From positions 96,001-160,000 of the forward strand of contig CALBRH010000051.1 of the NCBI GenBank assembly GCA_937899865.1: a stretch of 64,000 bases of DNA. The letters are read 5' to 3'. This DNA is from an uncultured euryarchaeote. GTDB taxonomy: Archaea > Thermoplasmatota > Poseidoniia > Poseidoniales > Poseidoniaceae. Position numbers and translations under genes: made by a program. Every line of letters begins with the position of its first letter. Within the stretch, counting starts at the first letter, position 1. The notes below the pieces were generated by a model. That model was not told the origin of the DNA, ran no database searches, and was given only the letters and a program-made list of their open reading frames with translations. This document shows positions 1-64,000 of this stretch, in pieces.

Positions 1-982
1 CTAAAAAGTACAAATGTCTTGGATGTTTACCGTCATCATTTATTTTCCACCATTTTTCCCAAGCATTTGCACCACTTGGGTGGCCTGCTTGTTGAGCGAA
101 ATCTGCTGCCCATATTTGAGCGCACGTTGAATATCCCTGTACAGCCTCAAACCAAACATAAACGCATTTTCCATCCCATTCATCACCTTCCAATGGAAGT
201 GGAATGCCCCAAGTCAAATCTCTTGTTACTGCACGTGATCTCAATCCCATATCTAGCCATTGTTTAGTCATGGCACGAACATTTGGTTTCCATTTTTTGA
301 CTTGATTGGCAGCATGTTGCTCAAGTGCAGATTGAAATAGATCTAATCGATAAAAGAAATGATCTGTATCTCTTACTTCAATTTCACTTTCAGGGTTCAT
401 TTTTGAACGTGGATTCCTCAATTCAATTGCTTCATATGTGGCACCACATTCATCGCATTGATCTCCTCTTGCTTCTTCATAATCACAAGTAGGACAAACT
501 CCTTCTACATATCTGTCTGGAAGAAATCTACCTGTTCCATCTTTGTTTATCTCATAATATTGTTGAGTGGTTTTTTTCTCAAAAAAACCTGCATCAAGCA
601 ATTTTAAAAAATTGTCTTGTACTATCTTCTTATGCTTTTCATCGCTAGTCCGATTGAAAAGTGAGCCACCAAATTCAACCCCTCTAGGATCGATTTTTGG
701 CTCCCAGGAACAACCTAATTGCAATAGTGCCGCAGTATTAATTTGATGGAATTTATTTACAATATCTTGAGGGTTAACGCCTTCTTGCTCTGCTGTCACG
801 GTTATAGGAGTGCCATGTTCATCGGAACCCGATACCATCAAAACTTTGTTTCCAATAGCTCTTTCGTATCTTGCTTGAATATCGGGTGGCAAGTAACATC
901 CTGCTACATGACCTAAGTGTAGAGGGCCGTTTGCATATGGCCATGCTACACAGATTAGTACATGTTCACTATTCTGAACCAA
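1..982 (-). CDS. metG: Methionyl-tRNA synthetase, 5' part (runs off the left edge; absent from the ORF track)
   Basis: Manual translation from TTG at 982 (GGAG SD upstream): LVQNSEHVLICVAWPYANGPLHLGH (HIGH motif), MVSGSDEHGTP, Zn knuckle CPTC...CDEC, YVWFEAV, ending HLYFL at the edge. Confidence 0.95.
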   Translation of the reverse strand, partial: MVQNSEHVLICVAWPYANGPLHLGHVAGCYLPPDIQARYERAIGNKVLMVSGSDEHGTPITVTAEQEGVNPQDIVNKFHQINTAALLQLGCSWEPKIDPRGVEFGGSLFNRTSDEKHKKIVQDNFLKLLDAGFFEKKTTQQYYEINKDGTGRFLPDRYVEGVCPTCDYEEARGDQCDECGATYEAIELRNPRSKMNPESEIEVRDTDHFFYRLDLFQSALEQHAANQVKKWKPNVRAMTKQWLDMGLRSRAVTRDLTWGIPLPLEGDEWDGKCVYVWFEAVQGYSTCAQIWAADFAQQAGHPSGANAWEKWWKINDDGKHPRHLYFL

Positions 983-1115
983 AGCATCTCCTCAAATTGA
1001 CCTGTGAGTGACTTATTTATTGAGTTTCACTATATTGTAAGTTTTAAGCGTCATTTTGAATAACTAGAATCACTACGCATTGATTAGCGCATCGTCTAGG
1101 GGCCGTCGAAAATTC

Positions 1116-2150
1116 ATGGATTATACGTTGTTAATTTTCTATGTAACACTTGCACTTGGTGTTTCATTTCTTTGTTCGATTTTAGAAGCAATAGTCCTCT
1201 CTATACCTCATACACATATAGCGGTAATGGAAAAAGAAGGTACTAGGAATGGTAAAATTTGGGCCACTTTGAAAGATGATGATGCTGTAAAACCATTAAC
1301 TGCAATTCTAACATTGAACACTATTGCTCACACAATGGGTGCTGCTGGAGTTGGTTCTGAGGTTCAAAAATTGTATGGAGAGGAAGCTCTTACTTTGGCT
1401 TCAGTAATTTTAACCTTAGCAGTATTATTCTTATCAGAAATTATTCCTAAAACCTTGGGAACTGCATATTGGAAGCAATTAGCACCATCTGCTGGATATG
1501 TTTTGCATTATACTACGATTTTACTAACTCTCATCATAGTGCCAATTCAATGGCTCAAAAAGATACTTCCGAAAGGGGGGCAATCATTAGTCACTAGAGA
1601 TGATGTTGCAGCACTAGCAGACCTTGGTGAAGAAGAAGGGATATTGGAAGTTGATGAAGAAACTGTCATTCACAACTTATTACGGCTTAGAGAAATAAAT
1701 GTACATGAAGTTATGACTCCAAGAGTAGTTCTAACGGCTTTCCAAATGAATTCAACAATAAGGCAAATTATGGATGAAAATCAGGTTATTCGATTCTCTA
1801 GAATTCCAATCTATGATGAATCTATTGATGACATTAAAGGCATAATAATCAGATCACAGTTGCTAATGGCTGCAAGTAGAGATGAATGGGATGTTAAAAT
1901 TTCAGAATTATCTAAAGATGTTTTGACTATATCTGCAAATAGTTCAGTTGATGCGACTTTGGATTTATTCCTAACTAACAAGCAACAAATTGCAATAGTC
2001 ATTGATGAGTTTGGTGGCACATCAGGTATAGTGACAATGGAAGATGTTCTCGAGACATTGCTTGGAGAAGAGATAGTTGATGAACTAGATGAAGTAGAAG
2101 ATATGAGGGAATTAGCAAGAGATCAAGCTGACTTCACTGAATCTGAATGA
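1116..2150 (+). CDS. CNNM/CorB-CorC family membrane protein (DUF21 + CBS pair), putative Mg/Co transport
   Basis: FLCSILEAIVLS, ILTLNTIAH, LFLSEIIPKT, VMTPR, FSRIPIY, VIDEFGGTSGIVTMEDVLETLLGEEIVDE. ORF track starts at 1080; ATG 1116 is more plausible. Confidence 0.9.
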   Translation: MDYTLLIFYVTLALGVSFLCSILEAIVLSIPHTHIAVMEKEGTRNGKIWATLKDDDAVKPLTAILTLNTIAHTMGAAGVGSEVQKLYGEEALTLASVILTLAVLFLSEIIPKTLGTAYWKQLAPSAGYVLHYTTILLTLIIVPIQWLKKILPKGGQSLVTRDDVAALADLGEEEGILEVDEETVIHNLLRLREINVHEVMTPRVVLTAFQMNSTIRQIMDENQVIRFSRIPIYDESIDDIKGIIIRSQLLMAASRDEWDVKISELSKDVLTISANSSVDATLDLFLTNKQQIAIVIDEFGGTSGIVTMEDVLETLLGEEIVDELDEVEDMRELARDQADFTESE

Positions 2151-3148
2151 TTTGATGTTTTTTCATACCAGTTCCTAATAATTTCATCACGCTTCGAATT
2201 ATTTCTAGCCCCAGCATGTGTGAGGTCATCAATTAGATGATGTTCAAACAAATTACCATCATATTTACCTTGAGCCTCCACTAGTTTTTGATAATGTTCG
2301 AGGCCTAACCTATCATCATGCTTAGCTTGTATAACTAAACAATTATTATCGATAAAACCCCATTTAGGAACATCAACTTCATCTATATTACTAACATCAG
2401 GTATCTTTGGATTTATGAAGTTAAAATGCGAAGAAAGTCTCTGCCAGAATACATTTTTGGCAAATTTTGGAATCCTTAATGTTTCCATACTTTCTTTGAA
2501 AATTTGCGAATAACAAGTCATTGGAGATTCTAAAACATATCCTGCAATAGGATACTTACCTTCTGAATTATTGTTGATTTTACTGAACCTTAGTAGAACA
2601 AAACCTCCCATACTATGGCCGTGAAGATATATCTGGTTTACTAAATTCATATCAAAAACATTTGACATATTACTAAAAAATTGATTAAAAGTTGTTGAAG
2701 CATGTCCTGCTGTCCACTTACTAACCGGTTCACTTTGACCATGCCCTGGCATCTCAAATATAATTACATGAAAACCCATTTCCAAATAATTTTTAGCCCT
2801 CCCTAGCATAGATATTGCACCACTTCTCCAACCATGAACAATTATCACTAGAGGCCTTATATTGTCATCAAAATGTGATTTTGTATGAATTATTGAATCT
2901 AAATTGTGGTAATGTGAAATCCATCCCTCAGAAATTAGATCTGGTTTCTTATTACCCGGAGAAATAAAAGCTAATGCCACCCATGTTTCAAGAATAAAGT
3001 TGTAAGTTAGATACAACAAAGTACAAATCAAGAGAAGTGATAAATTTATGGTGATTTGTTGTAAAAATAGAATGATATTAAATGTCAATAAGACAAAAAA
3101 TATACATGGGCGATACCACCTATGGTAAGCAAATAACACGATAATCAC
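2123..3148 (-). CDS. Membrane-anchored alpha/beta hydrolase
   Basis: N-terminal hydrophobic helices, VHGW oxyanion motif, GHGQS, nucleophile elbow GHSMGG, AKHDDRL (Asp), LTHAG (His). Confidence 0.85.
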   Translation of the reverse strand: MIIVLFAYHRWYRPCIFFVLLTFNIILFLQQITINLSLLLICTLLYLTYNFILETWVALAFISPGNKKPDLISEGWISHYHNLDSIIHTKSHFDDNIRPLVIIVHGWRSGAISMLGRAKNYLEMGFHVIIFEMPGHGQSEPVSKWTAGHASTTFNQFFSNMSNVFDMNLVNQIYLHGHSMGGFVLLRFSKINNNSEGKYPIAGYVLESPMTCYSQIFKESMETLRIPKFAKNVFWQRLSSHFNFINPKIPDVSNIDEVDVPKWGFIDNNCLVIQAKHDDRLGLEHYQKLVEAQGKYDGNLFEHHLIDDLTHAGARNNSKRDEIIRNWYEKTSNHSDSVKSA

Positions 3149-3161
3149 TCAAGAGAGGATT

Positions 3162-4097
3162 TCACTTCTTTGTTGCTTTAGGCTTAGCCTTTTCTTTAGG
3201 CTTAGCCTTTTCTTTAGGTTTGTTTTTTTCCTCATCAGAAGTTTCGGTTTCAGTTTCATTCGCTGCCTCTTCCGCCTGTTGCTCTTTAGCAACTCTTCTT
3301 GCTTCCCTTTTTGCAGCAAACTTGTCACCATAATCACCCATGCTTTCAAATTTAGCCCAAAAGCCAGAAGATTTTTCACCCTTTTCTGGAACGTGTTTAA
3401 CTAAGTAAGCGCCAAAAATTACATCATACAATCCTTGATTATATTGACTGGCCTTAGCAAATTGCCAATTGACAATGTACAATATCAAGAAAATTGCTCC
3501 AATTGTAGTCCAAATTATTGGTCCAGCACCTGCATCTTTATCACCAAATTTACTTGTAGAAACTGTGACAAATAGTAAGCCGAACAATGCCAAAATTCCA
3601 ACAGAGTTTGAAAGCATTCCTTGGAACGGGCTAGCTTTTTCACCTGAGGTGTTAATAAATTTAATTCGAGCAACAAACTGGCCAAGATTTCTTCCAGTCT
3701 TGAATGGAAGAACCACAACGTTTAGAATAATCATTACAAATGAAACAATCAAAAGTATGGTAGTAATAACGCTTGTATCGCCAGCCATCATGAAAATTGC
3801 AGCAAGAAGTACTCCGAAATTCCATGCAAAATTCACGAACCAACTCATTGTTCTATCGAGCTTATTACAAATCTCAAAACCATCAGGTAATCCAGAAGGT
3901 CTAGGTGCTCTTGCTTTCTTTTCTTTCTTAGGTTTCTTTTGCTTTGCTGGCTTGGCTATAGTTTCCTCTACTTGAGGTTCTACCTCTTCGACTTTAGGTA
4001 CTGCTTTTGCTACTGCTTTCGCCTTAGGTTTTGCTTTTGCTTTAGGTTTGGCTTCTGGTTTACTTGAAGTTCCACTTGCTTTGTCTAATAATCCCAT
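3162..4097 (-). CDS. RDD-family membrane protein with Lys/Ala/Pro-rich termini
   Basis: DRTMSWFVNF, GRNLGQFVARIK and QGLYDVIFGAYLVK resemble RDD motifs; four hydrophobic segments. Confidence 0.65.
   Translation of the reverse strand: MGLLDKASGTSSKPEAKPKAKAKPKAKAVAKAVPKVEEVEPQVEETIAKPAKQKKPKKEKKARAPRPSGLPDGFEICNKLDRTMSWFVNFAWNFGVLLAAIFMMAGDTSVITTILLIVSFVMIILNVVVLPFKTGRNLGQFVARIKFINTSGEKASPFQGMLSNSVGILALFGLLFVTVSTSKFGDKDAGAGPIIWTTIGAIFLILYIVNWQFAKASQYNQGLYDVIFGAYLVKHVPEKGEKSSGFWAKFESMGDYGDKFAAKREARRVAKEQQAEEAANETETETSDEEKNKPKEKAKPKEKAKPKATKK
3176..3218. repeat. 18-nt perfect tandem repeat (about 2.4 copies) encoding KPKEKA in the RDD protein tail
   Basis: ctttaggcttagcctttt at 3176-3193 and 3194-3211, then ctttagg. 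Confidence 0.9.
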
Positions 4098-4105
4098 ATA
4101 ATCAC

Positions 4106-5092
4106 CTACTGATACATTTCCCCTACTGTACTGTAAATCTTAAAGTCGCTTGAAGCGACAAATTCTTCAATTGAGCTTTCATCCATGTTGCCTAATTGAT
4201 TATCAACTATTGCAAAGAATAATGACCTCAAATCATCATCAGCCGATAGTGGATCGCTACCCACTGTTTGGTAGACAGAGAAGTCATCTGATGCAACAAA
4301 TGTTTCGACAACATCACTTGGGAGATTGGAGCCAAGTAATTCATCCACTATTGAAACAAAGGTCACAAATATATCCTCTTCATCTGCCTCTTGAGCTACT
4401 ACTGGTTGAGACTTAGCAACCGGAGCATCACTAATTTCAGATTGTTCTGAAGACATTGATGCCATCAACTGTTTCCTCTCTTTAAGTAAAGCTTCTAATT
4501 GAGGCTTTAACTCAGCTAATTTATCATTATCTCCACTGGTCTTTGCATCTTGGTAAGCAGGTTTCAAGGTTCTAATTTGGTCTTCCAAATTAGCAAGGAT
4601 TTCTTCATCAGACAAATCTTGATTCTCATCAAGAAGTTCGACTACTGGAGCATCTCTAATTTCAGCCAATTTCTCATCATGTTGCTGTTTTCGCAGTACG
4701 ATGATATCTCGGTCTAAAGAATGGCCGAATCTATCTGCATATCTGTCCAATAAAGAACCTGCTTCGCCAGATGAGATACGATCAATATGGCCATAAATTT
4801 GCGGAAGAGGTTTATTGGATTTCTTAGCCCATAAATCACCATATCCATCAGCATTTTCCTCCTTAGAATCTTCACCAGTTACAATAGGATTGTTTAGTAG
4901 TGATGGTGGGGGTAATTCAGCAGGTTCTGGAATAGTTGCAGGAGGTAGTTCTGCTGGAGGAGGAAGGTCGGGCATTGCAGCAGCATCAGGAGCAGGAAGT
5001 GGCATCCCTGGTAGCGGTGGCAGAGGTGCTGGTGGAAGAGCTGGATTGCTTGGTTGAGCAGCGGATTTTTTCTTGTTCTTCCTGAACCCCAT
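4106..5092 (-). CDS. Hypothetical protein: Pro-rich N-terminus, coiled coil, duplicated C-terminal motif
   Basis: 328-aa ORF with AGGTGAGG SD; two copies of F..IVD..LG....E.FVAS.DF..Y.TVG. Confidence 0.8.
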   Translation of the reverse strand: MGFRKNKKKSAAQPSNPALPPAPLPPLPGMPLPAPDAAAMPDLPPPAELPPATIPEPAELPPPSLLNNPIVTGEDSKEENADGYGDLWAKKSNKPLPQIYGHIDRISSGEAGSLLDRYADRFGHSLDRDIIVLRKQQHDEKLAEIRDAPVVELLDENQDLSDEEILANLEDQIRTLKPAYQDAKTSGDNDKLAELKPQLEALLKERKQLMASMSSEQSEISDAPVAKSQPVVAQEADEEDIFVTFVSIVDELLGSNLPSDVVETFVASDDFSVYQTVGSDPLSADDDLRSLFFAIVDNQLGNMDESSIEEFVASSDFKIYSTVGEMYQ

Positions 5093-5177
5093 GACCTCAC
5101 CTATTACACAGGGAGGGTTGAATAGTATTGAACCTTACCGAAAAAAACCTCATATCAGTTAATATTAGAGATGGATT

Positions 5178-6389
5178 TTATTTCGCAACTTTAGCCCAAC
5201 CTTTCAATATGAGAAAAGTAGCAACTGCCTCGCTAATTTGCAACTCATCGCCCATATTTGGCTCCCATTCTTGTTCATAAAATCGAAACCTGCATTCATC
5301 TTCAGTCATTATTACATTAATTGTTTGATCATTTGGTAAAGCAATTGTTTCACTTAACGGGTCAAAAGCATTAGATCCATCAGGATCAAGTCTGTTTAAT
5401 GGGAATTCAGTAACCCTAAGTCCTGATTTACCATGTAAGGAGGTTGGCCATCTTATCTGTCTTCTGACATCTATAGTAACTACTTCATCAGCCTCGCCTG
5501 CATTTGAAAGAACTACTGAAGTATCTGTTTTAAGAATATCAAGAAACAAGGATTCATGTCTATCTAATACTCCGAAATTACCATCTAATAGACGATTAGT
5601 TCGTTGTTCATTAATCAATAAGTTACTCAAGTTTTGAATTGAAGTCTTACCTTTTGAACTAGTTCTATTTTCTCTCTTTGCCTGCGATTTAAGGCCTTCA
5701 TGTATTTCTTCCAAGAGTGAAGTATATCCCTTTTCTTTACGAGCAATCTGTTGTAATTTTTGAACAACTTCTTCCATTCCACGATTGATTCTTGCAGCCC
5801 AACCAGTTCTATCGCCTAAATGGTAGCGAGATAAACTACTCTTTACATCTACATCTTCACCTCTAATATGGGAAACTATTTCTCTTCTGGCTTCAGAATC
5901 TAACTGAAATAATGAAGGATCCCGATAATGTAAATGAAAGCCGCGGTGCCCAGAAAATGTAACTTGTAAGTACTTTTCATCAAAACCAAATTCTGGCTCA
6001 AGATAATCATTCCATAGCGCAAATGCTTGTTCTTGAATTACACTAATCATACTTGGAAAATCCCTGTCTGTAACGCCAGGTAAATGGTCACCATCTAAGT
6101 CAAAAATTAAATCCGCCCCAATCCAGTCTTTATCAGCCATCTTTAATTCGTATGGTTTTTGCCAGTATGCCGTAGAGTAAAAACAAGAGTGCATTGGTCT
6201 TTGAGTAATGAATTGACGTACACTTTCAACATCTGAAAAACCCTTGTGTCTAATAGGGGGAGAATTGCCGAATGGTATGAACATCCATTCCCTAAATCTA
6301 GTCCTTGGAGGTGACCAAAGAGGAGAGTTGCGATAATAATTTGTAAACTGATGCGCAAAACGTGCCCAGCCAGTTGAAAACATTTTCAC
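5178..6389 (-). CDS. priS: DNA primase small (catalytic) subunit
   Basis: SCFYSTAYW, DLIFDLDGDH, FSGHRGFHLH, DVRRQIRWPTSLHGKSG. Start may be ATG 6383. Confidence 0.95.
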   Translation of the reverse strand: MKMFSTGWARFAHQFTNYYRNSPLWSPPRTRFREWMFIPFGNSPPIRHKGFSDVESVRQFITQRPMHSCFYSTAYWQKPYELKMADKDWIGADLIFDLDGDHLPGVTDRDFPSMISVIQEQAFALWNDYLEPEFGFDEKYLQVTFSGHRGFHLHYRDPSLFQLDSEARREIVSHIRGEDVDVKSSLSRYHLGDRTGWAARINRGMEEVVQKLQQIARKEKGYTSLLEEIHEGLKSQAKRENRTSSKGKTSIQNLSNLLINEQRTNRLLDGNFGVLDRHESLFLDILKTDTSVVLSNAGEADEVVTIDVRRQIRWPTSLHGKSGLRVTEFPLNRLDPDGSNAFDPLSETIALPNDQTINVIMTEDECRFRFYEQEWEPNMGDELQISEAVATFLILKGWAKVAK

Positions 6390-6407
6390 ACCATATCAAT
6401 GGAGGGA

Positions 6408-6617
6408 TTATTCATTAGTCATCCAGAATCTTTGTTCTGCTTCAACAATAGTAGTAGCCGATTCTGCACCTGTTTCTTCAACATAGCACTTCCAGCAATA
6501 ATAATTATTATCGATTACCATTGCAGCACCAAATGTCATTCTAATGCCGCATTTCTTACACCTAGGGCCAATTTCTCCATTAGGTGCTTGTGCCAACTGT
6601 ACATTGTCGTGAGGCAT
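6408..6617 (-). CDS. Small Zn-finger protein (CxxC-x17-CxxC)
   Basis: CKKC and CWKC; GGAG SD upstream; co-oriented between the DOHH-like gene and priS. Confidence 0.7.
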   Translation of the reverse strand: MPHDNVQLAQAPNGEIGPRCKKCGIRMTFGAAMVIDNNYYCWKCYVEETGAESATTIVEAEQRFWMTNE

Positions 6618-6661
6618 TTTTCTCCCTGTCCTATCGTATAGTCAGTAGTTATTGAATTTGT

Positions 6662-7141
6662 CTAACAATCAACTTCATTGTATTCTTTACTCTTACACCA
6701 ATCAAGTAAATCAATCGCAACTTCACATGATTCTGATATTTCTGGCATTTGATGATTTACAAATTGTTCAAGAATAGGTCTAACAGAATAATCACCTATT
6801 GCACCTAAAGCTTCAGCAGCTTCATGCCTTACCATTACGTGTTCAGACTCATTACTTAGCACATCAATCAATGTTGGTATTGCAACCTGATTTTGCATTT
6901 GACCTAACACATATGCTACTTCATGGCGAAGTAAAGCACTATCAGAATTGAATCCAGAACATAATGCTAAGCATGCTGTATCAGAACCGTTATTTCTAAG
7001 TGCGAAAACATTTCTCATCCTCTGAAACATTGGAACATTTGAATCAGTAAGAGAATTTTCCCAATCAATTATTTCTCCATGCATTAAAGGTGGAGCTGGG
7101 TCTACAGACCCATATTGGCTTACTTTTGGTTTGTTATTCAT
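6662..7141 (-). CDS. Half-length deoxyhypusine hydroxylase (DOHH)-like HEAT-repeat protein
   Basis: SVDPAPP, FALRN, SALLRHEVAYVLGQMQ, MVRHEAAEALGAIG and ESCEVAID match the recalled C-terminal half of eukaryotic DOHH. ATGA overlap with mqnD. Confidence 0.8.
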   Translation of the reverse strand: MNNKPKVSQYGSVDPAPPLMHGEIIDWENSLTDSNVPMFQRMRNVFALRNNGSDTACLALCSGFNSDSALLRHEVAYVLGQMQNQVAIPTLIDVLSNESEHVMVRHEAAEALGAIGDYSVRPILEQFVNHQMPEISESCEVAIDLLDWCKSKEYNEVDC

Positions 7142-8022
7142 TCAACTGCCCCAATAAACTTAATTTTACTTACATCAAAGTTTGAATCAATAAGCCCAAT
7201 TTTTTGCCCTTCCAAAAGGAATTGCCTTATTGAAGCTCTACCATCTTCTCGATAATCAATTGTCCTATCATTAACGTACATTGTTACGAACTTTCGGTTA
7301 GTATCATCATCAATTCCTCGACCCCATTTTTTGGCAAATTCCAATGCTTCATCTGGATTATCGATAGCATACTCAATACTTTTTTTTGTGTACATTGTTA
7401 TATCTTCCATCATTTTTTTACCAAGATCTCTTCTTACAACATTACCGCCAAGGGGCATGGGGAAATTACTTGTTTTGTTATTCCACCATTTCCCGATATC
7501 GATTAATACTTCTAGATTATAATCAACATAGGTTAATTGCCCTTCATGAATAATTAGTCCAGATAGATAAGTACCATCAAGAATTCGTGGGATAATTTCA
7601 TCAAAAGGAACTACCTCAACATCAACATCACCCCATGCTAACCTCAAACCTAAATAGGCACTAGTTTTCAAACCTGGAACTGCAATCTTAGATTGTTTTA
7701 CTTGTTCAACACTAACTCCTGATTTAGCCACTATCATTGGACCATATCCCTCCCCCATAGAAGCACCACAATTCATTAAACTGTAATTCTCTGCGATATC
7801 AGGAAATGCGTGAATAGAAACCGCTGAAACTTCTAATTCCTGATTCATTGCACGATGGTTAAGAGTTTCAATATCTTGTAACTCATGAACGAAATGATAT
7901 CCTGGAGTTGGAAACTTACCATTAGTCATAGCATGAAACATAAATGCATCATCTGGGTCAGGAGAGTGTCCAATTCTAACAATGTAATTGCCATGCTCAT
8001 CTTGCTCAAGTTGGTTGGACAT
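7138..8022 (-). CDS. mqnD: 1,4-dihydroxy-6-naphthoate synthase (futalosine pathway)
   Basis: GHSPDPDDAFMFHA, DIETLN, GASMGEGYGP, AVPGLKTSAYL, FDEI, LIIHEGQLTY, PMPLGGNVVRR, MYVNDRT. Confidence 0.93.
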   Translation of the reverse strand: MSNQLEQDEHGNYIVRIGHSPDPDDAFMFHAMTNGKFPTPGYHFVHELQDIETLNHRAMNQELEVSAVSIHAFPDIAENYSLMNCGASMGEGYGPMIVAKSGVSVEQVKQSKIAVPGLKTSAYLGLRLAWGDVDVEVVPFDEIIPRILDGTYLSGLIIHEGQLTYVDYNLEVLIDIGKWWNNKTSNFPMPLGGNVVRRDLGKKMMEDITMYTKKSIEYAIDNPDEALEFAKKWGRGIDDDTNRKFVTMYVNDRTIDYREDGRASIRQFLLEGQKIGLIDSNFDVSKIKFIGAVE

Positions 8023-8153
8023 GATTATCCCAAATTATCGACCTTCAATAACCATCCGTTTGAATTTAAATCAATATATTGTAATTCGACTTATTTATTG
8101 GCTGTTCGGGTATATATTCAAGTAGTTAACAATCTACGAGCAACTGATTACTA

Positions 8154-10385
8154 ATGTATGGCAGAAGAAACGCCACCTTAATTGTGGTGATTTTTGCTAT
8201 TATGTGTGCCCCAATTGCTAACGCATCATCCTCTGGAATGAATTTTATTGAAACTACAGTCTCAAACAAATCAGATGCACGTATAAATTCCGTAACAGTA
8301 AACGAAAATAGTACAATTATTGCCAGTTCATATGGCACATATGTTGAGTTTCATAATACTACAACTCTTGACTTAATTGAACGCTTTAATTTTGGTAAAG
8401 AAATATATCACATTGAATTCTCTCCGAGTGGAAAAGATGTTGCTGTTAGCCTTGTTGCCACACAAGCTATACCTGATTCAATTCAATTGATTGATGTAGA
8501 ACAATTGGTAATCAAAGATAAAAAATCTAGAGGTAATGATCGCCCAGGAAATTTAGATTGGTCGCCTAATGGAACTAGGATTGTTGTCCCCAATATGAAT
8601 AATGGTGCACAAGTTTTGGATTCTTCAAGTATGAATGAATTATTCTTGTTAAATGGAGTGCATACTTCGGATGTTACTTGCGTATCATTTTCTAAGACTG
8701 GAAATTATATTATTACAGGTGATGAAAATGGCAAATTAAAATTGTGGGATAATGAAGGAGAACCACAAAATCTTGAAATTGAAGTCGGGGAGGAAATTAC
8801 TGGCTGTGATTTCAGTAGCATGGATGCAAAAATAGCATTTTCTACCAAATCAGGTAACATATTTTCTTACACACTAACTGGGACTTCACTTCAATCTAGA
8901 GACTTAGGAGATAATTATGGATTGAAGTGGTCTCAAAATAATGATATACTATATGTTTTAAACTCAGATAATAAGCCAAAATTATTAGCATTGGATGGTT
9001 CAACTTTTGAGATTATCCATTCTACTAGTTTATTACATAAATCATTAGATTTTTCAATGGAAGAATCTAATGGTTTGCTTTCCAAGTTCTATGTAGCAAC
9101 AGATACAAATCATGTTGCGATTTATGGAACTCCAACATACCCTAATGGATATGGACTTATGGGTTCAGATTTAGATGGTGATAATATCCCTGATACTTTT
9201 GACTTGGATGATGATGGTGATTCATTTTTGGATGATTGGGATTTTAATTGTCTTAACTCAACTATTTGCAGTAGAGAACCAGATTTACAAACTATAAGGT
9301 CAATGGTTATTGATATTAATGAAAATACACTTATTATCGAAGATGTATATACAATGTCATTGATAGACACATATATATTCAGAAATTTGACACGGAAAGC
9401 TATAATCGCTGATGATTTGATAGGTTATGATGAAACAAACTTGATCGAAAACGCATTTTGTGATAATATGGATAAAAATGACTATGTTCAAAAATTAAGA
9501 AGTTCCATTGAATTGTCTGTTGGTCAAGTTACTAATGGCACCATTAACTGTGAAATAATTGATGGATTATTGTTCACTCAAACCTTGGACAAGGAACAAC
9601 TTAAGTTTAGATTTAAAACAATATTTGATGTCTCTCCTAACGTCACATTACCATTGAGTGTCACAATTAACCAACAAATTTCAGTTATTGATTCATCGAT
9701 AACTCATATGGTCGAAAATCACCCGATTTTAATACAGCAAATAGATACAGATGGCGCACTATTGTACACTTTATGGTGGAATTCTGATGTTGCAGAGAAT
9801 CCAAAATTAAACTTTACAGATTTGGAAAAAGAAGAATCAAAAATAAACTCTTTCGTTAAATTAGTTGAAGAAAATCAATTAATCATAGGACTATTTTTAT
9901 GCTCATCTATTATTCTATTATGGCTGATAGTTAGATGGCGAAACCTTTCATCAGTAATTCTAGATGATTCTGAATTTGAAGATTCTAGTGATGATTTGAA
10001 CGAAGATTATGAACAAAATTATAATCAACAATTACAAGTTGATAGTGAAGACATTTCTATTGACAATTCTGATAATTTGACGGCACATGTTAATGATGAA
10101 CCAATTATAGCTGAAGCAATTCCCGGTGAACAGCGACCAATTGATAGAAGAGCTTTTACACTAACTGATAATGAAGAATTTGTTGAACAAAAGGACATAA
10201 AAAGACGTACAGGTAGGACTCAAAGGAATGCACAAGGACCAATTATGAGTACCAAAAGAAAGAGACTAGATGGAAAATTGGATATACCAGGTGAGAAAAT
10301 AATTTCTAAGAAAACATCTGTAAAGAAAGTTGTAGCAAAAAAGGTTAGAAAGGTACGTTCGGTAAAGAAAGATAATCAGAATTGA
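8154..10385 (+). CDS. Secreted, membrane-anchored WD40 beta-propeller protein with DxDxD motifs
   Basis: Signal-like N-terminus; WD repeats (HTSDVTCVSFSKTGNYIITGDENGKLKLWD); DLDGDNIPDTFDLDDDGD; one TM near aa 580; acidic then basic tail. Confidence 0.75.
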   Translation: MYGRRNATLIVVIFAIMCAPIANASSSGMNFIETTVSNKSDARINSVTVNENSTIIASSYGTYVEFHNTTTLDLIERFNFGKEIYHIEFSPSGKDVAVSLVATQAIPDSIQLIDVEQLVIKDKKSRGNDRPGNLDWSPNGTRIVVPNMNNGAQVLDSSSMNELFLLNGVHTSDVTCVSFSKTGNYIITGDENGKLKLWDNEGEPQNLEIEVGEEITGCDFSSMDAKIAFSTKSGNIFSYTLTGTSLQSRDLGDNYGLKWSQNNDILYVLNSDNKPKLLALDGSTFEIIHSTSLLHKSLDFSMEESNGLLSKFYVATDTNHVAIYGTPTYPNGYGLMGSDLDGDNIPDTFDLDDDGDSFLDDWDFNCLNSTICSREPDLQTIRSMVIDINENTLIIEDVYTMSLIDTYIFRNLTRKAIIADDLIGYDETNLIENAFCDNMDKNDYVQKLRSSIELSVGQVTNGTINCEIIDGLLFTQTLDKEQLKFRFKTIFDVSPNVTLPLSVTINQQISVIDSSITHMVENHPILIQQIDTDGALLYTLWWNSDVAENPKLNFTDLEKEESKINSFVKLVEENQLIIGLFLCSSIILLWLIVRWRNLSSVILDDSEFEDSSDDLNEDYEQNYNQQLQVDSEDISIDNSDNLTAHVNDEPIIAEAIPGEQRPIDRRAFTLTDNEEFVEQKDIKRRTGRTQRNAQGPIMSTKRKRLDGKLDIPGEKIISKKTSVKKVVAKKVRKVRSVKKDNQN

Positions 10386-11212
10386 ATAAATTCGGCACCA
10401 TTTTCAAGTTCACAAGCATCTCTTAAAAATTGATTAAGACCCAAAATATGATCTTCATCTAATCTGTTAAAGACTTCGCTGAAGTACTGATCTAATCTTT
10501 CTACAGAGAGGCCAGAATTTTGTGAAGACAATTTAACAATCTCTTCTCTACGTACAGTGTTAGTCTCAAACTCAGTCAATTGCTCTAGCAAACAGTTGTG
10601 AGCTTGTTTTATACTGGCTTTGGATGTATCTTTTCTAGCAGCAAATACCCCGAAAACCATTGGCTTACCTGTAATTTTTTGCCATTCAAGACCTAAGTCA
10701 AGAACCACTTTTTGAGGATATTTCTTTGATGCATCTAAGGCTCTATCACCAATAATTAAAGCGCCATCCGAAACAGATAGCATACTATCGATATCTGGAC
10801 CCATAACTGTTAGTTTGGGATTCAATCCATTTTGTTTTAATATGAATTTCATAAGTGCAACTGAAGATGATGAATCAGATGGTAAAGAAATACTATTCAT
10901 CTTATTTATTGGCACTGAGCCAAATAGCAATACACTTCCTACTTCGCCTTTAGAACAAATTCCAAGATCTGGAACTAATATCAAGTCATCTGAATTTTTT
11001 GCATAATCAGCAGCAGGAATAGGCGCAATAATACAATCTCTTCTAAGTAAATGGCCAGTCAACCAAGAGGGTGGCGCTGAGAGAATATTCCATTGGTCAC
11101 TAAGTTGAAGAAAAAGTGGGTCACAATTCATAAATGCAACTCTACCAATAGTATTTTTCCAAGAAGAAAATTTACTTACTTTTGAATTAGAATTCGTTAC
11201 TACCATATTCAC
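10376..11212 (-). CDS. mqnA: Chorismate dehydratase (futalosine pathway)
   Basis: GRVAFMNCDPLF, GEVGSVLL, SSSSVAL, LIIGDRAL, DLGLEW...TGKPMVFGVF; directly downstream of mqnE. Confidence 0.85.
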   Translation of the reverse strand: MNMVVTNSNSKVSKFSSWKNTIGRVAFMNCDPLFLQLSDQWNILSAPPSWLTGHLLRRDCIIAPIPAADYAKNSDDLILVPDLGICSKGEVGSVLLFGSVPINKMNSISLPSDSSSSVALMKFILKQNGLNPKLTVMGPDIDSMLSVSDGALIIGDRALDASKKYPQKVVLDLGLEWQKITGKPMVFGVFAARKDTSKASIKQAHNCLLEQLTEFETNTVRREEIVKLSSQNSGLSVERLDQYFSEVFNRLDEDHILGLNQFLRDACELENGAEFIQF

Positions 11213-11214
11213 AC

Positions 11215-12423
11215 CTATGTAATTACTTTAAGACGTCTAACACGCTTAGGAGGCTCTATGTTGACAATATTGAATTCAGTATAAATTGTATTTCTTTTTA
11301 CTGGTACAAAACCAGCATCTGTAACGAGTTTTGCCATATGATAAATATCATAATTTAAACTTGAATCTGCGCCTGCTAAGTGCATTATAGATTCTTGACG
11401 AACTGTTCCATCCACATCATCTGCTCCAAAATTTAGAGCCAATTCTGCGACCTCATCACCGATATTCATTCTGTAAGCCTTGATATGCGGGATAGAATCG
11501 AGCATAAGTCTAGAAACTGCAATTGTTCTTAGAATCTCATTAGATGTTGCCAATTGAGCTTCTGGCAATCTTGTTGAATCGGGTAGAAATGGGTATGGAA
11601 CAAAACATTGGAATAAACTGTATTCATCTGCTAATTTTCTTAGTTTATCCATATGAACAAGTCTGTCATTAATTGTCTCAATTGTTCCAAACAACATAGT
11701 ACAATTAGACGGAATACCTAAAGCATGGGCTTGACGATGAATTTCCAAATATTCTTCTGAACTTTCTTTACCATTGCAAATTATTTCTCTAATGCTATCA
11801 TTAAGAATTTCTGCTCCGCCACCTGGAAGAGAATCCAGTCCAGCATTTCTCAATTTGGTCAAGGTTTCATTAAATGAAATTCCACTTTGTTGTGAAAGAT
11901 GTTTGACTTCAACAGCAGTAAGTGCTTTAATTGAAATTTCAGGAAATTTTTCTTTAGCTGAAGAAATTAATTCAACATAGTGATCAACATTCCAATCAGG
12001 ATGTAGCCCCCCTACGGAATGAACCTCATCTATTGATTTGGAAAATTTACTCATCTCTTCAAGATAATTTTCTATTGATAATTCATACGCATCAGATTGT
12101 TTTTTACTACGTCTAAATGCACAGAATTTACAGGCTAAAACACATATATTTGTTTGATTTATATGAACATTAGAATTGAAAAATACATGTTTGCCATATC
12201 TTGCAATCTTTACTAAGTTAGCCAATTGACCGACTTCAAACAAACTACTATGCTGGTACAATATGTGTCCGTCTGATATCGATAATCTCTGTCCATTACC
12301 GAGTTTACTGACTATATCCTTTAGTCCTACACTCCATTGTTTTTCTAGTAACAAAGGACGTAAATTATCCACCCAATTAGAATCATTACCCGCAATATCG
12401 GGCGATGAAATCCAATCAGTCAT
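11215..12423 (-). CDS. mqnE: Aminofutalosine synthase, radical SAM
   Basis: HINQTNICVLACKFCAF (CxxxCxxC), EVHSVGGLHP, IKALTAVEV, LPGGGAEIL, NCTMLFG, HIKAY. These fit MqnE better than MqnC. Confidence 0.85.
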   Translation of the reverse strand: MTDWISSPDIAGNDSNWVDNLRPLLLEKQWSVGLKDIVSKLGNGQRLSISDGHILYQHSSLFEVGQLANLVKIARYGKHVFFNSNVHINQTNICVLACKFCAFRRSKKQSDAYELSIENYLEEMSKFSKSIDEVHSVGGLHPDWNVDHYVELISSAKEKFPEISIKALTAVEVKHLSQQSGISFNETLTKLRNAGLDSLPGGGAEILNDSIREIICNGKESSEEYLEIHRQAHALGIPSNCTMLFGTIETINDRLVHMDKLRKLADEYSLFQCFVPYPFLPDSTRLPEAQLATSNEILRTIAVSRLMLDSIPHIKAYRMNIGDEVAELALNFGADDVDGTVRQESIMHLAGADSSLNYDIYHMAKLVTDAGFVPVKRNTIYTEFNIVNIEPPKRVRRLKVIT

Positions 12424-12466
12424 ACCATGGGCTCGTTGCCATACTTCAAATATATATGTACAAAAT

Positions 12467-15367
12467 CTAACGACTATTACCTATGGCAAAAATCTTAGAA
12501 TTTACAATGAATTTTCTAAATTCTTCTATCACTACTACCAAAGACGATACAAAAATTATTATCATCCAATCATTCATTGACAACACTTTTGTAGATAATA
12601 GACCACTTATCTCAAAATTTGTTAATGGTATTGTTACATTTGCTAACTGAACAAAGAATAACAGCAAAGCGAAGGAGGCTAAGAATGCAATATTTATCGC
12701 TTTATTTGAAAACACACCAAGTGAAAATATACTTTCTTCTTGAGACCTACAATTCATCACGTTGAATAATTGAAACATTATGAATACTGAAAGTGTCATA
12801 GTTTGGGCATGAACAAAACGGTCATCTGCATAATTCTCCCATTCAGAGATTGCTGCTTCATCTCCAGCTTGACAAGCAGCTTGATCAAACGGTAAATTAG
12901 TATCTTCAGATAATGGTAATCCACCACATGTCTCAAGCCCACCACCAGCTAAGAAGAAAACCAATAGTGTCCCTGTAACCATTACTGCTCCAAGATAGAA
13001 AATTAGCCAAATATCATTACGATTAGGTAATCCTTCATCTACTGGTCTTGGAGGCCTATTCATTACATTACCATGTTTCTTTTCAACACCTAATGCAACA
13101 GCAGGAGGACCATCCATCAAAATATTAATCACCAAGATTTGAGTAGCAGTAAGTGGTAAATTCCATCCAAAAATCAACGTTGATATTATTATAAGGGATA
13201 CTGCTGCGACATTCGTAGATACTTGATATCTTACGAAGTTACGTATATTTTGGTAAATTTTTCTACCTTCTTCAACTGCATGAACGATATTTGCAAAGTT
13301 ATCGTCTTGAAGCACCATATCTGCTGCATCTTTAGCAACATCAGTACCAGAAATCCCCATTGCTATACCAATATTAGCTCTTGATAGTGCTGGTGCATCA
13401 TTAACACCATCACCCGTCATTGCAACAATCTCGCCTTGGCTTTGTAGTGAACTAACAATTCGCATTTTTTGATCTGGAGCAACTCTAGAAAATATTGTCG
13501 AATTTATCGAAGCCTCATCCATTTCTGCATCTGAAAATTTAGATATTGCACCACCATTAACTGCAGGAATTCCACCATCTGTTATACCCAACTCTTTACC
13601 AATTGCAGTTGCTGTAAATTGCTGATCGCCAGTAATCATTTTTACTTTAATACCTGCATTTTGACAGATTTCAATAGCTTCCTTGACCTCTGGTCTTGGT
13701 GGATCCATTATTCCAATCAATCCAAGGAATATAAGCCCTGATTCTATTTTTTCCATATCGTACATATCTTCATCGTCATCAAGTTTACGAGCACAAAGTG
13801 CTAATACTCTCATTGCTCTTCCAGCCATATCCTTGTTGGCTTCTGTTGCCTTATCGAAGTCAGCAGGCTCAATAGGAACTATTTCATCACCAGATACTTT
13901 CCATTCAACTAAATCGATATATCCGCCAGCACCGCCTTTTGAAAATACCCACTTTTCTCCTTCATACTCATGTATAACAGACATTCGCTTTCGCTTCGTA
14001 TCAAAGAAAAATTCATGAATTCGGCTATGTCTTTGAGCAAATTTTTGTACATCTCCGTTGATCTTCCATCCGGCAACTGCACAGGCTGAATCTGTTGGAT
14101 CACCTAATGCTTCCCAAACTCCATCAGTCTTTTTTATTTGTGAATTATGGCAAAGGCTTAGACAAGCGGCTGCTAATCTAAAACCTAAATTGTTTTGATG
14201 TTTTGATAAATCATCATCTCCTAATGGTTTACCCTCAAGTAATATCTCACCTTTAGGTTTGAATCCTTCTCCAGTAATTTGGAAATTTCCTTCGGTTGTA
14301 GAAATTTGCCTAGCTGTCATCTGATTTTTTGTTAATGTACCAGTTTTATCAGAGCAAATAACTGTGGTGGAACCAAGTGTTTCTACCGCCTTCATTCTAC
14401 GAATTATAGCCTTATGGCGTGCCATATTACGCATTCCTAGTGCTAGTGTAATGACCAAAATAATTGGAAGTCCTTCTGGAACAATCGCTACGAAAATTGC
14501 TATGGCGATAATGAACTGATCAACGGCAGCTTCCCAAATGTCAAGTTTTGGATTACCATAGGCTATAATCATCTCAATTGAAACCAATAATACCGCAACA
14601 ATTAGGGCTATGAATCCAAGGAATTTACCTAAGGATTCTAATTTCAATTCAAGAGGTGTTTTAGGAGTATCTGAACTTGCTATATCACTGGCTATTTTGC
14701 CTAATTGCGTTTTCATTCCTGTTGATACTACTACTCCAACTGCCCTTCCAGTAGCCACACATGTGCCCATGAATGCCATATTTTTCCTATCTGCAAGTAA
14801 TGTATCAAGAGGTAAATTTTCAACAGATTTTTCGATTGTTAATGATTCTCCAGTTAGAGCCGATTCATCAATTCTACATTGATATGATTCCAAAATTCTA
14901 ATATCAGCGGGAACATTTAATCCTTCATATAAATTTACAATGTCACCAGGAACCAATTGCGATGTTGCAATCTCGACATCCGTATCATTTCTAACCACTA
15001 CACATTGTGATACTGACATTTGTTTTAGAGACTCCATAGCCTGTTCTGCTTGACCTTCTTGCCAATAACCAAAATACGCATTTGCTGTTAGAACCATAAA
15101 AATAAAGATTGCATCACCGGGTTCATCTGGATGAATTAAAAGTGCCACTATTGCCGCGCCAATTAACAAATAATTTAGTGGATCATTGTATTGAGATAAA
15201 AACCGTTTCCAACCTGGCACCCTTTCAGGTTCTGCGAGTTTGTTTTCTCCATATTTCTCTCGTCGACGATTGACTTCTTTATTAGAAAGACCTGAACGAT
15301 TAACGTCTAAATCCGCCAAAACTTGATCAGTGCTCAATTGATGCCAATTATCATTCATTATAATCAA
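12467..15367 (-). CDS. P-type cation-transporting ATPase, P2A (PMR1/SPCA-like)
   Basis: TGES, VPEGLP, CSDKTGTLT, KGG, DPPR, MITGD, MTGDGVNDAPAL, INILMDGPPA. Confidence 0.95.
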   Translation of the reverse strand: MIIMNDNWHQLSTDQVLADLDVNRSGLSNKEVNRRREKYGENKLAEPERVPGWKRFLSQYNDPLNYLLIGAAIVALLIHPDEPGDAIFIFMVLTANAYFGYWQEGQAEQAMESLKQMSVSQCVVVRNDTDVEIATSQLVPGDIVNLYEGLNVPADIRILESYQCRIDESALTGESLTIEKSVENLPLDTLLADRKNMAFMGTCVATGRAVGVVVSTGMKTQLGKIASDIASSDTPKTPLELKLESLGKFLGFIALIVAVLLVSIEMIIAYGNPKLDIWEAAVDQFIIAIAIFVAIVPEGLPIILVITLALGMRNMARHKAIIRRMKAVETLGSTTVICSDKTGTLTKNQMTARQISTTEGNFQITGEGFKPKGEILLEGKPLGDDDLSKHQNNLGFRLAAACLSLCHNSQIKKTDGVWEALGDPTDSACAVAGWKINGDVQKFAQRHSRIHEFFFDTKRKRMSVIHEYEGEKWVFSKGGAGGYIDLVEWKVSGDEIVPIEPADFDKATEANKDMAGRAMRVLALCARKLDDDEDMYDMEKIESGLIFLGLIGIMDPPRPEVKEAIEICQNAGIKVKMITGDQQFTATAIGKELGITDGGIPAVNGGAISKFSDAEMDEASINSTIFSRVAPDQKMRIVSSLQSQGEIVAMTGDGVNDAPALSRANIGIAMGISGTDVAKDAADMVLQDDNFANIVHAVEEGRKIYQNIRNFVRYQVSTNVAAVSLIIISTLIFGWNLPLTATQILVINILMDGPPAVALGVEKKHGNVMNRPPRPVDEGLPNRNDIWLIFYLGAVMVTGTLLVFFLAGGGLETCGGLPLSEDTNLPFDQAACQAGDEAAISEWENYADDRFVHAQTMTLSVFIMFQLFNVMNCRSQEESIFSLGVFSNKAINIAFLASFALLLFFVQLANVTIPLTNFEISGLLSTKVLSMNDWMIIIFVSSLVVVIEEFRKFIVNSKIFAIGNSR

Positions 15368-15458
15368 CCTTAACTTAACGACGATAAATCAACTTATCAT
15401 ATTGGTGGTGGTTTACCCATTCATTTTGCGATGTTTTGAACAATTAGATAATTTTAGC

Positions 15459-17510
15459 ATGGTTATGGCAGGACACGGTGAGCCTTATATCCCAGCGAGT
15501 GAATCGCCGCTTGAGTTAACTGTTAGAGTGGTAATAGTAGGTATATTACTAGGAATATTGATGACAGCAGCAAATGCTTACCTCGGACTATATGCTGGAA
15601 TGACTGTATCTGCAAGTATTCCTGCTGCAGTAATGTCTATGATAATTCTTAGATCATTGTTCAAAGATGTAACCATCTTGGAAAATAATGCTGTTCAAAC
15701 TATGGCTAGTGCCGGAGAATCTCTTGCTGCTGGAGTTATATTTACTGTTCCTGCATTGTTAGTAATTCCAAATTTGTGGGATGATATCCAATTACTTGAG
15801 ACGACAATAATTGCATTGCTTGGAGGACTGATGGGTACAATGTTCACTATTGCACTAAGACGATTATTTATCGTTGAAGAAGCTCTACCATATCCAGAAG
15901 GTGTTGCGTGTAGAGAAGTTTTAGTTGCAGGAGAAGAAGGTGGCGAAGGTTCCCAGGCTATTATTTACGCACTTGGAATAGGTGCGATATATGGTTTGAT
16001 GGTCAAGGGTTTTCAGGCTACACATCACACGGTGGAAGGAGTTGTAGACTTCTTAGGAACAAAGATATATGGTGGAATAGACCTATCAGTCGCATTGTTA
16101 TCTGTTGGTTTCATTGTGGGAATTAGAATTGCTTCATTCATTTTCTTAGGAGGAATGTTCGGATTTATGATTCTAGTACCAATGTATGGTTTGATTAATG
16201 GCTGGGGTCCAGGGGACACAAGCGTTGAGCAATTCAAATGGATTTGGACTACTCAAATCAGATATGCAGGAGTTGGTGCAATGGTAGTAGGTGGTTTGTA
16301 CACACTATGGTCTATGAGAAAAAGCATCATTACTGGTATTTCAAAAGCCATTAAGTCCAGTTCTGGAGAAGATGAAAATTTACTAAGAACCGAGATCGAT
16401 TTGCCAATGAAATTTGTTTTTGTATTTTGTACCGTAATAGTTGGATTGACTTTGTTGTTCTATTGGTGGAAAACTGGCTCGCTAATTCTATCAATAGCAG
16501 GTGCTGCATTTTTAGCAGTAACAGCTTTCTTTTTCGCAGCAGTAGCAGGTTATATCGCAGGAGTAGTGGGTTCTTCTAACTCTCCTGTATCAGGTATGAC
16601 TATTGCAACCTTACTATTTACTGTAGCATTAGTTTGGGTTATTGGAGATTTGATGTTGGGGCTTTCTACTCCCACTCTAATGCTTGCAACAATGCTAATT
16701 GCATCCATAGTAGCATCTTCAGCAGCAATAGCTGGCGACGTTATGCAGGATTTGAAAACTGGTCATATGGTTGGTGCTACCCCTAGATTGCAACAAACCG
16801 CTGAAATTATCGGTGTAATTACTGGAGCATTAGTTATTGGTCCAACATTAAAATTACTTCACAATGCATTTGGAATTACTAAAACTGCTTGCTTGAGAGA
16901 GGCGGCAGAAACTGGAAGAAATTGTGACAATGCCCTTTATGCACCGCAGGCTGAACTAATTGGCGATATTGTGAGGGGTTCTTTTGTAGGTGACATAAAT
17001 ATGCAAATGATTATTCTAGGAGTAGTAATCGCTATTGTACTAATTTGGCTAAAGATGCCAGTAATGAGTGTTGCAATAGGAATATATCTTCCACTTGGTC
17101 TTTCAGTACCTATTATGTTAGGTGGAGTTTTGTCATATTTTGCTTTTAGAAGTGCTCACTTAAGAGTTGATGGTGAATTAAGAGATAAGCCATCCAAAAA
17201 GGCAGTTGATGCCGCCAAAGAGGTAGAAAATCGGGGCGTATTAATTGGTGCAGGATTTATTGCTGGAGAATCAATACTAGGTGTATTGGTAGCCTTATTG
17301 ATTGTATTAAATATTGATTTAACATCAATTTTCAGCACTGGAGTACTGAATAATTTCCTTTCATTAGCCTTCTTCGGTTGGTTCGTTTTGGTTTTCTTAT
17401 GGTTGGCTACCAGGTCTTTGCCAAGTAATGGTAACTTGCTTAGAGATTTTGCACTGATTTTCAAAGATGTTGTTGGTAAGATAGTATCTATGTTTAGAAC
17501 GACAAAATAA
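15459..17510 (+). CDS. OPT family oligopeptide transporter
   Basis: NAYLGLYAGMTVSASIPAAV, ENNAVQTMASAGES, LPYPEGVAC, GSSNSPVSGMTI, MQDLKTGHMVGATP, APQA. Track start 15402; ATG 15459 or 15465 more likely. Confidence 0.93.
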   Translation: MVMAGHGEPYIPASESPLELTVRVVIVGILLGILMTAANAYLGLYAGMTVSASIPAAVMSMIILRSLFKDVTILENNAVQTMASAGESLAAGVIFTVPALLVIPNLWDDIQLLETTIIALLGGLMGTMFTIALRRLFIVEEALPYPEGVACREVLVAGEEGGEGSQAIIYALGIGAIYGLMVKGFQATHHTVEGVVDFLGTKIYGGIDLSVALLSVGFIVGIRIASFIFLGGMFGFMILVPMYGLINGWGPGDTSVEQFKWIWTTQIRYAGVGAMVVGGLYTLWSMRKSIITGISKAIKSSSGEDENLLRTEIDLPMKFVFVFCTVIVGLTLLFYWWKTGSLILSIAGAAFLAVTAFFFAAVAGYIAGVVGSSNSPVSGMTIATLLFTVALVWVIGDLMLGLSTPTLMLATMLIASIVASSAAIAGDVMQDLKTGHMVGATPRLQQTAEIIGVITGALVIGPTLKLLHNAFGITKTACLREAAETGRNCDNALYAPQAELIGDIVRGSFVGDINMQMIILGVVIAIVLIWLKMPVMSVAIGIYLPLGLSVPIMLGGVLSYFAFRSAHLRVDGELRDKPSKKAVDAAKEVENRGVLIGAGFIAGESILGVLVALLIVLNIDLTSIFSTGVLNNFLSLAFFGWFVLVFLWLATRSLPSNGNLLRDFALIFKDVVGKIVSMFRTTK

Positions 17511-17571
17511 TCAAAGGATGTTAATCAAAACCATCAAAGGTTGTCTTTGATGACCGGTCATTGGTCGTATT

Positions 17572-18399
17572 ATGTCAATGTCTACTTCTGAACTAAAAGA
17601 AATCGCAAGAAAATGTCGTGTCGAAATTGTCAAGATGGTATACAGAGCCCAAGCAGGTCACCCTGGAGGTTCATTGTCAGAAATTGATTTGATTAGTGCA
17701 TTATATGGAAATTATCTAAGAGTCAAACCAAATGAACCAAATTGGGATGATAGAGATAGATTCATTCTATCGAAGGGACATGCATCTCCTGGTATGTACG
17801 CAATTTTAGCAGAAATGGGATTTATTTCAAAAGAAGATCTAGAATCATATCGAGTTCTAGGAGGTATATGTCAAGGACATGTCGACATGAAATGGTGCCC
17901 TGGAGTTGATTTTTCCGCTGGTTCCCTTGGAATGGGGCTTTCATTTGGAATGGGATGTGCTATCGCTGGAAGATTATCAGGTAGTGAACGTAATATATTT
18001 GTCATGTTAGGCGATGGAGAAATTCAAGAAGGTAGTATTTGGGAGGCTGCAATGGCAGCAAAACATCATGAGTTAGGAAATTTGAAAGTTATTTTAGATA
18101 GAAATAGAATACAAAATGATGATTTCTGTGTAACACAAATGCGGATGTTCGACATACCAGCAAAATGGGAATCATTCGGTTGGGATGTTATGGAAATAGA
18201 TGGTCATAACATGGATGATGTTGTTAGAGGATTAGATTTCTTAGTCAACAATAATGATAATCCTGCTATATTGATAGCAAATACCATCAAAGGAAAAGGT
18301 GTATCTTTCATGGAAGATAATCCAGCTTTCCATGGAGCAGCACCTAATGATGAGCAATTTAAATTGGCTATGAATGAATTAGGCGAGGTGATGTCATGA
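17572..18399 (+). CDS. Transketolase, N-terminal (TPP-binding) subunit
   Basis: GHPGGSLS, DRDRFILSKGHASP, QGH, AGSLGMG, LGDGEIQEGSIWEA, TIKGKG, FHG. Confidence 0.95.
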   Translation: MSMSTSELKEIARKCRVEIVKMVYRAQAGHPGGSLSEIDLISALYGNYLRVKPNEPNWDDRDRFILSKGHASPGMYAILAEMGFISKEDLESYRVLGGICQGHVDMKWCPGVDFSAGSLGMGLSFGMGCAIAGRLSGSERNIFVMLGDGEIQEGSIWEAAMAAKHHELGNLKVILDRNRIQNDDFCVTQMRMFDIPAKWESFGWDVMEIDGHNMDDVVRGLDFLVNNNDNPAILIANTIKGKGVSFMEDNPAFHGAAPNDEQFKLAMNELGEVMS

Positions 18400-19334
18400 G
18401 TCGTATGGCTGCTACACGTGATGGCTATGGGCAAGCACTTTTGGACCTAGCAAGTAATGAAAAAGTAGTCGTCTTGGAAGCAGATTTAGGTAAGTCAACA
18501 AAATCTCTTCACTTTAGAAAGGAATATCCAGAACGAACTGTATCATGTGGAATTGGCGAACAAAACATGCTGTTGACTGCTGCAGGCTTAGCATCTTCTG
18601 GTTACATACCATTTGCCAGTACATTTGCGATATTTACTGAAAGGGCTTTCGAGCAAATGCGTAATGGTGTTGCAAGGCCAAACCTTGCTGTACATTTATG
18701 CGGAAGTCATGGTGGCACACACACTGGAACTGATGGTTCATCTGCACAATCAATTGAAGACTTAGCTATTTTTCGAACATTACCCAATGTCATTGTCCTA
18801 CACCCATGTGATGATGTAAGTACAAGAGTGTTGACTAACCAACTTGCTGAAATGAATCATCCATCATATACAAGAACTGCTAGAAATAAAACTCCAGTAT
18901 TGTATGACGGTCGAGAAGAGGAAGTAATAATTGGCAAGGGAATTACATTGAAAGAAGGAAATGATGTTGCTATAATTGCTTGTGGAGTAATGGTTTCTGA
19001 AGCAATGAAGGCTGCTGAAGCATTAGCTGAAAAGGGTGTTGCAGCAACGGTAGTTGACATGCATACAATCAAACCTCTAGATGTACAATTGGTCCATAAT
19101 TTAGCACAATCATGTGGCGCTATTGTTACTGCTGAAGACCATAGCATCATTGGTGGACTTGGTGGAGCCGTCTCAGAATATCTATCTTCCAATATTCCAA
19201 TTCCTTTGGAGAGAGTAGGAGTTCAGGATCGCTTTGGAGAATCTGGACAAGCTGATGAAATGTTAGAGTTGATGGAGATATCATCCCCATATATTGCAGA
19301 GGCTGCATTGAGAGCAATCAATCGCAAAAAATGA
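18396..19334 (+). CDS. Transketolase, C-terminal subunit
   Basis: ATRDGYG, ADLGKST, GIGEQNM, EQMRN, GTDGSSAQ, TIKPLD, EDHSIIGGLG, DRFGESG; ATGA overlap with the N-terminal subunit. Confidence 0.95.
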   Translation: MSRMAATRDGYGQALLDLASNEKVVVLEADLGKSTKSLHFRKEYPERTVSCGIGEQNMLLTAAGLASSGYIPFASTFAIFTERAFEQMRNGVARPNLAVHLCGSHGGTHTGTDGSSAQSIEDLAIFRTLPNVIVLHPCDDVSTRVLTNQLAEMNHPSYTRTARNKTPVLYDGREEEVIIGKGITLKEGNDVAIIACGVMVSEAMKAAEALAEKGVAATVVDMHTIKPLDVQLVHNLAQSCGAIVTAEDHSIIGGLGGAVSEYLSSNIPIPLERVGVQDRFGESGQADEMLELMEISSPYIAEAALRAINRKK

Positions 19335-19358
19335 ATAACAGTATTATGTCAGAGTTAT

Positions 19359-21452
19359 ATGAAGACTAAAGCGTTAACATTGGTCTTCATAATTTTTGTA
19401 TCGATTTTGCCTGTTGAATTTACAAGTCTTAGTGACTTAAAGGTATATGAGTCAACAAATTATGGCTGTAATGCTGATAGAAACGAAACTTGGACTGTCG
19501 GTTTAATCTACTGTACTGATGAAATGCAAGAAGGTTATACTTTATTTTCACCAATGGCATCCAATACCTCCTATCTAATTGATGAGTTTGGCAGAGAAGT
19601 ACATCATTGGATCTCACCAGGTGATCATCGACCTGGATTATCTGCTTATTTGCTTGATAATGGCTCCTTGCTTCGAACAGCAAACCTTGGTCCAAATCAA
19701 CCAGGTGAATTTACTGGAGGAGGTAGTGCAGGAAAAGTAGAGATGATTTCTTGGGATGGTGTTTTGGAATGGTCTTGGTCTTACTCTACTGAGATGTATC
19801 GCAGTCACCACGATATTGAACCACTGCCAAATGGCAATCTATTGATGATCGCTTGGGAATATAGAAGTGAAAGTGAAGCAGCAGAGGCAGGAAAATATCC
19901 TCAAGATGATTCTAGTAGAGCCGTGACTACTAGTTCTGTTTGGCCAGACAAAATTATCGAAGTAAAACCAATCGGCTTGGATGATGCAGAAATTGTTTGG
20001 GAGTGGACTTTTTGGGACCATATCATTCAAGATTATGATTCAAGTAAAGCTAATTTTGGCATAGTATCTGAACATCCAGAGTTATTGGATGTCAATTATA
20101 TCGATGCAGCAGGTAGTGCATCTGGCGGAAGAGATTGGTTGCATTGTAATGGGATAGATTACAACGAAAATCTTGACCAAATTGCGATTTCTTGTAAGAA
20201 TACTAATGAAATTTACATCATTGACCATAGCACAACTACTGAAGAGGCTGCTGGGCATTCTGGCGGTAATAGTGGAAAGGGTGGAGATATTCTTTATCGG
20301 TATGGCAATCCAGAAAGTTACCAAAGAGGCGGTCCTGAGGACCAAGTACTATTTGCTCAACATGATGTTCAATGGATTAAAGATGGCTATCCTGATGCTG
20401 GGAAATTAATGATTTTTAATAACGGTAAAGGCAGAGATATTCAATACTCTTCAGTTGATGTAATCGAAACTCCGATTGAAGGCTATAATTATTACATAGA
20501 TAAAGAAGAACCATTTGGTCCTGAAAATCTTTCTTGGAGTTGGGATGATGGAATAGAGATGTACTCTGCCGCTATATCTGGAAGTACAAGGTTGTCTAAC
20601 GGCAATACATTGATGACATTTGGTATACAAGGAACTTTAGTTGAAGTAGACTATACGGGAAAGATAGTTTGGAAATATATTAGTCCAGTTAATGATCTTG
20701 GAATAATGACTCAGGGCGATTCTATCTTTTCAAGTAATGGTAATAAAGTGTTCAAGGTATCAAGACATAGTCCTATGCACCCTGCTTTAATTAATCGAGA
20801 TTTATCTCCAAATGATTACATAGAGAATTGGCAAAATAATTGCCCTGATATCGAATCATTGCCATTTGACATAGACGGAGATGGTTGTATAGATGATTCA
20901 GATAATGATGGAATAGATGATTCAATTGACTTATGTTGGGGCTTTGATGACAATATAGATCAAGATAATGATGAGATACCTGATGGTTGCGATCTATTAA
21001 TCGATAGTGATAATGATAATATTGCGGACGAAGAAGACAAATGTCCAGGTCATAATGATAATATTGATCTAGATAATGATTCAATATCTGATGGATGTGA
21101 TGACATAATTGATTCAGATAAAGATGGAATTAGTGACCAGCAAGATGTTTGTCCAGATTATGATGATCTAATTGATAAAGACAATGATTCTATTCCTGAT
21201 GGTTGTGACAATATCATAGATTCTGATGAAGATGGAATAGGTGATGATGATGACTTATGCCCAGGATTTAATGACACTATTGATTACGATAATGACTCCA
21301 TTCCAGACAGTTGTGATGATATAGTAACTGATAACAATATTGATGATAGTTATGAAGATAGTAACAGTATTTTCACAACACAAAACATATCTATTGGGTT
21401 AATTTTTATTCTTTTAATAGCACTATTTTTTACTAGAAAATCAAGCGGATAA
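19359..21452 (+). CDS. Arylsulfotransferase (ASST)-like beta-propeller protein with TSP3-like Ca-binding repeats and C-terminal anchor
   Basis: Signal peptide; SHHDIEPLPNGN, DWLHCNGIDY, QHDV, RLSNGNTLMT; Asp/Cys repeats; terminal TM followed by RK. Confidence 0.75.
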   Translation: MKTKALTLVFIIFVSILPVEFTSLSDLKVYESTNYGCNADRNETWTVGLIYCTDEMQEGYTLFSPMASNTSYLIDEFGREVHHWISPGDHRPGLSAYLLDNGSLLRTANLGPNQPGEFTGGGSAGKVEMISWDGVLEWSWSYSTEMYRSHHDIEPLPNGNLLMIAWEYRSESEAAEAGKYPQDDSSRAVTTSSVWPDKIIEVKPIGLDDAEIVWEWTFWDHIIQDYDSSKANFGIVSEHPELLDVNYIDAAGSASGGRDWLHCNGIDYNENLDQIAISCKNTNEIYIIDHSTTTEEAAGHSGGNSGKGGDILYRYGNPESYQRGGPEDQVLFAQHDVQWIKDGYPDAGKLMIFNNGKGRDIQYSSVDVIETPIEGYNYYIDKEEPFGPENLSWSWDDGIEMYSAAISGSTRLSNGNTLMTFGIQGTLVEVDYTGKIVWKYISPVNDLGIMTQGDSIFSSNGNKVFKVSRHSPMHPALINRDLSPNDYIENWQNNCPDIESLPFDIDGDGCIDDSDNDGIDDSIDLCWGFDDNIDQDNDEIPDGCDLLIDSDNDNIADEEDKCPGHNDNIDLDNDSISDGCDDIIDSDKDGISDQQDVCPDYDDLIDKDNDSIPDGCDNIIDSDEDGIGDDDDLCPGFNDTIDYDNDSIPDSCDDIVTDNNIDDSYEDSNSIFTTQNISIGLIFILLIALFFTRKSSG
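20895..21326 (+). repeat. Four degenerate 108-nt (36-aa) Asp/Cys-rich repeats
   Basis: Units start with DSD at 20895, 21003, 21111 and 21219; consensus DSDxDGIxDxxDxCPGxxDxIDxDNDxIPDGCD. Confidence 0.85.
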
Positions 21453-21482
21453 TTCATGTGGTGTCTATGATTCCGTAATTTC

Positions 21483-22145
21483 ATGGAGTTCTTTTTAGAC
21501 ACTGCAGACGTCGACGAAATAAGAGAAATAGCATCATGGGGAATCCTTGATGGAGTAACTACTAATCCATCTTTAATCAAAAAGAGTGGACGTGATTTCA
21601 AACAAGTAGTTGCAGAAATCGCATCAATTTGTGATGGGCCTATTTCAGCTGAAGTAACAGCAATGGATACTGATGGAATGGTAAAGCAAGCTTTAGAATT
21701 GAAAGCAGAATTACCCGAAAATGTCATCATCAAGATACCTTGTGTACCAGAGGGTCTTGCAGCAACTAAAATTTTGACAGAAAAAGGAATTAAAACCAAT
21801 GTAACATTGATATTTTCTGCTGCACAAGCGCTTATGGCTGCAAAGGCAGGCGCGACCTATGTATCTCCATTTATTGGAAGAATCGATGACACAGGACATG
21901 ATGGTATGACTTTGATAGCCGAGATTATGGAAACATGGAACAATTATCCAGAAATTTCTACTAAAGTTCTAGCAGCATCCATTAGACATCCTACACATGT
22001 TCTACAATGTATTCAACTTGGAGCACATACTGCTACTATGCCAACAAAGATATTTAGACAACTAGTCAAACATCCACTTACCGATAAAGGAATTGATGGT
22101 TTTATGAAAGATTGGGCAGAAGTTGAGGCTGCTGGAAAAGCATAA
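21483..22145 (+). CDS. tal: Transaldolase (short Fsa/TalC type)
   Basis: [24 protein letters not shown] (Schiff-base Lys), [34 protein letters not shown]. Confidence 0.9.
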
Positions 22146-22207
22146 TTTCACAATAAGAGGATTATTCAATAAGAAGATTCCACCCCCATTCAAGGGGAGG
22201 GCATATC

Positions 22208-22804
22208 TTGAGCAGTGCTAGAGAACGCTTGAAAAAATTACTTGATGGTGATTTGGAAGCGTCAGATATCGCTGAGGATGCTTCACTAGTTAGTCTCGCA
22301 GACCGATTATATGGAATAAAAATCGCTAATGTTAAGCCGGTTAAAGCAAGAGATATGGATGGACAAGGTTCTGATTTGCCACAACCCGGTGAGCAACAAT
22401 TTGGTCAAACTTCGAGTTTAATGGTTGAAGTAATTGAACCTGCATCGATGCCATTACCTAATTTAGCACATTTAGAGATGCCAGATTTGCCAAATAATAA
22501 GAAGAATTCTTCATTATTTTCATTGTTGTCGTTAGGCGGTTTGATAATTGTCATACTCAATTTATTTGGATTGTTTTCATCAATATTTGAAGGATCATGT
22601 AAGATTGGTGAATGCCGTTCAGAAGGCCAAACTAGAATCAATCTAATGGACTTCTACAAATTTGGAGAATCGGATGGTTGGTCTTATTCTTTACTAACTG
22701 ATAGTATGAGTGGAGTTGGGGGTACAACTGGAGGGATTGGCATTCCAGACATAGTAGCCTTAATTTCTCTGTCTTTAGTTTTCCTTTTCCTAAGAAAGAA
22801 GTGA
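22208..22804 (+). CDS. Hypothetical membrane protein
   Basis: 198-aa ORF (TTG start), internal TM, C-terminal TM followed by RKK. Confidence 0.7.
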   Translation: MSSARERLKKLLDGDLEASDIAEDASLVSLADRLYGIKIANVKPVKARDMDGQGSDLPQPGEQQFGQTSSLMVEVIEPASMPLPNLAHLEMPDLPNNKKNSSLFSLLSLGGLIIVILNLFGLFSSIFEGSCKIGECRSEGQTRINLMDFYKFGESDGWSYSLLTDSMSGVGGTTGGIGIPDIVALISLSLVFLFLRKK

Positions 22805-22808
22805 TTAT

Positions 22809-23084
22809 ATGTCACCGGATGGATTTGTGTCCGAGGCTATTGCATATTCAGGAATGTTATTGATTCTTGGAGCTTTTTTATTGGAAACTAGAAATATCCT
22901 AGATAGTAAGAATTGGATATATCTAACAATGATGGCTTTAGGTTCTGGATTACTTGCGATTAGAGCTTTGTTGATAGAAGAGTGGGCTTTCCTAATTTTA
23001 GAAGTAGTTTGGTGTCTTGCTGCGGTAATTGCATTAGTTGGTTTATCAACTATATCTAACAAGAATGAATCAACATCTTCATGA
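22809..23084 (+). CDS. Small membrane protein, CBU_0592-like
   Basis: Three TM segments; GMLLILGAFLL...IYL...GSGLL...AFLILEVVW pattern. Confidence 0.55.
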   Translation: MSPDGFVSEAIAYSGMLLILGAFLLETRNILDSKNWIYLTMMALGSGLLAIRALLIEEWAFLILEVVWCLAAVIALVGLSTISNKNESTSS

Positions 23085-23108
23085 GTGATAATCTCCTGAG
23101 TCAACAAT

Positions 23109-24638
23109 ATGAGCAAAGGCCCTGCCAAGGCAAAACGCGGAATACCTTCTAAAGTTGAAAACTTCAATGAATGGTATCCGTTTATTGTTGAAGCATCTGA
23201 CTTGGTTGACAAGCGTTATCCAATCAAAGGTATGGATGTATGGAGGCCATATGGCTGGAAGACAATGAGACTTATTGATTCTTTAACTCATAGTGAGATG
23301 GATAGAACTGATCATGAAGAAGTAAACTTTCCATTACTAATTCCTGAAAATTTATTGGAAAAAGAAAATGCTCTGGTTGCTAGGCTTAAACGCGCAAGAG
23401 AAGAAGGCGTAGACCCCGATGAACTTAGAGATGAAGAAGAAGATGGTGGCTTCAAAAAAGAAGTGTATTGGGTAAAACATGCTGGAGAAAACGACCTTGA
23501 TATCCCTATGTTCCTAAGGCCGACTTCAGAAACTGCAATGTATACAATGTTCCCATTATGGATTAGATCACACAAGGATTTACCATTGAAAATTTATCAA
23601 ATGGTTAATACATTTAGATATGAAACTAAGCAAACAAGGTCATTTATCAGAGTTAGAGAAATCCACTTCTTTGAAGCACATACTGCACATGCTGACGAGG
23701 AATGTGCTACGCGTCAAATAGCACAGGATTTGGAGATTGTTGACAATTTAATGGAACAATTATGTCTACCTATTATCAAGGCTAAACGACCTGTTTGGGA
23801 TACATTCCCTGGTGCGTGGTATACTATCGGAATAGATGCTGTAATGCCAAACGGAAGAACTTTGCAAGTCGCATCATGTCATCATTATCGTGACCAATGG
23901 GCTAAGGCTTTTGATATAACTTACGAGAATCTTGATGCCAAGCAGCAACATGTTCATCAAACAACTTATGGCATGTCAGAAAGACTTCTAGGTGCAGTAG
24001 TAGGCATGCATGGAGATGATAACGGATTGATTATGCCACCAGCAATTGCACCATTCCAGATTGTTATATGTCCAATGATAAGAAAAAATTCTGAAGTTGA
24101 TACTGTGGCAGAATCTAATCGTATTGCTGGGTTATTGCAGAATGCTGGATTTAGAGTTAAAGTTGACTCAAGAGACATACATGCTGGTCAGAAATATTAT
24201 GATTGGGAAATTAAAGGTGTACCTCTTAGATTAGATATTGGCCCAAGAGATATGGCACAGGGGACTGCCTATGCGGCATTGAGAACTGGTGGAAAAGAGC
24301 CTTTAGCAATTGAAAATATTGTTGAACTTTGTCGAGAAAAATTAGAACAAATTGCTGATGAACTAAGAAGACGTTCATCTGCACATATGACAGATGTCAT
24401 GGTAAGATTACCTAAGTTTACCAATGAAGATGGCAGTTGGAAGATGACCGGTGAAATTGTGGATGGCAAAATCTACGAAATGCCATTTGATGGAACAGAT
24501 GCTCATGCTGAAATCATAGAAAAGCAAACCGGTTTAACCTTTTTAGGCGACTCTACTAATGAATATGATGATGAAATACCATGTCATATGAGCGGCAAAA
24601 TGACTAAGCGGAGAGTAATATTGGCCAAAACATACTGA
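23109..24638 (+). CDS. proS: Prolyl-tRNA synthetase (archaeal/eukaryotic type)
   Basis: FNEWY, YPIKGM, LRPTSET, FRYETKQTRSFIRVREIHFFEAH, TTYGMSERLLG, WEIKGVPLRLDIGPRD. Confidence 0.97.
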   Translation: MSKGPAKAKRGIPSKVENFNEWYPFIVEASDLVDKRYPIKGMDVWRPYGWKTMRLIDSLTHSEMDRTDHEEVNFPLLIPENLLEKENALVARLKRAREEGVDPDELRDEEEDGGFKKEVYWVKHAGENDLDIPMFLRPTSETAMYTMFPLWIRSHKDLPLKIYQMVNTFRYETKQTRSFIRVREIHFFEAHTAHADEECATRQIAQDLEIVDNLMEQLCLPIIKAKRPVWDTFPGAWYTIGIDAVMPNGRTLQVASCHHYRDQWAKAFDITYENLDAKQQHVHQTTYGMSERLLGAVVGMHGDDNGLIMPPAIAPFQIVICPMIRKNSEVDTVAESNRIAGLLQNAGFRVKVDSRDIHAGQKYYDWEIKGVPLRLDIGPRDMAQGTAYAALRTGGKEPLAIENIVELCREKLEQIADELRRRSSAHMTDVMVRLPKFTNEDGSWKMTGEIVDGKIYEMPFDGTDAHAEIIEKQTGLTFLGDSTNEYDDEIPCHMSGKMTKRRVILAKTY

Positions 24639-24656
24639 GCAACCTTGGTGAGTTAA

Positions 24657-25712
24657 ATGACTGAACAACTAAATCTTACTGATGTAATGACTGAGGTTCA
24701 AAATTTTATTACATCTGACGGACAAATTATTCCTGCACAACGTGATTTCTACAGAGTTCTAAGAGAAAAAATGACCAATCATACTGGATTATTTACTGAA
24801 TCAGAAGTAGAATTGATTCTTGTTGATTCACGCTCTGAAGTATTGGAGTTATCTGATGAAGATTATACAGCAATATTTGATCTAATTATGGATAGATTTG
24901 GATTAAGTAAAAGATTAGAAGAGGAAGCTCGCCTTAGAGAAGAATTAGTCATGAAAGAAAGACTAAGAAAAGAAGCAGAACTGAAAGCAAGAGCTGAAGC
25001 AATTGCTAAAGAAAAGGCTGAAGCAGAGGCCAGGGCTAAGGCTGAAGCAGAACTGAGAGCACAAATTGAAGAGCAAGAAAGATTGGTAGAAGAGGCTAGA
25101 AAAAGGGCAGAGGAAGAGGAACAAGCCCGAAGACAAGCCGAAGAAGACGCTAGAATTGCTGAAGAAGAAAGATTGAGAGCCGAAGAAATCGCTAAGATAG
25201 AGGAAGAGGCAAGACTGAAAGCAGAAGAAAATGCTAGAATTAAAGCTGAAGAGGAAGCAAGACTGAAAGCAGAAGAAGTGGCTAGAATTAAGGCTGAAGA
25301 AGAGAGAATTCGGTTAGAGGAAGAGGCTAGGATTAAGGCTGAGGCAGAGGAGATTCGACTAAAGGAAGAGGCTGAATTAAAGAGTATTAATGAAGCTCAC
25401 CAAAAAATGGTAGAAGATGCAATTAGAATTTCTGAAGAAGAACGCTTAAAGGAAGAATCAAGGATTAATGCTGAAATTGAAGCGGCAAAGAGATTTGCTG
25501 AAATTGAAAAGGCTGCAAAAGAGAAAGAGGCTGAGAGATTGGCAGCTGAAGAGGCTAGAATTGCTGCAGAAGAAGCAGCGAAAAAATTGGCAGAAGAAAA
25601 TGCCAAATTAGCAGAAGAAGCTAGAATAGCCGAAGAAGAAGCAGCGAAAAAACTAGCAGAAGAAGCGGAAAATACCAAGATTATTCCAGATTTACCACCT
25701 GATAACAACTGA
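24657..25712 (+). CDS. Hypothetical protein with long E/A/K/R-rich helical repeat region
   Basis: About 80-aa N-terminal domain followed by about 250 aa of EEEARLKAE-type repeats. Confidence 0.75.
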   Translation: MTEQLNLTDVMTEVQNFITSDGQIIPAQRDFYRVLREKMTNHTGLFTESEVELILVDSRSEVLELSDEDYTAIFDLIMDRFGLSKRLEEEARLREELVMKERLRKEAELKARAEAIAKEKAEAEARAKAEAELRAQIEEQERLVEEARKRAEEEEQARRQAEEDARIAEEERLRAEEIAKIEEEARLKAEENARIKAEEEARLKAEEVARIKAEEERIRLEEEARIKAEAEEIRLKEEAELKSINEAHQKMVEDAIRISEEERLKEESRINAEIEAAKRFAEIEKAAKEKEAERLAAEEARIAAEEAAKKLAEENAKLAEEARIAEEEAAKKLAEEAENTKIIPDLPPDNN

Positions 25713-25713
25713 T

Positions 25714-27084
25714 TTACATTCCAAATGAAGAAGGGTCAATATCCATTTCTCCTTCCTTCATCATTTTACGCATTTGCTTGTTTAACTTCCTATTTCCACC
25801 CATTCCCTTCATCATTTTACGTGAGCGGTTCCATTGACCAATTAGTTCTCTAACATCTTTTTCTCTAACTCCAGAACCTCTGGCAATTCGTTTTATCCTG
25901 TCAGCCTTAATTTTAGCAGGCTCATTTTTTTCCCATGCAGTCATACTATCCATTATAGTTCGATAACGATCTAAATTAGACTGCATATCCTGCTTTTGAG
26001 ATTTTGACATACCCCCCAATCCACCAAGCATATTTCCAGGTAAGAAAGACATTAATTTATCAATAGTACCAACTTTTGACATCATTTCCATCTGCTTATA
26101 CATGTCGTTTAGCGTGAATCTACCACTCATCATTCGTTGGGTAAGGCGCATTGCTTCTTCTTCATCAAGATCTTCTGGAGCAAGATCGATTAATCCTTGA
26201 ATATCACCCATTCCAAGAAGTCGAGAAATGAATCTATCCGATTCAAACTTTTCCAAATCTGATACTTTCTCACCCACACCAATGTGTACAATTGGAGCAC
26301 CTGTTGCTGCCACTGCAGACAATGCACCACCACCTCTTGCCGTACCGTCTAATTTAGTTACAACAATTCCTGTAACTCCTGCCAGTTGGTGGAATGATGC
26401 TGCAACCGGACCCGCTGCTTGGCCGACTTGAGCATCAATTACGAGCCAACGTTCTGTTGCTCTGGTTAGAGATGCGATATTTTCCAACTCTTCAACCAAT
26501 TCCTCATCTAGTTGATGACGACCTGCAGTATCTACAATGACTAAGTCTGCAGCAGAACATTCTGCAAGACCATTTCTTACGATTTGGGTTGCATCCTTGT
26601 TATCAGGTTCACCATAAACTTGTACTGATGTATCTTCCAATAATTGTGATAGTTGTGCATATGCGCCAGGACGATGCACGTCAGCTTCAATTACTGCAAC
26701 TCTCAAACCATGCTTTTTACGATACCATTCAGCAAGTTTTGCTGTAGTTGTTGTTTTTCCTTGACCGTATAGACCAACCAAAAGAAGTGTTGCACCTCTT
26801 GGTTGAAATTGATGAGCTGGTCCGAGAATTCTAACAAGTTCAGTATAAAGAATATTCATAGCATGGGTTTGAAGAGTTAGGCCAGGTCTCAATTCTTCTT
26901 CACGCAATCGTGTTTCCATTCTTTCAACGATTTCTTTAGTCTGTCTTACATTGAAATCAGCTTCTTGTAAAGCACGACGTAAACTTCTTGTCATATCTCG
27001 TAACTCTTCCTCATCGAGTTTACGACGATTCTTAAGAAAGCCGAGGGAACGAAAGATTCCGCGTGACAGACCTTCCAGTGCCAT
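25714..27084 (-). CDS. ffh: Signal recognition particle protein SRP54
   Basis: ALQEADFN, VGLYGQGKTTT, DVHRPGA, DTAGRH, TKLDGTARGGG, FISRLLGMGD, Met-rich M domain with RIARGSG. Confidence 0.97.
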   Translation of the reverse strand: MALEGLSRGIFRSLGFLKNRRKLDEEELRDMTRSLRRALQEADFNVRQTKEIVERMETRLREEELRPGLTLQTHAMNILYTELVRILGPAHQFQPRGATLLLVGLYGQGKTTTTAKLAEWYRKKHGLRVAVIEADVHRPGAYAQLSQLLEDTSVQVYGEPDNKDATQIVRNGLAECSAADLVIVDTAGRHQLDEELVEELENIASLTRATERWLVIDAQVGQAAGPVAASFHQLAGVTGIVVTKLDGTARGGGALSAVAATGAPIVHIGVGEKVSDLEKFESDRFISRLLGMGDIQGLIDLAPEDLDEEEAMRLTQRMMSGRFTLNDMYKQMEMMSKVGTIDKLMSFLPGNMLGGLGGMSKSQKQDMQSNLDRYRTIMDSMTAWEKNEPAKIKADRIKRIARGSGVREKDVRELIGQWNRSRKMMKGMGGNRKLNKQMRKMMKEGEMDIDPSSFGM

Positions 27085-27114
27085 AACATCCCGTCACTGT
27101 TTCCCTCTTTGAAT

Positions 27115-28374
27115 TCATCCCTTAGTGAGTGGTATATTCAATCTTAAAACATCGCCCTCTAATTTGGCATCTACTTGGCTGGCTTTAACAGGAATACTGG
27201 TTTCAATCTCCCTTTCACGTCCGTTAAGTCCAACATATAGAATTCCTTCATCGCTCCTAAGAGATAACTCATCACGTTTTATTCCGGGAAAATGTAGGTA
27301 AATTGATTCAAACTTATCAGTAAATTCACGGTACAAACCACGGTGTATACTATGTTTAACCAAAGTTCCAATTTCATGTGGGCCAAGAGTTTCATCGACT
27401 TCTTTGACTTCACCATACAAATTTTTGGCAACCAATCTTAAATTATCGATGCCGACCACTTCATGCTCCAATAATTCCATCGAACAAACTTCAACTTGGG
27501 TCAGTAGTTCTTTTAATTCTGTGATACGATTTAATTCGGCATTTCGACGTTTCTTAAGAAATGGATGATCAAATTCAGGTGTGACACGATTTACTATACA
27601 TGAAGATATAGGAAGTTTATATTCAATCAATGAATCATAGGCTCTAATGGTTTCATTAACACCCATTTTTTCAGGGATGGTCACTAATGTAAATGATGTC
27701 AATTCAGGGTCACTAAGAACTCTTCTTACATGAAGAACACGATTTCGAAAACGTTCTAATTCCTGCTTCATTTCTTCACTTTCTTTACGACCAAATAGCA
27801 TTGACCTTATGCCTCCAGAAACTCTCATCAAACGTATTAATCGACCTGACCATGCTTCTATTATCTCAGGTAATGATAGAAATCTAAGCGTATGTCCTGT
27901 AGGTGCTGTATCAAAGACAATTACATCCCAATTTGGATCTTCAACATGCTTTAGAAGTTCATCAAATGCTAATGCTTCATCAAGGCCTGGAAAAATCATT
28001 TCAGAAGTTTTGACATCTGATTTTATGTCATCTAATTCTTGCTTAGCTGAAGGATCAAGCATCATTCCAAGACCGCCAATACCTCCAAGCCCACTTCCTG
28101 AATTCATACCATCTACCATATTTCCCAATTTTGGCAATAAATTAGACAATTTTGATTCAGGGTCCATTTCAAGTCCATATAATCCATCGACGCCTGGAAT
28201 TGGTGTGGGCTCAACACCAATATCTACTCCCAATGAATCAGAAGTAGAATGAGCAGGGTCGCTTGATACGAGTAAGACCTTCAATCCGCAATCTGCTAAA
28301 TGAATTGCTGTTGCAGCAGAAGTAGTGGTTTTGCCAACACCACCTTTGCCACCGAACAAAAGTAGTCTTGCCAT
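27115..28374 (-). CDS. ArsA/Get3-family ATPase with C-terminal HSP20-like domain
   Basis: GKGGVGKTT, SSDPAHS, FPGLDE, DTAPTGHTLRFL, VNR; C-terminal ~80 aa fits alpha-crystallin pattern (FPGIKRDEL...AKLEGDVLRLNIP). Confidence 0.88.
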   Translation of the reverse strand: MARLLLFGGKGGVGKTTTSAATAIHLADCGLKVLLVSSDPAHSTSDSLGVDIGVEPTPIPGVDGLYGLEMDPESKLSNLLPKLGNMVDGMNSGSGLGGIGGLGMMLDPSAKQELDDIKSDVKTSEMIFPGLDEALAFDELLKHVEDPNWDVIVFDTAPTGHTLRFLSLPEIIEAWSGRLIRLMRVSGGIRSMLFGRKESEEMKQELERFRNRVLHVRRVLSDPELTSFTLVTIPEKMGVNETIRAYDSLIEYKLPISSCIVNRVTPEFDHPFLKKRRNAELNRITELKELLTQVEVCSMELLEHEVVGIDNLRLVAKNLYGEVKEVDETLGPHEIGTLVKHSIHRGLYREFTDKFESIYLHFPGIKRDELSLRSDEGILYVGLNGREREIETSIPVKASQVDAKLEGDVLRLNIPLTKG

Positions 28375-28466
28375 ATTATCGGCTCATAGTTCAAAGTCTT
28401 TGAATTCAACGGATTTAGGATAAATCTTACATCGGTTTGATGAACTAATACATTTGCGCAGGTATA

Positions 28467-29246
28467 ATGGCTTCAGATTTGTTGTTGTTCCAAATCTCAA
28501 GTGTTTCTGCCTTAATTGGTATGACTCTTGGTTGGCGTGGAGTAATGACAAGATATTCGGGATTTTATGATTTACCGACTGCATGGAGCAATATTTTCTG
28601 GGGTATTTTGCTTGGTGGGATATATGCTTCACAGATTTATTCTCAAATCATCATACCAAACATCGAGTTTGAAGCGACTAATGAAACTGTAGTCAATCCT
28701 TTGAATTTGATTTTGTTATGCCTTATAGCATCAATTGTTGCCCATTTTATTCTTAGAAGAAATAGAGTGCGTTCAGGTAGCTCACAAACTACCAGTGGTT
28801 GGGCTTTGGGGTTGGCCATTGGAGGCATGTTTGGCATGGTTGTAGTCTATGCTGTCTTGCGTTTGTCAGAGTTTAATTTCCAACTAATTCTAACTGTTGC
28901 ATTACTTAGCATAATGGCACCTAGATGTGAAGCGATTATTTCATCTTATCAAGGACAAATGATGTTAATGGGCAGGAAGTGGGGTGCAATTCTTAGAGCA
29001 ACAATGTGGAGATGTGGTTACGTAGTTATGTTTGCATACGTATTGTCTGCTCCGATTGGTTGGATTTTCATAATCCCAGTTATGCTAATTGCCAATAGGG
29101 CATCTGAAGATTGGATCTGGAATTCAATACCTAAAGAAGGTAAAAAACAACTTCGTAAAATTTGGGCACGTCAAGCAAGAGAGAGGAAATTAGCCAAGAT
29201 TTCGAGTAGTTTACCAAGCACATCTTCGGTAAATGAAAGTGAGTAG
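28467..29246 (+). CDS. Hypothetical multi-pass membrane protein
   Basis: About 6-7 hydrophobic segments; no family recognised. Confidence 0.7.
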   Translation: MASDLLLFQISSVSALIGMTLGWRGVMTRYSGFYDLPTAWSNIFWGILLGGIYASQIYSQIIIPNIEFEATNETVVNPLNLILLCLIASIVAHFILRRNRVRSGSSQTTSGWALGLAIGGMFGMVVVYAVLRLSEFNFQLILTVALLSIMAPRCEAIISSYQGQMMLMGRKWGAILRATMWRCGYVVMFAYVLSAPIGWIFIIPVMLIANRASEDWIWNSIPKEGKKQLRKIWARQARERKLAKISSSLPSTSSVNESE

Positions 29247-29341
29247 TTACTTACTTAACTCATTGATTTTGATTTAGACGGAATTTTAGATTACTTACAA
29301 AATAAACACTTTGTAGGATATCCGCAGGCAACCGTTATACA

Positions 29342-30922
29342 ATGTCGTCAAAGCCGAGTAACATGGGTAACTGCCCCTATTGTAGGAGTGTCACTCTTCC
29401 GGGCGACACAATTTGTTACACATGTGGTAGAGTATTGGCAAATATTAAGTCAAAACAATTTGCTGCAGAACAGCAATTCAATCAAGGTTCAATTGAAACT
29501 ACTTACTTGAAAACTAAAAAACCAACAAGGCCAGGAGTAGTTCAAACTCATACTGGCAGAAGAAAAAACATACTCAAGCGAAGAAAAAACCGATTTAGGA
29601 GTGTGGTTATGTTGGGCTTAGTTGCTTTCATTATGCTATCGCCTCAGGCTAGAGAAGTAGTATTCAATAAATGGGCTGGAATTAGTGAGTATATACAATT
29701 AGCAGCTGCACCATATCACTTGTATCCGATAGAATCTACTTACACTGTAGGAAAAACTATCGATGTAGTCAATAATGGTGGTGAGAGCTACTTAAGTGAA
29801 GATCTTGCAATACCAAGAGATATATCTACTCTTGAAGGTGAGTCAACAATGTTTGAGTATACTGATGATCGTGATCCATTACTGACTCAGTCAATCCAGA
29901 CTATAAATCAAATTGAATTGATCTTGAATGGAGTTTCATACGGAATACCACTTCTTGGTGAACCTGCAAGAATGCCTGATGATAAATTGATAACACCTGA
30001 TGGGCATGAAATTTGGTGGCCTGGAGTCGGTATAGGTGATGATATGTGTAATGTGGACATATGTGTAAAAGTCTACCTAAATTTGGACCCTGGGGAAACT
30101 GCATCTTTCACATATGCGGTTTCTCTTACTAGCACATCTTATTCATGGTGGTCATCATCAAGAGTTGATTCTCGTGTCGACGGCAGTTCAAATGGAATAA
30201 ATGTAGATCGTAGTGGTGACTTTTCAGATATCGTTGACCGTGGTGGTGGTATAAAAGCTGCTCAATTCACATCATCGACATGGTATAACAAAAATCGATT
30301 TGATTATGCAATCAATGGTCAAGATGCAATTGTCACCTCTACTGCACAAACGATTTCTGCATCCCTACCAGAGGGTCGTTCAACTAACGCATATGCTTTT
30401 GCAAGGGCGACATTTGACTATCTGCATGCTAATATCCTATATGACAAAAATGCGCCTGTAGTAGCACGGAGTGGACCTTCTTGTTTGGCAGCAGGAGTAG
30501 GAGATTGTGATGAACAGACAAATGCCTTTTTCTCAATTCTAAGAACTAAAATGATTCCAGGTTGGTACGTTTTTGGTGCACTAACTGATTCGACATTTAA
30601 CTACTGGGAAGCCCATGCTTGGGGCTACATATTACTACCAATGAATGACGAATGGTGTGCTGAAAGAAACATTGTATTGGATGACTGTTTTGTTGAAGGT
30701 TCAGTGGATGTCGTAAATAATAAATGGTTACTTCACACGCCTACAGCATTCATCGATTGGATTGAAGAAGCAGATGCAACTGGAAATCTGATAAATAATT
30801 ACTACAGACCAGGCAGTCATGGCAATGATGTTGACAGAACACGATCATTTTCAACGTTGGATGTTCCTGAAACAACAGGTGGGACATATCAAATCAAGAA
30901 ACTTGCAGAAAATTTGAGGTGA
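29342..30922 (+). CDS. Transglutaminase-like membrane protein with N-terminal Zn ribbon
   Basis: CPYC-x10-CYTC, basic stretch and TM, then GDCDEQ, AHAW and a downstream Asp. Confidence 0.7.
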   Translation: MSSKPSNMGNCPYCRSVTLPGDTICYTCGRVLANIKSKQFAAEQQFNQGSIETTYLKTKKPTRPGVVQTHTGRRKNILKRRKNRFRSVVMLGLVAFIMLSPQAREVVFNKWAGISEYIQLAAAPYHLYPIESTYTVGKTIDVVNNGGESYLSEDLAIPRDISTLEGESTMFEYTDDRDPLLTQSIQTINQIELILNGVSYGIPLLGEPARMPDDKLITPDGHEIWWPGVGIGDDMCNVDICVKVYLNLDPGETASFTYAVSLTSTSYSWWSSSRVDSRVDGSSNGINVDRSGDFSDIVDRGGGIKAAQFTSSTWYNKNRFDYAINGQDAIVTSTAQTISASLPEGRSTNAYAFARATFDYLHANILYDKNAPVVARSGPSCLAAGVGDCDEQTNAFFSILRTKMIPGWYVFGALTDSTFNYWEAHAWGYILLPMNDEWCAERNIVLDDCFVEGSVDVVNNKWLLHTPTAFIDWIEEADATGNLINNYYRPGSHGNDVDRTRSFSTLDVPETTGGTYQIKKLAENLR

Positions 30923-30926
30923 TAAC

Positions 30927-32345
30927 TTGAGAATAATTATTGGTGGTGCCGGCAGAGTTGGTACGGAACTAGCTAGAGCCCTAAGGGCGGAAGAAATGGA
31001 CGTAGTCTTAGTTGATTCAGATTCAAGAGCAGTAAAAAATGCTCAAAACTTGGATGTTTTGGTAATCCATGGAGATTTGACTACAAGAGAAAAATTGAAT
31101 GAAGCAGGAATTGGTGAAGCAGAGATATTTGTTGCAGCGACAAACTCTGATGAAAGAAATCTGCTTGCATGCGCCCTTGCAGAACATGCTCATTACCAAT
31201 ATGCAGGGTCAAAGGCCAAACCATTACTTTCTATTTCCCGAATAAGGAATATGAATTATTTAGAAGAGCAAAAACAGGGATATCTAACTAATTGGGCAAA
31301 GGTAAATCATGTAGTTAATCCATTAGATAGTGCAATCAAAAGATTACATACAGGTCTTAGATCATCCTCGATTGAGGAAGTTATTCCTTTTGGCCATGAT
31401 TCATACATTATCGAATTCAATGTAACAAAAAGTGCTGAAGGCATTGTGTTTAATACATTAAAGGAAGCAAATGCTTCGATAGATGGAGAGTTACCACTTA
31501 TTATTGGAGTAAAGAGAGTTGGAGAAAAAAGCGTTGTACCAGATGGAGATTTTGTTTTAATGCCAAATGACACTATTGCTGTAGCAACAAATGGCCTGTC
31601 AAGTTTTAACCGAATTTTGAATATTTTTGGTCATGAAGCTACAGATTTCCCAATATCCCCTAAAGTTGCTATCATAGGTGCAAATAGAATTGGTCAAATG
31701 ATTGCTGAAAATTGGTTGATGAATGGTGCAAAGGTTACTGTCATAGAAAGAGATTTACAACTGGCAAATGAATTCTCTGCAACCCATATTGGATCAAATC
31801 CCAACCTTGAGGTGATTCATGGAGACCATCTTGACCGAGACATCTTAACTGAAGTTGGAATACCAGAACATCATATTGCAATTGCAGCATTAGAATCTGA
31901 CCATGATAGTATTGCTGCTGCTTTACTTGCAAGTGACATGGGAGTCAATCGTACAGGATTATTGCTTAATGATGCTGATTTGGTAAAAGTAACCCAAAGA
32001 ATGGGTATAACATTTGCAGTTGATAGAAAACGTGTTGCTGTTGATAATATCTTAGCTCATATACATACTAAAGCAGCAGGTGCATATGCAGTATTGTCAA
32101 ATGTTCCTAATATTGTTGGGATAAGTATGAGGGTTGATTCAGCGCATAAATTTTCCAACATGAGAATCTCGGATGCAGGATTTAGTGAGTGGATGAGAAT
32201 AGCATTCATTCAAAGAAGAACTGTTGATGGTATTTGGGAGAATCTTAGACCTGCTCCTGAAAAATTACTGTTACCTGAAGATAACTTGATCATTTTTACC
32301 AGCCCAGATAAAGTTGCTGAACTTGAACGGAAATTCAAGGTGTAA
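30927..32345 (+). CDS. trkA: Trk K+ uptake system, NAD-binding regulatory subunit
   Basis: IIGGAGRVG, ATNSDERN, second RCK module IIGANRIG; TTG start after GAGGTGA. Confidence 0.9.
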   Translation: MRIIIGGAGRVGTELARALRAEEMDVVLVDSDSRAVKNAQNLDVLVIHGDLTTREKLNEAGIGEAEIFVAATNSDERNLLACALAEHAHYQYAGSKAKPLLSISRIRNMNYLEEQKQGYLTNWAKVNHVVNPLDSAIKRLHTGLRSSSIEEVIPFGHDSYIIEFNVTKSAEGIVFNTLKEANASIDGELPLIIGVKRVGEKSVVPDGDFVLMPNDTIAVATNGLSSFNRILNIFGHEATDFPISPKVAIIGANRIGQMIAENWLMNGAKVTVIERDLQLANEFSATHIGSNPNLEVIHGDHLDRDILTEVGIPEHHIAIAALESDHDSIAAALLASDMGVNRTGLLLNDADLVKVTQRMGITFAVDRKRVAVDNILAHIHTKAAGAYAVLSNVPNIVGISMRVDSAHKFSNMRISDAGFSEWMRIAFIQRRTVDGIWENLRPAPEKLLLPEDNLIIFTSPDKVAELERKFKV

Positions 32346-32347
32346 AC

Positions 32348-33964
32348 ATGCGTTTTGATGTACTTAGCCTGATTCTTGGATGGACCTTAATTGCGATTAG
32401 CATCCCATTGTTTATCTGCAGTTTAATCACCATATGGTTAGATGATTTTGAAATGGCCATGAAGGCTTTTCTGATTCCAATTATTCTGTCACCAACAATA
32501 GGTAGTTTGATGCTTAAATTTGGTACTCGCAGTGACACTCCTGAAAGGCTTAGAGACCGTGAAGCGTTTGCTGCAGTCGCATTAATTTATCCAATTGTAG
32601 TATTCATTGGATTATTTCCATATTGGCTTGGTGGAGTTTTTGTTGGACCTTTTACTGCAGATGCAAATTTAATCGATATTGCTCGTGGAGCAGTAAATTC
32701 TTGGTTTGAATCGATGTCTGGATTTACTACCACTGGTGCTACTGTAATTTCACATAACATGAGTCCTAATTGTATACCTGGAGTCACAGTTGATTGTATT
32801 AATGCTCAACCGAGGGGAATCTTGCTGTGGCGTTCCATTACTCAATGGTTAGGTGGTATGGGTATCATTATGTTAGGTATGATGTTGTTATCAAGAGTTA
32901 TGGGGGGTGGAATGGCTCTGGCTAGGGCAGAGTTAACTGGTCCATCATTGTCAAGGCTAAGACCCAAATTGAAGGAAACAGCATTTGCATTATGGATTAT
33001 CTACATTGGTTTGACGGTTTTTGAAATGTTTCTATTACACTTTATTGGCCAAATGTCACTTTTTGACGCTGTAAATCACGGATTTACCACCATGGCAACT
33101 GGTGGTTTTTCAACAAGAGATGCAAGTATTGGATATTATGATTCTTTGACAATTGAGGCAATAATCATTGTTTTCATGTTTGTTGGCGGCATTAATTTTA
33201 CCTTAATCTGGTTCTTGATCGCTAGAGAATTTATGAAAGCATTTTCTGATGAAGAGTTCAAGACTTATCTTGTGTATATCTTCACTGCAGTTTTATTCAT
33301 GATGGTAGCATTAATTTCAACCAATATATCTCCAACTGATTCATTGAGACAGAGTTTGTTCCAAGCAATTTCAATTGGAACATCTACTGGTTACACAACA
33401 CAAGATTATACAACTTGGCCTGTTATAACTCAATTTGTACTGATGATTTTGATGATTGTTGGAGCTTGTGCTGGTTCCACTAGTGGTGGATTAAAATTAA
33501 TGAGGATTATTCTTGCTTTCAAAGTAGCAATGAGAGAATTGGTTAGAATTGCCCAACCAAGAAAAATCAAGCAGATTAGAATGAATGGCGAAGTTGTAGA
33601 ACCTCAACAAATTGACAAGATTGTCGGAATGTTATTTGTTTGGATTGGTCTTTTTGGAATTTCAAGTATATTGTTGGCAATTTTGATGTTAGATGAATCA
33701 TTTGAAAGCATTATAGGAATTACTGCATCATCTCTAGGTAATACTGGACCTGCTCTAGGTTCTTATGGTCCAAGTAGTACTTGGTCACCATTAAATTCTG
33801 GAGTTTTGATATTTACATCGATATTGATGTGGTTTGGTAGATTAGAATTATTGACAGTGGTTATCTTGCTCCATCCAAGGACTTGGCAGGATGAAAATAA
33901 AGAACATAGTGATCGAAGGGCACTTGCACTGTTTAAGAGAATGATTCCTGGGCGGAAATTATAG
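32348..33964 (+). CDS. trkH: Trk K+ uptake system, membrane subunit
   Basis: FESMSGFTTTGAT, QWLGGMG, TMATGGFS, GTSTGYT, GACAGSTSGGLK, LGNTGP, MWFGRLE. Confidence 0.95.
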   Translation: MRFDVLSLILGWTLIAISIPLFICSLITIWLDDFEMAMKAFLIPIILSPTIGSLMLKFGTRSDTPERLRDREAFAAVALIYPIVVFIGLFPYWLGGVFVGPFTADANLIDIARGAVNSWFESMSGFTTTGATVISHNMSPNCIPGVTVDCINAQPRGILLWRSITQWLGGMGIIMLGMMLLSRVMGGGMALARAELTGPSLSRLRPKLKETAFALWIIYIGLTVFEMFLLHFIGQMSLFDAVNHGFTTMATGGFSTRDASIGYYDSLTIEAIIIVFMFVGGINFTLIWFLIAREFMKAFSDEEFKTYLVYIFTAVLFMMVALISTNISPTDSLRQSLFQAISIGTSTGYTTQDYTTWPVITQFVLMILMIVGACAGSTSGGLKLMRIILAFKVAMRELVRIAQPRKIKQIRMNGEVVEPQQIDKIVGMLFVWIGLFGISSILLAILMLDESFESIIGITASSLGNTGPALGSYGPSSTWSPLNSGVLIFTSILMWFGRLELLTVVILLHPRTWQDENKEHSDRRALALFKRMIPGRKL

Positions 33965-33966
33965 TT

Positions 33967-35484
33967 TCAAAATAAAGTTCGTTGACCTTTATTTGGTTTT
34001 GATTCTTCAATTATTTCTTCATCTGATTGGATATCCTCTAAAACAGCAATTTCATTGATATTGCTTTGTTCTGATTCTATTAGATTATATCGAGCAACTA
34101 ATTCTTTGGTAGATTTTCTACTCTTAGGCAAGCCACAAAGAGCAGCATGTTCATCCCCTGTTAGGCCAAGGTCAATTGAAATTGTAAAATCATCAATATT
34201 TCCAACTTCAGAGGTTTCAGAATGCAAAGAAATCAGTAAAGGTAGTAATTCTTCGCGTACTGATGATTTACTTGCTCCAGTAATGTCAGTTAAGCGATTA
34301 ATAATTGTTGAACGACCTTGAGTTGAGCCACGACGAAGGAAATTTGGATAACTTGGATATAATTTTCCCGTCAAATCTTGCTGATTGACAACAGATGCTG
34401 CTAGTCCAGATATTTGTGAAGACCAATACCACGAACGATGTGCAGTATTTTGATACATTGACATAAGCATTTTTGATGACTGACATAGTGCCCTATTGCC
34501 TCGATCAATTGCTTTTTTATTTGTAAAAATTGATGGGTTATTCCAATGAATCCAATTTAATAATTCAGATGGAGCTTTATCAATTGAAATTCCAAGTTTA
34601 ATTGCATCATGTGCATGATTTGATTTGTATAATTCTGACAGACCAGGGAAAACTTCTACTGAAACATCCCTTTCACTTAATTCAACATATTGCATCACAG
34701 CATCTTTATCTATAGAATTTATACCGGATGCGCAAATAACCTGTAAATCTCTCACAAGTGCTCTTAAGTCACCAGGATTGTTGTTAGTGAGAGCCTCAAT
34801 TGCTGCTGTATCATATTCAATACTTTCCGATTTTAATACTCTTCTTGCAATATTGCGTAGAGCATCTTTACTAGCCCTTTCAAAATTAATAGTCATTAAT
34901 AATCTTTGAAATCTTTCCCTAGTGGAGCGCCAATTAGAAGATTTACCCCATAGACCCATCACTTCATTGCAAGCAAGTATCACTGGCTGCTTAGTTTCAG
35001 CTAACAATTTCAATAACTCTGCTTTACCACCAGTATCACCCTTCAATTGGACTGCTTCAGATGGATCTGCATTTACCTTAATGGCATCATTAATTCTTGT
35101 TTCACTAACTGAACGCAACCCACCAGAAAGATGGTCAACCTCATCAATTAAAATTAGAGTTTTTTTGTCATTCTCATCGGGATTAAAGAAAAGTGATCGA
35201 TGTGTTGCTCCTTTAGTAGCAGCTTTTCTAATCGAAGCAGCGTTTCTAGCATCTGATGCATTTAATTCAATCACATTCCAACCCATGTCTTGTGCAATCG
35301 CTCTTGCCACTGTTGTTTTTCCTACACCAGGAGGACCAACTAACAATATCGCCTTATTTTTAGGAACTCCATTCTTCCAGTCATCTAGCCATTTTCGAAT
35401 CTTTTGTCGCTGAGTTTCATTTCCCTCGAGATGACTTTCTGAGGTTGGACGATGTCTTTCAGTCCAATCGGAAACATCGGCCAT
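33967..35484 (-). CDS. rfcL: Replication factor C large subunit
   Basis: WTERHRP, GPPGVGKTT, IELNASDARN, LIDEVD, ILACN, GDLR, basic/acidic tail ending QRTLF (PIP-box-like). Confidence 0.92.
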   Translation of the reverse strand: MADVSDWTERHRPTSESHLEGNETQRQKIRKWLDDWKNGVPKNKAILLVGPPGVGKTTVARAIAQDMGWNVIELNASDARNAASIRKAATKGATHRSLFFNPDENDKKTLILIDEVDHLSGGLRSVSETRINDAIKVNADPSEAVQLKGDTGGKAELLKLLAETKQPVILACNEVMGLWGKSSNWRSTRERFQRLLMTINFERASKDALRNIARRVLKSESIEYDTAAIEALTNNNPGDLRALVRDLQVICASGINSIDKDAVMQYVELSERDVSVEVFPGLSELYKSNHAHDAIKLGISIDKAPSELLNWIHWNNPSIFTNKKAIDRGNRALCQSSKMLMSMYQNTAHRSWYWSSQISGLAASVVNQQDLTGKLYPSYPNFLRRGSTQGRSTIINRLTDITGASKSSVREELLPLLISLHSETSEVGNIDDFTISIDLGLTGDEHAALCGLPKSRKSTKELVARYNLIESEQSNINEIAVLEDIQSDEEIIEESKPNKGQRTLF

Positions 35485-35548
35485 AACTTCACCCTTTGGT
35501 GAAGGTTATTCAATTTTGACAAAATCAAATTCACTTTTTAGCAAATAA

Positions 35549-37228
35549 TTACAGTTCATTGATTGGAACACGTGTTTGTTCTCCTGTATCTCTTTGTCTA
35601 ACTGTGACTGTAGCGTCTTCCAAAGATTGGTGGTCAACAGTAATACAGAATGGAATTCCTATTTCATCTGCCCTTGCATATCTGCGACCTATTGAACCAC
35701 TGGAATCATATGTGGAAACTATGCCTGATTTTTCATTGAGTTTGTTGTTTATTTCCAATGCTAATTGCCCCATTCCATCTTTTTCGAATAGTGGGAATAC
35801 TGAATAATCTACTGGTACAACATTAGGATTTAATTTCATCAAAGTGTAATTTTCTCCTTGCTTAGTAGTTTCTTCAAACGCATGATCAAGTATATGCCAA
35901 ATAATCCTATCAATACCAAATGCTGGTTCCACTACGTGAGGTATAAACCATTCACCAGTAATTGTATCATTTCTTTGTAACCTTTTTACATGTTCTTCGT
36001 TGACTACAATTGTAGTCCCATCAATCTCTATTTCATGGGGAAATTTAGTTTCAGCAGGAAGTTTTTCTACGGCGATTTTCACCTTGCCAGCAAGTGACCT
36101 AAACGCAGGGCCAGCGACTGCTCCGTCTATTGTCCAACCATCAATAATTACTTCTTTTGGAGTTTCAAATTCTCTCCTTGCTCGCAATGTTTTACCTGTA
36201 TATTTTTCATGCGCTTCAAGATCATAACAACCACGATGAGCAATACCAACGCATTCTATCCATCCATAAGAACCATGAATTTCTGCATCCCAACAATCTG
36301 TAGCATAATGAGCCATTTCATTTGATTCATGCTGTCTAAACCTAATTCTTGTTGGATCTATACCAACGTTAATCAAAAAATCAAAGGTTTTGCCGATGAA
36401 ATAACCGACGGTTGCATGCCTTACTAAGCCTAATTCAACAGCTTCCTGAATAGAAATATTTACTTCGCCACGATCTTCACTAATCATTGTAAAAACAACA
36501 TTTGACCAAGAATTAAAATCATGATTAACCGGCATTTCTGGATCAATGAAATATTCTAACTCAGCCATATTGAATTCTCGTAATCTTATCATCCCTTGGC
36601 GTGGTGAGATTTCATTACGATAACCTTTCCCAACTTGAACAGCACCAAATGGTAACTTTTCTCTAAAATGACGGTATAATGAAGGGAATGAAGTAAACAT
36701 TCCCTGAGCAGTCTCAGGACGAAGGAAACCATTACGACCAGAATTTCCAGCACCAATTTTGGTATTGAACATTAGGTTTTGAGCCGAAACTTTGGACCAA
36801 TTGATGGTTTCACAATATGGGCAAGATGGTGAAACTTTAGCAATCAATTCATCAAGTTCATCCTTTGATAAAGCATCTGGATTAGGGTGAGAATTCTCTA
36901 ACAATGTATCTGCTCGACTTGCTTCTTCACAATCCAAACATGTAGTCATAAAATCTGAAAATTCACTGACATGGCCGCTAGCCTCAAGAACTTCAAATGG
37001 AGTAATTGTTGGACAAGATATTTCAGATATATTACCCAATGAAAGCCAGTGTTCTAACCACATTTGGTTTACTCTATTGCGAAGTCTACCTCCATTTGGT
37101 CCAAAATCATACAAACCCTTTGAGCCACCATGTATTTCGAAAGCAGGAAGAATGAAACCTCGTCGTTTCAGCATGCCAGACATACGTTCTAGTCTCGCTC
37201 CAGAATCTTCTACCATCGCCCTTACCAT
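35549..37228 (-). CDS. glyS: Glycyl-tRNA synthetase (homodimeric archaeal/eukaryotic type)
   Basis: YDFGPNG, LRPETAQGMF, YRNEISPRQGMIRLREFNMAE, HYATDCWD, EPAFGIDR, GSIGRRYARADEIG. Start may be ATG 37216. Confidence 0.97.
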   Translation of the reverse strand: MVRAMVEDSGARLERMSGMLKRRGFILPAFEIHGGSKGLYDFGPNGGRLRNRVNQMWLEHWLSLGNISEISCPTITPFEVLEASGHVSEFSDFMTTCLDCEEASRADTLLENSHPNPDALSKDELDELIAKVSPSCPYCETINWSKVSAQNLMFNTKIGAGNSGRNGFLRPETAQGMFTSFPSLYRHFREKLPFGAVQVGKGYRNEISPRQGMIRLREFNMAELEYFIDPEMPVNHDFNSWSNVVFTMISEDRGEVNISIQEAVELGLVRHATVGYFIGKTFDFLINVGIDPTRIRFRQHESNEMAHYATDCWDAEIHGSYGWIECVGIAHRGCYDLEAHEKYTGKTLRARREFETPKEVIIDGWTIDGAVAGPAFRSLAGKVKIAVEKLPAETKFPHEIEIDGTTIVVNEEHVKRLQRNDTITGEWFIPHVVEPAFGIDRIIWHILDHAFEETTKQGENYTLMKLNPNVVPVDYSVFPLFEKDGMGQLALEINNKLNEKSGIVSTYDSSGSIGRRYARADEIGIPFCITVDHQSLEDATVTVRQRDTGEQTRVPINEL

Positions 37229-37325
37229 GATGGTCGTGTAGTTTCTTACCTTTGAAATTGACCATTGATATCAATAATTTATTGCCAATACGCATGGTTA
37301 AGAAGAGCCGCCGGCAGGGCCTAAC

Positions 37326-38426
37326 ATGGGAAATGAGTTTGATTATGATTGTATCATAATCGGCGGGGGTCCGGCAGGCAGTACTGTTGCAAGATATGCA
37401 GCTCAAGAAGGCATCAAAGTTCTTGTTGTTGATGCGAGAGATTCCATTGGTACACCATTGCAATGTGGGGAATTAGTACCAACAAATGATGAAATGAGAA
37501 GGCTATGTCCTGATGTTCCAGACATGGATGACTTATTCAAAACACCAAGTCATGCAATTTCTAGAAAATGTGACACCATGAACATCATAACTCCATCAGG
37601 AAAATCTCTTTCATATAATTTTGAAGGATTGATTTTGAATCGAGTAGCACATGATGAAGCATTAGTTGAGTTAGCAAAAGCAGCAGGAGCAGAATATTTG
37701 GTACAATCTTATGTGGAAAATGTTGAGCAAAATAGTGTCCACATTCGTGGTGGAAAAACTTACACTGCAAAGGTTATTGTTGGGGCTGGCGGGCATAATG
37801 ACCCCATTCGAAGAAAATACTGGAACTCTAAATCAGTCAACATACCAGTCAAATTTGAGTTGAAAGAAGGAGATTATGGAGATGCTGTAGAACTTCATTT
37901 TGGCTCTATGGCACCTGGAGGTTATGCATGGATGTTCCCAAAATCAGAAGGTGCAAATATTGGTTTAGGAATACAGAAAAGTTTTGCTAAGGGTAAATCT
38001 CTGAATAAATATTCCAGTGAATTTATTGACAAGTATGATGGTGAAACAACTTTCAAAGGTGCTGGTTCACTTCCAATGTCCGGAACAATAAAGCGATTTG
38101 TCAAAGATCATTTTGTTCTGGTAGGTGATTCTGCAGGCATGGTTTTGCCATCCAATGGTGCAGGAATTACAATAGCAATGGTAGGAGGTAGAATTGCTGG
38201 ACAAACTATTGCGAGACATATCAAAAATGGAGACCCATTAACAGATTACGAAAAGATTTGGCGAAAACAAATGGGTAGAGTTATGAAAAATTCTAAACGT
38301 TCATTCAAAATTGGTAGCATATTATTTCGAATGCCTGATAAATTGCTAGATTTGTTATTTAACAAATTAACCAAAGGGATTGTATGGAGAGCAGTGACCT
38401 GTCGGAGAATGTTTTGGATATTCTAA
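37326..38426 (+). CDS. Geranylgeranyl reductase family flavoprotein (likely lipid DGGGPL reductase)
   Basis: GGGPAGS, QCGE, APGGYAWMFP, VGDSAGMVLPSNGAGI. Confidence 0.88.
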   Translation: MGNEFDYDCIIIGGGPAGSTVARYAAQEGIKVLVVDARDSIGTPLQCGELVPTNDEMRRLCPDVPDMDDLFKTPSHAISRKCDTMNIITPSGKSLSYNFEGLILNRVAHDEALVELAKAAGAEYLVQSYVENVEQNSVHIRGGKTYTAKVIVGAGGHNDPIRRKYWNSKSVNIPVKFELKEGDYGDAVELHFGSMAPGGYAWMFPKSEGANIGLGIQKSFAKGKSLNKYSSEFIDKYDGETTFKGAGSLPMSGTIKRFVKDHFVLVGDSAGMVLPSNGAGITIAMVGGRIAGQTIARHIKNGDPLTDYEKIWRKQMGRVMKNSKRSFKIGSILFRMPDKLLDLLFNKLTKGIVWRAVTCRRMFWIF

Positions 38427-38532
38427 TCCAGTACTAATTACTACTTTTCAAAAATAATTTCACCGATTGATATAGGCGAAGTTTTGAAGTAGTTGTTGCA
38501 TCCAATGCGGACTATTGGGATAGGGAAATAAA

Positions 38533-41500
38533 ATGGTAAAGATAGAGTATCTAGATAATCCACAAGATACTGAGGATCTACTTGCTATACTCTGCCCACC
38601 AGTTAGAAATTGGTTCAAAGATAAATTCCCAGATTTTACGAGACCACAAAAACTAGCAATACCTGCGATTATGGATAGAAAACATCTATTGCTATGTTCA
38701 CCCACTGGTTCAGGTAAAACTCTAACCGCATTTTTAACAGTGATTGATCAATTAGTAAGGATGGCGCTGGATGGCAAATTACAGAAAAAAGTTCACTGTG
38801 TATATATTTCTCCTATCAAAGCATTAGCCAATGATATTCAAAGAAATCTTATTGGGCCATTAACTGAAATCTCAGAAAAATATCTACCAGATAGAGCTCA
38901 AGAAATTAAAGTCGGTCTTAGGACAGGTGACACACCACAATCAGAACGACAGAGGATGTTAAGACACCCTCCACATATCTTGATTACAACCCCAGAAAGT
39001 TTAGCTATTGCTATTACTTCACAGAAATTCCAACCATTGGTAAGTGAACTTGAGTATATGATTGTAGATGAACTTCATTCACTTGTTCCTACAAAAAGAG
39101 GAGTCCACTTAGGATTGACATTATCATACTTGGATACTTTATTGCAGACTCCAGTACAAAGAATTGGAATTTCTGCAACTATGGAACCTTTGGAAAAAGT
39201 TGCTGAATATCTTGTCTCAAGTGATGATAAAGAAAGCATAGGTGAAGAGAGTCATGTTAGTATTGCAAAGGTATCAGGTTCTCGTGAATTAGACATGGAC
39301 ATTATCATACCCGATAACAGATTTAGTGATTTATCTGTTATGAAAGTTTTAGAGAAAAATATCGAGGTAATTGCTGATTTAATCGCTGCTCATACAACTA
39401 CTTTGGTATTTGCCAATACCAGAAAAATGACAGAAACGTTAGTTCAAAGACTTAGACCTCACCTCGGTGATTTAATTGCTGGACACCATGGTTCAATGGA
39501 CAAAAAGATCCGTCTTGATGTAGAGAAGCGATTAAAGCATGGTCATCTGAGAGCTGTTGTCACATCATCATCTCTAGAAATGGGAATTGATATTGGTTCT
39601 GTTGATTTAGTGATACAAGTTGGTAGCCCTGGAGATATCGCTACTGCATTACAACGTATTGGCCGAGCAGGACACCACGTTGGAGGCATACCTAGGGCAA
39701 GGTTTTTGCCAACCAGTGTTGATGACTTAATTGAATTGGCTGCTCTTCAATCTGCTATTCAAAAAGGTGACATGGACATTCTTCACTTCCCTGAAAATAG
39801 TTTGGATGTTGTTGCACAATTTATGATTGGTTTAGTTATAATTAACCAAATTGACATTGATGAAGCATACGAAATAATTGTTAATTCTTGGTCATATCGA
39901 AATTTCGAATATGATGATTTCATCGAAGTTTTAGACATGCTTGAAGATGAACGAAGAATATGGGTTGATTGGGAAGAAAACATCTATGGTAAACGTGGAT
40001 ATTCAAGAATGATATACTACACAAACATTGGTACTATAGCACCTGATAATTCATATCTTGTATTCAATGCTGAAGGTTCAGTATTGGGGCAATTGAGTGG
40101 TTCATTTGTATCAAATCTAAGAAGTGGAGACGTGATTTTGCTCGGTGGCTCAACTTATCGGGTAACAAATATACAGGGTACTAGAGTTAATGTTACAGCA
40201 GTTACCGGTTATAGACCAACTGTTCCATCGTGGTCTGGAGAGGCTCGTTCAAGGTCTAGTGAATTGTCAGGAGCATTATTAGAACTAATTGGACATTGCA
40301 TAGTGGCATTGCGTAAAGAGATGGATCCAAGAATGATACTATGCGATGCATATGGATTATCTACAATAGTTGCAAATTGCATAGCACGTCACTTAGAAGA
40401 GCATTCTTTAGATTCATTCCAAGTGCCTGATCCAAACCGAATATTGGTCGAACAAATCATAAGTAGTGGCCATCCAACATATATGATTACTACTTGCCGA
40501 GGAAGAGGTTTCAATACTGCACTTGGATATTTCCTTGCAGGTTTAGCGGAATCTAATGGCACTAGTGTCATTGAAATGTCATTTGACGAAAATGGCCTAT
40601 TACTAAGAACATCTCAAGAAATCGATCCAAGGGATATGTATAACTCATTTAGAAATCAAAACCACATAGAAATTATTGAAAGATACATAATTAATACACA
40701 AATTTTTGCTAAGCGATTTAAGGAAGTTGCAGGTCGTTCATTGATTATTCCCAAGAGAATTGGTGCTGATGAAATTAGTCCTCAAGTTTTCCAACAAAAG
40801 GCAGATTCCTTGCTAAATAAACATAGAACTATCGAAGATAGTCTGCTGATGAGAGAAGCAAAAAATGAGATAATGTTTGCTGATATTGACCTCAATAGCT
40901 TAAATGATTTCCTCAAGTCATGTATTCAAGGTAATGCAAGAATTGTTCACCAAAAAATGACTATCCCATCTAGACTTGGGATGTCATTGTTCATGTCTGC
41001 ATTCGAAGATTTAATGTCCATGAAAACTAGAGCATTCTTAGTCAAGGATATTGACCCAACCATATTACAAAGGTTACTTGGAACACGAAGTCTAGCTACT
41101 GAACTATCAGAAAAAGAACTTAATGAATATTATCTCAACAAAGCACCTATTCCAAATGATGCTAATGGATTACTAAAATTAATGTCACATGGTGGAGGTC
41201 TTGAAAAATCATTCAATAACCCATTATACAAAGAAAAATTGCAAGGCATTAACATCGATATACTACGCGGATGGGTTCAGGAATTATGCCTCAAAGGAGA
41301 AATTGTCAAAATAAGAAATACTGGTTCATCAGAACTAGATGAAAAATGGTTTACTCCATATATGGCTGAAATTCATGGTACTTTGGGTTGTTTAGCAAGT
41401 AATGGCGGCAAGGAAGTCAAAGATCTTAGAAATTTACTTACTGAAGGATTTGAGTATGAAATCGCAATTGAATATGATGGATTAAAACCGACAAAATGGA

Positions 41501-43818
41501 AGACGATGAAGATTAGCGACCCACATGTTGCTATGCGTGTGAAGATAATTGAAATGCTCGGCTGCGAGGGCCCAAAATTAGCTAAGCAAATTGAAGAACG
41601 TTTACCATTTTCAAAGGAGTTAGTCGACAGAATATTACACGAATTAGAATCGAGAAATGTTATCTCTGTTGGTTTTTACAAGCAAACAGATGACGCTGAA
41701 TATATTCTCAAGATTGATGAACATCGCTTAACTGGAGGAGAAGAGGAAGTTGTTGAGTATCGTTGGGTTCAAAACATGGTTTTTGACAAATCATTTGCCA
41801 AATATGATGATGGTTTTTCTGCATTTGACTCACATGTAATTTTCCAGAAACAGCAGGAACTTCTCTATCGTGTTGATCAATTTAGATTTAAAGATTGGAA
41901 AGATTTACAGATGGATTCTGATGTTATTATGGGACGTCTATTACACAATAGAATTGGATATACCACGAAGAAAAATATCCCCATGCTACTTGGATTAAAA
42001 CCTGAACCATGGATTGGCCCTATGGAAGAACAATTGCTAGAAAAAATACCACCAGGCGTTAATGTTACAAGACAAGAAATTATGCAAGATTTTCCAAAAG
42101 GTGATGAGTTTAAATCTCTACAGAGAGACCTAAAAAGAGCGTTGGATAATCTTGAGCGTCAAATGTTAGTGGTTAAACAATTTGAAGATGTCATTGGCCG
42201 TAGAAGAAAATTATCCTTATTCCATAGAGTCCATGGCGTATACGAACCAACTAGTTTTGAAGATTCATTAGTTGATGTAATTAAGCGGTTGGGGCCAATC
42301 AAATCTCATACTCTAAGATTCTTTGTCACTAAGTCCTATGAAGATTTAACTATTGCATTAATGAATTTGGAAAAATCAGGAAAAATCGCCAAGGTAGTGT
42401 CATTGGTACCTGAACCAGAGGCATTTTATTGTATGCCTGAAGAGGTTGAAAAATTAAAGAGACCTAGTAGGGAAGATAGTAAATTAAGAATTCTTACTCA
42501 ATCTGACCCATATGTTTCCCGATTTATATGGGAGGTTAGAAGTATCTTGGACAGAGGTTGGTATCTCCCTGTTTTCAAAGGTGTTGACCCCATTGGCAAG
42601 GTATTGATGTTCAAAGTTAATGACTATCTTGAGGTTAAAGACTTGCATATCCCAAATGCTTACATTGAAGAATTCTGTGAGGTATTTTCCCTACTTCTCG
42701 ATAATCACTCAGACCAGTTAGTAGATGTAGCAGTTCTAACAAATTTCAACAGTGAACCTGTATCTCAATTAGACCCTGAGACTAGAAAATATTTGGAAAA
42801 TATTGGATTTAAATTGACAGGAGAACGAATGATTCGAGGTGGTATAGTTGACCCGCAACCAAGAGAAATCGCAGAACGGGCATTATTTCACCGTCACTTT
42901 TTACACCAAAACACAAGATTGGAAAATGAAGTTATTGCAATGCGAAGGATTCCAGAAGTTCGAGATGATTTTGCGTTAAGAGGTCGATGTGAAGTTTATC
43001 GTGCTAACCTCAAGAGTATGGCCAGTGCGAATAGATTGCACCAAGGTGTAAATCTTCGAGGGCATCAAGTTTGGGCAACGTATGAGCATTTCCAAGATTT
43101 ATTGATTATTCGTGGCATCCCTGCAGATGAGGATTTACTTGATATTGTAGATTTCTTTTCCACTAATTCCGATCCAAATATATTCAAAGAAAGACATGCA
43201 TTATCACAATCTGAATTCAGAAAATTGATTCAGCCATTGATTAGAACAGGACATATAGTTCAAGATTTTAGAGGTGGTTTTAGAACTGTTGCTATAAAAA
43301 GTTCAATCGATCCTACTGAGTTGCGTAAAGAATATTTACGTAATATGGTTAAAGAATTTCCAATTATTACTTTGAAACAATTCATGAGGTTAGCTGGAAC
43401 ACCATTCAAACCTGAGGAAATTAAATCTGTACTAAACTCATTTGAAGAGGATGGCACCTTGATTAAAGGATTCTTGATCGAAGATTTACATGAAGTATGT
43501 TGGGGTCGTAAAGAATTACTAGATGAGGCAAAGGATATTCGGCCAATCAGAGACTTTGTTTTACCACCAAGTGACCCAATATCACCATATTTTGCAGATG
43601 TTCTGAAAGAAAAATTCGGATTTGGGTCAGCATATTTAGTTTTCAAAAATGCTGAGCCAGTCGCAGCATTCAAAGCAAATACTCGTAACAAAATTATCGA
43701 AGTCAAGGATTATGAAGGTTCTGAAAAAGGGTGGAGAATAGTCAAAGAATTTGCTTGGGAACATCAAATGCCTCTTGAAACTGAATTAAGAATCGGTGGC
43801 AAAAAGATGAACCGTTAG
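38533..43818 (+). CDS. lhr: Lhr-family SF2 helicase, long form (1761 aa)
   Basis: PTGSGKT, TTPESL, VDELH, SAT, HHGS, SSLEMGIDIG, QRIGRAGH, P...LDVVAQ, PSW; extended C-terminal region. Confidence 0.92.
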   Translation: MVKIEYLDNPQDTEDLLAILCPPVRNWFKDKFPDFTRPQKLAIPAIMDRKHLLLCSPTGSGKTLTAFLTVIDQLVRMALDGKLQKKVHCVYISPIKALANDIQRNLIGPLTEISEKYLPDRAQEIKVGLRTGDTPQSERQRMLRHPPHILITTPESLAIAITSQKFQPLVSELEYMIVDELHSLVPTKRGVHLGLTLSYLDTLLQTPVQRIGISATMEPLEKVAEYLVSSDDKESIGEESHVSIAKVSGSRELDMDIIIPDNRFSDLSVMKVLEKNIEVIADLIAAHTTTLVFANTRKMTETLVQRLRPHLGDLIAGHHGSMDKKIRLDVEKRLKHGHLRAVVTSSSLEMGIDIGSVDLVIQVGSPGDIATALQRIGRAGHHVGGIPRARFLPTSVDDLIELAALQSAIQKGDMDILHFPENSLDVVAQFMIGLVIINQIDIDEAYEIIVNSWSYRNFEYDDFIEVLDMLEDERRIWVDWEENIYGKRGYSRMIYYTNIGTIAPDNSYLVFNAEGSVLGQLSGSFVSNLRSGDVILLGGSTYRVTNIQGTRVNVTAVTGYRPTVPSWSGEARSRSSELSGALLELIGHCIVALRKEMDPRMILCDAYGLSTIVANCIARHLEEHSLDSFQVPDPNRILVEQIISSGHPTYMITTCRGRGFNTALGYFLAGLAESNGTSVIEMSFDENGLLLRTSQEIDPRDMYNSFRNQNHIEIIERYIINTQIFAKRFKEVAGRSLIIPKRIGADEISPQVFQQKADSLLNKHRTIEDSLLMREAKNEIMFADIDLNSLNDFLKSCIQGNARIVHQKMTIPSRLGMSLFMSAFEDLMSMKTRAFLVKDIDPTILQRLLGTRSLATELSEKELNEYYLNKAPIPNDANGLLKLMSHGGGLEKSFNNPLYKEKLQGINIDILRGWVQELCLKGEIVKIRNTGSSELDEKWFTPYMAEIHGTLGCLASNGGKEVKDLRNLLTEGFEYEIAIEYDGLKPTKWKTMKISDPHVAMRVKIIEMLGCEGPKLAKQIEERLPFSKELVDRILHELESRNVISVGFYKQTDDAEYILKIDEHRLTGGEEEVVEYRWVQNMVFDKSFAKYDDGFSAFDSHVIFQKQQELLYRVDQFRFKDWKDLQMDSDVIMGRLLHNRIGYTTKKNIPMLLGLKPEPWIGPMEEQLLEKIPPGVNVTRQEIMQDFPKGDEFKSLQRDLKRALDNLERQMLVVKQFEDVIGRRRKLSLFHRVHGVYEPTSFEDSLVDVIKRLGPIKSHTLRFFVTKSYEDLTIALMNLEKSGKIAKVVSLVPEPEAFYCMPEEVEKLKRPSREDSKLRILTQSDPYVSRFIWEVRSILDRGWYLPVFKGVDPIGKVLMFKVNDYLEVKDLHIPNAYIEEFCEVFSLLLDNHSDQLVDVAVLTNFNSEPVSQLDPETRKYLENIGFKLTGERMIRGGIVDPQPREIAERALFHRHFLHQNTRLENEVIAMRRIPEVRDDFALRGRCEVYRANLKSMASANRLHQGVNLRGHQVWATYEHFQDLLIIRGIPADEDLLDIVDFFSTNSDPNIFKERHALSQSEFRKLIQPLIRTGHIVQDFRGGFRTVAIKSSIDPTELRKEYLRNMVKEFPIITLKQFMRLAGTPFKPEEIKSVLNSFEEDGTLIKGFLIEDLHEVCWGRKELLDEAKDIRPIRDFVLPPSDPISPYFADVLKEKFGFGSAYLVFKNAEPVAAFKANTRNKIIEVKDYEGSEKGWRIVKEFAWEHQMPLETELRIGGKKMNR

Positions 43819-43874
43819 AAAAATCACATGACCACTACATTTTAATGGGGCCAGTCTAACCATTACCTGTTAAC

Positions 43875-46800
43875 ATGCGAGCATATAGCAAATCTGTTTT
43901 GATTGTGGTTCTTTTTTTGTTGTCATTAACTGTTCCTGTAATGTCTGTCAGTGCTCAGGGTGAATCTCCATCTCAAATAGAAGTTTTACATACTGCTATC
44001 AATCCAAATAATAACAAAACTTACCACTTACTCAGTGAAGGATCTTGGTCAGATTCGGCAGAGGTTGCACGTGCATTAGATGGTTTTCTAACAACTGTTG
44101 ATGATGCTGTAGAGAATCAATGGATTTTCGAAACCTTTGCTAATTACGATCAACAATCTAGGCATTTATGGATAGGTCTATCTGATTCAAATCAAGAAGG
44201 CGACTACCGTTGGCATGATGGCACACCTTTCCATTACAGGGACTGGGGACAAGATCAGCCTTCAGCGAGTGATGCGGAAAATTTTGTTCACATAGCTGGA
44301 ACTAACATGGGCAACATAATGCCTGGTACATGGAACGATTTAGATGATGACCCACAATACTTCCCAGTTTATGGTGTGGTTGAAGTTGGTGAAGCAGTAG
44401 ACTATGCTCTACGATTTGATGGTAATGATGACCAAATAATTATTGATGAAGACATTCCTTCTTTCACAGATAAAATTTCAATTACTGCTTCGATTAATTC
44501 ACCAGATAACAGCGGAATACAATTTATAACTATGCTTGGTGATTATGGATGGGGACTTTACATTAACAATGGACTTGTTGCCTATGCAAGCGAGTATTCA
44601 ATTTCTCGACATCCAACATCTAACACCAGTATAGTAGAAGATGTTTGGACCGAAATATCGGTAGAAATTGAAGAAGGGATAGGTGGACATTTCCTAATCG
44701 ATGGAGAATTGGCTGGTGAAATTAGTGCTGAAGACGCTAAGATACCACAAGGCGACTTCGGTTCCAATGATTGTTTTCAATCTGGAGAAGATTGCGATGA
44801 ATTGTACATAGGTAAGATGGGAGCAGGTTGTGACTGCAATTATTATCGGGGTATGATTGATTCTTTGTCAATAAATAATCAAGAACATTCACTAACTTGG
44901 GAATTCCTTGAAGGTGAAGGTCCAATCACAGAAGATGAAACTGGTAATTTCCAAGGTGAAATTGTAGGTGCTTCATGGGTAATGCCTGATGGGACAATTG
45001 TTGCCCAAGCAATCCAGTTATTTTCTGATGAAGAAATATATGGTATAAGTGGCCAGAGAGGCGACCAATTACTATTTTTTGTTGAGATTGAGTCTTTGAC
45101 CAAGAATCTATTTATTGAGGCATTCTTTGAGTATAATGGTGAAGAATGGGGTGATTCTTCATTTGATGCATACTTTAGTCATGACGCCATACCGAATTCA
45201 TGGGACTATGATGAAATTTATGACGATGTAACAGAATACATGTGGATGGATTGGTCGTGGCCTGATGAAGGTATTATGTGGATGGTAATTGTTCCAAGAA
45301 CAGACATAGAAGACCTTGCAATTTATACTTATATGGATATTGCAGATCCGCCCCCTTCGATAGATGAAATGACTGAATTAGTCAATGAAATACCTGTAAC
45401 TGGTCAAAAAATAAACGCTGGTAGAGGTGCTCCTGATGAAGATAGAGTATTGTATTATTATGTCAATGTTACAGAAAATCTCTCAGCTTTAACTGTAAAA
45501 ACATATGGTGGTAGCGGTAACATTGATTTGGCAATTTCCTCTCAAACTGTCCCTGACCCATTCAATTCTTTTTGGGGCTGGAATGAGCCTTGGTTTGAGG
45601 AATTTGACGACGTAGGTATTTTTGGTGAATTTGTTAATATTGATACTAAATCAGATTGGTCAATTGGTCCTGGAAATGAACACCAAGTAAATCTCTATGA
45701 TGTTAAACCTGGAATATACTACATAACCGCATACACCTATGGTAAGGCTAATGATTTTACTATAGTAGCATCTATGTCATTTGAACCTCAAAATATTGAG
45801 CCAGAAGATGCAATTGAGTTAACTCCAGGCATACCATATGGCCCTCTAAGTGGCTATAATGGATTAAGTCAGTATTTCAAAATCAATGTTCCTGAAGCAA
45901 CTGAAAGATTGGTTGTCGACCTTAATTCTGGTTTTGGTGAGGCATCTCTTTACATGAAATTATCAGACTCGCCAACAACTAATGACTACATGCACAAAAG
46001 CAACAGTCCTGGTTCTGGTGATAAAATAGGGTTTAATGATCCAACTCCAGGAATGTGGTATATCTTACTTGATACAGAAATGGTGTTTGGTGATGTTACA
46101 ATAACTGCTTCCTTTGAAGATAGATATGTTTGGGAATATGATGGAAACCCAATTCAGTTATTCAATGGGGAAGAAATTTCAGGTATTGAGGCTCCAACTG
46201 GTGAGTCACTAAATTTCTTTGTGGAATTAGAAAAACCAGGTGAATATTTAATGATACAAACCTATGGAGGTAATGGTGATTTAGTAATGACTGCTACTGG
46301 AAATTCTTTAGTATTCGGTTTCGAGGATTTCTTTGATTTCTTTGAAGATGACAAGTCTTTTGACGAAGAAGGCAGACAAAGACCTGGTAACAATTTTGAT
46401 AGTGAAGAAGTAACACTTACTTCTGATGGATTCGGAACAGAACAAATGATTTACCTAGATCTACCTGCTAACGGAAGATTTGACATTTCTGTTGATGCAC
46501 TAGAAGAAATCAGTGAAGTTACAATTGTGGCAAGTTGGGTTTACTCTGACTTCATAGAACCAATTGAAGAACCTCAAGATCCAATCGTTAGCCAAAACTG
46601 TCGAGATATTGCCGAAAACGAGATGACTAGTAAAGATAAAGATAGCAATGGCGTACTAAGTAAAACTGAATTTGAGTCAATCATATTAAATGACAATAAA
46701 TTAGATTTTACAAAATCTGATATCAATGTTGATGGTGAAATTGAATTCTCTGAATTATTGCAGATTTCATGTTCATGTAATAATGAACTAGAATTGATAT

Positions 46801-47510
46801 TTACTCAGTTATCACCGGAAGATGATGAAGTTAGCATAGAGAAATTATCATCACAAGTATATGAAAATAAGTACAACTTCTTTGACATAGACAGTAATTC
46901 AAATTTAAGAATATCACGTTCTGAAATCGACATCCTAATACTACTTTGTGACACAACCTTTGATGCATTTGATGGTGATGGTGATGGAGTTCCTGATGAT
47001 GAAGATGCATTTCCAAATGATCCTGATGAAACCAAAGACACTGATGGAGATGGTGTTGGCGACAATGCCGACTTAGCCCCTTCAGTGTCTAATGATTTGA
47101 TTTATTCAGCTGGAGCAATTCTAGCTATTGGATTGCTTGCCATGTTGGTTCTTGTATCAAGAAGTTCTAGAGGAGGTGATGTGAATTCAGCGTGGGAATC
47201 AGATAAGCAGTACAATCTGGCTGAACAAATGCTTAACATGCAAGAGTCACCAATGGTTATGGAACAACAAATTGAGACACCACAAGACTCGTATGAAGTA
47301 GATAATGTCATGGATAAAAGAGAAATTGTTGATAATAAAACAACCAATAGTGACAATCTTTTCGAACAATTACTTTCCCAACCTGAGTCGCCTCCAAATC
47401 AGTTACTTGGAATGATTGATAGTAATGGTATTGAAGTGATTGAATTCCCAATGGGTTCAGGAAATATGTGGCAAAGAAGCAATCCTAATCAATCTTGGAT
47501 CAAAAAATAA
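43875..47510 (+). CDS. Large cell-surface protein: C-type lectin, LamG, several PPC-like domains, EF-hands, TSP3-like repeat, TM
   Basis: Signal peptide; WIGLSD...WHDGTPF...QPS...WND; ALRFDG...YRGMIDSL; YFKINVP...TPGMWYIL; DKDSNGVLSKTEF, DINVDGEIEFSEL, DIDSNSNLRISRSE; DGDGDGVPDDEDAFPNDP. Confidence 0.75.
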   Translation: MRAYSKSVLIVVLFLLSLTVPVMSVSAQGESPSQIEVLHTAINPNNNKTYHLLSEGSWSDSAEVARALDGFLTTVDDAVENQWIFETFANYDQQSRHLWIGLSDSNQEGDYRWHDGTPFHYRDWGQDQPSASDAENFVHIAGTNMGNIMPGTWNDLDDDPQYFPVYGVVEVGEAVDYALRFDGNDDQIIIDEDIPSFTDKISITASINSPDNSGIQFITMLGDYGWGLYINNGLVAYASEYSISRHPTSNTSIVEDVWTEISVEIEEGIGGHFLIDGELAGEISAEDAKIPQGDFGSNDCFQSGEDCDELYIGKMGAGCDCNYYRGMIDSLSINNQEHSLTWEFLEGEGPITEDETGNFQGEIVGASWVMPDGTIVAQAIQLFSDEEIYGISGQRGDQLLFFVEIESLTKNLFIEAFFEYNGEEWGDSSFDAYFSHDAIPNSWDYDEIYDDVTEYMWMDWSWPDEGIMWMVIVPRTDIEDLAIYTYMDIADPPPSIDEMTELVNEIPVTGQKINAGRGAPDEDRVLYYYVNVTENLSALTVKTYGGSGNIDLAISSQTVPDPFNSFWGWNEPWFEEFDDVGIFGEFVNIDTKSDWSIGPGNEHQVNLYDVKPGIYYITAYTYGKANDFTIVASMSFEPQNIEPEDAIELTPGIPYGPLSGYNGLSQYFKINVPEATERLVVDLNSGFGEASLYMKLSDSPTTNDYMHKSNSPGSGDKIGFNDPTPGMWYILLDTEMVFGDVTITASFEDRYVWEYDGNPIQLFNGEEISGIEAPTGESLNFFVELEKPGEYLMIQTYGGNGDLVMTATGNSLVFGFEDFFDFFEDDKSFDEEGRQRPGNNFDSEEVTLTSDGFGTEQMIYLDLPANGRFDISVDALEEISEVTIVASWVYSDFIEPIEEPQDPIVSQNCRDIAENEMTSKDKDSNGVLSKTEFESIILNDNKLDFTKSDINVDGEIEFSELLQISCSCNNELELIFTQLSPEDDEVSIEKLSSQVYENKYNFFDIDSNSNLRISRSEIDILILLCDTTFDAFDGDGDGVPDDEDAFPNDPDETKDTDGDGVGDNADLAPSVSNDLIYSAGAILAIGLLAMLVLVSRSSRGGDVNSAWESDKQYNLAEQMLNMQESPMVMEQQIETPQDSYEVDNVMDKREIVDNKTTNSDNLFEQLLSQPESPPNQLLGMIDSNGIEVIEFPMGSGNMWQRSNPNQSWIKK

Positions 47511-48443
47511 TCAAGCAGATTTTTTCTTGGGTTGCATTATTCCTAAAGGTTTGAGAAGTCTTACAATATGTCTATGCAATTCAGGAAGGATTTCAAACAT
47601 TATTAGAGCCATGAAGAACATAGCAAAAAGTGAGACAAATCTTGCTGCATAATTATGTCCAAATTCAAAAATACTCATGCCATAAAATGACCAAGTTGTG
47701 TAAGTTTGATGCATCCAAATCAAGCCTACATTACGAAATACATTCAATATATGAATAACTGGGATAGTAAACAAAATCGCTCTTATTCTTCGACGCCAAT
47801 CTAGATCTAAAACTGCAATCGCTCCAATAAAAATCACCATAGATTGTAGTGCAGTACAAGCTAAAACGAAATTTATACCAATGAATGAACCATCAGCCAT
47901 TACTAACTCTGTTTGAAATGGAAATTCACCAATGGTTTCTGAACTAAACCAACGATTACCATCCCAATTATCCCAAGTAACTTTGCCAGATGATGTTTCC
48001 ACCCATGTTTCTCCAAGATGAATATCTCCAGTTCCTGAGATTCGATAAAACAAAGCAACTTGTGATGCAACAAACCAAATTGCCAAAACATTTAGCCAAG
48101 GTACGTGAGAAATAAGTAAGTACGGTCCACCTGCATAAGCCATCGCACCACGCGCCCAATTCAAGGCTTTTCTTGCCCTCAAATCCAAGGTATTGGTTTC
48201 CCATCGAGCAATTCCGATAGTAAGTGGCAAAGCTGACAAACTCATTACTGTTAAAATTAAGTCGCCTTTTTCTTGATAATTCCATGAACCTAAAAAGAAG
48301 TAAACCCCTACACACAACCAGCCAATCTGTGCTATTCGGGCTGATTCTCTAGATCTCATATGCCAAGAAATTGCTAAAGAAACTAATCCAATTGCACCAA
48401 TAATTGGAACTACCGAATTTGCCTCCATGATGATTCCAATCAT
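47511..48443 (-). CDS. Archaeosortase (exosortase/archaeosortase family, ArtA-like)
   Basis: FVLACTALQSM (Cys), LNVFRNVG (Arg), GHNY; multi-pass. Confidence 0.85.
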   Translation of the reverse strand: MIGIIMEANSVVPIIGAIGLVSLAISWHMRSRESARIAQIGWLCVGVYFFLGSWNYQEKGDLILTVMSLSALPLTIGIARWETNTLDLRARKALNWARGAMAYAGGPYLLISHVPWLNVLAIWFVASQVALFYRISGTGDIHLGETWVETSSGKVTWDNWDGNRWFSSETIGEFPFQTELVMADGSFIGINFVLACTALQSMVIFIGAIAVLDLDWRRRIRAILFTIPVIHILNVFRNVGLIWMHQTYTTWSFYGMSIFEFGHNYAARFVSLFAMFFMALIMFEILPELHRHIVRLLKPLGIMQPKKKSA

Positions 48444-48507
48444 TCGTTAGACTTCAAAACTTGCATAAGATGCAAAAAAACTTGAACAATTAGTATTACC
48501 GATACTC

Positions 48508-49179
48508 ATGGAGGGAGCGATTGTTGAAGTACTATCCACAAAGTTCCCAGCGAATATTGAGCCTAATGGTGCAATTGCATATCTTGACCGTGATGGAGTA
48601 ATCAACATTGGCAGTTCAAATTATATCAATAGTCCTGATGAATTAAGACTCTTAGAAGGGGCAGCATTTTCTATTGGAGAATTAAAAAGACATGGCTATT
48701 ATGTCTGTATAGTAACTAACCAATCTCCAATTTCACGTGGACTATGGGATGCAAAACAATTAGGTAAAATTCATCATCGTTTGCAGGAAATGTTGCTAAA
48801 TATTGATGAAGATGCTAATATTGATTTGATTATTACTTGTCCTCATCGGCATATTGACCGATGTAATTGTCGAAAACCAATGCCAGGAATGCTTTACTTA
48901 GGTCATTGCTATCTTAGAGATGGTTTATCACTTGACAAAGGAATGAATATAGATGTAAAAGTCCCAAATGAGGCAGTAAAAGTAAATTGGTGGAAAGATA
49001 AAATAATGCCGTTTAATCAATTAGATTTGATTGTTGGCGATAGAAAAAGTGATCTCGGTGCTGGATGGGCTAGGGGTATTAGATTGTATAAGGTAAATCC
49101 TGATATTGGATTACACCAAGTGATTGAAAGATTAGTAAATTTCAAAGATGAAGGTGATTTTTTCCAACCAGTGCGGTGA
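48508..49179 (+). CDS. HAD subfamily IIIA phosphatase (GmhB/histidinol-phosphatase-like)
   Basis: YLDRDGVIN, VTNQS, CPH-x5-CNCRKPMPGM, VGDRKSD. Confidence 0.9.
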   Translation: MEGAIVEVLSTKFPANIEPNGAIAYLDRDGVINIGSSNYINSPDELRLLEGAAFSIGELKRHGYYVCIVTNQSPISRGLWDAKQLGKIHHRLQEMLLNIDEDANIDLIITCPHRHIDRCNCRKPMPGMLYLGHCYLRDGLSLDKGMNIDVKVPNEAVKVNWWKDKIMPFNQLDLIVGDRKSDLGAGWARGIRLYKVNPDIGLHQVIERLVNFKDEGDFFQPVR

Positions 49180-49183
49180 AAAT

Positions 49184-50371
49184 ATGGGATGGTTGGCATT
49201 AGATGATACTGATCATTTAGGGGGCGGTTGTACAACATATACTCTATTTGAACTGATTCAAAACCTCCCTGATGAATATACGGCAAGTGAATTTAGATTG
49301 GTTAGGTTATACCCTTTTGCTCGACAAAGAACACGTGGTAATGCTGCTGTTGCCGTTAAGATTGATGGTGACAATTATGAAGTCTTACTGTCTTTTCTTG
49401 ATTTGTGGTGGAATGAAAACATATTACCACTAAAGGGCATGTTAACTCAATCTGATGATTATCACAGAAAGCAAAGCCCTACTGACCCAGGAATGGTGTG
49501 GTTTGAAGAACAGCCAAATGAAAGCACATATTGGGACTGTGTTACTAGAGAAGTAACTCTTGTGGAACTACCTGCTGCCACCAAATCATGGGGCGGCCAT
49601 GGGAAGATAGGTGCAACTGCTGCAATCGCTTGGCCATCACGTGAGTATACTTTTGAGGCTATTAGTTGGCGAACAAAAAAATCTGTTGAAAAAAGTAGTG
49701 ATAGGAAAGTTGACCTTGTCAGATTAGCTGAGATCGATGAAGATCCCAATACCTTCATGTCAAGAGATTTGAGATCTAATTCTGTATTGATCTCACCAAG
49801 AGGAAACTGCCCAGTATTATTTGGTCTGAGAGCCAAAACCTTTGAATCTGCAAAAAATGGTTGCGAGTTTCTTATCGAATCAAATAATACAGAGTCTGTT
49901 GAAGGATATGTTGTATTTCAAACCAATCAAGCAACTGATGATCACTTAGGAGATGAAATGTCCTCAGTAGTAGACTCTATAGAAATTAAAAAACGTGGAA
50001 CTGTAAAAATTCTATGTGATAATGGTGATGAATTGATGGCATTCGCAGAATCAGGAGATGTGAAAATACTCGCACAATGGCTGAAATCTGGAGATGAGGT
50101 ACAATACAACGGTATGAAAAATGAAGATAACACAATTCATTTAGAACGTCTACAGGTTTTATCTGCAGCTCCAGAGAAGCACAGGCCAAAGTGTTCAGAA
50201 TGTGATTCAACTTTGAAATCAATGGGCAAAGACCAATTATTGAGGTGCCCTAAATGTCGAAAAAGATTTGCTGACCAGTGGATAAATGTTGAGCGAATCC
50301 CACCATTTTCTAAATGGGTTCAACCACCTAAAGATTCAATGAGACATCTTTCAAAACCTATTACTTGGTAA
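49184..50371 (+). CDS. tiaS: tRNA(Ile2) agmatidine synthetase
   Basis: ALDDTD...GGCTTY, LVRL.PF...RTRGNA, SPRGNCPVLFGLR, FQTNQATDDHL, OB region, C-terminal CSEC/CPKC Zn ribbon. ATG 49184 preferred over 49148. Confidence 0.9.
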   Translation: MGWLALDDTDHLGGGCTTYTLFELIQNLPDEYTASEFRLVRLYPFARQRTRGNAAVAVKIDGDNYEVLLSFLDLWWNENILPLKGMLTQSDDYHRKQSPTDPGMVWFEEQPNESTYWDCVTREVTLVELPAATKSWGGHGKIGATAAIAWPSREYTFEAISWRTKKSVEKSSDRKVDLVRLAEIDEDPNTFMSRDLRSNSVLISPRGNCPVLFGLRAKTFESAKNGCEFLIESNNTESVEGYVVFQTNQATDDHLGDEMSSVVDSIEIKKRGTVKILCDNGDELMAFAESGDVKILAQWLKSGDEVQYNGMKNEDNTIHLERLQVLSAAPEKHRPKCSECDSTLKSMGKDQLLRCPKCRKRFADQWINVERIPPFSKWVQPPKDSMRHLSKPITW

Positions 50372-50425
50372 TGAGCTGTTGATTATCATGGATAATTAGA
50401 AAAGTATCAAGCATTAGGCTTTAAC

Positions 50426-50671
50426 ATGGTTGATGATTCAACTACGAAGACTATTGCATACGCTATTTTTGCAATTTCTTTCTTAATCATGATTTATTTT
50501 ATCATGCAACAAGCTCGGAAAAATAGATTGTCAACAATCGATCAACATGCTCCAAAAGTTGCCGGTCATGATGTATTAGCAGGTGGCGCAAAAAACCCTC
50601 AGCAATTTGATGAACCAGATGATGATGCATTAGAAGAAATGGCTGAATTACTTGGAGAAGAGGACGATTAA
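50426..50671 (+). CDS. Small single-TM protein with acidic tail
   Basis: 81 aa; N-terminal TM; FDEPDDDALEEMAELLGEEDD. Confidence 0.6.
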   Translation: MVDDSTTKTIAYAIFAISFLIMIYFIMQQARKNRLSTIDQHAPKVAGHDVLAGGAKNPQQFDEPDDDALEEMAELLGEEDD

Positions 50672-51261
50672 GTTACACACTCTAATCCACTATCTACTAT
50701 TTTCAAAGTTGTAGAATTACTACCGATATTGAGGATTCTGTGATGGCCATTTGAGCTGCGGCAAAAAGTCCAAATTTCATAGCCTTCTTTGACAAAATGG
50801 TTTTCAGCACGTGCAAAAATCTCTCCAACTCGTTTACCACTTGCATCTACAGTTCCTTTGCTAATTAATAATAATCTGATTTCAGAACTGATTGAATGAC
50901 TAAGACGGGATATTAAATCAAGTTGGAATTTTGGTATTTTTCCGCTTGAATCACACCAATCATCCATTACAATCAATCTTACTGAAGGTAAGTTGTTGGC
51001 TGCAGAAATAATTGTTTCAATAGATTTATCCAAAGCACCGGTTATCATCATAGCGTGAAATCTGGAAGATGCTACAGGGGATATATGACTGAACAACTGT
51101 GGAAATCGTTCAGAATTAGGCATCTCCAAACCTATCCACAAAACTCTACCTCCATTATCAATTACATCTGCAGACATATGTAATCCAATAGTGGTACCAC
51201 CGACACTACCTTCTATTGCTAAATGAATCCGATTCGAAGGTGTTTCAGGATGCCATCGCAT
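50668..51261 (-). CDS. Degenerate RecA/RadB-like P-loop protein
   Basis: EGSVGGTT in Walker A position without Lys, GGRVLWIG, PNSERFPQL, LIVMDD (Walker B-like). Confidence 0.5.
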   Translation of the reverse strand: MRWHPETPSNRIHLAIEGSVGGTTIGLHMSADVIDNGGRVLWIGLEMPNSERFPQLFSHISPVASSRFHAMMITGALDKSIETIISAANNLPSVRLIVMDDWCDSSGKIPKFQLDLISRLSHSISSEIRLLLISKGTVDASGKRVGEIFARAENHFVKEGYEIWTFCRSSNGHHRILNIGSNSTTLKIVDSGLECVT

Positions 51262-51344
51262 AAACTTACTGAGTAGTCGATAGTGAATGACTATTTTGGT
51301 AATTCATAGTAACATTATTTGACCTATGAATATGACCACCATAC

Positions 51345-51587
51345 ATGGCTGAGGCTAAGAAAGGCAGTAAGAAGGATGTCGAATTCACTGTAAAAAAGGG
51401 TGAGAGAATACCTCGTAAACCATTAGGAGAGTATTCTGAAGCCAATAGTCTTGGAGAAGCTATTTCTAGAGATGGTTTCTTTGGCACCGCCATGGATGAC
51501 AAAAATCAATATGGCCCAGTTTCAATGATGATTCTTTTATTGATTGTGGCCACAGTAACTGGAACTTTACTCAAAATTCTAAGTTAA
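51345..51587 (+). CDS. Small protein with a single C-terminal TM (tail-anchored topology)
   Basis: 80 aa; hydrophilic N-terminus, terminal MMILLLIVATVTGTLLKILS. Confidence 0.6.
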   Translation: MAEAKKGSKKDVEFTVKKGERIPRKPLGEYSEANSLGEAISRDGFFGTAMDDKNQYGPVSMMILLLIVATVTGTLLKILS

Positions 51588-52021
51588 GTTTGCTCAATTT
51601 CCGATTCTATTGGAGCCATTGCAATCCTAATGAACAATACGGCTAGTATTGTGGATACAAGGAAAAATATCCCAACATAATTAGAAATGTTATACCACAT
51701 CATCCCCAAACCAACCAATGAAAGATAGGCTACTAATTGACAGACTGCAGATGCTCTGTTTAATCGATTTGTTATTTCATCACTTAATTTGCCATTGTTT
51801 TCTAGCATGTAAGTGTAAATCAAGAAGTAGATTCCTTGAAATGGCAGAGTTGCTGCTATAATTGAAAGAGCTATTTCCCTAATTTGTTTAGGATCTGATT
51901 CCTGTTCTATTCCCTGAAACAGCATCACTGCGGTATTTGTACCTAACAAAGCAGCCATTATTGTCCATCGCTTATCCTGTGATGAGGTTCTACTTTCAAC
52001 ATTCACAGATTTATCGGACAT
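51584..52021 (-). CDS. Hypothetical 4-TM membrane protein
   Basis: 145-aa ORF with four hydrophobic segments. Confidence 0.65.
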   Translation of the reverse strand: MSDKSVNVESRTSSQDKRWTIMAALLGTNTAVMLFQGIEQESDPKQIREIALSIIAATLPFQGIYFLIYTYMLENNGKLSDEITNRLNRASAVCQLVAYLSLVGLGMMWYNISNYVGIFFLVSTILAVLFIRIAMAPIESEIEQT

Positions 52022-52162
52022 AAGACAATTATCACGAAATAGGGTTTCAAATTTTTGTAGTTAGCATGAAAAATATTTGATTTTCAGAGGACTTATTTTG
52101 TTGCGGAATATGATTGATTAACTAATCGAAATGTTATAGGAGGTTGTCCATAACCATTGTAC

Positions 52163-53512
52163 ATGGCCTTTTGCCCGCTAGATTACCGATATGGCTGTGA
52201 AGACTTCAAACATATATGGTCAGAACTTGGAAGACACGAAAGACAACTAGAGGTTGAAAGGGCATTAATTTGGGCTCATATGCAATTAGGTAAAGTCTCA
52301 AAAGAAGATTATGAAGCCGTTGCAGCAATAGCAAATTCAACATCAGTAACCAAAGAAAGAGTTTCTGAAATTGAGGCTGAAACCAAGCATGATATTATGG
52401 CTCTAACCAAAGCTATGGCCGAAGCAGCAGGAGATGCGGGTTGGTGTATTCACTTAGGTGCAACCTCAAATGACATTGTTGATACTGCTGTTGCTCTACA
52501 ACTACGAGATAGTATTGTTCTACTTAGGGAACAGTTGTGCTTATTGATCGGCGTTTGTGCTGATGTTGCAGAACGGGAAAGAGATACAGTAATGCTTGGC
52601 AGAACTCATGGACAAGCAGCTGTTCCGATTACTTTTGGACTTAAAGCTGCGGTTTGGTTAGATGAATTACGTCGTCAACTAATTAGATTGGATGAAGCAT
52701 CACCGAGAATTTCAGTAGGAAAATTTCTCGGTGCAGTCGGAACAGGTGCTGCTCAAGGAGTAAATGCAAGAGAATTACAACGCCTGATTATGACTCACTT
52801 AGGACTTGGAGTACCACTTGCAACTACTCAAGTTGTTGGTCGAGATAGATACATAGAATATGTATCTTGGTTGGCAAATGTAGCAGCATCATGTGAAAAA
52901 ATCTTGCAAGAGATTCGTAATCTTCAACGTTCAGAAATCCAAGAGGCTGGGGAAGGTTTTGATATCAAAAAGCAAGTAGGTTCATCTACAATGGCGCACA
53001 AAAAGAATCCAATCAAATCTGAAAATGCTTCGGGTTTAGCAAGAATTGTGAGATCGATGATTATTCCAACCTATGAAAATGCGTTATTATGGCATGAAAG
53101 AGACTTAGCAAATTCTAGTAGTGAGAGATTCACTCTTTCTCATGGTTCGGCATTGTGCGAAGATGTTATCGTAAAAACTCGGCAAGTACTAAGCAACATG
53201 TGGGTTGATAGCGAAAGATGTCTTGAAAACATTAAATCACAACGAGGACTTGTAATGGCTGAAAAGGTAATGATAGAACTAGTTGAACACGGCATAGCAA
53301 GAGATGAAGCCCATGAAATTCTTCGCTCAGCTTCCTTTGAGGCGGTTGACAAGAAGATTGAGTTAATCGATGTTTGTAGTAGAACACCAGAAATCGCTGC
53401 AGCCTTTTCTGCAGAAGAACTCGAAGCGATGTTTGATCCAATGAATCATATTGGCGTTTCTGGAGAAATCGTTGATGAAGCGGTTGAATTAGCCCGCTCA
53501 GCTATCAAGTGA
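52163..53512 (+). CDS. purB: Adenylosuccinate lyase
   Basis: PLDYRYG, TKHD, IHLGATSND, GRTHGQ, GAVGTG, fumarate-lyase signature GSSTMAHKKNPIKSEN, HERDL.NSS.ER. Confidence 0.95.
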   Translation: MAFCPLDYRYGCEDFKHIWSELGRHERQLEVERALIWAHMQLGKVSKEDYEAVAAIANSTSVTKERVSEIEAETKHDIMALTKAMAEAAGDAGWCIHLGATSNDIVDTAVALQLRDSIVLLREQLCLLIGVCADVAERERDTVMLGRTHGQAAVPITFGLKAAVWLDELRRQLIRLDEASPRISVGKFLGAVGTGAAQGVNARELQRLIMTHLGLGVPLATTQVVGRDRYIEYVSWLANVAASCEKILQEIRNLQRSEIQEAGEGFDIKKQVGSSTMAHKKNPIKSENASGLARIVRSMIIPTYENALLWHERDLANSSSERFTLSHGSALCEDVIVKTRQVLSNMWVDSERCLENIKSQRGLVMAEKVMIELVEHGIARDEAHEILRSASFEAVDKKIELIDVCSRTPEIAAAFSAEELEAMFDPMNHIGVSGEIVDEAVELARSAIK

Positions 53513-54169
53513 TGTTGAAATTTTACTAATTTCCAGTTCGCCCCTTCTACCGTACCATTTGGGACTTCCTGTGATGTTGATTGAGCCATTAAAATGTGGA
53601 CCTGATACGACTAGAGTTTCATATTCACCACCTTCTCCATCAACGTTAAACCGATAATTGTTTGATAATTCAATTAGAGATGTTAATGATTGTGAATCTA
53701 ATATCTTGCCAAGCCAACTCTCATCAAGGCCATCACATGCAACACTAGTAATCATTACTCCAAATCCATTTTCAACCAAACCAGAAATGTGACTTAGAGC
53801 TGATTGATGCCACAATGGAGTGTAACTAATTATGCCAAGCCTTTCACACATCCTCTCGATTCTACTTTTTTGATAATCAGAACGTAGTGCACCACATACT
53901 AGTGCATCGATATTTAACTCTGACAGAGCATTTTCCAAATCAAGGATTTCAACTTCTTCATGACCCTGTGTTTTTACTGAAAGGCAAGGAATATCGGCTA
54001 ATTTGGCTTGATATTGAACTATCTCTGTACCTGGTACTTGAAACATCATTGAATCTCCACTAGTAACAATCATGGTAACTAATGCATCGATATCCCAACC
54101 TTTGCACATTGCCCACCACCATGCAGCGGCCGAATCTTTGCCTCCAGAAGACAATATAGCGACTCGCAT
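53498..54169 (-). CDS. Diphthine-ammonia ligase (Dph6)-like PP-loop ATPase
   Basis: SSGGKDS, SMMFQ, GALRSDYQKSRIERMC, PLW, DGEGGEYETLV. Confidence 0.88.
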   Translation of the reverse strand: MRVAILSSGGKDSAAAWWWAMCKGWDIDALVTMIVTSGDSMMFQVPGTEIVQYQAKLADIPCLSVKTQGHEEVEILDLENALSELNIDALVCGALRSDYQKSRIERMCERLGIISYTPLWHQSALSHISGLVENGFGVMITSVACDGLDESWLGKILDSQSLTSLIELSNNYRFNVDGEGGEYETLVVSGPHFNGSINITGSPKWYGRRGELEISKISTSLDS

Positions 54170-54310
54170 AATACAGTGGAGAAACTAATTGCTCAATAAT
54201 TTGATTATTTTTCGTAGGGATTATAATGGTCGCAATTTGTGGTTACTATACCGAAGATACCGGTTGAGTTTAACCCTTACACTCATAAGGTGTCGCCTTA
54301 AGGAATAAAC

Positions 54311-54316
54311 AGGTGA
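54311..54316 (+). promoter_or_regulatory. Shine-Dalgarno-like motif (AGGTGA) before psmA
   Basis: aggtgag-ATG; similar GGTGA/GGAGG motifs precede trkA, rrp41, rrp42, rps12 and the ORF ending at 5092. Confidence 0.6.
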
Positions 54317-54317
54317 G

Positions 54318-55043
54318 ATGATGCAACCAAGTGGAAGAGGATATGACCATGGAATTACGACCTTCAGCCCAGATGGAAGATTATTCCAAGTTGAATATGC
54401 TAGAGAATCAGTAAAGCGAGGCACAACTACTGCCGGTTTGAAATTTAAAGACGGTGTTGTTTTAGTCTGTGACAAGAGAATCATTAGCAGATTGATTATC
54501 CCTGAATCCATTGAAAAGATGTTTAAAATTGACAATCATGTTGGTGTAGCAACTTCTGGTTTAATGGCTGATGCTAGACAATTAGTCGCTCGTTCAAGAG
54601 TTGAGGCTCAAATCAATCGAATAACATACGGCGCTACTGTTCCTGTCGATGTATTGGTAAAGAAAATCTGTGATTTCAAACAATCTTTCACACAATATGG
54701 CGGATCAAGACCTTTTGGTACTGCATTGTTGATTGGTGGAGTTGATGACAACGGTATACACCTTTACGAGACTGACCCCAGTGGTGCGTACCAATCTTAC
54801 CATGCTGGAGCTATCGGCAGTGGAAGAAACACCGTAATCGAATATTTTGAGAAAAATTGGAAAGAAAATCTAACTCTTAACGCAGCTATGAAGCTGGGAT
54901 TAGAAGCTTTGAGAAATGCCAATGATGCTGAATTAAATCGAGATGCTGTAGAAGTTGCTGTAGTTGATTCAAGCGGCTACCGATTCCTTGACCGAGAGGA
55001 TGTCAACAAGCAAATTGATAGATTAAAACCACTTGAAGAGTGA
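54318..55043 (+). CDS. psmA: Proteasome alpha subunit
   Basis: GYDHGITTFSPDGRLFQVEYA, GLMADAR, RPFGTALL, TDPSG. Confidence 0.98.
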   Translation: MMQPSGRGYDHGITTFSPDGRLFQVEYARESVKRGTTTAGLKFKDGVVLVCDKRIISRLIIPESIEKMFKIDNHVGVATSGLMADARQLVARSRVEAQINRITYGATVPVDVLVKKICDFKQSFTQYGGSRPFGTALLIGGVDDNGIHLYETDPSGAYQSYHAGAIGSGRNTVIEYFEKNWKENLTLNAAMKLGLEALRNANDAELNRDAVEVAVVDSSGYRFLDREDVNKQIDRLKPLEE

Positions 55044-55073
55044 TTGCGTAAATAAAGATTCAAAGGTAAGAAT

Positions 55074-55760
55074 ATGGTTAGTTTAGATGATGCTGTCTTA
55101 GCAAGAATGGAAAAGGGCGGCAAAAGGTATGAAATCTTAGTTGACCCCGATTTAGTCGACGCTTTCAAAACCGACGCATCTTCTGTCAAAATTGATGAAT
55201 TCTTTGCTATGGATGAAGTATTTCATGATGCTAGAGGTGGAGAGAGACCTACTGAAGAAGCAATACAGAACACTTTTGGAACTCAGGACATCTTAGAAAT
55301 CGCCAAAATTATTTTTGAAAAGGGAAGTATTCAGTTAACGACCAATCAACGTAAAGCAATGGTAGAAAGAATGCGGCAAAAAATTGTTCATCACATTCAT
55401 AGCCAAGCCGTAGACCCTAAAACGAAGAGCCCCCATCCTAAAACTAGAATTGAATTAGCTTTAGAAGAGTCACGCTATTCTGTTGATCCATTCAAAAATC
55501 TAGAGCAGCAAATAAAAGAGGCAACTGATAAACTAAAACCACTTATCCCACTATCCTTTGAGACAATAAAATTAGCATTTAAAGTCCCTGGTTCTGATTG
55601 TGGTAGCGCAATGCGTATCTTACGCCCATTTCAAATCAAAGAGGGATGGCTTGAAGATGGTTCATGGGCAAGTGTAGTTGAGATTCCTGCTGGTATGAAG
55701 GGCGAATTAATAGGCCAAATAATGAAAATTTCATCCCAGACAGAAGTAAAAGAAATGTAA
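55074..55760 (+). CDS. Ribosome maturation factor SBDS/Sdo1
   Basis: GKRYEILVDP, IQLTTNQR, DPKTKSPHP.TRIELA, LKPLIPL, EIPAG. Confidence 0.95.
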   Translation: MVSLDDAVLARMEKGGKRYEILVDPDLVDAFKTDASSVKIDEFFAMDEVFHDARGGERPTEEAIQNTFGTQDILEIAKIIFEKGSIQLTTNQRKAMVERMRQKIVHHIHSQAVDPKTKSPHPKTRIELALEESRYSVDPFKNLEQQIKEATDKLKPLIPLSFETIKLAFKVPGSDCGSAMRILRPFQIKEGWLEDGSWASVVEIPAGMKGELIGQIMKISSQTEVKEM

Positions 55761-55829
55761 ATATTCAAACTCCTTTCAAAGGGTTGATTTTATCATGGGT
55801 TGGCCAGTCGCCGAATCGGAGAGAAAGAA

Positions 55830-56525
55830 ATGTCCCAAGGTCGAAGCGGCGCCGAGCAGCGCCTAGTGACCCCGGGAATGGCTATTGGGCCATTAACCGG
55901 GATGCGTGTCGGTAGTGGCGCAATAAGCCACAACGACGAAATTATTGCAACCAAACTCGGTTGGGTTAGAGAACTTAATGGAACTATATCAGTAGACCCA
56001 ATCAACAGCCCTTACTTACCTCGTTCAGGTGACTTAGTTATCGGAACTGTTGCTGAAGTAAGAAACAATCTGTGGTTCCTAAATATCAATGGTTCATTTC
56101 AGGGTTTACTACCAATGTCACTTGCACCATGGAAGGTGGAATTTGGCCAAGCTCGTCAACACATGGATGTAGGCGATTCTGCTCTAGCGAGAGTGCAAGA
56201 AGTTGATGAATGTCACAATGTTGTTCTAACTATGAAAGGAGTAGGTTTGCGTAGACTTTCTCAGGGTGCAGTTGTCGAAGTTCCTGTTAATCATCTTGAT
56301 AGAATTCGAGGTGAAAATAATGCTAATCTTGATCGAATGAAGAACATCAGTGATTGTCGAATAATTGTTGGTGAGAATGGTCGAGTTTGGATTGATGGAG
56401 ATGATGATAACATCTCATGGACTAGAGAAGCATTGGCAATTACCAAACAACATGGACATAAATCAAATTTTGATTCAATAATGAAAAAACATGAAAAAAC
56501 TTTTACTAAACAAGGTGATGCTTAA
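55830..56525 (+). CDS. rrp4: Exosome RNA-binding subunit Rrp4
   Basis: [16 protein letters not shown] (S1), VGENGRVWI (KH). ATG 55830 preferred over 55800. Confidence 0.95.
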
Positions 56526-57253
56526 TGGGCGGATATGGAGATATACAATTATTACGAGATGATGGATTAAGACTAGATGGAAGAAAATTGGATGAGTCAA
56601 GACCTGTTTCAATTCAAGCAGGAATTTTGCCAGCTGCTGATGGTTCAGCAATGGTAACTCACGGATTAAATGTTGCAGTTGCGGCAGTTTACGGACCAAT
56701 GGAAGCGCATCCAAGGAAAATACAAAGACAAGACAGAGCAGTTATTGATGTAAGATATAACATGGCTCCGTTTTCTACAAGTGACAGAATAAGACCGGGA
56801 TATAATCGCCGTTCAAGAGAAATTTCAAAAGTTACTGCGGAAGCATTAGAATCTGCAGTCTTAGTTGAGAGATTTCCTAGATCGAAAATTAGAGTTGAAA
56901 TAGAAATTTTAGCTGCTGAGGCAGGTACACGATGTGCTGGAATTACCGCAGCCTCAGTTGCTTTGGCTGATGCTGGAATTCCAATGAGAGACATGGTTGT
57001 TGGAGTTGCTTCTGGTAAAATAGAAGATACTGTAGTACTTGACTTAGACAAGGCAGAAGACAACTATGGTCAAGCAGATTTACCTGTAGGTATCCTACCA
57101 AATACTGGTGAAATAGCTTTCTTGCAAATGGATGGTGACCTTTCTCCTGAAGAATTCGATTTAGCCATGGAATATAATTTCAAAGCCGCCAAAGAAATTC
57201 ATGAAATTATGGTTGATGCTTTGAAAGCCAGGTATGAAGGAGGTGACAACTGA
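56525..57253 (+). CDS. rrp41: Exosome catalytic subunit Rrp41
   Basis: [61 protein letters not shown]. Confidence 0.97.
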
Positions 57254-58038
57254 TGGTAGAGTTAGTACCTAACTTGCTACGTCAAGAAATGGCAAGACTT
57301 GCTGAACAAGATGCAAGAATTGATGGAAGAGGTAGATTTGAAGGCAGAGAAATAACTCTAGAAACTGATTGCTTGTACAATGCAGAAGGTTCTGCTAAAG
57401 TAACTATGGGCAAGACTGTAGTTTACGCTGGAGTGAAATTTGAAATTAGAACTCCATGGCCTGACAGACCTGCTGAAGGATCACTAATGTGTGGCGCTGA
57501 ACTACGTCCAGTAGCACATAGAAAGTATGAGCCTGGACCGCCATCACCAGAATCAATCGAACTTGGAAGAGTTGTTGACCGTGGAATTCGTGAATCAGGT
57601 TGCATCGACATGAATAGTTTGTGCATTATTCCGGGCGAGAAAGTTTGGGGAGTAATGATTGATATTCATGTTTTGTCTGATGGCGGAAATATTTTCGATG
57701 CTTGTGGACTTGCTGCGATTGCAGCTCTCAGAACTGCAGTAGTTCCAGCAGAACGATTTGATGTTGGTGAAGACTACACTCTTTCAGTTAATGGAACTCC
57801 TATTATGGCATCATTTACTAGAGTTGGTGGAAGATATGTTTACGACCCTTGTGAAGAGGAAGAATTGGGTGGAGATGAGCGAATTCATATCACAATTGGT
57901 GATGAAGGACATCTTCACTCACTACAAAAGGGGTTAAGAGGGGTATTCACGCCGCAAGAATTCGCAGAGATATTCGAGGTAGCCCAAGAAAAGTGTGTTG
58001 AACTAAGAAAAATCGTTGCAAAAAAGGAGGCGAACTGA
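57253..58038 (+). CDS. rrp42: Exosome subunit Rrp42
   Basis: RIDGRGRFE, AEGSA, PWPDRP, EPGPP, ELGRVVDRGIRES, DGGNIFDA. Confidence 0.97.
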   Translation: MVELVPNLLRQEMARLAEQDARIDGRGRFEGREITLETDCLYNAEGSAKVTMGKTVVYAGVKFEIRTPWPDRPAEGSLMCGAELRPVAHRKYEPGPPSPESIELGRVVDRGIRESGCIDMNSLCIIPGEKVWGVMIDIHVLSDGGNIFDACGLAAIAALRTAVVPAERFDVGEDYTLSVNGTPIMASFTRVGGRYVYDPCEEEELGGDERIHITIGDEGHLHSLQKGLRGVFTPQEFAEIFEVAQEKCVELRKIVAKKEAN

Positions 58039-58389
58039 TTGGCAAAGAGAACCCAAAAAGCAGGAGCAACCGCTAGATTCGGTGCAAGATATGGTGTTTC
58101 AGTAAGAAGAAACTCTGCATCTGCTATGGCAAAGAAAAGTAAGAAATATACTTGTCCGGTTTGCCAATATCAAAAAGTTTCTAGGAAGTCTGTAGGGATT
58201 TGGCACTGCAGCAAGTGTGACTACACTTTTGCAGGCGGAGCTTGGGAGCCTTTCACTAGAGCATCTGACGCTAATAGCAAAATTATGCGAAGATCTGTTG
58301 AAGGAGCAACAACTGCTGACATTGCATTTATCGCCCAACAAGCAGCCATAGACTACGAGAGAAGTTTGGCAGAGTCTGAAGAAGAGTGA
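58039..58389 (+). CDS. rpl37ae: 50S ribosomal protein L37Ae (eL43)
   Basis: RFGARYG, CPVC, GIWHCSKC, FAGGAW; TTG start. Confidence 0.95.
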   Translation: MAKRTQKAGATARFGARYGVSVRRNSASAMAKKSKKYTCPVCQYQKVSRKSVGIWHCSKCDYTFAGGAWEPFTRASDANSKIMRRSVEGATTADIAFIAQQAAIDYERSLAESEEE

Positions 58390-58407
58390 TTGTTCAGAGG
58401 GACCACA

Positions 58408-58653
58408 ATGTCCACTGAATGGAAATTAATACTCGAAGTTGAATCGAGTAGTAAGCAGAATACTGACTCACTTGCTGCAGCTTTAATTACCGATTGTGAT
58501 GTAAATCATAACGGAGATTCTTTCTCAATTGAGATTCTTGAAAGCAAGGCTAAGGATTTACGAGCCATGTGGAATACTAGAGTTCGTGGATTAATCGCTG
58601 TTGATTCTCTTGTCAACATGATTGATAATTTGATTCCAAGCGAGGATTCATGA
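58408..58653 (+). CDS. pcc1: KEOPS complex subunit Pcc1-like
   Basis: KDLRAMWNTRVRGL resembles the Pcc1 LRA..N..LR motif; expected position between L37ae and prefoldin beta. Confidence 0.65.
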   Translation: MSTEWKLILEVESSSKQNTDSLAAALITDCDVNHNGDSFSIEILESKAKDLRAMWNTRVRGLIAVDSLVNMIDNLIPSEDS

Positions 58654-58685
58654 ACCAGTAATGATTGAATTGAAATGGTGAGAGC

Positions 58686-59000
58686 ATGAGTGAAATGGAG
58701 CAATTTCAAATCGTTGTATCTGAGATACAATCAGTACGCCAACAAATGGCAAGTTTAAACGCTCAGATTATCGAACTAAAAGCAACTTCAGATGCAGTAT
58801 CAAACCAACCTGAGGACTTAGCACTTCACCAACAACTCGGTGGTGTTTTAATAGAAGTAGCAGATAGAAAATCGTTAGTAGAAGTTCTTGATAACGATGT
58901 CAAAACATTATCTGAACACCTTACACGATTACAATCTCGTGAAACAGACCTAATGAATTCATATGAAGAACTAAAAAAGGTTCTAGAGGGATCTAATTGA
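58686..59000 (+). CDS. pfdB: Prefoldin beta subunit
   Basis: Two coiled-coil arms flanking LHQQLGGVLIE; superoperon position. Confidence 0.85.
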   Translation: MSEMEQFQIVVSEIQSVRQQMASLNAQIIELKATSDAVSNQPEDLALHQQLGGVLIEVADRKSLVEVLDNDVKTLSEHLTRLQSRETDLMNSYEELKKVLEGSN

Positions 59001-60001
59001 GTGAAATATCTAACTCTGATAGTGACAATTTAGTTGCTTTACACGATTGGATAAACAATGCTTGCTCAAATGGTGCTGTACCTGTTGTAACAGGTCTAAA
59101 TGGAGACATGGATACTGTTGGTTCGGCAATTTCACTTGCTGCCTCAAATGCTAATATGATGGCTTGTGGACTTCATCTTGGACGGGTGTCTAAGCGCGTC
59201 TGTGGAGAATTATCAGCTCCATTTAGAAAGATAAGTAACTTTGCTGATTTCCCAAAAAATCTTGGTGGCATAATTTTTGTTGATGCAGCATCACCAAGCC
59301 AAATAGGGATTGAACTACCAGAAAATATTCCAAAATGTATTATTGATCACCATGTATCTAATGAATGGGACATTGGTGATTCTGACCTACTAGTGAAAAT
59401 GCCAGTTTCTGCTACTACTGAAATTGTTGCTAAATATCTTAATGCACATTCACCAGAAACACTCACAGAATCTGTAAGAAAACTATTGCTTGCTGGCCTT
59501 CTAACTGATAGTGGTAGATTCAAACACAACCAAAAAGAATCTTTCAATACTGCAGATTTAATTTTGAATGGCTCAAATATAGATTATGCGAGATTTGTTG
59601 AGTGGTTAGAATCTAATGAGATTAATTCAAGTGAAAGAGGTAGTTTACTTCGAGGTCTTCAAAGAGCAAAAGCGACCGAATCTGGTGATTGGTCAATTGT
59701 TCACTCGTATTGTGGGACTTTGGAAGGACGATTAGCTAGTTTACTACTTGGTATCGGCCATGATATTTCTCTTGTCAGTAGAAATCGAGATGGAGAAACT
59801 AGATTAACTGCACGTGCAACTAAAGATGCAACTTCTCAAGGATTATCTCTAGCCAAAATTATGACTTCAGTTGCCCAACAAATTGGAGGAGAAGGTGGCG
59901 GTCACGATGGTGCAGCAGGATGGAGTGGTAATGTCGATAGAATTACTGCGGAGAGTTCATTTATCTCCCACGTTGCAAAAATTTCACGGAGTGTTGAGTA
60001 G
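58997..60001 (+). CDS. DHH/DHHA1 family phosphoesterase (NrnA-like)
   Basis: DMDTVGSA, FVD, IDHH, LTDSGRF, GGGHDGAAG. Confidence 0.85.
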   Translation: MSEISNSDSDNLVALHDWINNACSNGAVPVVTGLNGDMDTVGSAISLAASNANMMACGLHLGRVSKRVCGELSAPFRKISNFADFPKNLGGIIFVDAASPSQIGIELPENIPKCIIDHHVSNEWDIGDSDLLVKMPVSATTEIVAKYLNAHSPETLTESVRKLLLAGLLTDSGRFKHNQKESFNTADLILNGSNIDYARFVEWLESNEINSSERGSLLRGLQRAKATESGDWSIVHSYCGTLEGRLASLLLGIGHDISLVSRNRDGETRLTARATKDATSQGLSLAKIMTSVAQQIGGEGGGHDGAAGWSGNVDRITAESSFISHVAKISRSVE

Positions 60002-60003
60002 TA

Positions 60004-61068
60004 ATGTCTGAAATTGAAGTGCCTAATTCTCCAGGTAAGTTTGTTTCAAAATGGCGAACTGATGGACCTGTAGACAATATCACATTAGGTAATTGGAAGG
60101 ACGAAATGGAAATAGAATCATGGCTGATGATTGCTGAGGCAGCACTTTTTCTTGATGCTGCTGAATTATTCGAACAGGTAAAGGAGAACCTATCAACTGC
60201 TGAATTAGCAACTATTGGTTTAGTAAGACGTAGAATGCTTGGCGATAACAAGTTAGAGCAAGCGATTAATGAGGCTATTGAAATTGCCAAAAATCCTGAA
60301 ACACGTGATTTGAAGTTAGAGGGGCGTCTAAGAATGGAAAGAGGCTTAACTAGATTTGAAAGTGGAGATATTGAGGGTGCAAAAGAAGATTTGGAATGGG
60401 CTGAATTAAGATTGAAGTCAGTTGCTAAAGCAAGTCGTGATCATGATTTGTCATTGCTCAATAGGGCTGCATTATTGATGGCAACGAACGCACCACTAAT
60501 GGCACTAAATGTATACTCTGAGATTACAAGAGATAGTGACCATGCTCATGAGACAATTGCTATATCGAGATTAGGGGCTTCGCGCATTAGAGCTTCATTA
60601 GGGCACATGTTTGATGCTACACGTCATGCTTGGAACGCACATGCACATGCAATCAAAGCGTATCAAACCAATATGGCAATTGAAGCAGGAACACTATTCA
60701 TAGAATTATCATTATCAAATATTTCTAAAGATGCTGAAAGAATGCAATTTCAAGTTGACAATGCTAAGCCTAGAAAGGTCGAAGACCCTGAACCAGCCCT
60801 TTTAGTGAACCCGTTAGATATCAATGGAGTATTTGATTGGTGTTTCAACAATTTGCCAAAATCAAACATTGGCGAGCATAGACCAGATCTTAGAGCAATG
60901 GTTAGCATCGCTAAAAATCTCGATAAATTGGATTATTTCAAAGATTTATTCAGCGAACCTGATGAAGTTGAAGACGCGACACTTGCTGCAATGATACAAG
61001 TATGCATTGACGATGAAGAACATGCGAAAATTTGGGGCGAAAGATTATCTGTCTTGACACTTATTTGA
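60004..61068 (+). CDS. Hypothetical helical-repeat (TPR-like) protein
   Basis: 354 aa with repeated Ala/Leu-rich helices; 2 nt after the DHH gene. Confidence 0.65.
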
Positions 61069-61459
61069 GTGATAATTTCCAATTATCTAAATCAAGGAAT
61101 TCTTGTTCAGTCCACATAATCACAGGTGGTACTTCATTCCACCATGCAATCTCATCTACTTTATCGTCACTAATATGCCAACTTTGGTCTGAAGGAGATA
61201 AGTCAGTAACTACATGAGCCACCCATCCTTCAGGATAATATTGCTTATTCCACTCTCTAATTGTTACATGGAGACCGGTTTCTTCTTTTACCTCTCTAAT
61301 TAATGCCTGCTCGGGAGATTCTCCATCATTGAGATGGCCTCCTGGAATTTCCCAGCCACGTTCGGGGTGTTTGACAAACACAACATGCCCACCAGATTGC
61401 ATCGACAAATTATCCTCTAAGGTCGAGGTAATCCAAGCAAGAACAAATTTTGGAAGCAT
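61061..61459 (-). CDS. Nudix hydrolase
   Basis: Nudix box [27 protein letters not shown] 61459 lies just after the TPR gene stop. Confidence 0.9.
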
Positions 61460-61460
61460 T

Positions 61461-62462
61461 TCAATCAAGACCCAAACGTGCTTGTTCCATATACTGTTCA
61501 GCCCAATTTTCACCTTGGGCAACAAGTCTTCTAGCAACGAAAAATGCTTCAGAAAAATCTTTTTGACCTAGTAAACGAATCAATTTTTGTTCATCATTAT
61601 TTACTACTGAAACTTCCTCTTCTAAATCTTCCAATTTTTCTTCTATTGTTGAAACACGGCTTGCCAATGCCACCATTTGGTCGAGGAATTCTTCACGCTT
61701 AGAAACTGGTGGCCGTGTCCAAATTTTTTCATCATCGCCATCCATTCTAGCTGTCAATCGACTCATGTATTCATCTCTGACATTACTATGAGAACGCAAT
61801 GTTTGCACATGGTCATAACATATCCATGCTTCTTCTGTTTTATTCAAGCGCTCATATAATCGCCCCAATTCTAACCACAATTCATGATTCTGCGGCCTGT
61901 GTGCTAACAAGTTTCTAGCTAATTCAATGAACAAATCTATTTGTCCAGAATCTCTAATCCTCTCTATCCTTCTGCCAAAAATGATGTTTGCTCTTTGGTC
62001 TCTAAAATCAAGTCTTTTACAACGTTCAACAAATCCACTAAGATTTTCTAACGATTCATTTGGTGAATTAATTTGCTGCCACCATACATCAGGATCAAGA
62101 GGGTCTCTAGCAAATGCTGCTTCCAATAATTCAAGTCCAAGTTTTAGAAAATCAATATCTTTTAACTGCTCAATTTGTTCAGGATCTCTACCTAAAATTG
62201 AAAACAAGTCCTCCAATACTGCACTCAAACCTTCTCCATCACCAATTATTACCTTGATGTCAGCTAAACATCGCCAATTATTTTCATCGGTAAAATCATG
62301 TAAAATTGCTTGCCTAGCACTCTGTTCTGCCCAACCAATATTATCATTAAACCTACTTTCATCCATTGTTGCTAATTTGGCAAATTTTTTGGCTTGGGAG
62401 CGATAACGATTACCAAGATTTCTTCTTGGATGTTGTAAGAGGTCCTTACTGTCCTCTAGCAA
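61461..62462 (-). CDS. TPR-containing hypothetical protein
   Basis: [28 protein letters not shown] is TPR-like. Confidence 0.7.
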
Positions 62463-62471
62463 ATAAACACC

Positions 62472-63743
62472 TCACTGAACAGACATAAAGCCAGATTTAT
62501 CTACGCCAAAAGCAATTGTCGCATCAAAACCAACCTTTGAGGTAGTACCATCATCATTTCTCGATGGGTCTAATGAACTCCCTTTTTGATTTGACAGGAT
62601 TATAGTATCCTTATCTGGTTGCCATCTTGTAACCATAGCCCACTCTACTCTAACTGGATCTCCAATGTCAATATCTTCGTCAACAACTGTTACCATTTTC
62701 ATACTTCTATGTCCAGCAAGTGCAGCCTCAATTGCTTTAATTCCGTCATCAGCGTTTTTCTTGCGAATTTTAACAACTGCTGCCAACCAACCACAACCAC
62801 CTTCTGTCATGTGAACATCTAAACACTCACAAACTTTTGAAACCGCATCCTTAATTGTTGGAGAACGAGGCAAACCCATTAGGGTCTTATGCTCTGCTTC
62901 ACCAGGAATAAGTGCGTGAAAAATTGGATCGTTTCGATGAACTAATCCATCGAATTCAATAACTGGTTCTTGACGAACATCGTCGATTGTACCTGTAATG
63001 TCTACATACGGACCTTCATCGTCATTTTCTAGTGTGATTTTACCCCAAAAGACATATTCTGAGGACGCTGGAACTTCTACACCATTTGGCATCTTAGTTA
63101 ATCGAAGTGGCTTTTTATACAACTTTTCATGAAGTGCAGCAGCGATGGTTAACTCGTCAATATTTTCATCAAATGACATTGCAGCTGCTAACAAAACCAC
63201 GGGGTCTGGGGCATTAACTACGGCAACATCTACCGTGTCTCCATTTGCTCTAGCAGTTGTCATCATAGTTCGTAAATGACGAGGTACTAAACGAACTACT
63301 GTATGATTTTTGTCACGAAGGAATTGCCGATGAAAAGACATGTTTCTAATTCCATTGTACTGAGCAATAATTACGCTAGCAGAAGAATATCTTCCACGAT
63401 CTTGAGGCCAATGGTGAGGAATGGGGATAGCTTCTAAATTGACTGTAGATTGAATATTCTCAAAGCATTCTGCATTTGATGAATCTACAATTTCAGGAGA
63501 TGCTGGGTTTTTCATTGCCCAAGCGAGTGTATCAATATATTCTCCTGGACTAATTCCAATAGCAGCGCATAATCTATCTCTTGTCAACAGATTAACTGCA
63601 GCTTTGTGACCTGGAGTTTCAGTAATATTATCAAAAACCAATAATGGATGATTATTGTCTTTGGAGTACTCCCACATACCGTGAATTAAACTAATTGGTT
63701 GGGAAATTGTTTCTGCAGCACCGAGATGGTCTCTAAAGGCCAT
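62472..63743 (-). CDS. UbiD-family prFMN-dependent decarboxylase
   Basis: IPIPHHWPQDRGRY, NMSFHR, RHL, EGPYVDITG, VVDEDIDI, VEWAMVTRWQP, GSSLDPS, KVGFDAT. Confidence 0.92.
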   Translation of the reverse strand: MAFRDHLGAAETISQPISLIHGMWEYSKDNNHPLLVFDNITETPGHKAAVNLLTRDRLCAAIGISPGEYIDTLAWAMKNPASPEIVDSSNAECFENIQSTVNLEAIPIPHHWPQDRGRYSSASVIIAQYNGIRNMSFHRQFLRDKNHTVVRLVPRHLRTMMTTARANGDTVDVAVVNAPDPVVLLAAAMSFDENIDELTIAAALHEKLYKKPLRLTKMPNGVEVPASSEYVFWGKITLENDDEGPYVDITGTIDDVRQEPVIEFDGLVHRNDPIFHALIPGEAEHKTLMGLPRSPTIKDAVSKVCECLDVHMTEGGCGWLAAVVKIRKKNADDGIKAIEAALAGHRSMKMVTVVDEDIDIGDPVRVEWAMVTRWQPDKDTIILSNQKGSSLDPSRNDDGTTSKVGFDATIAFGVDKSGFMSVQ

Positions 63744-63909
63744 ATTATGGCCAATTGAAACAATTGCTTAACCTTTCATACTAAATTCGGCATTTTTTAA
63801 GATAAAATAGCATCAGTTACATTATTCCAGTAATCACTTTTTCCAAGTTCAAGGGTCGTTGTTAAATAGGGGCTTCAAGTCGGCGAATTGCTTCAATGAG
63901 GTGTATCAC

Positions 63910-64000
63910 ATGGGTAGAGGACTATTCGCAGGTGCAAAGATGGCTAAAGACCGACAAAAATTTCGTTGGTCGGATCGTAGATATAAGAAGCGTATGTTGA
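63910..64000 (+). CDS. rps12: 30S ribosomal protein S12 (uS12), 5' fragment running off the right edge
   Basis: Manual translation MGRGLFAGAKMAKDRQKFRWSDRRYKKRML matches the archaeal uS12 N-terminus; GAGGTG SD at 63898-63903. Confidence 0.9.
   Translation, partial: MGRGLFAGAKMAKDRQKFRWSDRRYKKRML

What the first reader, a model, noticed from the sequence alone, without database searches (positions are those of the whole stretch)
6662..7141. Stand-alone half-size deoxyhypusine hydroxylase homologue in an archaeon: candidate missing aIF5A hypusination enzyme
Seen: 159-aa ORF with SVDPAPP, FALRN, SALLRHEVAYVLGQMQ, MVRHEAAEALGAIG and ESCEVAID. Its ATG overlaps the mqnD stop (ATGA), so no upstream half was lost to a frameshift. 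Established: eukaryotic DOHH is two internally repeated HEAT halves with four His-Glu motifs, and both halves supply ligands to an O2-activating diiron centre. Some archaea have hypusinated aIF5A, but a DOHH orthologue is generally reported as absent. The motifs match the recalled eukaryotic linker and C-terminal half (SVDPAPP; SALFRHEVGYVLGQLQ; MVRHECAEALGAI; ESCEVALD) much more closely than a generic PBS-lyase HEAT repeat would. Inference: it homodimerises to rebuild the diiron site, and is either a pre-duplication ancestor of eukaryotic DOHH or a eukaryote-derived transfer. An O2-dependent enzyme would suit an aerobic marine archaeon.
Basis: partly seen in the sequence, partly recalled or inferred. 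Interest (0 to 1): 0.85.

Follow-up and report, generated by a model that had tools for sequence, protein, structure and literature searches.

The report
Half-size archaeal deoxyhypusine hydroxylase homologue
This marine archaeon (Poseidoniales, Marine Group II) has a strongly conserved gene for exactly one lobe of the two-lobed iron enzyme that eukaryotes use to finish the hypusine modification of translation factor 5A; papers say archaea lack this enzyme, and two copies are predicted to pair and rebuild the two-iron site.

Summary
Window 6662-7141 (minus strand) encodes a 159-aa protein whose ATG overlaps the mqnD stop (ATGA). It is a specific homologue of eukaryotic deoxyhypusine hydroxylase (DOHH). 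Human DOHH (4D4Z) matches at E 6e-65, and both of its halves align. The model superposes on one lobe (TM 0.86-0.88).

Both His-Glu motifs, the Gly of the substrate pocket and an N-terminal DPAP arm are invariant in 33 archaeal sequences. The gene is single-copy and always half-size. It was found in 158 of 201 sampled genomes of its order and in at least eight further Thermoplasmatota families. Of 109 carrier genomes, 104 also encode haem-copper oxidase.

Deoxyhypusine synthase and aIF5A (motif PGKHG) are present. A homodimer is predicted (ipSAE 0.93, best control 0.00).

In trees the eukaryotic N-halves and C-halves each form a clade with no archaeal rows inside, so a transfer from the sampled eukaryotic lineages is unlikely. 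The root is unresolved. The mqnD link is synteny only.

The most likely function is a homodimeric diiron DOHH acting on aIF5A. It cannot explain hypusine in anaerobic Crenarchaeota.

This scan has noted the same family before on other DNA (59 notes, at least 57 genomes). I found no paper describing it.

The parts
6662..7141 (-). 159-aa stand-alone half-size DOHH homologue (stop codon at 6662-6664)
   Evidence: ORF. 4D4Z matches at E 6e-65 with both halves aligned. AlphaFold2 model pLDDT 95.8. Foldseek top hit 4D4Z, TMq 0.86-0.88, TMt 0.49.
7091..7102 (-). Codons for D14-P15-A16-P17, the N-terminal DPAP 'arm'. It is invariant in the family and corresponds to the inter-lobe linker SVDPAPP of human DOHH.
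   Evidence: Plus strand reads tggagctgggtc, which is GACCCAGCTCCA on the minus strand. Invariant in 33 archaeal sequences. Residues 10-18 lie in the predicted dimer interface and touch the partner's 80-81, 113-114 and 141-145.
6920..6925 (-). His73-Glu74, first His-Glu motif. It aligns with human H56-E57 and H207-E208.
   Evidence: Plus strand ttcatg is CATGAA on the minus strand. Ungapped alignments. Invariant. Roles of the human residues from the review read.
6899..6904 (-). Gly80-Gln81 of the LGQ motif. Gly80 aligns with human position 63 and with G214, a substrate-binding glycine.
   Evidence: Plus strand ttgacc is GGTCAA on the minus strand. Invariant. In the predicted interface. for the human residues.
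6821..6826 (-). His106-Glu107, second His-Glu motif. It aligns with human H89-E90 and H240-E241.
   Evidence: Plus strand ttcatg is CATGAA on the minus strand. alignments. M103-V104-R105-H106-E107 are invariant.
7138..8022 (-). Upstream MqnD-type menaquinone (futalosine pathway) gene. Its TGA overlaps the half-DOHH ATG (ATGA at 7138-7141). This is context, not part of the enzyme.
   Evidence: PF02621 at E 1.9e-62. The adjacency is conserved in two families of the order only. The two genes occur without each other.

Best explanation
The gene encodes one four-HEAT-repeat lobe of deoxyhypusine hydroxylase. Two identical chains pair head to head. Each supplies two His-Glu motifs, and each N-terminal DPAP arm wraps onto the other chain. 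The dimer thereby reproduces the two-lobed architecture and the interfacial diiron site of the eukaryotic single-chain enzyme. The dimer uses O2 to hydroxylate the deoxyhypusine side chain that deoxyhypusine synthase has placed on the Lys of the PGKHG loop of aIF5A, giving hypusine.

Shown here: specific homology, conservation of the ligand and pocket residues, single copy, half size, and presence of DHS and aIF5A. Predicted: the homodimer. Inferred: iron binding, O2 chemistry, the substrate, and that the modification is useful but dispensable.
For: - Homology: human DOHH 4D4Z matches at E 6.3e-65. The query aligns without gaps to both halves, the N-half at 104 bits and the C-half at 115 bits.
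- Residue mapping: a constant offset of 5 between chain index and published numbering places H73/E74 on H56/E57 and H207/E208. It places H106/E107 on H89/E90 and H240/E241, and G80 on position 63 and G214. These are the published iron and substrate residues.
- Conservation: all of these residues, plus DPAP, are invariant in 33 archaeal sequences that are only 37-82% identical overall.
- Longer homologues: every named one is a eukaryotic DOHH, at 42-55% identity.
- Fold: the model has pLDDT 95.8, and its top Foldseek hit is 4D4Z at rmsd 1.4-1.5 A, TMq 0.86-0.88 and TMt 0.49, which is one lobe.
- Copy number: one copy in the genome.
- Homodimer model: ipSAE 0.93 against a best control of 0.00. 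In the tool's calibration this mark was reached by 20 of 30 proteins solved as pairs of one chain and by 1 of 23 solved as single chains. The runs agree in at least 97% of contacts and the partner's pLDDT is at least 93. The interface holds H73, H106, E110, G80-Q81, M103 and the DPAP arm. The pass may partly reflect memory of the two-lobe packing in 4D4Z, so it shows likeness, not binding.
- Substrate pathway in the same genome: DHS at 298 bits, aIF5A with SKPGKHGSAKA, and agmatinase plus AdoMet decarboxylase.
- Selection and spread: dN/dS about 0.03-0.04. Found in 158 of 201 genomes of the order.
- Oxygen link: 104 of 109 carrier genomes in the phylum sample also have COX1, and no COX1-negative family carries the gene.
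Against: No biochemical evidence exists for any member. Hypusine has never been measured in these uncultured archaea, and the Euryarchaeota that were measured mostly held deoxyhypusine (paper quoted). The gene is not next to DHS or aIF5A. aIF5A lies about 79 kb away on the same contig. Outside Poseidoniales the neighbours are unrelated genes. The gene has been cleanly deleted in many lineages, including 9 of 33 genomes of the window's own genus, so it is not essential. Several aerobic families in the phylum lack it. A symmetric homodimer offers two identical substrate faces, whereas the eukaryotic enzyme is asymmetric. Whether the dimer binds aIF5A was not modelled.
Confidence: 0.66

Rival explanations
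1. It is a homodimeric diiron oxygenase of the DOHH fold, but it acts on a different substrate. Candidates are a free or protein-bound polyamine other than aIF5A-deoxyhypusine, or a step linked to menaquinone synthesis, as the translational coupling to mqnD might suggest.
For: The ATGA overlap with mqnD is conserved in two families of the order. One genome (locus L028) has an in-frame MqnD::half-DOHH fusion of 463 aa. There is no linkage to DHS or aIF5A. The measured Euryarchaeota mostly hold deoxyhypusine.
Against: The residues that bind the deoxyhypusine side chain in the human enzyme (the E57/E208 and G63/G214 equivalents) are invariant. Identity to true DOHH is 46-48% over the core. The mqnD link is local synteny only. 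It is absent in family f2 and in all non-Poseidoniales families. MqnD persists where half-DOHH is deleted, for example in 9 genomes of the own genus. Half-DOHH occurs without MqnD in f2, at 2 of 2 against 0 of 2. From established knowledge, the futalosine pathway has no unassigned hydroxylation step.
Confidence: 0.17
2. It is a non-catalytic HEAT-repeat scaffold of the generic PBS-lyase HEAT type, and its His-Glu motifs are incidental.
For: Pfam recognises only HEAT_PBS and HEAT_2. NCBI names the relatives 'HEAT repeat domain-containing protein'. Small HEAT proteins with two His-Glu motifs also occur in Nitrososphaerales and Aenigmatarchaeota, where designed HEAT proteins outscore DOHH.
Against: DOHH outscores every other solved protein by about 90 bits. 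NCBIfam lyase models score 15-28 bits against cut-offs of 220-600. The invariant residues are exactly the metal and pocket residues and they sit in the predicted interface. Purifying selection is strong.
Confidence: 0.05
3. It works as a heteromer with an unrecognised, highly diverged second lobe rather than as a homodimer.
For: The eukaryotic enzyme is asymmetric. Only sequence-level searches for a second copy were made.
Against: No second relative was found at E <= 0.001 in a 91%-complete genome. There is one copy per genome across the order, apart from G061 and G174, which gave two matches. There is no conserved neighbour outside Poseidoniales. The symmetric homodimer model is confident.
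Confidence: 0.05

Closest known systems
Eukaryotic deoxyhypusine hydroxylase (human DOHH, PDB 4D4Z/4D50; yeast Lia1; Drosophila nero; EC 1.14.99.29)
   Same: The HEAT-hairpin lobe fold is the same (rmsd 1.4-1.5 A). Core identity is 46-48%. The two His-Glu motifs per lobe have the same spacing. The LGQ glycine, the MVRHE motif, the ESCEVA helix and the SVDPAPP segment are shared. The genome also has the same pathway partners, DHS and IF5A.
   Different: It is one lobe (159 aa) instead of two (about 300 aa), so four His-Glu motifs need two chains. The dimer would be symmetric with two DPAP arms, whereas the eukaryotic chain keeps that segment only once, as the inter-lobe linker. It is archaeal, dispensable and patchily distributed. 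No activity has been shown.
PBS-lyase HEAT-like repeat proteins (CpcE/CpcF, NblB, E. coli YibA) and designed alphaRep proteins
   Same: They share the repeat family (Pfam HEAT_PBS, HEAT_2) and the general VRxxAAxALG repeat consensus.
   Different: Their scores are far lower: at most 132 bits against 221 for DOHH, and NCBIfam lyase models score 15-28 bits against cut-offs of 220-600. They have no conserved double His-Glu site and no DPAP arm.
Small double-His-Glu HEAT proteins of Nitrososphaerales, Aenigmatarchaeota and a 'Halobacteria' MAG (loci L211, L218, L254, L247)
   Same: They are 130-170 aa, and their two His-Glu motifs align with H73/E74 and H106/E107 at the same spacing.
   Different: They are only 25-30% identical to the window's protein. 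They lack the DPAP arm, the LGQ motif and the ESCEVA helix. In the PDB they match designed HEAT proteins better than DOHH. I do not count them as members.

Membership tests
Deoxyhypusine hydroxylase (EC 1.14.99.29) | Best similarity is to DOHH rather than to generic HEAT proteins | tested here: met
   4D4Z scores 221 bits (E 6e-65) against 132 bits for the next solved protein. All named longer homologues are eukaryotic DOHH. JGI labels the relatives 'deoxyhypusine monooxygenase'.
Deoxyhypusine hydroxylase (EC 1.14.99.29) | Lobe of four HEAT hairpins that superposes on the solved enzyme | tested here: met
   Model pLDDT 95.8. Foldseek top hit 4D4Z at TMq 0.86-0.88 and rmsd 1.4-1.5 A, against 0.66 for the next hits.
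Deoxyhypusine hydroxylase (EC 1.14.99.29) | His-Glu motifs at the iron-ligand positions (human H56, H89, E90, H207, H240, E241) | tested here: met
   H73-E74 and H106-E107 align to both human pairs and are invariant in 33 archaeal sequences. Residue roles are from the review read.
Deoxyhypusine hydroxylase (EC 1.14.99.29) | Residues that bind the deoxyhypusine side chain (human E57, E208 and the LGQ glycines) | tested here: met
   E74 and G80 align to them and are invariant.
Deoxyhypusine hydroxylase (EC 1.14.99.29) | Eight HEAT repeats and four His-Glu motifs in one chain (two lobes) | tested here: not met
   159 aa, one lobe and two motifs. Single copy. Half size in 158 genomes. Four motifs would need a homodimer, which is predicted only.
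Deoxyhypusine hydroxylase (EC 1.14.99.29) | Substrate pathway present: DHS, and IF5A with the modifiable Lys | tested here: met
   DHS PF01916 at 298 bits. aIF5A TIGR00037 at 101.6 bits with SKPGKHGSAKA.
Deoxyhypusine hydroxylase (EC 1.14.99.29) | Two irons bound; O2-dependent hydroxylation of deoxyhypusine on IF5A | not testable with these tools
   This needs purified protein. The only indirect support is the association with COX1-bearing genomes, 104 of 109.
Phycobilin lyase / NblB HEAT proteins | Score above the curated NCBIfam cut-off | tested here: not met
   15-28 bits against cut-offs of 220-600.
Futalosine (mqn) menaquinone pathway | Co-occurrence and conserved linkage with mqn genes | tested here: not met
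   Adjacent only in families f1 and f3. MqnD is kept where half-DOHH is deleted, and half-DOHH is present where MqnD was not found.

The most novel reading that the evidence does not exclude
The archaeal homodimer is the surviving single-lobe form from which the two-lobed eukaryotic DOHH arose by tandem duplication and fusion. Aerobic Thermoplasmatota, including the abundant Marine Group II and III archaea, would then make true hypusine on aIF5A. In that case hypusine hydroxylation by this enzyme family predates, or arose outside, the eukaryotes, and the textbook statement 'no DOHH in archaea' is wrong.
Probability: 0.35. Interest if true: 0.82.

Novelty: new variant of a known kind. Interest (0 to 1): 0.72.

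Why it matters
Papers on archaeal aIF5A state that no DOHH orthologue exists in any archaeal genome and that the archaeal hydroxylation step is unsolved. This gene is a concrete, small and easily expressed candidate. It would make that statement testable for a globally abundant group of marine archaea. It also predicts hypusine in a 'euryarchaeal' lineage, where mostly deoxyhypusine has been reported.

It is also a natural experiment on how a pseudo-symmetric two-lobed metalloenzyme relates to a symmetric homodimer. The archaeal lobe is closer to each eukaryotic half than the two halves are to each other. In addition, lineages that have cleanly lost the gene serve as natural knock-outs for metaproteomic comparison.

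There are limits. The family does not explain hypusine in Sulfolobus or in anaerobic Crenarchaeota. Automated pipelines (JGI) already label it deoxyhypusine monooxygenase.

Tried and rejected
- Menaquinone role (from the mqnD overlap and one MqnD fusion): rejected. The two genes occur independently and the adjacency is confined to two families.
- Gene neighbourhood outside Poseidoniales: no conserved partner. Neighbours are an M28 peptidase, PurH, alanine racemase, a kinase and a P-type ATPase.
- PF01287 failed to find aIF5A. TIGR00037 found it.
- The profile search of 1.84 billion representatives was swamped by eukaryotic DOHH and giant multi-HEAT proteins. It gave no view of other archaeal phyla.
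- Two related-loci scans returned only Thermoplasmatota-type records, plus a few contigs in bacterial-labelled bins that are probably mis-binned.
- The listing of cluster members gave no organism names. The look-up of encoding contigs on two soil-type members added no informative neighbours.
- The Atlas lead to Bathyarchaeota and Nitrososphaerota clusters was only partly tested. The Nitrososphaerales and Aenigmatarchaeota proteins found by a DNA pattern are distant double-His-Glu HEAT proteins. They hit designed HEAT proteins better than DOHH, so I did not count them.
- Rooting the half-repeat tree with those proteins: the outgroup branch exceeds 4 changes per column and the deep supports are 0-46, so the result is inconclusive.
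- The sigma-70 promoter and terminator scan does not apply to archaea and found fewer promoter-like sites than in shuffled sequence.
- The 2006 PNAS paper on the DOHH structure prediction is not held in the library.
- The AU test neither supports nor rejects archaeal monophyly (p 0.51).

Full report
**Observation.** One search lists a 159-aa ORF on the minus strand at 6662-7141 with all the quoted motifs. One search shows tcat at 7138-7141, which is ATGA on the minus strand. The start codon therefore overlaps the TGA of the upstream gene. That gene is a PF02621 (MqnD-type) menaquinone-synthesis protein. Downstream lie a 69-aa Cys-rich protein and the primase small subunit PriS. The record titles of close relatives are Poseidoniales or Poseidoniaceae MAGs, including the first published MG-II assembly, CM001443.1. 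The organism is thus a Marine Group II archaeon.

**What it is.** Pfam sees only generic HEAT_PBS and HEAT_2 repeats. The NCBIfam phycobilin-lyase models score far below their cut-offs.

- Against solved structures, human DOHH (4D4Z) stands out at E 6.3e-65 and 221 bits. The next best, a designed HEAT protein, has 132 bits.
- The query aligns without gaps to both halves of the human chain: residues 29-150 to the N-half (104 bits) and 4-147 to the C-half (115 bits).
- With a constant offset of 5 between chain index and published numbering, H73-E74 falls on H56-E57 and H207-E208. H106-E107 falls on H89-E90 and H240-E241, and G80 falls on position 63 and G214.
- The review read names these histidines and glutamates as the diiron ligands. 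It names the glutamates and glycines as the binders of the deoxyhypusine side chain.
- An AlphaFold2 model (pLDDT 95.8) has eight main helices. It superposes on one lobe of 4D4Z at rmsd 1.4-1.5 A, with TM 0.86-0.88 by the model and 0.49 by the target. All other hits stay near 0.66.
- All named homologues longer than 280 aa are eukaryotic DOHHs, at 42-55% identity.

**Conservation and spread.**

- The near-length search gave 2381 proteins at E <= 0.001. Most of the best 120 are 157-177 aa and 60-96% identical; about ten are 247-276-aa eukaryote-type sequences at 45-53%. NCBI names them 'HEAT repeat domain-containing protein' and JGI names them 'deoxyhypusine monooxygenase'.
- The window's genome (2.01 Mb, 91% complete) has a single copy.
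- In a sample of 201 genomes of the order, 158 have it, in 21 of 24 genera. It is nearly always one copy in an open frame of about 154-176 aa.
- In a sample of 401 genomes of the phylum, 110 have it. Beyond the order these include family f29 (18 of 19, 53-61% identical) and f10, f18, f26, f28, f33, f34 and f48. None was found in f5, f6 or f19, and f16 gave only a weak generic hit.
- An alignment of 33 archaeal sequences, 37-82% identical to the window's protein, has these invariant residues: D14-P15-A16-P17, H73-E74, G80-Q81, M103-V104-R105-H106-E107, E110, G113, S138 and V141.
- Among close relatives dN is 0.07-0.18 while dS is saturated. Where computable, dN/dS is 0.03-0.04.

**Pathway partners.** The genome encodes a canonical deoxyhypusine synthase (298 bits). 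It also has a DHS-like paralogue inside an agmatinase and AdoMet-decarboxylase cluster. aIF5A lies on the same contig, about 79 kb from the gene and 22.5 kb beyond the window's end. It carries the loop SKPGKHGSAKA.

**Dimer.** Two copies plus two Fe gave ipSAE 0.93 in three runs, against a best control of 0.00.

- In the tool's calibration this mark was reached by 20 of 30 proteins solved as pairs of one chain and by 1 of 23 solved as single chains.
- The runs share at least 97% of contacts, and the partner's pLDDT is at least 93.
- The symmetric interface contains H73, H106, E110, G80-Q81, M103 and E137-S138.
- Arm residues 10-18 touch the partner's 80-81, 113-114 and 141-145. This explains why DPAP is invariant.
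- The solved human enzyme packs two such lobes within one chain, so the pass may come partly from memory. It shows likeness, not binding.

**The mqnD link.** The order MqnD, half-DOHH, zinc-ribbon gene, PriS is conserved in families f1 and f3. It is absent from f2 and from every family outside the order. One genome (L028) has an in-frame MqnD::half-DOHH fusion of 463 aa.

MqnD was found in 183 of 201 genomes of the order. These include all nine genomes of the own genus that lack half-DOHH, while f2 has half-DOHH without MqnD. In four contiguous contigs the half-DOHH gene is simply absent, leaving a gap of 117-294 bp between mqnD and the zinc-ribbon gene. The linkage is therefore synteny, the gene is dispensable, and a menaquinone role is unlikely. 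From my own knowledge, this dispensability parallels yeast, where the DOHH gene is not essential. The paper read states that only DHS is essential in yeast.

**Oxygen.** Haem-copper oxidase subunit I (PF00115) was found in 173 of the same 401 genomes. By my count from the two lists, 104 of the 109 genomes with a strong half-DOHH match also have it. Every family without COX1 (f5, f6, f16, f19 and others) lacks half-DOHH. Aerobic families f4, f22, f23, f25 and f35 lack it too. An aerobic lifestyle looks necessary but not sufficient. Related genomes are not independent, so this is a pattern and not a statistical test.

**Origin.** I cut 26 eukaryotic DOHHs into halves with an HMM of the archaeal proteins. 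These 26 were the eukaryotic sequences most similar to the query, which is a bias. They also leave several supergroups unsampled.

- Over 126 shared columns, archaeal-to-N-half identity averages 45.9% and archaeal-to-C-half 47.8%. N-half to C-half averages only 42.5%.
- The careful tree puts all N-halves in one clade (support 100/97) and all C-halves in another (99/96). The archaeal rows lie between them.
- An AU test does not reject archaeal monophyly (p 0.51).
- Descent from a sampled crown-eukaryote half is therefore contradicted.
- A single-lobe ancestor, or a transfer involving a stem eukaryote, both remain possible.
- Rooting with distant double-His-Glu HEAT proteins placed the root among the archaeal rows. 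The outgroup branch exceeded 4 changes per column and supports were 0-46, so I treat this as inconclusive.

**Other phyla.** A degenerate DNA pattern for the second motif also hit Nitrososphaerales, Aenigmatarchaeota and 'Halobacteria' MAGs. Those proteins are 131-168 aa and keep both His-Glu pairs at the same spacing. They are only 25-30% identical, they lack the DPAP arm and the LGQ motif, and they match designed HEAT proteins better than DOHH. I do not count them as members. Apart from those hits, every named relative I saw was Thermoplasmatota-type or came from a probably mis-binned contig.

**Literature and earlier notes.** Prunetti et al. 2016 and Bassani et al. 2018 state that no DOHH orthologue is known in any archaeal genome. 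The former also summarises older data: hypusine in Crenarchaeota, including the anaerobes Pyrodictium and Thermoproteus, and mainly deoxyhypusine in Euryarchaeota. Seven full-text searches found no paper describing an archaeal or half-size DOHH. The scan's own notebook holds 59 earlier notes on this family in at least 57 genomes.

**Verdict.** This is a real, conserved, single-lobe DOHH homologue. Its most probable function is a homodimeric O2-dependent deoxyhypusine hydroxylase for aIF5A in aerobic Thermoplasmatota (confidence 0.66). It is a new architectural variant of a known enzyme in a domain said to lack it. It is not the general answer for archaeal hypusine.

Noticed in passing
L028:2492-3880 (minus strand; genome G015, family f3 of the order): There is an in-frame fusion of MqnD (PF02621, residues 27-282) with the half-DOHH lobe (HEAT, residues 362-445) in one 463-aa open frame. 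It was seen in 1 of 201 genomes. It could be a real fusion, or a lost stop or frameshift at the ATGA overlap.
   Followed up: partly
L116, L117, L118, L119 (genomes G182, G060, G002, G088): The half-DOHH gene is cleanly absent between mqnD and the zinc-ribbon gene, leaving a gap of 117-294 bp in long contiguous contigs. The gene has been lost repeatedly within Poseidoniales, which gives natural knock-outs.
   Followed up: yes
L002:89-3474 (own genome, contig C45): A second, weaker DHS-family gene (152 bits) sits in a cluster of agmatinase, AdoMet decarboxylase, the DHS-like gene and a 351-aa unknown. It may work in polyamine synthesis rather than on aIF5A.
   Followed up: no
window 6408-6617 (minus strand): A 69-aa protein with two Cys pairs, CKKCG and CWKC (zinc-ribbon-like, no solid family match), is conserved next to PriS throughout the order at 40-91% identity.
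   Followed up: partly
L211:1907-2398, L218:3510-4001, L254:1383-1886, L247:417-809: Small HEAT proteins in Nitrososphaerales, Aenigmatarchaeota and a 'Halobacteria' MAG carry two His-Glu motifs at the DOHH spacing but otherwise look like generic HEAT repeats. They may be a separate family of small metal-binding HEAT proteins.
   Followed up: partly
L125, L191, L194, L210 (record titles: Proteobacteria bacterium, Yoonia sp., Rhodobiaceae bacterium): Contigs carrying the archaeal half-DOHH gene sit in MAGs labelled as bacteria. For L125 (the same contig as L200) the neighbours include a beta-CASP RNase J-type nuclease. These are probably mis-binned archaeal contigs.
   Followed up: no
window 8154-10385 (plus strand): A 743-aa protein has an N-terminal signal-like segment, an acidic DGDxxPD-type stretch, a hydrophobic segment near residue 590 and a Lys-rich tail. 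It diverges quickly among relatives, down to 21-57% identity.
   Followed up: no
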